In this document: positions 1-64,000 of the stretch, in pieces | Layout: each line of letters begins with the position of its first letter | How positions within the stretch are numbered: position 1 is the first letter of the stretch | Assembly: GCF_006345805.1 (NCBI RefSeq) | Contig: NC_043026.1 | Coordinates: 13,681,579-13,745,578, forward strand | Direction: 5' to 3' | Length of the DNA stretch: 64,000 nucleotides | Origin: Octopus sinensis | Taxonomy: Eukaryota | Notes under the pieces: generated by a model | Seen by the model: the letters and a program-made list of their open reading frames with translations, nothing else | Databases searched by the model: none | Told to the model about the DNA's origin: nothing | Translations under genes and position numbers: made by a program

Positions 1-13658: not shown

Positions 13659-13930
13659 CAACCTCGAAACCATACGGGTGGTGCAGGGATAAACTTTACA
13701 AAATGATAACATATATTATAAACACCTTTAATTCTAACCTTGATTTCGAATTTTATTCACGGTTTTATGATAATTATTTCTAATTAACTTTTCATTAATG
13801 CTTCTCATTTAATCCTAACTTAAGCAGAGTTACTTGCCTTGGTCTGAGCTACAACACAATATCCTTGATACGACCAAGTCGTTTCATAAGAAGAGCTTCT
13901 TATGAATTTTTTTTATTTTTAAGAGATATA

Positions 13931-14095
13931 AGGCGCAGGAGTGGCTGTGTGGTAAGTAGCTTGTTTACCAACCACATGGTTCCGGGTTCAGTCCCACTGC
14001 GTGGCACCTTGGGCAAGTGTCTTCTACTATAGCCTCGGGCCGACCAAAGCCTTGTGAGTGGATTTGGAAGATGGAAACTGAAAGAAGCCCGTCTG

Positions 14096-14126
<31 letters not shown>

Positions 14127-14287
14127 GGCACAGGAGTGGCTGTGTGGTAAGTAGCTTGCTAACCAACTACATGGTCCCGGGTTCAGTCCCACTGTGTGGC
14201 ACCTTGGGCAAGTGTCTTCTACTATAGCCTCGGGCCGACCAAAGCCTTGTGAGTGGATTTGGTAGACAGAAACTGAAAGAAGCCCGT
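13931..14287 (+). mobile_element. Two tandem SINE family A 5' halves
   Basis: Two heads separated by (TA)n. Confidence 0.85.
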
Positions 14288-14371
14288 AAGCCCATTCTGT
14301 GTGTGTGTGTGTGTCTCACCACATCCCTGTAACTTAGCAGTTCAGCATGAGAAATGGATAGAAAAATAATT

Positions 14372-16190
14372 CATGGCCGTTTGCCAACCTCGTCTGGCAC
14401 CTGTGCCGGTGGCACGTAAAAAGCACCATCCGATCGTGGCCGTTTGCCAGCCTCATCTGGCACCTGTGCAGGTGGCACGTAAAAAGCACCCACTACACTC
14501 ACGGAGTGGTTGGCGTTAGGAAGGGCATCAAGCTGTAGAACCACTGCCAGATCAGACTGGAGCCTGGTGCAGCCTTCTGGCTTCCCAGACCCCAGTTGAA
14601 CCGTCCAACCCATGCTAGCATGGAAAGCGGATGCTAAACGATGATGATGATGCTTCATAATTGAAATTCTGAGGTTGATTCATTTCATAAAAATTCTTCA
14701 AGGCAGTGCCCCAGCATGGCCAGAGCCCAGTGACTGAAACAAGTAAAAAATAAAATTTGTACACCTACATAATTGTACTTGTTAAATTAGATTATTTAAT
14801 CTCTACTCATTGAGGGCTTTTATTGTCTCTTCATTTTCGTAGTTAATCCTTTAAAATCCTGCGCACAAGAAGATAATCCTTTTGATACCAACCTACCTCA
14901 GACTGATCAAGATTAAAATCTTTCAACAAATAATGAAATTATTTTGTTAAATTCTTTATTACTTTCAAAATTTATTGAAACAAATGAAGCATCATCATCA
15001 ACATCGTATAACGTCCGCTTTCCATGCTAGCATGGGTTGGACGGTTCAACTGGGGTCTGGGAAGCCAGAAGGCTGCACCAGGCTCCAGTCTTATCTGGCA
15101 GTGTTTCTACAGCTGGATGCCCTTCCTAACGCCAACCACTCCGTGAGTGTAGTGGGTGCTTTTTATGACACCTGCACAGGTGCCAGACGAATCTGGCAAA
15201 TGGCCACGATCGGATGGTGCTTTTTACGTGCCACCTGCACAGGTGCCAGACGAATCTGGCAAACGGCCATGATCGGATGGTGCTTTTTACGTGTCACCGG
15301 CACGGGAGCCAGACGAGGCTGGCAAACAGCCACGATCGGATGGTGCTTTTTACGTGTCACCGGCACGGGGGCCAGACGAGGCTGGCAACGGCCACGATCG
15401 GATGGTGCTTTTTACGTGCCACAGGCACTGAGGCTAGTCGGGGTGGCGCTGGCAACGGCCACGTTCGGATGGTTCTCTTACGTGCCACCGGCACAGGTAT
15501 CTTAGGTACAATTTCCATTGATGTTGATCGATTTTGATTTTGATTTTCACCTACCTCAACAGGTCTTCACATATTTCAACATATTTCTTAATCTTAACTT
15601 CTTGAAAAAAAGTCATTCTCTAAATAGTTTCTAATCCACTCACAAAGCTTTGGTCATGCTGGGGCTTTTGTAGAAGACACTTGCCCAAGGTGCCGCACAG
15701 TGGGACTGAACTCAGAACTATGTGGTTGGAACACAAATTTCTTAACTACACAAAAATCAAAATCGAAATTGATCAACATCAATGGAAATTGTAGCTGTGA
15801 TACCAGGGCCAGTGGTACGTAAGAGAACCATCTGAACGTGGCCATTGCCAGTGCCGCCCCGACTGGCCTCCGTGCCGGTGGCAAGTAAAAAGCACCATCC
15901 GATCGTGGCCGTTTGCCAGCCTCGCCTGGCCCCCATGCCTGTGGCATGTAAAAAGCACCATCCGATCGTGGCTGTTTGCCAGCCTCGCCTGGTCCCCGTG
16001 CCTGTGGTATGTAAAAAGCACCCACTACACTCATGGAGTGGTTGGTGTTAGGAAGGGCATCCAGCTGTAGAAACACTGCCAGATCAGACTGGGCCTGGTG
16101 CAGCCTTCTGGCTTCCCAGACCCCAGTTGAACCGTCCAACCCATGCTAGAATAGAGATCGGACGCTAAACGATGATGATGATGATGATGA
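14372..16190. mobile_element. Cluster of three family D retroposons in alternating orientation
   Basis: Copies at 14372-14650(+), 14990-15565(-) and 15752-16190(+). Confidence 0.8.
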
Positions 16191-16987
16191 CAAACATGCC
16201 TGCATCTCTATCATCGGTCGTTAGATATAGCAGAAACCCCAGTGAGGGATTTCTGGTGTTTCTGTCTTAGGTTTCCGCTTCTGTAAGTAGGATCACCCAA
16301 CCGGAACAGTAGCGCATGGCGTCTCACCAACCCCTATTCCTGATCTTTATATGACCAAGCACTTGTCGCTCATTTCCAACATGCAAGCAAGGCTTGTTAA
16401 TTAACAAGCAGTGTGGAGAACATTATTAATTACAGCTTGTCCAGTTAGCTAGCTAGCTAGCTAGCTAGCACCTGTTGTGCTGTCCACCGCTGGAATTTTA
16501 AACAGGTATTTGGTCAAGCCTAGCTTTGGCGCCTGGAATTTCAATTGGTGGTGTTGGGTGAAGCAGTGGGGTGTGAGAAGGAGGGGAGATCGGAAGTTTG
16601 GGTGAGTAAATAACAGTATAGTAACTGGTGGTGGTGGATGTGTGTGATTTCCATACACATTTTTGTATATGGGCAAACACAGTACACACACACACGCAAA
16701 CACAATATTTTTCTTTTACTTGTTTCAGTCATTTGACTGTGGCCATGCTGGAGCACCACCTTTAGTCGAGCAAATCGACCCCAGGACTTATTCTTTGTAA
16801 GCCTAGTACTTATTCTATCGGTGTCTTTTGCCGAACCGCTAAGTTACGGGGACGTAAACACACCAGCATCGGTTGTCAAGTACTCACTGAAGTCGTCATC
16901 ATTAAGAAGAGCATGTAGCCATAGAAACCATGCCGAAACTGACAACTGGAACCTGAACTGCTCCCTGGATGGCCAGCTCCTGTCAAA

Positions 16988-17225
16988 CCTATTTCTTTAC
17001 TGCCCACAAGGGGCTAAACACAGAGAGGACAAAAAAAAAGCACAGACGAATGGATTAAGTCGATTATATCGACCCCATTGCGTAACTGGTGCTTATTTAA
17101 TCGACCCCGAAAGGATGAAAGGCAAAGTCGACCTCGGCGGAATTTGAACTCAGAACGTAGGGGCAGACGAAAGAACGCTAAGCATTTCGCCCGGCATGCT
17201 AACGATTCTGCCAGTTCGCCGCCTT
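16988..17225 (-). mobile_element. SINE family C (core gcctttcatcctttcggggtcga, resembling Meta-domain SINEs)
   Basis: Matches copies at 40880-41940, 48767-48997 and 57868-58815. Confidence 0.85.
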
Positions 17226-17424
17226 CAAACCGTCCAACCCATGCCAGCATGGAATACAGATGTTAAATGATAATGCTGAAGCATGGGCACCCTTTTTTTT
17301 TTGAGAAAAGGGCCACACTATTAGAAGAAATTGAAGTTAATTTTTCATTAAGCGTGCATCTCAGAAGGTCCCACAAACTGCAGGTTACCCATGACTGGCC
17401 TTCACCATTACTGCCAGGCATGAG

Positions 17425-18635
17425 CATAGTTGTGGTGGTGGTGGTAGTAGTTGTAGTGGTGGTGATGGTGATGATTGCAGCAGTAGTAGTAGTAATAGTT
17501 GTAGTAGTGTTGGCAGTAGTAGTAGTAGTGTTGGTAGTAGTAGTAGTAATAGTTGTAGTAGTGTTTAGTAGTAGTAGTAGTAATAGTTGTAGTAGTGTTG
17601 GTAGTAGTAGTAGTAATAGTTGTAGTAGTGTTTGTAGTAGTAGTAGTAGTAATAGTTGTAGTAGTGTTGGTAGTAGTAGTAATAGTTGTAGTAGTGTTGG
17701 TAGTAGTAGTAGTAATAGTTGTAGTGTTGATAGTAGTAGTAGTAGTAATAGTTGTAGTAGTGTTGGTAGTAGTGTTGATAGTAGTAGTAGCTGTGATGGT
17801 AGTCGTTGTTGTAGCAGCCGTAGTAGCAGTAGTGGTGGTGTTTGCAGTAATAATAGTGGTAGTAGTTGTGGTGGTCGTTGTAGTAGTGTTGGTAGCAGCT
17901 GCAGTATTAGTAGTAGTAGTTGTGGCAGTGGTGGTGTTTGTAGTAGTAATGGTTGTAGTAGTAGTGGTGCTGATGGTGATTATAGTAGCAGTAGCTGTGA
18001 TGGTAGTAGTTGTAGTGGTGGTAGTAGTAGTGGTGATTGTAGTTGTAGTAGTTGTGATGGTTGTAGTAATGGTGGTGGTGATTATAGTAACTGGTTGTGT
18101 TGGTAGTGGTTGTAGTAGCCACTTGATCTTCAACTAGTTGCATTGACAGATTTAAGCGGACACTACTACAACAGTGGCCACCTCATAAACCATCACACTA
18201 CCACCAGCACCCATACCTACTTCCTCACCATGACCGCCACCACCACCACCACCACCATCATCACTGTTGGTGGTAGTAGTAGCTGTGATGGTAGTGTTTG
18301 TAGTGGTGGTGATTGTAGTACCACCATCATCATCATTATCACTGTATTACTTCTACTACCTCCACCACTACCGCCAAACGTCAAACTACCACCGCATCAC
18401 TTACCCATACTATGTCACCCACTATCGTTGCCACCTCTGTTTCCATCACCCTATGATACCTCTACCACCACCACCATCACCACTTAGTTCTACTTCCTCT
18501 CCATCATTGCATCACCACACGTACCACCGTCATCATTACGTCACCCTTGCCTGCGAACACATTGCCACTGCCGCCATTATCACCTCCACCACCTTTTGCA
18601 TGTCGCCTTTCCCAACATAACCACCACCACCACAC
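17425..18635. repeat. (GTA/GTG)n followed by (CAC/CAT)n trinucleotide low-complexity tracts
   Basis: Seen directly; explains the poly-V/S/T ORFs. Confidence 0.9.
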
Positions 18636-19200
18636 AAACACATATTCGCATATGTATATATACATACATACACACACATACATACATACACTTATATATA
18701 TATAATATAATATATATATATATATTATATATATAATATAATATATATATATATATATACACACACATACATACACATATACACATACATACACGTATAT
18801 AATATATATATATATATATACACACACATACATACACATATACACATACATACACGTATATATATATATATATATATATACATATACACACACATACACA
18901 CACACATATATATATATATATACACATACATATATATATATATATACACATACATATATATATATATAAATACACACATACATATATATATATATATACA
19001 CACATACATATACATATACATACACACACATACATACATGTATATATATACATATACATACACACATACATACGCGTACATACATACACATACATATACA
19101 CACATACATACACATGTATATATGTATATATATATGTATATATATATATATATATATATACACATACACACACACACACATATACATGTACACACAGATG
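18636..19200. repeat. (TA/CA)n microsatellite
   Basis: Seen directly. Confidence 0.95.
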
Positions 19201-19996
19201 ACTATGAATAGAGCTACGCATACATACATATAGCTTGCCTTCGCCACTACCACCACCACCATCACCCCCACCAATACCATCATCACCATCTGCGTATTTA
19301 AACCACTTGTAACACAAGTATTCTTACAACCAATTGTAGTAGTATTAGTAGAAGTGGTGGTGGCAGCAGCAGCTGTAGTAGTAGTAGTAATGGTAGTAGT
19401 ATTGGCACTGCTAGTAACTGTAGTAGTAGTAGTAGTAGTGGTAGTATTGATAGACGCTTTTCAAATTAATGTCGGAGGTCGTTAGACTTGCGTCCAGATC
19501 TGTACAGCTGTCTGGTGTGTGTATATATTTTGTGGCAGGAACTGTACAAGACGATACAGAGTTTGAAGAAGGAAGGAAAAAAGGAAAAGAGAAGAGTTAC
19601 CCCCTTCTCCATTCATATATTAACACACAAATATATATACATATATATTATATATATATATATATGCACACACACCTACACACACATATATATATGTGAT
19701 ATAGGCATCCAACTCTCACATTTACCTGTATGTGCTTTGTGCGGTAGATCTTGAAAATGTTGCTGTTTTCAACGGTAAGAAGTTATTATGGCATTCGTAG
19801 AAGTGGGTGGGTGGATAGTCGTGGCTTTGGACTGGGTAGAAGTCCGGTAACTTGTCTATTGTTTTTGTTTATGTCTGTGGCGGTGGTCATGGTATAAGCT
19901 TGTACAAAGAAAAAAACATTTTCCATTCCTTTCTGTTAGCTTGTTTATCATATATATATATATATGATATATATATATATATATATATATGATGTG

Positions 19997-20314
19997 AGGG
20001 CGCGTGGCTTAGTGGTTAGGGCATTCGGCTCATGATCGTAAGGTTGTGAGTTCGATTCCCGGCGACGCGTTGTGTCCTTGAGCAAGACACTTTATTTCAC
20101 GTTGCTCCAGTCCACTCAGCTGGCAAAAATGAGTTGTACTTGTATTTCAAAGGGTCAGCCTTGTCACTCTCTGTGTCACGCTGATTATCCCCGAGAACTA
20201 CGTTAAGGGTACACGTGTCTGTGGAATGCTCAGCCATTTGCACGTTAATTTCACGAGCAAGCTGTTCCGTTGATCGTATCAGCTGGGACCCTCGTCGTCG
20301 TAACCGGCGGAGTC
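19997..20314 (+). mobile_element. SINE family B, young copy
   Basis: Almost identical to 2498-2811. Confidence 0.9.
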
Positions 20315-20337
20315 TTTTTTTTTTATATATATATGAT

Positions 20338-20482
20338 AAACTGTCCGACGAACGGGAACATGAAACTCAGAGTAACAGGTTTTGTTGAATTTCTGCTGCC
20401 TTTAAATAAAGCATATTACTCTACCACTGGTATTTGAGTACTCTTTTTTCCACCTTGTTTCACATTTATGTGTTTACTCCGG
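20338..20482 (+). mobile_element. Penelope-like element pLTR remnant with minimal hammerhead motif
   Basis: ctgt-CCGACGA-acgggaacat-GAAA-ctcagag-TA-acag; flanked by (TA)n; same family at 48523-48753. Confidence 0.65.
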
Positions 20483-21029
20483 TATATATATATATATATA
20501 TATAGATAGATATATATTTGGTTATTTTTGACTTGTTTTGATCATTGAACTGTGTGACCCCTGGTGGGACACTTCTGCTTTGGAAGGCTTTTTTTTTTGC
20601 TTTTTTTTTCTCTTCTTTCTTTTGAGTCTGATACTCACTTTATCAGTCCCATTCATCAAACCACTAAGTTACAGGGATGTAAATAAACCAACACCAATTG
20701 TCAAGTGGTGAGGGTACAAACACACACACACACAGACACATTTATATAGGCATGATAGATCGTTAGCCACTACACACATTTTTTTTCTCTCCTTGTTTTT
20801 TCTGTGTCCCTTTCTGTAGAAGAGCGTAGGCTCGAAACGTAAAAGACTTTTTCTATTCTTGAGCATTATACTAATACATCTGTTTGTTTTGTACACCACC
20901 TGTCTTCGTCTTTTGTTTTTTTTTCATAAACTCTCCCCATATATATATATATATATATATATACACATGCACATATATATACCTGTATATACATACGTAT
21001 ACATTATATATATATATAATAAAAAATAA

Positions 21030-21278
21030 ATGCGCCCTTTTAAAGCCTAGCCAGGCTCATGGGCCCAGTTTCCCGGTTTCTATGGAATATGTGTTCCCCA
21101 GCTGGACGGGACACCGGTCCATCGCAGCGTTACTCATTTTTGCCAGCTGAGTGGACTGGAGCAACGTGAAATGAAGTATTTTGCTCCAAGAACACAACGC
21201 AATGCCCGGTCCAGGAATCGAAACCACAATCTTACGATCATGATGCTGATACCCTAACCACTAAGCCACATGCCTCCA
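21030..21278 (-). mobile_element. SINE with family B head/core and a different 3' body
   Basis: Reverse complement of gtggcttagtggttaggg...ccagtccactcagctggcaaaaatgagt. Confidence 0.75.
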
Positions 21279-21713
21279 CACACACACACATATATATATA
21301 CACACACACATGTATGTATATGTACACATGTACTTCCACATAGTTTCTCTCTACTAAATCGACTCGCAAGGCATTGGTTGGCCTGGGGTTATAGAAAAAG
21401 ACATTTGTCCAAGGTGCTGCTCAGCAGGAATGAACCAGAAACCCTGTAATTACAAAATGAACCACTTTACCACACCTTCACCTATACTTATCTTATCATC
21501 TTTACCTTATTTGTTTGTCTGTGTGTCTGAGTGTATTGTGTTGAGTGAGAGATGAAAGGGATTTTCTGGCATCAGGATTAACATAGTCGACAATATAAAC
21601 AAGCAGATTATTATATAGATACTTCACTTCCATGTTGCCTCTTTTATAATAGCCAAATTTATCTGTGACTTTACTGCTAGACAAATACATGCCATAAAGC
21701 TTCCAAATCTATT

Positions 21714-22498
21714 ATTAACCCTTTCGTTACCAACCCGGCTGAAACCAGCTCTGGCTCTCAATACAAATGTCTTGTTTTCAAAAGTTCTGAATTAAAATCT
21801 TCCACCAAAACTTAGTCACAATTTATGTTCCTAACACTAGCTTAATGATAACTAAGTTATTTTACTAAACTTTTTGTTATATTTAAAATTAATTGAAAAA
21901 AGCACAGAGCATCTCAACAGAAATATGGTAACAAAAGGGTTGAAATATACAATAGAGAAACAATTCTTAACCCTTTTTGGTACCAACCTGGTTAAAACCA
22001 CTTCTGTCTCTGTAGTACAAATGTCTTGTTTTCATAAGTTTTGAATTAAAATCTTCCACCAAACCTTAGTCGCAATTTATGTTCCTAACACTAGCTTAAT
22101 GATAACTAAGTTATTTTACTAAATTCTTTGTTATATTTAAAATTAATTGAAAGAAGCACAAACATCTCAACAGAAATATGGTAACAAAAGGGTTGAAATA
22201 TACAATAGAGAAACAATTCTCAACCCTTTTTGGTACCAACCTGGTTTTGTTTTCATAAGTTTTGAATTAAAATCTTCCACCAAACCCTAGTCACAATTTA
22301 TGTTCCAAACACTAGCTGAATGATAATTAGGTTATTTTACTAAATTCTTTGTTATATTTAAAATTAATTGAAAAAAGCACAGAACATCTCAACAGAAATA
22401 TGGTAACAAGTTGTTTTACTAAATTCTTAGTTATATTTAAAATTAATTGAAAGAAATACAGAGCATCTCAAAATAAATACAGTAACAAAAGGGTTAAT
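21714..22498. mobile_element. Tandem piggyBac-type MITEs (TTAA-CCCTTT...AAAGGG-TTAA)
   Basis: Three-plus ~220-bp units with TIR ccctttcgttac/gtaacaaaaggg, ending ~30 bp before the CHTOP acceptor. Confidence 0.75.
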
Positions 22499-22540
22499 AT
22501 CCTCTGTGTTTTATCATTCTCTTTGCAGATATCCAATAAG

Positions 22541-22602
22541 ATGGCTCAAGTCCCTGCTAAGATAGTGCTAAAGAGCACTACAAGGATGTCACTGAATGAC
22601 CG
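22541..22602 (+). CDS. CHTOP: CHTOP/FOP first coding exon (MAQVPAKIVLKSTTRMSLND-R); exon begins at 22529
   Basis: Pyrimidine tract and ttgcag acceptor at 22528, ATG at 22541, donor CG|gtgaga at 22603. Peptide closely matches the vertebrate CHTOP N-terminus (APKVVLKSTTKMSLNER). Ends in phase 2. Confidence 0.93.
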
Positions 22603-23004
22603 GTGAGAAAATATTGCCTTCCGTTTGGAAATTGATTTTATTTCAACTTGGCTTTGCTCAGGCAGATCATATATATATATATGTATATATATCTATATAT
22701 ATATATGTATATATATCTATATATAAATATATATATATATTTATAAATATTATATATATATTATAATATTATATATATATATTTGATATATTATAAAAAT
22801 TATATATAATTTTATATATTGTGAATATATTTTATATATACAAATATATATATTTTATATATATATTATAAACATATTATGTATATTTTTATATATATAA
22901 AGGAAGTATGCTTTCAAAATGGTCTGCGAAATAAATATATATATTTGAATAAAGTTAAGTTTATGAAAATGCAACAAAAGTGCTACCCTGATGACTTATT
23001 ATGT

Positions 23005-23475
23005 GGGTTGGTGGCTCTGGCGGCGGCCCCAGCAGCATCGGTTGTGGGACTCGGTCGTCGAGGGGGAGAGGTGAGGGTGTGGGTGAGTGTAGAGGGGGCC
23101 CTGTGCGTGGCGTCTTGACTCGGGCTGTGATGTCGGAGGGGGCCCTGGCCCACTCTTCCGTTGCCTCCTCGTCCATGGTATGATGGGCCGCAATCTCTCA
23201 CCCCCGTGCGTCTCGCTCCGAGTTGTTCATGGCCACGCCCTCTTTTGGGTTTACTCCGCTACACTGCATTCCACCCTCACTCCCTGCCTCCTCACCACCC
23301 TGTGTCTCTTCTCGACTCCCCACTTGCCATTCCTCTCCATTTCAGCATACTCTATCATCACCATATCTCTCTCTCTCTCTCTTTTTCGGCCATCAACATG
23401 TCCTCAAAGACTGATTCTCTCCCTCCTTGTCGATTCTTGTCCACAACTTGCCAGCCAGCCAGCCAACCAACCGAC
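23005..23475 (+). promoter_or_regulatory. Putative structured intronic RNA element (nested imperfect hairpin with G-runs)
   Basis: Several nested complementary helices with G-U pairs (see findings); GC-rich and single-copy in this window. Confidence 0.6.
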
Positions 23476-23749
23476 TAACCAGCCAGCCAGCCAGCCGGCT
23501 GGTGGTGACACACAACAGTTGCCTCTCTTTTCTTTTGTCTTTCTTTCTTTCTTTCTTGCTCTCTTCCTCTGTTGTTGTGTTGCCTCACGTCAGCCCACAG
23601 TCACAGTGGTAGCCACAACTGAGCTTAATTCCAAAAAGGGCAAAAAAAAATAATAAATACCACATAATATCTATACATGTCCATGTATATACACTCTCTC
23701 AATACACACATACACACACACATATATGCATATAAATATATATACATAC

Positions 23750-23799
<50 letters not shown>

Positions 23800-24084
23800 G
23801 TGTATATATATATATATGTATTATATATATATATATATATAATATATTATTATAGATGCATAAATGTATACGTGTGTATAGTTGTGTGCATGCATTGTAT
23901 ACAATTTATGCACATACTGTGGTAAGTGTATACATTCCAGCTCTGATCCTAAAATGCTACAAAGTGGTGTGTAGAATTTACATGTGTATATAAATGTTTG
24001 TATGCATATATATATATATATATATATGTTTATATGGACGCACGTTTCTGGATTAGAGTCATAAGATTAATTTCCTTTATCAAC

Positions 24085-24256
24085 ATAATATTCCGGTAAA
24101 TATATCTATAAATGCTAGGAAATCTTACCTTCTATATTTCCGACCAAGCGACGTGGATATGCTGATTAGCTTCTGTATGTTCCGATGTCGCTTGGTCGGA
24201 AATATAAGAAGGTAAGATTTCCTAGCGTTTCTTAGATTTATTTACCGGAATATTAT
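24085..24256. repeat. Foldback inverted repeat (~60-bp arms)
   Basis: ataatattccggtaaat...ttccgaccaagcgac pairs with gtcgcttggtcggaa...atttaccggaatattat. Confidence 0.85.
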
Positions 24257-25886
24257 ATATGTATATATATATATATTCTTTTATTTGTTTTAGTCATTTG
24301 ACTGCAGCCATCCTGGAGCACAACAATTAGTTGAACAAACCGATCCTAGTACTTATTCTGTCGGAATCTTTTGCTGAACTGCTAAGTTACGGGGGACATA
24401 GTAAACACACCAGCATTGGTTATCAAGCGATGGGGTGGAGGGACAAACACAGACACACAAACATACACATATTTGTATACAACGGTCTTCTTTCAGTTTC
24501 CATCTACCAAATCCATTCACAAGGCTTTGGTCGGCCCAAAGCTATAGCAGAAGACACTTCCCCAAGGTGCCACGCAGTGGGACTGAACCCAAAACCATGT
24601 AGTTAGTAAGCAAGATTCTTACCATGCAGCCACTCATGCACCTTAATATATATATATGTATATATATATTATAGTGTGCTAGCCTGTTGGAATACCCTGG
24701 TCTGTACCTTGCTGTACTCAAGAAGACCCAACCTCCACAGTAGAAGCATGAAGGCTGCATCTCTTGGTGAAGGGGATTGGCCTGCAAAAGTTTTGTGCTG
24801 GTGCCACATGAAAGTGCTTGTGCCAATGGCATGTATATGCGCGCTCGTGCAAGTGCCACTTGAAAAACACCCAGCGCACACTGTAAAGTGGTTGGCATTA
24901 GGAAGGGCATCCAGCTGTAGAAACCAAACCAAATTACCCTAGAATCCAGTGCGGCTCTCTGGTCTGGCTTGCCAGCTCCAACCCATGCCAGCATGGAAAA
25001 ACACATCAAAGGATGATGATGATGATGATTTTACCGCACCAGGCAACTGAGAGCAAAAACAAATTGCAGCATAAAGAAAATAGAACATATTTCTCCCTAG
25101 AAAAGTGCTTGCGAACATCCAGATTAGATATATCAATGAAACAGGCCCCTTTTGCAAAGTCATCCTCTTCCCCAATGCCCGCTCTGATATGGTCTTGGAA
25201 AAGTGACTGCATTCCAGGTTCAGATGGGAGTCCTTAGCTCATGCTGCCTTGCTCTTGATAGCAAGTGCCAATGAGCCATTGGCCCTATGGGGCTGTCCAT
25301 CACCACTTCTGATAAGGCAGCCAAAGGGTTTCAAATCAGGAGGTATTTGGGGCTTAAAAGATCAATGTCTTTGGGGAGTGGTTTACACCTTTTTCTTGCT
25401 GCATGTGTATTGCTCTCTCTTTCTTCCTTTGGACATGTACCTGATGTCCTCATCTGCGATGCATCATACAGTGGACTCTGCCACCTTGAGATTGGAGGCC
25501 CTGCAATATGCTAAATTTTTCAATGTTTGTGTCCAGGGCCTTTTTCCTGGTAAAACTCACCCACTCCGATGACTACAGTCTACTAAAGTTGTGTTCACAA
25601 ATGGCTGGCATACCTGATATATATATATATATATATATATAATTAATTAATAAGGGTGAGAGAATTAGATACTAATTTAATAGTATATTTATTCAACACC
25701 AAGTGGCCTAGTGCTACGAGAAACCTGGATTATTATAATATTTTATAACATATTATAATATTTTTACAAAATAAATATAAGAGAGTGGTAGTCGTACTGG
25801 CTTTCATGGGAAACATATATTTCGTGGTTGAAACCTTTTGGATTAACTGGTGCTAGAGTGAGCAATATAGTGACCACTCTCTTATA

Positions 25887-25919
<33 letters not shown>

Positions 25920-26514
25920 TGCATGCATGTTTATATACACTCTCAGACACCTCAGTAGCCAAGAAAAATATATTACCAACATAATAATATAATGTTCTGT
26001 GCTTGCATGAAAAAGAAAAAAAATAACAATATGATAATATTGAGGATCAAATCCAGAGCTGGGATCGTCAGAAATAAGATTTCTGGTTTTGCTGCAACTC
26101 CCTTACCCTTTGCCATCACAACATTCTCCTTCTCTATCTCTCTGTCATACACACTTTTGTGTAAGCCCATTGCTTTCTTAAATACCATACCTCACTTGAG
26201 AGAGAGTGAGGACGTACGCAGCCTTGATGACGGAACCTAAACCATCCACGTCGATCCTGAATGGCTGCGTCTCTGCCACTCTTGGCTCCTCACCATTTCT
26301 ACTGCCTCTGTTCTTCTGCTGGCACACTGTTCTTTCTTTCTACCCTCGTGTCACACTGTGCCATTTCTGTTTTCACCATACTACTGTTCTACCTTCTTTT
26401 GGACTTTGGTATGACCTCTTCACTACGGTCCCTATTCCGTCCCACACCTTGTCCAATGGGTCTACATCCTGCCACTCCTACTCCCTAATCACTTCCACTC
26501 ACCTGTATCTAGCA

Positions 26515-27090
26515 CTAGCAGTATTGCCTGGCTCAACGGGGGTTTAAGGGAGTCGCTGGCGATGTATCGTGATGATCAAAAATCCGGCCTGCTAAAATTT
26601 GGTTAAAGTGATTCAAACTGCAGACTCAACGCAAAATGGTCACATTTAATTCAAAGCGTTAAAAATGTTATGAAAACAATTGGTATGTGTTCACAAAGTC
26701 CAAACGATTAATACGAAAAAACCCTCCAGGCTACATCCCGAAAATTCATTTCTTTGCCGAATTTCTACAATGTTTACGGCGATTCGTTTTTATATCTTGA
26801 TTTTTTATTTTTTCATGCAATTTACGCATGCTTGCACGCGTGGTGAACACAGTTCACGTCAAACAGCTGACTGAGTAAAGTTCACTATTCAATGCATGGG
26901 ATAAGGCCTAAACAAACACATTATCGATTTTTGCACTTGTGAGATGAATTTCGGAACAGAAATAGCGCAGTTCAATTTCACTCGCCTAAACTTTAAGTGA
27001 CCCATTTTTGATGGTTCTACGATTTGTTGGCTAGATGTGCCAGGAAGTTAAACACAGAGACACACAAGTTGAGTTTTATATATATATAGA
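26515..27090 (-). mobile_element. Non-autonomous Helitron (different internal sequence)
   Basis: Minus strand starts tctatatatataaaac and ends ...gccaggcaatactgCTAG|T. Confidence 0.65.
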
Positions 27091-27199
27091 TGTCTCTAAC
27101 TCTTTTAAGATGGAATTGTGTGGATCATAGAAATTTAGCTGCCGTTTCTAACAGGCTAACCGACTTTATTGAGACTTTCTAGTTGCACTGTACTATATT

Positions 27200-28220
27200 T
27201 AGTTATCGCTGTTGAACCCTAGGTCTGCTCTGATCCAGACGTTTCAGCTGTTACCTTCCTTTATTCAGGCAAAGTCTACCTAAGCCTACATTACTCAATG
27301 TATCCTTCCTTGTTCTTGTTGCTTTGCTCCAGAGGTGACCATCATGTCATTTATGTAGACATAATGTATCTAGGACTACACTATCCATTGTGTCCTTCCT
27401 AGCTCTTGTGGTTTAACCCTAGGTTGGCTCTGTTCCAGCTCATGATCATCCTGGCTTCTATTGAAATGGATTGTGTCTCTGACTGCATTATTTAATGTGC
27501 CATTCCTAGTTTTTGGTCCAGAGGTGACCATCCTGTCATATAGTTTAACATAGTGTATCTAGGACTACATTATCTAATGTGTCATTCCTAGTTCTTGTTT
27601 AGCCACAGGTCAGTCCTGATCCAGCAGACCTATGATCAAAGATATTCCAGCTGTGACCATCCTGTCTTTTATTATTCAGGCATAGTGTATCTAGGAGTAC
27701 ATTAGCTAATGTGTCCTTCCTTGTTGTTGTTTAGCCACAGGTCGGTCCTGATCCAGTAGACCTATGATCGAAGACATTCCAGCTATGACCATCCTGTCTT
27801 TTATTATTCATGCATCGTGTATCTAGGAGTACATTATCTAATGTGTCCTTCCTTGTTGTTTAGCCACAGGTCTGTCCTGATCCAGTAGACCTATGATCAA
27901 AGACATTCCAGCTGTGACCATCCTGTCTTTTATTATTCATGCATCGTGTATCTAGGAGTACATTATCTAATGTGTCCTTCCTTGTTGTTGTTTAACCACA
28001 GGTCGGTCCTGATCCAGCCTGCTCCAAAGTACTACTGGAGGTAACTAGCCTGTCGTTTATTCAGACATAGTGTACCTAAGAGTACATCATCTAACGTGTC
28101 CTTCGAGTCTTGTTTAGCCCCAGGTCAGTCTTGATCCAGGTCCAGCATGATCATAAGTGCCACCAGTGGTGACTGTTCTGTCTTCTATTCTGGCAGTGTG
28201 TGTCAGCTGACACCATTCCT
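27200..28220. repeat. ~120-bp diverged tandem repeat
   Basis: Recurrent gtgtatctaggagtacattatctaatgtgtccttcc and gtcctgatccag. Confidence 0.85.
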
Positions 28221-28654
28221 TCCGTCCTTCCTTGCTGCTATTTCTAGCAAGTCAAAGTGACCCTACAGCTGCTGCCTTGTCGATTCCTCGTTAGGAATTT
28301 AGTTAAAACAAACAAATAATAATAATAATAATATTTAGAGTAAAATAGGCAACAGTCAACCTGAATGGCTGTCTGTTTCTCTCCCAAATTGCTGTTGTGG
28401 ACACCAGTCGTTAGTGAACTAATTAACGAGTAACAAGCATTAGTATGGTACACTGGTAGTTCAGTTAGTTACCAGGTCGGGTGTCAATTGGAGTAATTCT
28501 ACACCTCCCCCGCCATCAAAGCTGGCCTTGGTCTTTTTTTTTTTTGTTTTTGTTATTGTTACATGTTTCAGTCATTTGACTGTGGCCATGCTGGGGCACT
28601 TATGCATGTTTCAGTCATTTGACTGCAGTCGTGTTGGGGCACAGCTTTCACATC

Positions 28655-29192
28655 AGCCCCCCACCACTAGGCTCCAGCCATCAGGCCCCCACAACTAGGC
28701 TCCAGCCACCAGACTCCAGCCATCAGGCCCCCACCACTAGGCTCTGGCCAGCAGGTTCCACCACCAGGCTCCAGCCATCAGGCTCTGGCCAGCAGGTATT
28801 ACAACCAGGCTCCAGTCATCAGGCCCCCACAACAAGGCTCCAGCCAGCAGGTCCCTCCACAAGGCTCCAGCCATCAGGCCCCATCCACCGGCTCCAGCCA
28901 TCAGGCCCCCACCACCAGGCTCCAGCCATCAGGCTCTGGCCAGCAGGTATTACAACCAGGCTCCAGTCATCAGGGCCCCACAACAAGGCTCCAGCCAGCA
29001 GGTCCCTCCACAAGGCTCCAGCCATCAGGCCCCATCCACCGGCTCCAGCCATCAGGTTCTGGCCAGCAGGTATCACTACCAGCTCCCAACCATCAAACCC
29101 CAACCACCAGGCCCCAACAGCAGGTTCCAGCCGCCAGGCTCCGACCATCAGGCCTCATCACCAGGCTCCAGCCATCAGGCCCCCAACCACCA
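28655..29192. repeat. GC-rich minisatellite (aggctccagccatcaggccccca...) with higher-order duplication
   Basis: Seen directly. Confidence 0.9.
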
Positions 29193-30637
29193 GTCTGTGG
29201 ACCATTTCATACTTGGTGATGCAGAAAGAATATAAAAAAGGTTGACGGGGCGGCGGGGACTGCTGCCACTGTTCCAGTTCGTTTCTACTTCCGTATCACT
29301 TTCTCCTCATCATTCATCATTCTCATCTCATCATTCGCCCCCATTTGTGACACCCCTGAAAAGACACCTCAGTTTGGTGCTGAACATAATTAGGGTGTCC
29401 ACCCCACTCTACCATCTATCTCTCTCTTGAAAGAAGGGAGTGTGCAGCATGGAATTTCAAAAGCTCAGGTAGTATATATATATACATCTACATTGCTCTT
29501 ATATTTCATATGTATATAAAATATATATATGTGTATATATATATATATCTTAAGTGCTTATTTGATTGCATTGGAAAAAAAAAGCTTTTATCAAGCAACA
29601 ACATTTTGCCAACAAAATCATAATAATGATAATAATAATAATAATAATAATAATAATTTGCAAATGAAAAACGATGTGGTAAAATAAATAAAAATTTGCA
29701 AAATCCTAAAACCCTCAAAACGGATAAACATATATTTATGCAAATATATGTAATATATTATTATGTTTAATGTGTGTAATGATTAAATGAAACAGCATGT
29801 GGCATAAGAAAAATTTGAAGAGAAAAAAAAAAGAGAATCGAAAAACTTGCTCAAGGCAAGATTCTCATGCTGAGTGGCCTCAACACAACATACACTTTGT
29901 ATTTTTTGCCCTGCATAATTTTTGCTCACGATATTTCTGCTGCTGTTTCCACAACTCCACCCCTGCCTTGCCCCGCCCTTCTCTTCTCTTCTCTCTCTGA
30001 TCCCCATCATTGATGTCTGTCTTAGCTGCAGTGGCCCAGCACAGTTGTGGAACAGTACAGCATCCCCTCATCATCATCATCTTCATCGTCATCTTCATCT
30101 GACCACCTCTTGTAAGACAAAGGTGCAGGCACTTGTTTATCTTCCAAGTGCTCTCTCTCTCCCTCTGTCTCTCTCCGTCTGTCTCTCTCCCTCTGTCTCT
30201 CTCCGTCTCTCTCCCTCTGTCTCTCTCTTTCTCTGCTTTTTGGTCCCTTTTATTCGATCTGGTGTATGTCTCGTTTTTTGTTTGGACTTCAATTGTATTC
30301 CCCCAATAACTGGCTTTATTTACTGGGTCATGGGTCAAGTTTCATCTCAGGTGCTTTCAATTTTGCATCCTTGCTTTGAATCCCCACATTCACTCTTTCC
30401 TCCTTCCCCGCTCTCTCTCTTTCCATTTTCATTTACAATAGAGTGTCTGCTTTTTTATGGACTTATCAGGGTTCACCATTCTGTACCCTTACTTAATCCA
30501 CTTCTATTTGCACATCCACTTCTGCTCCTTCTCTCTCTCTCTGTCACACAGTGTGTGTGTATGTGTTTACATATATAGATGTATATATATATATATACAT
30601 ACATGTGTATATATATATACATGTGTTTATATATATA

Positions 30638-31026
30638 CTAGCAGTATCGCCTGGCGTTGCTCGGGTTTGTTTCGACCCGCTGGAATTGAAATTTTTGAAA
30701 AGTAAAAATTTTGCATTATGTAGCTTGTTATTCTCTTCAAGTGAACATTTTTCTGGTTGAAATACACCAAAAAGTGGCGACACAGCAGTGAAAAAAATCG
30801 TAAAAAATAGGGATTTTCATAGAAAAAAAGTACCTTTTTGATGTAAATAATTTTTGGTGTTAACATGGTCCGATTTGAATTTTATCTTCTACGGAAGGAA
30901 GATCAACCCTTCTATCATACTCTCAATTTTGGTCAACCTGTGCCACAGGGTCTCGGAGGAGATAGTGTTAATTGAAGGCTACCAAACCTGGCGCACACAG
31001 ACAACTTCAGCTTTATATAGAGAGAG
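30638..31026 (-). mobile_element. Non-autonomous Helitron
   Basis: Minus strand tctctatataaagctgaagttg... to cccgagcaacgccaggcgatactgCTAG|T; termini shared with 3238-3735. Confidence 0.78.
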
Positions 31027-31512
31027 ATAACACACACACATCTATGTATGTATGTATGTATATATGTACATCTGTCCACTTCTTGCCATATTTTTATCCT
31101 TCACTTCCTACACACTCTCACACACAGACACACACACACCTTAGCTTACTATTTTCTCTCAACAATTGACACTGTCATATATGTATATGTTTGCGTGTCT
31201 ATGTGTGTAAAGAGAAAGTGGGAGAAAGTGTGGTAATAGGCGGAGTAAAGCCTTTGAAGTGAGAGAGGGAAATCGTAAAATATTGAGTTTTTTCCAAATT
31301 TTTGCTTAATTGGGGGTCAAATTGAAAGAAAGTTATATGCCATGACTGAATCAAATCTACTTCGAAAAATCATAGGTAAATTCTAATTGAAGAAATTCTA
31401 TATCGTAGAATTGTTTTAAAAAGGAACATGGGAACAGGCAGAGAAAATCTGCCTTTTATCATAAGAGATATATATACATGTGTATATATATATACATACA
31501 TGTGTATATATA

Positions 31513-31557
<45 letters not shown>

Positions 31558-31600
31558 ATATATATTTAAAAAAGGAGATGTGGAACACGAGTTGTGATAG

Positions 31601-31907
31601 ATAAAAAAAGGAAATGAAGAAAATGCTGACAAAATAATTTAAGTAAGGGAGAGTGTATTTAATTAGGTGAAAGTTCTTTTTACCGGTTGCGCATTTGTTA
31701 TGCTTATCAAAAGATATTTTTTTAAGTGAGATAGAGTTCCTTTCTGATAGATTTTTTTATCAGAAAGGAACTCTATCTCACTTAAAAAAATATCTTTTTG
31801 ATAAGCATAACAAATGCGCAACCGGTAAAAAGAACTTTCACCTAATTAAATACACTCTCCCTTACTTAAATTATTTTGTCAGCTTTTTCTTCATTTCCTT
31901 TTTTTAT
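31601..31907. repeat. Near-perfect palindrome, ~149-bp arms, 8-nt loop
   Basis: 31601-31749 is the reverse complement of 31758-31907 with only a couple of differences. Confidence 0.95.
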
Positions 31908-32271
31908 ATATATATAGATATGTGCATATATTTATGTTTGTGTGTATGTCTACATGTATGTGTGTATATGTATATGCACACAATCACAAATCTGAAACAC
32001 TAATCACGCATCAACATACCCCCAAAGTGCTCATTCTTTCTGTTCGTTTCTTCTTTCACCCAACCCACCCCTCACCTTTTTCCTTTTCTATGTCGCATCT
32101 TATTTACTTTGTCTTATTCTCCTAACTATTTTGAGATACGACCTGAGCGTTTCGTTGGTTTTATTATCACAGACTTACCTAGATATGTTTCAGGGAAATT
32201 TATACAAGTTATGTTGTATCCATAGATAGATTTGTGGGGCTTCTAGTGACTCCCTGTTAATCGTCCAATGT

Positions 32272-32912
32272 ATAGCAGCACTTGGCCCTTCAGCACATAG
32301 CAGCCCAGTTGGTCCTTCAGTATATAACTACCTCAGTTGGTATTTCAGCATATAACAACCCCAGTTTGTCCTTCAGCATAGAGCAGCCCCAGTTGGTCCT
32401 TCAGCATATAGCAACCCCAATCAGTTCTTCAGCATATAGCAGTCCCAGTTGGTCCTTCAGCATATAGCAGCCCCATTTGGTCCTTCAGCATATAGCAACC
32501 CAATCAGTTCTTCAGCATATAGCAACCCCAATTGGTCCTTCAGCATATAGCAACCCCAATTGGTCCTTCAGCATATAGCAACCCAATCTGCTCTTCAGCA
32601 TATAGCAACCCCAATTGGTCCTTCAGCATATAGCAACCCCAATTGGTCCTTCAGCATATAGCAACCCCAATTGGTCCTTCAGCATATAGCAACCCAATCA
32701 GTTCTTCAGCATGTAGCAAACCCAATTGATCCTTCGGTGCATAGCAACCCCAATCGGTCCTTCAGCATATAGCAACCCAATCAGTTCTTCAGCGTATAGC
32801 AGCCCCAGTTGGTCCTTCAGCATATAGCAACCCAATCAGTTCTTCAGCATATAGCAACCCCAGTTGGTCTTTCAGCATACAGTAACCCCTGTCAGCCCTA
32901 AGCATATAGCAC
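32272..32912. repeat. ~28-bp minisatellite (cagcatatagcaaccccaattggtcctt)n
   Basis: Seen directly. Confidence 0.93.
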
Positions 32913-34268
32913 ACCTAGTAATCTCAGTTGGTCTGAGCAGTTCCCAAAACTCTGTTGGTCCTTCAATATAACAACCTTTCGTTGCTCCAGAGTATACCAA
33001 ATTACCATAACCAATACTGATTTATTTCTGGTAATTCTACAGTGGCAAGCTAGCGGAATCATTACCATACTGGAAAAAAATGCTCAGAAGCATTTCTCTG
33101 GCTCCTATGTTCTTAAGTTCAAATGCCACCGTGGTCAACTTTTGCTTTTCATCCTGGGGTCAATGTAATCAACTTTTGCTTTTCATCCTGGGGTCAATGT
33201 AATCAACTTTCCCCTTAAATTTGAAGCCTTTTTGCTTATAATAGAATTATTAATGCTAAATCTTATTTAATTTTCGTAAAGTATACTAGCCATCTCAATA
33301 TAGCTAACCACTAAGGGTGGGTGTTACTGTAGCTTGTAGCCCCAAGAGATCATCGTCTCTAGCTGGCTTTAGGCACACTTTCTGTGCACTTATGGTATTT
33401 GCAAAGGGAGGTCATTCCTATCTCGTCAACCTAAGTGATACGCTCGAACTGTAGTTTCGAGGTTGTTGCCTCTTGTCAACGTACGGCAATCACCGGTTTT
33501 ACATCTCGTTCAGAGATTTATTATTGCTTATTTTATTTTATTTTGAGAAAACTTCGAAGCCATTCAATCTCTTTCTTTCTTGCTGTTATCATCATCCCAT
33601 CATCGCATCATCATCATCACTACTTTCATTTCTCTTGTCATCATTATAATCCTTGTCATTATCATCAGTTCTTTTACTCTCCCTCATCAGCTCCTTAATC
33701 ATCATTTCTCCGACATCGTCGTCACATCACTTTGTTGAGACGAAAGGATTTTTTCTTCTTTTTTTCCTTCTTGTTTGAAACTAATTGAAACGAGCAAAAA
33801 AAAAAAACCCCAAAAAAAAGACAAAGTGAAAAACACAACCATCATGACGATTGATATGATTAATAATAATAATAATAATAATATTAATAATAATGTTGGC
33901 AAAATAAGCATATGAAATATATAAATATATATTTGCAAATACATAAGGGCAAAATGAAAAATATTAAAGAAAATAAACAAAGGCCTAAGTTTATGATTAT
34001 TTTGGGCTCATGTAATATGTTGTTGTGATTTTATGGTTGTGTGTGCCACAAGCCACATTTAACGACCACAATGTGTCGCCGTGGCTCTCCTTTCCCCCTC
34101 TCTCTTTTTCTCTCACTCTCCGCTCCCCCTTTCTCTCTCTCTCTTTCTGTTACTCCCCCGGCCCCATGCCCCGATCCCTTGCCGTGGCCCCGTGCCCCCC
34201 TCTCCGTCCCCCCCTCAGTTCGTAAGTGATGAATATACTTTACCGCCCTCCTTTCCCCCCACATGAAG

Positions 34269-34422
34269 CTTCACGAACATACAGAAGAGTCGTCCACCCG
34301 TGACGGTCCAGAACATTCGTGCCAAGATGGCGGCACAGCAGCAGGCGTCGGTGCGGAACCGTAGGCTAGCCCAGCAGATGGCTAACCGACCGAGCGTGAT
34401 CGCGGCCCTGAAGATCAAGAGG
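34269..34422 (+). CDS. CHTOP: CHTOP coding exon 2 ([52 protein letters not shown])
   Basis: Acceptor gaag|C completes the CG-C Arg codon; donor AGG|gtaaga. Matches CHTOP 'FTN...NIRA...[23 protein letters not shown]'. Confidence 0.95.
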
Positions 34423-34504
34423 GTAAGACTGCATTTTTTCATCTCCTTTGGCTCTGTCTTACTGGCTATCTACCCCTGTTTGTCTGTGTCTATCTTTTAT
34501 CCTC

Positions 34505-35052
34505 TTGTCTGTTTGTCTATCCATCTGTCTATCTGTGTTTATCTCTCTATTTATCCGTCTGTCTATCTGTCCATCTGTCTATCTATCTATCTATCCATCT
34601 GTCTATCTATCTATCCATCTGTCTGTCTGTCTATCTATCCTTCTATCTATCTGTCTGTCTATCCATCTGTCTGTCTGTCTATCTATCTATCCATCTATCC
34701 GTCTGTCTATCTATCCATCTGTCTATCTATCTGTCTGTCTATCTATCTGTCTGTCTATCTATCTGTCCGTCTATCTATCTGTCCATCTGTCTATCTATCT
34801 GTCTGTCTGTCTATCTATCTATCCATCTGTCTATCTATCTATCCATCTGTCTATCTATCTATCCATCTGTCTATCCGTCTGTCTATCTATTTGTCTGTCT
34901 ATCTATCCATCTGTCTATCTATCCATCTGTCTATCTATCTATCTATCCATCCATCCGTCTGTCTATCTATTTGTCTGTCTATCTATCCATCTGTCTATCT
35001 ATCCATCTATCTATCTATCCATCCATCCGTCCGTCTGTCTATCTGTCTGTCT
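34505..35052. repeat. (TCTA/TCTG/TCCA)n microsatellite
   Basis: Seen directly. Confidence 0.95.
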
Positions 35053-36529
35053 CTTGTGTCTATCCCCTTCCCTCTTCATCTTTCTATCTGTCTTTCCCCT
35101 CCCCTCATGTAGACATTATTTGTTATACAACAGTGAATATGTGAAACCTTAGCCAAACCTGTATGGAAGAACACCTCTACTGTGGTGCTCAGTGGGGTGT
35201 GTATGTGTATGCTTGGTAGTCATTCTGTATGTCTTAGAGTTAGTGCTTATGTGTGTTAGTCGGTCGGGGCGTGTCTGTATGCGTGTGTCTGCTTACGACT
35301 GTGCATGTGCCTCAGTTAATGTGTGTGTGTATGTATGTATGTATGTGTGTGTGTGTGTCTATGCATCACTGCATGTGCCTCAGTTAATGTGTGTGTGTGT
35401 GTGTGTATCAGTTTTGTCAGAGGTGATACAATGAATGAAACCCCACCGGCCCTATAACCCTTTAGCATTCAGATTACCTTTCCAAATGTAACCCTTATTT
35501 ATTCACACTGTTAAACATATTGCTTATTCGTTCACATTATTTCGAATTAATCATGCATTATCTCATAGCTTTGAGATTTCGATGATGTGATTGCAGATTT
35601 GGCACGTAAAAAGCACCATCCGACCGTGGCCGTTTGCCGGCCTCGCTTGGCCCCATCGTGCTGGTGGCATGTAAAAAGCACCATCCGACCATGGCCGTTT
35701 GCCAGCCCTGTCTGGCCCCCGTGCTGGTGGCATGTAAAAAGCACCATCCGACCATGGCCGTTTGCCAGCCTCGCTTGGCCCCCGTGCTGGTGGCATGTAA
35801 AAAGCACCATCCGACCATGGCCGTTTGCCAGCCCCGTCTGGCACCTGTGCCGGTGGCACGTAAAAAGCACCCACTACACTCACGGAGTGGTTGGCGTTAG
35901 GAAGGGCATCCAGCTGTAGAAACACTGCCAGATCAGACTGGAGTCTGGTGCAGCCTTCTGGCTCCCCAGACCCCAGTTGAACCGTCCAACCCATGCTAGC
36001 ATGGATAACGGACGTTAAACGATGATGATGATTGTTGAGTAGGTGTGAGAAGCTAGATCTGGCCACTTTGAGCATAAAGCAGGTAGAATATTTTGGCTGA
36101 ATATGGTTGCTATAACCCTTTCAGCATTGTTTTGAATTAATCATGCATTATCTTATAGCTCTGAGATTTCAATGAGGCAACTGTTAGTTTTTGATTGACA
36201 TTGAAGGGTAGGTGTGAGAGGCCAGGTCTGGTCAGTGGAATACTGTGGCCGGATATGGCTGGTTTAAATGTTAAAGAGTTAATAGGTGCAGGAGTGACTG
36301 TGTGGTAAGTAGCTTGTTTACCAACCACATGGTTCCGGGTTCAGATTTGCTGGATCAGAGCCAACCTAGGGTTAAACCACAAAAGCTAGGAAGGGCACAA
36401 TGGATAGTGTAGTCCTAGATACATTATGTCTAAATAAAGGACATGGGTCACCTCTGGGGCAAAGCAACAAGAACAAGGAAGGATACATTGAGTAATGTAG
36501 GCCTAGGTAGACTTAGTCTGAATAAAGGA

Positions 36530-36935
36530 AGGCGCAGGAGTGGCTGTGTGGTAAGTAGCTTGCTTACCAACCACATTGGTTCCAACGGATTCAGTCCCTT
36601 TGCGCGGCACCTTGGGCAAGTGTCTTCTACTATAGCCTCGGGCCGACCAAAGCCTTGTGAGTGGATTTGGTAGACGGAAACTGAAAGAAGCCCGTCGTAT
36701 ATGTATATATATATATATATGCGTTTGTGTGTCTGTGTTTGTCCCCCTAGCATTGCTTGACAACCGATGCTGGTGTGTTTATGTCCCCGTTACTTAGCGG
36801 TTCGGCAAAAGAGACCGATAGAATAAGTACTGGGCTTACAAAAAAGAATAAGTCCCGGGGTCGAGTTGCTCGACTAAAGGCGGTGCTCCAGCATGGCCGC
36901 AGTCAAATGACTGAAACAAGTAAAAAGTGTAAAGA
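36530..36935 (+). mobile_element. SINE family A
   Basis: Full-length copy. Confidence 0.9.
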
Positions 36936-39900
36936 GAGTGCATTACCTTGTAGCTTCAAGTGATTATTTGGTTTTAGAAGAATATTGTAGGGTAGGTGTG
37001 AGGGGCCAAATCTGGTCTGTGTGAGCATATCACAAGTGGAATACTGTGGCCGGATATGCCTGGTTTAAATGCTAAAGAGTTTATCATACATTACTTTGTA
37101 GCTTCAAGTGAGTGTTTGTTTTTAGAAGACTATTGTAGGGTTGGTGTGAGAGGCTGGATCTGCCCAGTCTTAACATGAAACTGGTAGAATGTTTGGGCCA
37201 TTTCTATGGCTGTTTCAAATGCTAAAGGGTTAAAAACTTATGGGAAAGGAATTTCAGGGTTGCATATTTAGAGAGGAAGGACTAGTTTGAGTGGGAATGT
37301 GTGTTTTTAGTGTATGATGCAGCGGGAGGAGGTGTGACTCAATGAGGAGCCAAGGTGTGGCAATTATGGCCCGTGGGGGAGGGCGCTGTGGTGAACATAG
37401 TCGAGGTGAATTTTAGGGGCTACAATAGAAAAAGTATGGTTGTAGTCTTGGGTCAAGTGGGTAAAGAGTTTGCTTCACAATCATGAGGTCCCAGTTTCAA
37501 GTCTGCTGTGGGGCACGTTGAGTAAGTGTCTTTTACCATGGCCTCAGTGTGACCCCCGAGACGTGTCTCGTGTCCCCTTAAACTTCACCCCTACCATCTT
37601 TGATGTCTTGGAATAATTTTTTGGCAGATAAAAAAAAAATTGAAGTCTTCAGTTCTTTTTTATAGTTTCAGCATTTTTATTAATTCTTTGATTAACATTA
37701 ATGACTTTTACTTCTCGTTATGGTTACGATTTCAAGTTGATTAGTAATTATTTTCAGCTCACTACTACCTTGAGTGCAAGGGTACCGCGTGCACTTGAGT
37801 ATATGTTTTCCATGCAGAAGGCACCCCCCAGTAAAAAAAAAACAATTTTCAATATTTGTCACATGTATATATATATATATATATATACATATATACATGT
37901 ATATGTATGTATATGAATACATATATATATATATTCTTTTATTCTTTTACTGGTTTCAGTCATTGGACTACGGCCATGCTGGGGCACCGCCTTCAAGGGT
38001 TTTAGCTGATCATATTGACCCCAGTAACTATCTCAGTCAGGTATTTATTCATAATATGTGTACGTTTACGTCTAGAGTTGCATATGAGAAGAGTACTCAG
38101 TACATGTAGTAGAGTATATATTTTGTGTCAAGTCAACCGTTCATTCACTCCTTGGCTACTCGGAGTATTTATTCTTTTGCATGAAAACTCTCATTCAGGC
38201 TCTGTATGTTTGTATTTATTTATTTATTTATATCTTTTATTCTTTTGTTCCTTTTTTTCACTTGTTTCAGTCATTAGACTGGTGCCATGCTGGAGCACCG
38301 CCTTGAACTTTTAGTCGGACGAATCCACCCCCACCCCCCCAGTACATATTTTTTAAAGCCTGGTACTTATTCTATCGGTTTCTTTTGGAGAACTGCTAAG
38401 TTACGAAGAATGTAACAGACTGTCTAGGGGACACAACTCGACCTTTTTAACTCTCAAAAAAAAATTTACCGTAATTTTTTTTCCATTTTTTGGCTATAAC
38501 TCTCTAAAAATGCTTTATAGTTATTTCCCTTACAAACCCGAGCAACGCCGGGCGATACTGCTAATATACATATATGTATGTATGACTGGCTTCTTTCAGT
38601 TTACCAAGTCCCCTCACAAGGCTTTGGTTGGCCTGAGACAATAGTAGAAGAAACTTGCCCAAGGTGCCACGCAGTGGGACTGAACCCAGAACCATATGGT
38701 TAAGAAGCAAGCTTTTTACAACACAGCCATACCTGCGCCTATATATCATTTCTCTTTTACTTGTCCTTGGACTGCAGCTATGCTGGGGCACTACCTTAAA
38801 GGGTGTGGTCAAAACAAACTGACCCTAGTATTTATTTATTTTTTAAAGTCTGGTACTTGTTCTGTAGGACTTGTTCGCCGAACCACTTAGCTATGGGGAC
38901 ACAGACCAACATCGGCTGTTGAGCAGTGGAAGGAACATTCACACACACACAGCGGGTTTCCATGAAGCACTGGTCAACCTGGAGCCATTATAGAAGGCAC
39001 TTGAGGCTAAGGTGCCATGCAGTGGAACAGAACCCAGAACCACATGGCTGGAAAGCAAGCTTCTGAACCGCACAGCCATACCTGTGCCTATAACGAATAT
39101 TAGTGGAAGCAGTATGATGTAAAAGACATTTTGATATATTTTACAATCCTAAAGTGGCGACATCGGTGTTCAGCATGAGGCTCTCAAGGAAGAAGTAGGG
39201 TGACATGACATCAGGAAGTTTCGTATCCCGGAAACCAGGGCTTGTCTCCCGGTGGTTGGTATGAATAGAGTTAGTTGTATAGAATTTGATATTCTGAATC
39301 TTCTGTTGGTTTATGATGGCATCCCTGTTCACATGATGAGATCATCATCGTTTAACGTCCATTTTCCATGCTAGCTTGGGTTGGCCGATTTTGACTGAGG
39401 GCTGGCGAACCAGATGGTTGCACCAGGCTCCAGTCTTGATCTGGCAGAGTTTCTACAGCTGGATGCCCTTCCTAACGCCAACCACTCCAACAGTATAGTG
39501 GGTGCTTTTTACGTGCCACCAGCACGGGGGCCAGTCAGGCGGTACTGGCAATGACCTCGCTCGAATCTTTTTACATGTGCCAGTGAAGCGGCGTTGGTAA
39601 CGATCATGCTCGAATGGTGCCCTTTTACGTGCCACGGGTACGGAAGCCAGTTGGCTGCTCTGGCAACGATCACGCTCGGATGGTGCTCTTGGCACCCTAC
39701 TATCACAGGTATGAGTGCCAGTAAGGCGACGCTGGTAACGATCATACTCGAATAGCCACTCTGTCAACGATCACACTTGTATGGTGCTCTTTGCAACCCG
39801 CTAGCACAGATGCCAGTCATCGAAATGATTTTGATTTTCATTTCACTTGCCTCAACAGGTCTTCGCAAGCAAAGTTTAGTGACCAAAGAAGGAAAAGGTA

Positions 39901-40127
39901 CGCACAAGCGGGCTGGTTATGCTCGTTGCATAGGCCACAGGTTGTGGTCTCATCTGGTTTGCCAGATCTTCTCAAGCACAGCATATTTCCAAAAGTCTCA
40001 AGATGACGAACACAAAACACTTCCCTTTTTATTTTTGTTCTACTGGCATCTTTGACTGATTATCTAGAATAGATATTGTTAATACTACAACATCAGCATG
40101 AAAGATTAGTTATGACAAAGATTATCT

Positions 40128-40560
40128 TTAACCCTTTAGCATTCACACCGGCCATATCCGGCCAAAATATTTAACCTGTTTTATATTGAAACTGACCAGA
40201 TCTCGCCTCTCACCTCATCCCTACAATGTCAGTCTAAAACTAAAAAATCACATCACTGAAATCTCTAAACTACAAGATAACGCAGGATTAATTCAAGCCA
40301 TTTTAAATAAACAAACATGACATTTGACAGAATAATCTGAACACTAAAGGGTTAACCTTTTCACATTTGAACCAGCCATATCTATCCCAAATAGTCTAGT
40401 TCTTGTATGTTCAAACCAGCCAGATCGGACCTCTCACACCTACCATACAATGTCATTCTAAAATTAACGTCACCTTCAAGTATCAAAGCTATGATATAAT
40501 GCATGATTAATTTCAAAATAATGTGAATAAATAAACATTATATTTAACAGGGATCTTTAT
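40128..40560. mobile_element. piggyBac-type MITE family 2 (ttaaccctttagcatt...ctaaagggttaa), tandem; related pieces at 35455-36280 and 36940-37234
   Basis: TTAA-flanked CCCTTTAG/CTAAAGGG TIRs. Confidence 0.65.
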
Positions 40561-40871
40561 GAAAAAAAAGGGCTAAATTGTGTTATGTTCTTTATTGTTC
40601 TGTTAAGCATGTGATCCTCTGATTTGTAAAAAAAAAAATTGTCTTGCATGTTGCTGGTCCATGGGGCAAAACTGTTGGGGAGTGCTGACATGGGTGACCC
40701 AATTAACTGTGGGTGTTGTGAAACGTTGTAGTCAGAGTAAGGCCACGGTGGAGAAAATCCCGCAGCCTATTAACTGTTTGTGTAACTGGGGGCCTTCGGG
40801 GCCTTCTTTCTTCCTCTGAGTGAAGGGCAAAGTGTTGTGGTGCTTGTGTACTAAGTGTGACACTGCATGGC

Positions 40872-41946
40872 ATTGGAACATGGTGAGCTGGCAGAATCGT
40901 TAGCACGCCGGGCGGAATGCGTAGCCGTTACGTTCTGAGTTCAAATTCCGCCGAGGTCGACTTTGCATTTCATCCTTTCGGGGTCAATAAATTAAGTACC
41001 AGTTACGCACTGGGGTTGATGTAATCGACTTAATCTCCTTGTCTGTCCCCTCTGTGTTTAGCCCCTTGTGGGTAGTAAAGAAATAGGTATTGGAACATGG
41101 TGAGCTGGCAGAAACGTTAGCACGCCGGGCGAAATGTGTAGCCGTATTTTGTCTGCCGTTACGTTCTGAGTTCAAATTCCGCTGAGGTCGACTTTGCCTT
41201 TCATCCTTTCGGGGTCAATAAATTAAGTACCTATTTCTTTATTACCCACAAGGGGCTAAACAAGGACAGATATAGGTATAAAGTCGATTACATCGACCCC
41301 CCAGTATGTAACTGGTACTTAATTTATCGACCCCGAGAGGATGAAAGGCAAAGTCGACCTCGGCGGAATTTGAACTCACAACGTAACGACAGACGAAATA
41401 CGGCTACGCATTCCGCCCGCCGTGCTAACGTTTCTGCCAGCTCGCTGCCTTCCAATAAATTAAGTACCAGTTACGCACTGGGGTCGATGTAATCGACTTA
41501 ATCCGTGTGTCTGTCCTTGTTTGTCCCCTCTGTGTTTAGCCCCTTGTGGGTAGTAAAGAAATAGGTATTTCGTCTGCTGTTACATTCTGAGTTCAAATTC
41601 AGTCGAAGTTGACTTTGCCTTTCATCCTTTCGGGGTTGATTAAATAAGTACCAGTTACGCACTGGGGTCGATGTAATCGACTTAATACCTATGTCTGTCC
41701 TTGTTTGTTCCCTCTGTGTTTAGCCCCTTGTGGGTAGTAAAGAAATAGGTATTTCGTTTGCCGTGACGTTCTGAGTTCAAATTCCGCCGGGGTCGACTTT
41801 GCCATTCATCCTTTCGGGGTCGATAAATTAAGTACCAGTTACGCACTGGGGTCGATGTAATCGGCTTAATCCTTTGTCTGTCCTTGTTTGTCCCCTCTGT
41901 GTTTAGCCCCTTGTGGGTAGTAAAGAAATAGGTATTGGAACATGGA
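40872..41946. mobile_element. Nested/tandem cluster of SINE family C
   Basis: TSD-like attggaacatgg occurs three times; internal inverted copy flanked by duplicated caataaattaagtacc. Confidence 0.85.
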
Positions 41947-42510
41947 TGTTGAATGTAGCAGATGTGAGAACATGCTTCAGTGGCTGTGTTATATTCTTTT
42001 CTAGTATTGGCCACATGGTTTGAAATTTTGGTGAAGGGGGGTAAGTTTATGACATCAACCCCCTCTCAACTGGTACTTATTTTATCAGCCCCAAAAGGAT
42101 GAAAGGCAAAGACTGATTTTTGAAGAATTTGAACTCAGAACGTAAAGATGAATGAGATGCTGCTAAGCATTTTGCTAGCTTGATGTCTTATTGTGGGTGT
42201 GTGATATTAGCATGGCTTGATGGTTAGAATGTCCGGCTCACAATCATGGGGTAGTGTGTTCAATTTCCAAATTGGGTCGTGTTGTGTTCTTGAGCAAGAC
42301 ACTTTATTTCACATGGTTCCAGTTCACACCCCTGCAGAAATAAGTTGCAATACCACTGGTGTCAAGCTGTATTGGCCCCTTTGCTTTCCCCCTGGACATC
42401 ATCGGTGGCATGGAGATCGGAGAGGCTGGTACACATGGGCAACTGTTGGTCTTCCACAAACAGCCTTGCCTGGACTTGTTCCTCAGAGGGGAAACTTTGT
42501 AGGCGCAATC

Positions 42511-44035
42511 TCATCATCATCGTTCGACCGTGGTCGAGACAATGGAATTTACCATGCTACGCCAGACTTCACGGTCCATCATGGCATTACGGAGGTCCTG
42601 TTGTTGGATGCCTGTATCCCTGGAGATTACATCAGGGCAGGAGAGTGTGCGCCCTCTGGTATCGCGAGTGGATGGCTTCCAGAGGAGAAGAGTAGAAATT
42701 ACCGCGTTTTCAGCTCTACAACAATGTCCAGCAAACTGGACTCTCCTACCTTTCACAAGAGATGACACAGGTGGTAGTTTCCCATATATTTGTACTTTGG
42801 TTGGATGACGCTTCCATGAGAGATTTTGAGCTCTCATAAGGAGGCGAGTGTAGGTTCCATCCAACCACCTCTCGAGCTTCTTTGATAACGTCCAGGTTTC
42901 TGAGCCATAGAGTAGAATTGGTTCGACTGGTATCGCGAGCAGATGGCTTCCAGAGGAGAAGAGTAGAAATTACCTCGTTTTCAGTTCTACAACAATGTCC
43001 AGCAAACTGGACTCTTCTACCTTTCACAAGAGATGACACAGGTGGTAGTTTCCCATATATTTGCATTTTGGTTGGATGACGCTTCCACGAGAGATTTTGA
43101 GCTCTCATAAGGAGGCGAGTGTAGGTTCCATCCAACCGCCTCTCAAGCTTCTTTGATAACGTCCAGGTTTCTGAGCCATAGAGTAGAATTGGTTGGACTG
43201 GTATTGCTAGTAGATGGCTTCCAGAGGAGAAGAGTAGAAATTACCTCGTTTTCAGTTCTACAACAATGTCCAGCAAACTGGACTCTTCTACCTTTCACAA
43301 GAGATGACACAGGTGGTAGTTTCCCATATATTTGCATTTTGGTTGGATGACGCTTCCACGAGAGATTTTGAGCTCTCATAAGGAGGCGAGTGTAGGTTCC
43401 ATCCAACCGCCTCTCAAGCTTCTTTGATAACGTCCAGGTTTCTGAGCCATAGAGTAGAATTGGTTCGACTGGTATCGCGAGCAGATGGCTTCCAGAGGAG
43501 AAGAGTAGAAATTACCTCGTTTTCAGTTCTACAACAATGTCCAGCAAACTGGACTCTTCTACCTTTCACAAGAGATGACACAGGTGGTAGTTTCCCATAT
43601 ATTTGCATTTTGGTTGGATGACGCTTCCACGAGAGATTTTGAGCTCTCATAAGGAGCGAGTGTAGGTTCCATCCAACCGCCTCTCAAGCTTCTTTGTAAC
43701 GTCCAGGTTCTGAGCCATAGAAGAATTGGTTGGACTGGTATTGCTAGTAGATGGCTTCCAGAGGAGAAGTAGAAATTACCTCTTTTTCAGCTCTACAACA
43801 ATGTCCAGCAAACTGGACTCTCTTACCTTTCACAAGAGATGACACAGGTGGTAGTTTCCCATATATTTGCATTTTGGTTGGATGACGCTTCCACGAGAGA
43901 TTTTGAGCTCTCATAAGGAGGCGAGTGTAGGTTCCATCCAACCGCCTCTCAAGCTTCTTTGATAACATCCAGGTTTCTGAGCCATAGAGTAGAATTGGTT
44001 CGACTGTGGCTTTGAAGATTTCAAGTTTGAAATCT
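42511..44035 (-). mobile_element. 5'-truncated RTE-clade LINE 3' end with five-fold 271-bp internal tandem amplification
   Basis: ILLYGSETW.LSKKLERRLDGTYTRLL...VQFAGHC...AMMDREVWRSMV; (TGA)n tail; period 271 (43135 to 43406). Confidence 0.88.
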
Positions 44036-44787
44036 CATGGTCATCTTTACCCTTTATAAGGAATTAGCATGCATGAATGACTGAGCACAGGTGAGCTGTG
44101 GGAATGGGTGTAAGAGGGTCCAGCTGTAGTGTGGAAGGGAGAAGACCCCAACCTGTATGGATATGTGTGGAGGATAACTGGAAGGGATGAAGAAGTACCA
44201 AGGGATTGAACAAGAGAGGGAAACTGGGGAAGGGAAACATTTGGGAACAAGTAGGGATCTTATCTAAAGATGTTGGGCCTCACAATCGAGATAAACCCAA
44301 ACAACCCGTGCAGACACGAGAGCGATACGAATCTTATAGGGTGGTCATGTTGATGATCGTATGTAGTGTGTGTCATCATCATCAATGTCATCTAACATCC
44401 GCTTTCCGTGCTGGCATGGGTTGGATGGTTTGACTGAGAACTGGCAAGCTGAGAGGCTGCACCAGGCTTCAGTCTGATCTGGCAATGTTTCTACAGCTTG
44501 ATGCCCTTTCTAATGCCAACCACTCCAAGAGTGTACTGGGTGTTTTGTATGTGCCAGTCAGGTGGCACTGGCATCGACCCCGGCTGCGATTTCACTCGGG
44601 TCTTCACAAGCACTGCATATTGCCCAACAATTCAAGGGTGCTTTTAAATGGCCCAGTTATGCGACACATACGTGTGTATATATGTATGTGTATGTACATG
44701 TGTGTGTATATGTATATATATTGGTAAAAACGGTAAGATAACAAAAGAAAGAAAGAGACCTCAATATTATGTAAATAGAGGAAATTT

Positions 44788-44958
44788 ATCTGTAAATATA
44801 ATATGTGACAATTATTCAATAGTCAAGATAAAACTCTGAGTTTCGGATCAGTAGCCAAGATAACCGAAGAGATGGTGTTGTGGATTTCCACCTCAGCATC
44901 CGAAACTCAGAGTTTTATCTTGGCTATTGAATAATTGTCACATATTATTTTACAGATA
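44788..44958. mobile_element. Foldback with hammerhead-like motif (Penelope-type inverted pLTR remnant)
   Basis: ~60-bp inverted arms; hammerhead-like fold at 44852-44926. Confidence 0.65.
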
Positions 44959-44967
44959 TATGTATAT

Positions 44968-45729
44968 ATATAATAATAAGAGTAAATAATTCCTATAATG
45001 GTTTTTAAAAAAAACCAACAATTATTTACTGGTAGAATTCGGTATGTAAATATAGCCGATTAACGGTAGGAGCTTCTGTAAAGTTCAGTATATATATTGT
45101 ATATAAATAAATGGGGGCAGGCAAACATATATACTGAACTTTACAGAAGTTCCTACCGTTAATCGGTTATATTTACATACCGAATTCTACCAGTAAATAA
45201 TTGTTATAGGAATTATTTACTCTTATTATTATATTACTAATTGGAATTTTCACTCCCTTACGACAACCCATAGTTCCTACCTCTAAGGAACTATTCTTGT
45301 AATGCGCATGGCAAAATTTTGGAGGGTAAATTTACGAATTCAACTGTCTATATAGGTTTAGCCTATGCTCACTTCCTTCAACTATTTTGATGTCGCATGA
45401 TCAGAAGGTTTGAGGTACGTAGCATTTGATAAATCTATTTCAGTGGAGAGTTGCGCCGATGACGGATGTGAAATATGTATGTAATATATATTAAAAATAT
45501 ATATGAAATATATATTCAATATATTTATAATCCAGAAAAATGATGTTCGCAGATAACCACCAGATTTTGTTTTCGTTATCTATTCCTTCTGTTTTGCATA
45601 TGTGAATTACAAGGGTATGTCGTATGTGGAGTCCCACTTGTAGAAAATAGAAATAAACAGTCTTGACTGCTATTTCTAATTTTTCGGTATGCGGCCAAGC
45701 AACTTGTTGCCTGCCCCATTTATTTATAT

Positions 45730-45740
<11 letters not shown>
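44968..45740. mobile_element. Foldback element (~110-bp arms, 44968-45234) with a further inverted end at ~45707-45740; probable Penelope-type remnant
   Basis: Arms are near-perfect reverse complements; degenerate hammerhead-like motif at 45452-45551; (TA)n flanks. Confidence 0.6.
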
Positions 45741-45783
<43 letters not shown>

Positions 45784-45995
45784 ATATATTATATATTTCA
45801 TTCGCATAAGTGTACATGTATCTTGTGTAGGTGTAACTGTGCATGCATATCTATGTAGACACTTGTGTATATATGTATAGGTGTGTGTTTTCTGCATGTA
45901 TATATATAAATATGTATAGGTGTACCTGTATCTGTGTGTGTATGTGTGTGTTTATGAATATATTCATTGGCATCTTCTTTTTGTAACATTTACAG

Positions 45996-46251
45996 CGCAG
46001 TCTGAAGCAACGGTTGGGCAAAAGCAACGTGAAGTCACGACTGAGCCTGTCGGTGATGAGGGGGCGTGGCGGGCGCGGGCGGTCAAGAGGCGGGCGCTTC
46101 AGGGGGCGAGGACTGAACCCAGGTATGCGGGGCATGTCAGGACGGGGCCGGGGCTCCAACCTGTCTCGACAGCACAGTGCACTCTCGCTGGGGACAAGCG
46201 GCCCTGGTGGTATGGAGGATGGACGCAATATGCCAATGTTACGTGGACGAG
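45996..46251 (+). CDS. CHTOP: CHTOP coding exon 3 (RSLKQRLGKSNVKSRL...RGRGGRGRSRGGRFRGRG...MLRGR-G), start of the GAR/RGG domain
   Basis: tttacag acceptor in phase 0; 'SLKQRLGKSN' is as in vertebrate CHTOP; donor G|gtaatg in phase 1. Confidence 0.92.
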
Positions 46252-46488
46252 GTAATGTATTTTAAATAATATACACTCCCTACATATATATATATAAATA
46301 ATATATATATACACATATATATACATATATATATACACATATATATATATATATTCATATATATATATATTCATATATATATATACACATATATATATAT
46401 ATATACACATATACATTATATATACACATATACATATACACATATACATATATATTATATATACACATATACATATATATATACACAT

Positions 46489-46520
<32 letters not shown>

Positions 46521-46559
46521 CATACAAACATACACACATATATATATATATGCATATAT

Positions 46560-46843
46560 ATCACGTGACCGACCAGACCATCAGATGTTACACATTGCTG
46601 GTCACAATGCATTCGCATTGTTTTAGCCTTCGAATGACGCCACCCCGCTGGCTAAGCGAGCAGGCCAACAGAAGAAAGAGTGGTGAAAGAGTACAGCAGG
46701 GATCACCACCCCCTGCCGGAGCCTCGTGGAGCTTTTAGGTGTTTTCGCTCAATAAACACTCACAACACCCGGTCTGGGAATCGAAACCACGATCCTACGA
46801 CCGCGAGTCCGCTGCCCTAACCACTGGGCCATTTTGCCTCCAC
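46560..46843 (-). mobile_element. tRNA-headed SINE (B-like head, distinct body)
   Basis: Reverse complement of tggcccagtggttagggcagcggactcgcggtcgtaggatcgtggtttcgattccc. Confidence 0.7.
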
Positions 46844-46870
46844 ATATACATATATATACATATATACATA

Positions 46871-47108
46871 CAGGGTGTGGATGGTATTTGAAGACATGCA
46901 TTTTTAGTCATTATTTTATTTGACTAATTTTTATTGAACTTCTATTTCAGAAATTAACATTGATAGGCCCTATGCTTACTAATGAAATGAAAAGACATTC
47001 TGTGATTGTGGCTTTGAAGGCTAAGCAGGGTGGTTTAGAAATTTCTCATTTTCTGAAAGTTGCAAGATCTTTTGTCTGCAAGATTCAATGTGAGTTAGAG
47101 AAAGATGG
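46871..47108 (+). mobile_element. Tc1/mariner (maT-like) 5' end: TA|CAGGGTG TIR start and N-terminal HTH fragment
   Basis: MKRHSVIVALKA...EISHFLKVARSFVCKI, truncated by a SINE. Confidence 0.6.
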
Positions 47109-47744
47109 GATGCGTCCATGCTGGAGCTCCACCTTTAGTCGAGCAAATCGACCCCAGCACTTATTCTATCGGTCTCTTTTGCCGAACCACTAAGTTACGG
47201 GGACATAAACACACCAGCATCGGTTGTCAAGCGATGTTGGGAGGACAAACATACATACATACATATATATATATACACGACGGGCTTCTTTCAGTTTCCG
47301 TCCACTCACAAGGCTTTGGTCTGCCCGGGGCTATAGTAGAAGACACTTGCCCAAGGTGCCACGCAGTGGGACTGAACCTGGAGCCATGTGGTTGGTAAGC
47401 AAGCTACTTACCACACAGCCACTCTTGCGTGCGGTAGTATCTCTTTGGCCTGAGGCTATAACAGAAGACACTTGCCCAAGATGCCACGCAGTGGGACTGA
47501 ACCCAGAGCCATGTGGTTGGTAAGCAAGCTACTTACCACACAGCCATGCCTGAGCCATAGAACTATTTCTCAACAGCAAACTCCTCTACTCCATGAAACC
47601 GCTATCCTCACACTCACCTTCATACATCTGCATATTGCACTCTCTCATATGCCTGCGTACTGACCATCTCTCTCACGTCTGTTATACTGTACTTCGTTGC
47701 ACACACATTTGCTAGCCATCAGTTACACACCTTTCTATACTTAA

Positions 47745-47965
47745 CCCTTTCGTTACCAACCCGGCTGAAACTGGCTCTGGCTCTGTAGTACAAACGTCTT
47801 GTTTTCATAAGTTTTGAATTCAAATCTTCCACCAAACCTTAGTCACAGTTTATGTTCTTAACACTAGCTTAATGATAACTGAGTTATTTTACTAAATTCT
47901 TTGTTATATTTAAAGTAATTGAAAAAAATACAGAGCATCTCAAAATAAATACAGTAACGAAAGGG
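47745..47965. mobile_element. Intact single piggyBac-type MITE
   Basis: TTAA on both sides (47741-44, 47966-69); perfect 12-bp TIR ccctttcgttac/gtaacgaaaggg. Confidence 0.85.
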
Positions 47966-48019
47966 TTAATGTACCCAGTAACAAATTAGAACAACACCAA
48001 CCCTACTTCTCTGTTGCAG

Positions 48020-48137
48020 GTCGTGGAGGCAGTAGTGGGAGATTCCGTGGCGGGGGCCGTCAGAGGTTCCGTGGTGGGGGCCGTGGCATGGGCCCCGGAG
48101 GAGGCGGAGGAAACATGGGTGGTGGACCCTATATGAA
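48020..48137 (+). CDS. CHTOP: CHTOP coding exon 4 (G-RGGSSGRFRGGGRQRFRGGGRGMGPGGGGGNMGGGPYM-K), RGG-rich
   Basis: ttgcag acceptor compatible with phase 1, open RGG-rich frame, consensus donor AA|gtaagt (phase 2). Confidence 0.88.
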
Positions 48138-48522
48138 GTAAGTGTGACCCTCTTTTTGTTGCTTGTATTGTTGTTGTTGTAAATTCATCATCATCATCAT
48201 TTAATGTCTGTTTTCCATGCTGGCATGGGTTGGACAGTTTGACAAATAGTTGGCAAGCCAGAGGGTTGCACCTGGCTCCAGTCATCTGTTTTGACATTGT
48301 TTCCATGGGTGGATACCCTTCCTAATGCCAACCATTTTATAGAATGTACAGGTGCTCTATATGTGGCACCAACACGAGTACTTTTCATGTGGCACCAGCG
48401 CATGTGTTTTTTGACATGGCACCAGTGCCACTCATACACACGTTTATGAACATGTGTTTATACATATGTACAGATATATGTGTATGTATATCTATCTATC
48501 TATATATATATATATATATATA

Positions 48523-48753
48523 CCGGAGTAAACACATAAATGTGAAACAAGGTGGAAAAAAAGAGTACTCAAATACCAGGGGTAGAGTAATGTGCTTTAT
48601 TTAAAGCAGCAGAAAATTCAACAAAACCTGTTACTCGGCGTTTCACGTTCCCGTTCGTTGGACAGTTTTTGCTAGAAAAAACTGTCCGATGAACGGGAAC
48701 ATGAAACTCAGAGTAACAGGTTTTGTTGAATTTTCTGCTGCTTTTAAATAAAG
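48523..48753. mobile_element. Inverted pair of Penelope-like pLTR remnants, each with a minimal hammerhead motif
   Basis: 48523-48670(-) and 48676-48753(+), same family as 20338-20482. Confidence 0.68.
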
Positions 48754-48997
48754 TATATATATATATATTTCTTTACTACCCACAAGGGGCTAAACATAGA
48801 GAGGACAAACAAGGACAGACTAAGGGATTAAGTCGATTACATCAACCCCACTGTGAAACTAGTACTTTGTTTATCGACCTCGAAAGAATGAAAGGCAAAG
48901 TCGGCCTCGGCGGAATTTGAACCCAGAACGTAACAACAGACGAAATACCGCTAAGCATTTTGCTCAGCATGCTAACGTTTCTGCCAGCTCGCCGCCT

Positions 48998-49008
48998 TAT
49001 ATACATAC

Positions 49009-49041
<33 letters not shown>

Positions 49042-49669
49042 CATACATATATATATACATACATATATATATACATACATATATTATACATACTATATAT
49101 ATACATACATATATATATACATACTGATATATATACATACATACATATATACATACATACATATAACATACATACATATATACATACATACATACATATA
49201 TACATACATACATACATATATACATACATACATACATATATACATACATACATACATATATACTACATACATACATATATACATACATACATACATATAT
49301 ACAATATACATACATACATACATACATACATACATACATACATACATACATACATACATACCTACATACATATACATACATCATACATACATATACATAC
49401 ATATATATAACATACATATATATATACATACATATATATATACATACATATATATAATATATATATACATATATATAATATATATACATAATTATATATA
49501 TATACAATATATATATATATCTCATACATATATAATATATATATATACATATATATATATACATATCTATATATACATATATATAAATATACATTACATA
49601 TATATATATATACATATAATATATATATATATACTATATATATATATAACATATATATCTATATATACA

Positions 49670-49703
<34 letters not shown>

Positions 49704-49949
49704 ATATACATATCTAATATATATTATATATAATACATATATATATATATATATAATATATACATCTTATATATATATATACATATATATATATACATAT
49801 ATATACATATATATATATACATATATAACATATATATAATATATTATATATAATATATATAATATATACATATATATACATATATACATATATATACATA
49901 TACATACATATACATATACATACATATACATTACATACATATCATATAC

Positions 49950-49980
<31 letters not shown>

Positions 49981-50290
49981 CAATACATATACATACATAT
50001 ACATATACATACATATACATATACATACATAATATACATATACATACATATACATATACATACATATACATATACATATATATACATATACATATACATA
50101 TACATACATATACATATACATATATATACATATACATATAATACATATACATATATATACATATACACATCTATATACATATACATATTATATATACATA
50201 TACATTATATATAATATAACATATACATATATATTATACATACACATACATATACATATACATACATATACATATACAATACCTACATAT

Positions 50291-50326
<36 letters not shown>

Positions 50327-51731
50327 CACATACATATACATACACATACATATACATATACATACACATACATATACATACACATACATATACATACACA
50401 TACATATACATATACATACATATACATATACATATACATACATATACATATACATACATATACATATACATATACATACACATACATATACATATACATA
50501 CACATACATATACACATACATACACATACACATACATATACATACACATACATATACATATACATACACATACATATACATATACATACACATACACATA
50601 CATATACATACACATACACATACATATACATACACATACACATACATATACATACACATACACATACATATACATACACATACACATACACATACATACA
50701 CATACACATACATATACATACACATACACATACATATACTAACACATACACATACAGATACATACATAGACACCTACATATACATACACATACACATACA
50801 TATACATAAACATACACATACACATACATATACATACACATACACATACACATACATACACATACACATACACACACGACACATACACATACATACACTA
50901 CACATACACATACACACACATACACATACACATACACACACATCACATACACATACACACACATACACATACACATACACATACATACACATACACATAC
51001 ACCATACCATACACATACATACACATACACATACACATACATACACATACACATAACACATACAATACACATACACATACACATACATACACATACAACA
51101 CACATACACATACAATACACATACACATACACATACATACACACCAACACATACATACACATACATACACATACATACACATACACATCACATACATACA
51201 CATACACATACACACCATACACATACACATACACATACATACACATACACATACACATACATACACATACACATAACACATACATACACATACACATACA
51301 ACCTACACATACACATACACATACATACACATACACACACACACACATACACATACACACACATACACATACACAATACACATACATACACATACACATA
51401 CACACACATACACATACCCATACACACACATACACATACATCACATACACATACACATACACATACAACATACATCACATACACATACATACACATACAC
51501 ATACACATACCATACACATACACATACCCATACATACACATACACATACATACACATACACACATACATACACATACACATACACCACATACACATACAC
51601 ATACACACACATACACATACACATACACACACATACACATACACATACACATACATACACATACAACATACATACACATACACATACCCACTACATACAC
51701 AACACATACACATACATACACATACACATAC

Positions 51732-51762
<31 letters not shown>

Positions 51763-52582
51763 TACATACACATACACATACACATACATACACATACACA
51801 TACACATACATACACATACACATACACATACATACACATACACATACATACACATACACATACACATACATACACATACACATACACATACATACACATA
51901 CACATACACATACATACACATACACATACACATACATACACATACACATACACACACATACACATACACATACACACACATACACATACACATACACATA
52001 CATACACATACACATACACATACATACACATACACATACACATACATACACATACACATACACATACATACACATACACATACACATACATACACATACA
52101 CATACACACACATACACATACACATACACACACATACACACACACACATACACATACACACACACACACATACACATACACACACACACACATACACATA
52201 CACACACACACACATACACATACACACACACACACATACACATACACACACACACACATACACATACACACACATACACATACACATACACACACATACA
52301 CATACACAACCACACATACACATACACATACATACACATACACATACACACACATACACAGATACACATACACACACATACACATACACATACACACCAT
52401 ACACATACACATACACACACATACACATACACATACACACACATACAATACACATACCACACACACACATACACATACACATCACACCATACACATACAC
52501 ATACACACACATACACATACACACACACATACACATACACACACACATACACATACACACACACATACACATAACACCACAC

Positions 52583-52615
<33 letters not shown>

Positions 52616-52718
52616 TACACATACACACACATACACATACACATACACACACATACACATACACATACACACACATACACATACACATACACACACATAC
52701 ACATACACATACACACAC

Positions 52719-52753
<35 letters not shown>

Positions 52754-53769
52754 TACACATACACATACACACACATACACATACACACACATACACATAC
52801 ACATACACACACATACACATACACATACACACACATACACATACACATACACACACACATACACATACACATACACACACATACACATACACATACACAC
52901 ACATACACATACACATACACACACATACACATACACATACACACACATACACATACACATACACACACATACACATACACATACACACACATACACATAC
53001 ACATACACACACATACACATAACACATACACACACATACACATACACATACACAACATACACATACACATACACACACATACACTACACATACACACACC
53101 ATACCCATACACATACACACACATACACATACACTACACACACATACACATACACACACACACACATACAACACCACACACATACACATACACACACATA
53201 CACATAACACACCAACACACATCCACATACACATACACACACATACACATACACATACACACACATACACATACACATACACACACATACACATACACAT
53301 ACATACACATACACATACACATACATACACATACACATACATACACATACACATACACATACATACACATACACATACACATACATACACATACACATAC
53401 ACATACATACACATACACATACATACATACACATACAATACATATACATACACACTACACATACATACACATACACATACACATACATACCATACACATA
53501 CATATACATACACATACACATACATATACATACACATACACATACATACACATACACATACACATACATACACATACACATACACATACATACACATACA
53601 CATACATATACATACACATACACATACATACACATACACATACACATACATACACATACACATACACATACATATACATACACATACATATACATATACA
53701 TACACATACATATACATATACATACACATACATATACATACACATACATATACATATACATACATATAC

Positions 53770-53825
<56 letters not shown>

Positions 53826-53879
53826 ATATACATACATACATATACATATATATATATACATATACATATATCTATATAC

Positions 53880-53911
<32 letters not shown>

Positions 53912-54022
53912 ACATATACATATACATATATATACATATACATATACATACATACACATACATATACATATACATACATCTACATATACATATACATACA
54001 TATACATATATATATATATAAC

Positions 54023-54076
<54 letters not shown>

Positions 54077-55022
54077 TATACATATAGATATATATATATA
54101 CATATATATTATATATATACATATATATAATATATATACATATTATATCCATATATATATACATATATATTACATATATATATACATAGATATCTATACA
54201 TATAATATACATACATATATATATACATATATATATATACATACATATATATATACATACATATATATATACATACATAATATATACATACTCTATATAT
54301 AACATACATATATATATACATGTATACGTGTATGTATGTATACATATACGTGTATGTATGTATACATATACGTGTATGTATGTATACATATACGTGTATG
54401 TATGTATACATATACGTGTATGTATGTATACATATACGTGTATGTATGTATACATATCGTGTATGTATGTATACATATACGTGTATGTATGTATACATAT
54501 ACGTGTATGTATGTATACATACGTGTATGTATGTATACATATACGTGTATGTATGTATACATATACGTGTATGTATGTATACATATACGTGTATGTATGT
54601 ATACATATACGTGTATGTATGTATACATATACGTGTATGTATGTATACATATACGTGTATGTATGTATACATATACGTGTATGTATGTATACATATACGT
54701 GTATGTATGTATACATATACGTGTATGTATGTATACATATACGTGTATGTATGTATACATATACGTGTATGTATGTATACATATACGTGTAGTATGTTAA
54801 CATATACGTGTATGTATGTATACATATACGTGTATGTATGTATACATATACGTGTATGTATGTATACATATACGTGTATGTATGTATACATATACGTGTA
54901 TGTATGTATACATATACGTGTATGTATGTATACATATATGTGTATGTATGTATACATATATGTGTATGTATGTATATATACATACATACATACATATATA
55001 AATATACATACATATATAAATA
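48998..55022. repeat. ~6-kb compound (TA/TACA/TACACA)n satellite including a 22-bp homogeneous array at 54322-54970
   Basis: Seen directly; 22-bp unit cgtgtatgtatgtatacatata. Confidence 0.95.

Positions 55023-64000: not shown

What the first reader, a model, noticed from the sequence alone, without database searches (positions are those of the whole stretch)
23005..23475. Large nested RNA structure ~400 nt into the first coding intron of CHTOP
Seen: a GC-rich island, single-copy in the window, whose complementary segments are strictly nested. From outside in: ggttggtggctctggc (~23006-23022) with gccag..agccaaccaacc (~23454-23472, imperfect); gttgtgg 23041-47 with ccacaac 23441-47; gtcgagggggaga 23057-69 with tctcttctcgac 23305-16; gtgagggtg-t-gggtg-agtgtag 23071-92 with ctacact-g-cattc-caccctcac 23259-80; gcgtggc 23105-11 with gccacgc 23232-38; gactcgg 23117-23 with ccgagtt 23218-24; ggccca 23147-52 with tgggcc 23184-89. 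Many departures from DNA symmetry are G-U pairs on the + strand, as expected for selection on RNA rather than a DNA foldback. Known: human CHTOP autoregulates by retaining the intron after its ATG exon followed by NMD, with hnRNP H (a G-run binder) involved. Inference: this is a mollusc cis-element of such a circuit and possibly an ADAR substrate.
Basis: partly seen in the sequence, partly recalled or inferred. Interest (0 to 1): 0.75.

Follow-up and report, generated by a model that had tools for sequence, protein, structure and literature searches.

The report
Folded rod in octopus CHTOP intron
A single-copy, G+C-rich stretch in the second intron of an octopus gene for the RNA-export protein CHTOP is predicted to fold into a long hairpin that likely helps keep the intron unspliced, as in the self-limiting loop known for human CHTOP, and the same intron has the same weak splice end in many other animals.

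Summary
The structure is real as a prediction. The + strand folds at z -3.6, the - strand at -0.6. The arms match each other better than block shuffles (z 3.0-5.5), and the core is single-copy in the genome.

The G-U argument fails: arm composition alone gives that bias. No A-to-G change shows in the rod.

The gene is CHTOP. RNA-derived contigs splice exon 2 to exon 3 and also cover this intron. The intron's position and its rare AAG acceptor recur in 8 of 9 other animal loci. Nine of those 15 loci carry a short, covarying stem-loop in this intron; octopus lacks it and has the rod, which buries two strong U1-binding sites and many G-runs.

Best reading (0.5): a retention element of the CHTOP feedback loop. 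Covariation of the rod itself could not be tested, and a neutral old inverted repeat remains possible (0.3). The scan noted a similar rod before in another octopus genome.

The parts
22529..22602 (+). CHTOP exon with the conserved ATG (22541); ends in a split Arg codon (phase 2)
   Evidence: translation, tblastn, its last bases joined to exon 3 in contigs of 4 of 4 runs
22603..34268 (+). 11,666-nt intron; in-frame TGA at 22604-22606 if retained; AAG acceptor
   Evidence: sequence, junction; same position in 9 of 9 other loci with this exon, AAG in 8 of 9 with the acceptor
22980..22996 (+).
   Evidence: pair probabilities 0.65-1.0; a repeat at about 28.9 kb pairs with it slightly better as a bare duplex
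23006..23070 (+). 5' arms of the outer predicted helices (partners 23417-23472)
   Evidence: probabilities 0.73-0.99
23071..23280 (+). core rod, 71% of bases paired; most stable helix 23071-92/23259-80; G-run-rich 5' arm
   Evidence: single copy; unchanged in contigs of X5 and X7, three variants in X13
23068..23090 (+). two donor-like sites (GT at 23071 and 23083) buried in the most stable helix
   Evidence: U1 duplex -10.2 and -12.3 kcal/mol, ranks 4 and 1 of 650 GT sites in the intron; real donor -8.3; unpaired probability about 0
23281..23416 (+). largely unpaired pyrimidine-rich loop with an acceptor-like site at 23345 and a length-variable CT repeat
23417..23500 (+). 3' arms of the outer helices; 23445-23500 is a CCAG/CCAA simple repeat that varies in the relative
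23520..23616 (+). long pyrimidine tract, tandem AGs, and the 3' arm (23599-23616) of the outermost helix; with the donor-like GT at 23922 a candidate cryptic exon
   Evidence: sequence, fold, U1 duplex -11.0 at 23922; no splice seen in the listed rows
34269..34422 (+). CHTOP exon 3

Best explanation
This single-copy intronic stretch is predicted to fold as RNA into a long rod and likely acts as the retention element of a CHTOP feedback loop. Shown: the gene, the intron position, the in-frame stop at the intron's first codon, the weak AAG acceptor, the complementarity, single copy, and contigs of RNA runs that cover the intron. Inferred by analogy with human CHTOP: the rod folds soon after the donor is transcribed; CHTOP's conserved N-terminal domain binds it; splicing of this weak-ended intron stalls; the unspliced RNA is detained or destroyed by NMD. 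Also inferred: folding hides the G-runs (hnRNP H/F-type sites, which promote excision in human) and two strong U1 sites, so the folded and open states would set the level of retention.
For: Fold and complementarity above shuffles, on the sense strand only. Single copy. Third-lowest + strand energy of the 234 tiles of 264 nt with at least 40% G+C. Human element: predicted stem-loops in the 5' part of the same intron, bound by domain N1 and needed for retention (PMC5175361); that domain is strongly conserved in octopus. Same intron position in 9 of 9 and AAG acceptor in 8 of 9 other animal loci, some of them close kin. A covarying stem-loop occurs 1-3 times in this intron in 9 of 15 loci, so structure in this intron is a recurring theme. 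Contigs of 3 of 4 RNA runs (three studies) cover the element, and 3 of 4 cover the intron's 3' end; two run 28 bases into exon 3, short of the tool's 31-letter rule for a bridge. 9 runs of 3 or more G in 200 nt against 0.9 per 200 nt in the rest of the intron.
Against: No covariation test of the rod: only near-identical relatives were reachable. No significant sequence match to the other animals' introns (best E 0.81 in the element), and their stem-loop motif is absent from the octopus window. Folding energy is not above fine block shuffles; the G-U bias is compositional. Two GGT(A/G)AG sites are only marginal against shuffles (P 0.04-0.09). One X13 variant (23269) breaks a G-U pair of the best helix. 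Invariance in the relative has little power, since 33900-34090 is just as unchanged. Intron cover in contigs can be pre-mRNA or DNA.
Confidence: 0.5

Rival explanations
1. A neutral relic: an old inverted duplication or the last recognisable copy of a foldback element, with a G-rich and a C/T-rich arm, that folds well without a selected role.
For: Arms 73 of 101 aligned positions Watson-Crick with 24 gap columns, as in a decayed inverted repeat; G-U share as expected from composition; energy within fine block shuffles; two other tiles of the window fold far better and equally on both strands; no homologue outside near-identical relatives.
Against: Single copy in the genome; sits where the human element sits; 62% G+C and CpG o/e 0.59 against 39% and 0.40 in the rest of the intron; sense-strand fold only.
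Confidence: 0.3
2. The fold governs cryptic splice sites rather than binding CHTOP: it hides donor-like sites at 23071/23083 and the AGs at 23592-23606, and opening it lets a decoy or poison exon (about 23594-23921) engage the intron ends, as decoy exons do in human SF3B1.
For: Three of the four best U1 sites among 650 GTs lie at 23071, 23083 and 23922; long pyrimidine tract with tandem AGs, two of them paired in the outer helix; decoy model for large retained introns (PMC6097662, abstract). The motif of the other animals often carries a donor-like GTAAG in its loop.
Against: No joint or listed loose end at these sites; X5's contig runs through 23345 and 23600 unbroken (26 loose ends not shown). 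All loose ends listed at the exon 3 acceptor come from exon 2. G-rich arms make such sites by chance.
Confidence: 0.13
3. An intron-encoded non-coding RNA (long box C/D scaRNA-like RNA or a microRNA precursor).
For: A C-box-like TGATGA at 22989 and a CTGA at 23619 flank the domain.
Against: No Rfam match at gathering score in the window, and only chance-level matches in the region; best contiguous pairing of the three CTGA-upstream stretches with this genome's U1 and U2 is 5-7 nt (other snRNAs and rRNA not tested); contigs run past both would-be ends; the apex has only a 7-bp stem.
Confidence: 0.04
4. Its main role is as an ADAR substrate whose editing changes splicing.
For: A 21-bp helix with single-base bulges; heavy editing in coleoids (PMC10278661, search listing).
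Against: No A>G in 23071-23280 in contigs of X5, X7, X13; the A>G rows at 23466 and 23477 lie in the repeat tail and have no matched DNA.
Confidence: 0.03

Closest known systems
Human CHTOP intron-2 element Int2-1-2-2 (PMC5175361; read: abstract, nine passages, Methods, part 2 of 3 of Results; supplement unreadable)
   Same: Same gene, same intron after the ATG exon, stop codon at the intron's 5' end, predicted structure a few hundred bases into the intron, G-rich sequence, conserved N-terminal domain.
   Different: The human element is 142 nt with two short stem-loops holding conserved repeats, in an intron of about 1.6 kb; here one 210-nt rod within a 640-nt domain in an 11.7-kb intron. The human sequence could not be compared. 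The paper calls CHTOP conserved in vertebrates and reports no yeast, worm or fly orthologue.
Decoy-exon intron retention (SF3B1 intron 4 and others; PMC6097662, abstract only)
   Same: Large intron of an RNA-processing gene with strong cryptic splice sites inside.
   Different: No junction to the cryptic sites is seen here, and the donor-like sites are predicted to be paired.
Short stem-loop in CHTOP intron 2 of other invertebrates (found here, loci L024-L027, L030-L034; no paper on it in searches)
   Same: Same intron, sense strand, structure, donor-like word in many copies.
   Different: About 55 nt, 1-3 copies, internal loop with TAAG; not detected in octopus.

Membership tests
CHTOP intron-2 autoregulatory element | lies in the 5' part of the intron after the CHTOP ATG exon | tested here: met
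CHTOP intron-2 autoregulatory element | stop codon at the 5' end of the retained intron | tested here: met
   TGA at 22604-22606; a GTRA donor in phase 2 gives this by itself, so it is weak evidence
CHTOP intron-2 autoregulatory element | predicted stem-loop structure | tested here: met
CHTOP intron-2 autoregulatory element | intron retained in mature RNA | tested here: inconclusive
   contigs cover both ends of the intron, but pre-mRNA or DNA is not excluded
CHTOP intron-2 autoregulatory element | sequence and structure conserved across the clade | tested here: inconclusive
   only near-identical relatives available; no match to distant loci
CHTOP intron-2 autoregulatory element | bound by domain N1; needed for CHTOP-induced retention; NMD-sensitive | not testable with these tools
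   needs binding assay, minigene and NMD inhibition
Short invertebrate CHTOP-intron stem-loop (model R1) | outer stem, internal loop with TAAG, inner CTG/CAG stem | tested here: not met
   best window hit 9.1 bits, E 1.9, none in the element; rough 3' half-site score at most 10.7 in the intron against 13.4-20.9 in training
Transposable element / MITE | multiple genomic copies | tested here: not met
   1 match, itself; the search scores only its best candidates and skips very common words
Box C/D snoRNA or scaRNA | Rfam match, or a guide of 10 nt or more upstream of a D box | tested here: not met
   (U1 and U2 only)
ADAR substrate | A-to-G changes in RNA against matched DNA | tested here: inconclusive
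   none in the rod in contigs of 3 runs; contigs drop rare variants

The most novel reading that the evidence does not exclude
CHTOP's intron-retention feedback is ancient among animals and rests on RNA structure in the same intron, but the structure turns over: many invertebrates use a repeated 55-nt stem-loop that often displays a donor-like word, while octopus replaced it with a 640-nt folded domain that hides decoy U1 sites and G-runs. The short motif would be the natural RNA ligand of CHTOP's N-terminal domain.
Probability: 0.25. Interest if true: 0.7.

Novelty: new variant of a known kind. Interest (0 to 1): 0.42.

Why it matters
CHTOP feedback is described in human cells only, as far as searches reach. 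A shared intron position and rare acceptor, plus structured elements in that intron in several invertebrates, would push the circuit far back in animal evolution. The short covarying motif gives a defined candidate ligand for CHTOP's N-terminal domain. The octopus rod alone is a modest extension of a known mechanism until it is shown to be conserved or functional.

Tried and rejected
G-U excess as a sign of selection on RNA: rejected, it equals the shuffle expectation. Rfam: nothing above chance. Pfam on three single exons: 0 families; identity rests on homologues. G-quadruplex: one loose pattern at 23062, not chosen by the folding model. Pairing of the G-rich arm with the intron's C-rich 3' end: -87 against -112 kcal/mol for the local arm, and weaker than several unrelated tiles. 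Homology of the octopus outer junction (23604) or of 34216-34228 with the short motif: low scores. A 12-nt identity with L022 at 23602-23613 has E 9.9: lead only. No RNA holder was on record as RNA in the run search; all are guesses. The start of intron 3 (34425-34510) had no cover in 4 of 4 runs, and X15 laid nothing on the rod: a hole in contigs proves nothing, and contig depths were not used to estimate retention. No silent control stretch and no DNA run were laid. Sequence look-ups among earlier findings returned nothing, even for exon 3, so they say nothing on how distant the other octopus genome is. The short-motif model could not be run over the whole genome, so its presence elsewhere in octopus is open. 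The human element's sequence (Figure S6 and Table S1 of PMC5175361) could not be seen; it may match the short motif.

Full report
Setting. The window holds a CHTOP gene on the + strand. The exon 22529-22602 carries the conserved ATG. Exon 34269-34422 is identical to octopus and argonaut CHTOP records and 64-92% identical to other invertebrate ones (27 hits of 50 candidates). Contigs of 4 of 4 runs laid join exon 2 to exon 3, which fixes an 11,666-nt intron and shows that these runs hold spliced RNA. The element starts about 400 nt after the donor, behind an AT microsatellite.

Observation. The fold is beyond chance on the sense strand: z -3.6 against -0.6, and -3.7 for 22960-23660 (20 shuffles). 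Six of the seven named pairings are in the ensemble at 0.8-1.0; one is replaced. The robust part is the rod 23071-23280. A further helix, 22980-96 with 23599-616, closes a 640-nt domain. Arm-to-arm complementarity beats block shuffles down to 12-nt blocks (8 of 1000), while folding energy does not beat 20- or 40-nt block shuffles. So much of the stability comes from a G-rich arm facing a C/T-rich arm, but the register is more exact than composition gives. The G-U excess is purely compositional. The core is single-copy and matches no Rfam family.

RNA. Contigs of X5, X7 and X13 (a near-identical relative, three studies) cover the element; X15 does not. X5 and X7 show no change in 23030-23345; X13 shows three variants, two at unpaired bases and one in a G-U pair. 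This has little power, because other intron parts are as unchanged. Contigs of X5, X7 and X15 cover the intron's 3' end, two of them 28 bases into exon 3. This fits retention but also pre-mRNA or DNA. No A>G appears in the rod.

Other animals. One metagenome scan gave 15 loci from 134 candidate stretches. The intron is at the same codon in 9 of 9 loci with exon 2, and the acceptor is AAG in 8 of 9 with that boundary, as in the window. That AAG acceptors are rare is recalled, not measured here. Several loci are close kin, so independent cases are fewer. None resembles the octopus rod in sequence. Nine loci carry a short stem-loop with two-sided changes in its outer stem; three loci with the intron (L022, L029, L035) lack it. 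A model of it finds nothing in the window.

Mechanism. In human cells CHTOP binds predicted stem-loops in the 5' part of this intron through domain N1, holds the intron, and the RNA goes to NMD; hnRNP H opposes this (PMC5175361: abstract, passages, Methods and part of Results read; supplement not readable). The octopus gene keeps the domain, the intron, the immediate stop and a weak acceptor, and has a structured single-copy island at the matching place. The rod's 5' arm holds 9 G-runs and the first- and fourth-best U1 sites of 650 GTs in the intron, both paired; their number is only marginal against shuffles (P 0.04-0.09). I commit to a retention element at 0.5. Binding, retention and decay are inferred. 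The neutral relic (0.3) is the serious rival because covariation could not be tested; a decoy-exon role (0.13; PMC6097662, abstract) overlaps with the best reading.

Novelty. No paper on an invertebrate CHTOP intron element came up (open-access library only). Earlier scan notes report the same intron and a similar rod in another octopus genome; they are unchecked, and how distant that genome is remains unknown. Verdict: a new variant of a known kind, interest 0.42. The short covarying motif in other animals is the more promising lead.

Noticed in passing
L024:3-67, L025:5270-5437, L026:661-715, L027:1492-1546, L030:5202-5256, L031:416-470 and 1005-1062, L032:983-1122, L033:3310-3449, L034:650-924: A roughly 55-nt stem-loop (outer stem, internal loop with TAAG, inner CTG/CAG stem) occurs 1-3 times on the sense strand of the same CHTOP intron in 9 of 15 animal loci. 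6 of 7 outer pairs change on both sides; covariation 0.554 against 0.195 in shuffles, 0 of 500. I drew the structure from these sequences; the 3 hits outside the 12 training copies are near-identical to training copies.
   Followed up: partly
window 37960-38040 (+): An 81-nt in-frame cassette exon between exon 3 and the exon at 45996; seen as a loose end in X5 and probably in the mixed rows of the other three runs, present in one database isoform, and similar to many other places in the window, so probably repeat-derived.
   Followed up: partly
window 34216-34268 (+): 50 nt before the AAG acceptor lies a CAG after a pyrimidine run, followed three bases later by GTAAGT; its use as acceptor would bring an in-frame TAA. 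No use seen in contigs; the pyrimidine run varies between runs.
   Followed up: partly
L022:152-2281: The record keeps this intron while all later coding sequence is uninterrupted: either an intron-retaining transcript or a gene that lost its later introns. Its donor is predicted to be paired in a hairpin.
   Followed up: partly
L029:2813-3325: The one locus with a canonical CAG acceptor also has a short intron and lacks the stem-loop motif: possible loss of the control.
   Followed up: no
L030:4673-4970, L031:105-305, L035:690-890: Strong local folds (z -4 to -6, 15 shuffles per tile) near the 5' end of the intron in three other animals.
   Followed up: no
window about 11043-11306 and 41007-41534: Tiles that fold far better than the element and equally on both strands, as near-perfect DNA inverted repeats do.
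   Followed up: no

What the first reader, a model, noticed from the sequence alone, without database searches (positions are those of the whole stretch)
34085..34268. Strong upstream 'poison' acceptor or 3-nt microexon before CHTOP coding exon 2
Seen: the productive acceptor is weak (catgaag|C, 34268). Fifty nt upstream lies ccccccctcag|TTC|gtaagt, a strong CAG acceptor (34218) after a long pyrimidine-rich tract, followed 3 nt later by a perfect donor (34222). Using only the upstream AG gives CG-T TCG TAA, an immediate premature stop and NMD target. Using both sites gives a 3-nt microexon inserting Ser (ND-R-S-F) and a 47-nt intron. Inference: a splice switch at the same intron that vertebrate CHTOP uses for autoregulation, potentially coupled to the 23.0-23.5 kb structure, whose G-runs could alternatively pair with the C-rich tract at 34150-34215.
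Basis: partly seen in the sequence, partly recalled or inferred. Interest (0 to 1): 0.72.

Follow-up and report, generated by a model that had tools for sequence, protein, structure and literature searches.

The report
Ancient weak acceptor, unproven upstream microexon
In the octopus gene for the RNA-export protein CHTOP, one intron ends in an unusually weak splice signal that is also found in coral-like and clam-like relatives and likely lets the gene hold back its own message, while the stronger-looking signal 50 bases upstream has not been seen in use and is at most a likely extra brake, not a coding mini-exon.

Summary
The motif is there as described: CAG (34216-18), TTC, GTAAGT (34222-27), 50 nt before the productive AAG acceptor (34268) of Octopus sinensis CHTOP. 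No use of it was seen. The one readable spliced contig joins 22602>34269 without TTC, and 117 of 117 CHTOP proteins with the junction read R-F. Assembled contigs and gene models can hide a minor form, so it is not excluded. A Ser microexon needs a 47-nt intron with the donor 20 nt from the branch point; every other use gives an early stop. The proposed pairing with the 23-kb G-runs is no better than shuffles. What holds up is the weak acceptor itself. It is AAG in 8 of 22 animal CHTOP loci (5 of 9 lineage groups, coral-like to bivalve-like), a purine at -3 is implied in oyster, mussel and fish models, and neighbouring acceptors are YAG. Retention gives an immediate stop, as in human intron 2. 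The upstream unit is also predicted to pair with the productive junction (suggestive only). Best reading: conserved retention control, with the upstream unit a non-coding brake or bystander. The scan noted this intron before, in another octopus genome.

The parts
22529..22602 (+). First conserved coding exon (…MAQVPAKIVLKSTTRMSLND-R); second exon of the RefSeq-type model
   Evidence: spliced contigs in X8 and X17
22603..22608 (+). Donor GTGAGA; read-through gives an in-frame TGA at 22604-06 (LNDR*)
   Evidence: the same R-then-stop at the donor in L004, L006, L017, L020, L027, L028, but not L002
22603..34268 (+). 11,666-nt intron splitting the Arg codon (phase 2)
   Evidence: the only coding intron in L002, L017, L020, L028
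23040..23330 (+). Predicted long local hairpin in the 5' part of the intron
   Evidence: arm duplex -118.0 vs shuffles -94.4 +/- 6.2, 0 of 200 as good; whole-region z only -1.71
34059..34116 (+). Distant branch-point candidates for the upstream AG (A34062, A34115)
   Evidence: YTNAY scan; consensus match only
34085..34216 (+). C/T-rich tract inside an AG-free zone (34053-34216); variable between close relatives
   Evidence: 6 substitution and 7 indel rows at 34093-34211
34216..34227 (+). Upstream unit CAG|TTC|GTAAGT; use not seen; 34218-27 also predicted to pair with 34268-78
   Evidence: no differences listed at 34212-34422 in the 4 runs laid (2 organisms)
34239..34243 (+). Branch-point candidate of the productive acceptor (A34242; 26 nt to the acceptor, 20 nt from the upstream GT)
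34266..34268 (+). Productive, non-YAG acceptor AAG after a C-rich tract; shared with distant animals
34269..34422 (+). Next coding exon (FTNIQK…LKIKR)

Best explanation
This CHTOP intron ends in a weak AAG acceptor shared with distant animals, which likely makes the intron slow to splice so that retention and an immediate stop codon would limit CHTOP output, and the upstream CAG-TTC-GTAAGT unit, skipped in the one readable spliced form, likely acts only as a non-coding brake. Shown: the sites, the in-frame stop on retention, AAG at this intron in other lineages, and direct 22602>34269 splicing. Inferred: selection for weakness, regulated retention and feedback by CHTOP (from the human mechanism). 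Also inferred is the brake. Either the 10 nt at 34218-27 pair with the productive junction (predicted helix) and mask it, or when open they draw U1/U2AF to a site 20 nt from the branch point without completing splicing (decoy). Any splicing that does complete there, other than the 47-nt-intron route, gives a stop (RS*, RSAV*, RSH…GF*).
For: Acceptor: AAG in 8 of 22 loci with a callable acceptor, 5 of 9 groups after merging near-identical loci. These include loci 97% identical to Oculina and 91-94% to Mya/Dreissena proteins; L028 ends in the same seven bases as octopus. Read-through peptides imply a purine at -3 in 10 of 21, a pyrimidine in 4, and 7 are undetermined. The purine cases include oyster-like, mussel-like, Ciona savignyi, Danionella and Osmerus records, and some read GAG, so the base changed but stayed non-YAG. 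Control: the 12 other acceptors I could read by eye in AAG-bearing genes are all YAG (5 octopus, 7 in L003, L004, L017, L020, L028). It is the only coding intron in 4 loci. Contigs of X1, X2 and X3 run unspliced from the intron into the exon; these runs also hold spliced joins at 34422. Four fish gene models start inside this intron. Human precedent: PMC5175361; decoys: PMC6097662. Helix: pair probabilities 0.46-0.96 over five windows, -10.5 kcal/mol, 9 of 300 shuffles as good. Stops.
Against: 14 of 22 loci (4 of 9 groups) have CAG, so the weak acceptor is not universal. The runs were chosen for holding these intronic words, are RNA only by guess, and intronic contigs may be ordinary pre-mRNA or DNA; in X8 the intronic contig has depth 12.6 against 255.8 for the spliced one, and contig depth is a poor measure. 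An internal transcription start would look the same. The helix is matched or beaten by 43 of 471 window tiles, has no counterpart in 13 other loci and no covariation could be tested. None of the 8 AAG loci has a YAG…GTRAG unit within 120 nt. The tract just before the CAG gains A residues in organism B. No clear shared hairpin in 7 other introns (best z -0.5 to -3.3 over many windows, 12 shuffles each). Described decoys are 29-200 nt (PMC6097662 passages), not 3 nt.
Confidence: 0.45

Rival explanations
1. The upstream unit is a neutral look-alike: the first AG after a fast-mutating C/T low-complexity tract, followed by chance by GTAAGT. Only the weak AAG acceptor, if anything, matters.
For: The pattern is not enriched over its reversed control (136 vs 274). 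The tract has 13 difference rows among close relatives, and two of three UGC motifs are altered in organism B. There is no such unit in the 8 AAG loci. The helix is within background (43 of 471 tiles).
Against: The strict pattern occurs about once per 20 Mb, yet here lies 50 nt from the acceptor of an intron known for autoregulation in human. The core 34212-34268 shows no differences in 2 organisms, though they are too close for this to weigh much.
Confidence: 0.33
2. One reading: a distant branch point (A34062 or A34115) selects CAG 34218, or TTC is spliced on to a later exon, mutually exclusive with exon 34269. Both give NMD targets and would be the regulated switch.
For: Branch candidates, a 164-nt AG-free zone and a long C/T tract precede the CAG. 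All such products stop early. NMD and contig pruning would hide them.
Against: The one readable spliced contig uses 34269, and X1 and X2 contigs cross 34218/19 unspliced. The human circuit works by retention through exon 2 and 5' intron elements. The AG-free zone follows trivially from an A-poor tract (4 A in 34085-34216).
Confidence: 0.15
3. In-frame 3-nt neural microexon adding Ser (NDR-S-F), included through an SRRM/eMIC-type programme.
For: The frame is kept. Far branch point, far pyrimidine tract, UCUC repeats and UGC at -52, -39 and -26 resemble the architecture described in 10.1101/2024.09.17.613571 (passages).
Against: It needs a 47-nt intron with 20 nt from donor to branch point. Human introns fall off below 65 nt, though 43-56-nt cases exist (PMC4463651); the octopus minimum was not found. 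R-F is unbroken in 117 of 117 proteins, including 8 cephalopod ones. The X8 join lacks TTC. No UGC within 20 nt of the AG; two of three are altered in organism B.
Confidence: 0.05

Closest known systems
Human CHTOP intron-2 retention/NMD autoregulation (Izumikawa 2016, PMC5175361; passages and section 19 read, supplement PDF not readable)
   Same: Same gene, intron after the first conserved coding exon, stop codon at the 5' end of the intron, predicted stem-loop in its 5' part.
   Different: 11.7 kb rather than about 1.6 kb. The paper describes CHTOP as conserved in vertebrates with no yeast, worm or fly orthologue, and maps control to exon 2 and the 5' intron. The passages read do not discuss acceptor strength. 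Feedback is untested in octopus and the human acceptor sequence was not seen.
Decoy exons of large retained introns: SF3B1 i4, OGT, ARGLU1 (Parra 2018, PMC6097662; passages read)
   Same: Paired acceptor and donor inside a >1-kb intron of an RNA-processing gene; completed splicing would give stops.
   Different: 3 nt instead of 29-200 nt, only 47 nt from the terminal acceptor; conservation and junctions under NMD block not shown.
SRRM3/4 (eMIC)-dependent neural microexons (10.1101/2024.09.17.613571; passages read)
   Same: 3 nt, frame-preserving, far branch point and pyrimidine tract, UCUC and UGC upstream.
   Different: Downstream intron of 47 nt, unstable UGCs, no inclusion seen, invariant R-F junction.

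Membership tests
CHTOP intron-2 retention/NMD autoregulation | CHTOP orthologue | tested here: met
   exon peptide 100% identical to named Octopus and Argonauta CHTOP; all exons of P0005 map in order
CHTOP intron-2 retention/NMD autoregulation | Intron at the homologous position with a stop at its 5' end | tested here: met
   fish position; human position inferred from PMC5175361, not aligned
CHTOP intron-2 retention/NMD autoregulation | Stem-loop element in the 5' part of the intron | tested here: inconclusive
   hairpin predicted at 23040-23330; homology to the human element not testable; no clear equivalent in 7 other introns
CHTOP intron-2 retention/NMD autoregulation | Intron selectively retained in processed RNA | tested here: inconclusive
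   3' end of the intron joined to the exon in contigs of 3 runs; selected runs, contigs only
CHTOP intron-2 retention/NMD autoregulation | CHTOP binding, hnRNP H antagonism, NMD sensitivity | not testable with these tools
   needs experiments
SRRM3/4-type neural microexon | 3-27 nt between AG and GT | tested here: met
SRRM3/4-type neural microexon | UGC enhancer between a far branch point/tract and the AG | tested here: inconclusive
   UGC at 34167, 34180, 34193; two altered in organism B
SRRM3/4-type neural microexon | Spliceable downstream intron | tested here: inconclusive
   47 nt, donor to branch 20 nt; below the human 65-nt threshold but rare cases exist
SRRM3/4-type neural microexon | Inclusion in transcripts or proteins | tested here: inconclusive
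   0 of 117 proteins; X8 join lacks TTC; both sources miss minor 3-nt exons
SRRM3/4-type neural microexon | Neural-specific inclusion; conservation in related species | not testable with these tools
   no tissue labels, no raw reads, no squid or cuttlefish DNA
Decoy exon | Splice-site pair in a >1-kb intron | tested here: met
Decoy exon | High conservation | tested here: inconclusive
   core unchanged in 2 close organisms; absent from 8 distant AAG loci
Decoy exon | Junctions under NMD block; sites needed for retention | not testable with these tools
   needs experiments
Poison alternative acceptor (AS-NMD) | Premature stop well upstream of later junctions | tested here: met
   TAA 34223-25, 197 nt before the junction at 34422
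Poison alternative acceptor (AS-NMD) | Junction actually used | tested here: inconclusive
   contigs only; they show presence, not absence

The most novel reading that the evidence does not exclude
The same ten bases are a two-state switch: paired, they clamp the ancient weak acceptor shut and hide their own splice signals; unpaired, they form a 3-nt decoy or poison exon too close to the branch point to be joined to the next exon. This would be an octopus add-on to a CHTOP retention loop as old as the coral-bilaterian split.
Probability: 0.15. Interest if true: 0.72.

Novelty: new member of a known kind. Interest (0 to 1): 0.38.

Why it matters
If the weak acceptor is kept by selection from cnidarians to fish, CHTOP autoregulation is far older than the vertebrate description. 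A one-base test (AAG>CAG) would then show whether acceptor weakness is part of the loop, which the human passages I read do not address. Nothing on this turned up in the listings of searches, but the scan has noted it before in another octopus genome. The upstream unit adds interest only if shown to be used or conserved.

Tried and rejected
No RNA holder listed on record; all runs were contigs, none raw reads. One search lists no joint and no loose end at 34218/19 in 4 runs, and no cover at 34425-34500. One search shows no cover at 22607-22668 in 4 runs and none on the 22529 exon in X1 and X20. These blanks are not used as evidence: contigs drop rare variants, and (recalled) short low-depth tips and 3-nt bubbles are pruned, so the apparent asymmetry between the two introns is unreliable. 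In one search, repeats at 22408-22498 crowded out the loose end behind 22602, so X17's next exon was not readable. Long-range G-arm pairing rejected. Box C/D or kink-loop idea (GTGATGA at 34226): no Rfam match there, and none above gathering score in 22500-34500; CHTOP is not mentioned in the klRNA preprint (passages); dropped. A U12-type reading was rejected by eye (donor is GTGAG). Transposon origin of the unit: single match. Pfam scan of 3 exon pieces: 0 families. Coral ORFs starting at the internal Met are not evidence of retention because that exon runs to the stop. A loose YAG…GTRAG match in 7 of 22 loci (L008-L014, one CAG group) lacks a pyrimidine tract and was treated as chance. Dropped before the acceptor count: L016, L019, L024, L026, L029 (spliced or truncated) and L005 (no acceptor held). 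No source was found for the octopus minimal intron length or background AAG frequency (searches; PMC3250501 passages); about 5% AAG is recalled. PMC8765754 and PMC6547761, passages only, just cite the human loop. The PMC5175361 supplement could not be read and may show the human acceptor. Earlier-findings look-ups were empty; 56 gave nothing on CHTOP.

Full report
Observation. All coordinates check out. The intron 22603-34268 splits an Arg codon. The upstream donor is perfect only on the intron side. The tract before the CAG is C-rich with no A for 42 nt, and branch candidates lie 103 and 156 nt away. The productive AAG has a branch candidate 26 nt upstream. The strict motif occurs 136 times in the genome against 274 for the reversed control: rare, but not enriched as a class.

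Is the upstream unit used? Four runs were laid on 33900-34500 and four on 22400-22668, six different runs of the 24 listed, all contigs. X8 holds a contig joining 22602 directly to 34269 without TTC. X1 and X2 cross both 34218/19 and 34268/69 unspliced; X3 crosses 34268/69 unspliced and continues into the exon at 37960. Of 169 proteins held, 117 carry the junction motif and all 117 read R-F. This shows that skipping occurs and is what gene models capture; it cannot exclude a minor or NMD-degraded form. On geometry, joining TTC to 34269 needs a 47-nt intron with the donor 20 nt from the branch point. Human introns fall off below 65 nt, with rare 43-56-nt exceptions (PMC4463651, passages). All other outcomes stop early: RS* with the AG alone, RSAV* to 45996, RSH…GF* to 37960, and R* on retention.

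The proposed coupling. The G-rich arm at 23040-23150 pairs specifically with its local partner (-118.0; 0 of 200 shuffles as good) but not with 34150-34215 (-79.0; 57 of 200). The long-range pairing is rejected.

What is conserved. A metagenome scan gave 28 animal CHTOP loci, 22 with a callable acceptor. Eight end in AAG and 14 in CAG; merged into lineage groups, 5 AAG and 4 CAG. AAG loci include stony-coral-like (97% to Oculina) and heterodont-bivalve-like (91-94% to Mya/Dreissena) sequences; the other groups were not assigned to a taxon. Peptides that read through the intron imply a purine at -3 in 10 of 21, a pyrimidine in 4, undetermined in 7. This assumes the codon before Phe contains the AG. 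The 12 other acceptors readable in AAG-bearing genes are all YAG. In four loci this is the only coding intron, and read-through stops right after the Arg codon in octopus and six loci, but not in L002. I infer long-term selection for a weak acceptor in many, not all, lineages. No AAG locus has an upstream YAG…GTRAG unit. Cephalopods outside Octopus could not be examined at DNA level.

An unexpected feature. Bases 34218-27, the unit itself, are complementary to the productive junction 34268-78 (10 pairs, one bulge). Pair probabilities are 0.46-0.96 and 9 of 300 shuffles do as well. But 43 of 471 window tiles also do, and 13 other loci show no such arm. If real, the helix would explain most of the splice-like look, since the complement of the exon start reads TTCGTAAG, and it would mask both sets of sites. 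It is a lead only.

Mechanism. I commit at 0.45 to retention control at the ancient weak acceptor, with the upstream unit as a non-coding brake (helix or decoy). Rivals: neutral look-alike 0.33, regulated poison acceptor or exon 0.15, Ser microexon 0.05. Retention in octopus is itself unproven. The intronic contigs come from runs chosen for these words and could be pre-mRNA, DNA or an internal start.

Comparison. It works like human CHTOP intron-2 retention (PMC5175361; passages and section 19), where control maps to exon 2 and the 5' intron. Membership is met on gene, intron position and stop, and open on retention and feedback. It is not filed as a neural microexon or a decoy exon, since the decisive features are inconclusive or untestable. 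One search (CHTOP, microexon) gave one unrelated paper; the listings of searches showed nothing on invertebrate CHTOP splicing. Two earlier unreviewed notes on another octopus genome report the same intron, hairpin and weak acceptor. I saw them after reaching this reading; they are not independent support.

Verdict. Observation confirmed, interpretation partly supported, new member of a known kind, interest 0.38.

Noticed in passing
window 37960-38040: An 81-nt in-frame cassette exon whose start matches a repeat found four more times in the window (SINE-like; label recalled). It is spliced to 34422 in run contigs and present in O. sinensis isoform X5 (P0005) but not in P0002-P0004: a repeat-derived exon in CHTOP.
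   Followed up: partly
P0006 (cuttlefish gene model): An unrelated insert of about 31 aa sits at the same junction after LKIKR, possibly an independent cassette at this position.
   Followed up: no
window 34264-34273: The productive junction is a perfect 10-nt palindrome centred on the splice site (seen by eye); L003, L004 and L017 could form similar 3-5-bp mini-hairpins with the AG in the loop.
   Followed up: no
G000:C30:13661928-13662014 (L031): An upstream exon with an in-frame ATG adds a 26-aa N-terminal extension in the Octopus models; the cuttlefish extension is unrelated.
   Followed up: partly
P0125, P0129, P0146, P0160: Fish CHTOP gene models begin inside the homologous intron and are spliced downstream, a hint that its 3' end is often covered by RNA, or a prediction artefact.
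   Followed up: partly
window 31711-31796: Palindromic hairpin of about 80 nt in the intron hitting several miRNA models below gathering score; probably a small inverted repeat.
   Followed up: no
window 49000-54000: About 5 kb with almost no G on the + strand (GC skew about -1): a long simple repeat in a later CHTOP intron.
   Followed up: no
window 28651-29193 and 32282-32889: Two minisatellite arrays (periods about 27-28 nt) inside the intron.
   Followed up: no
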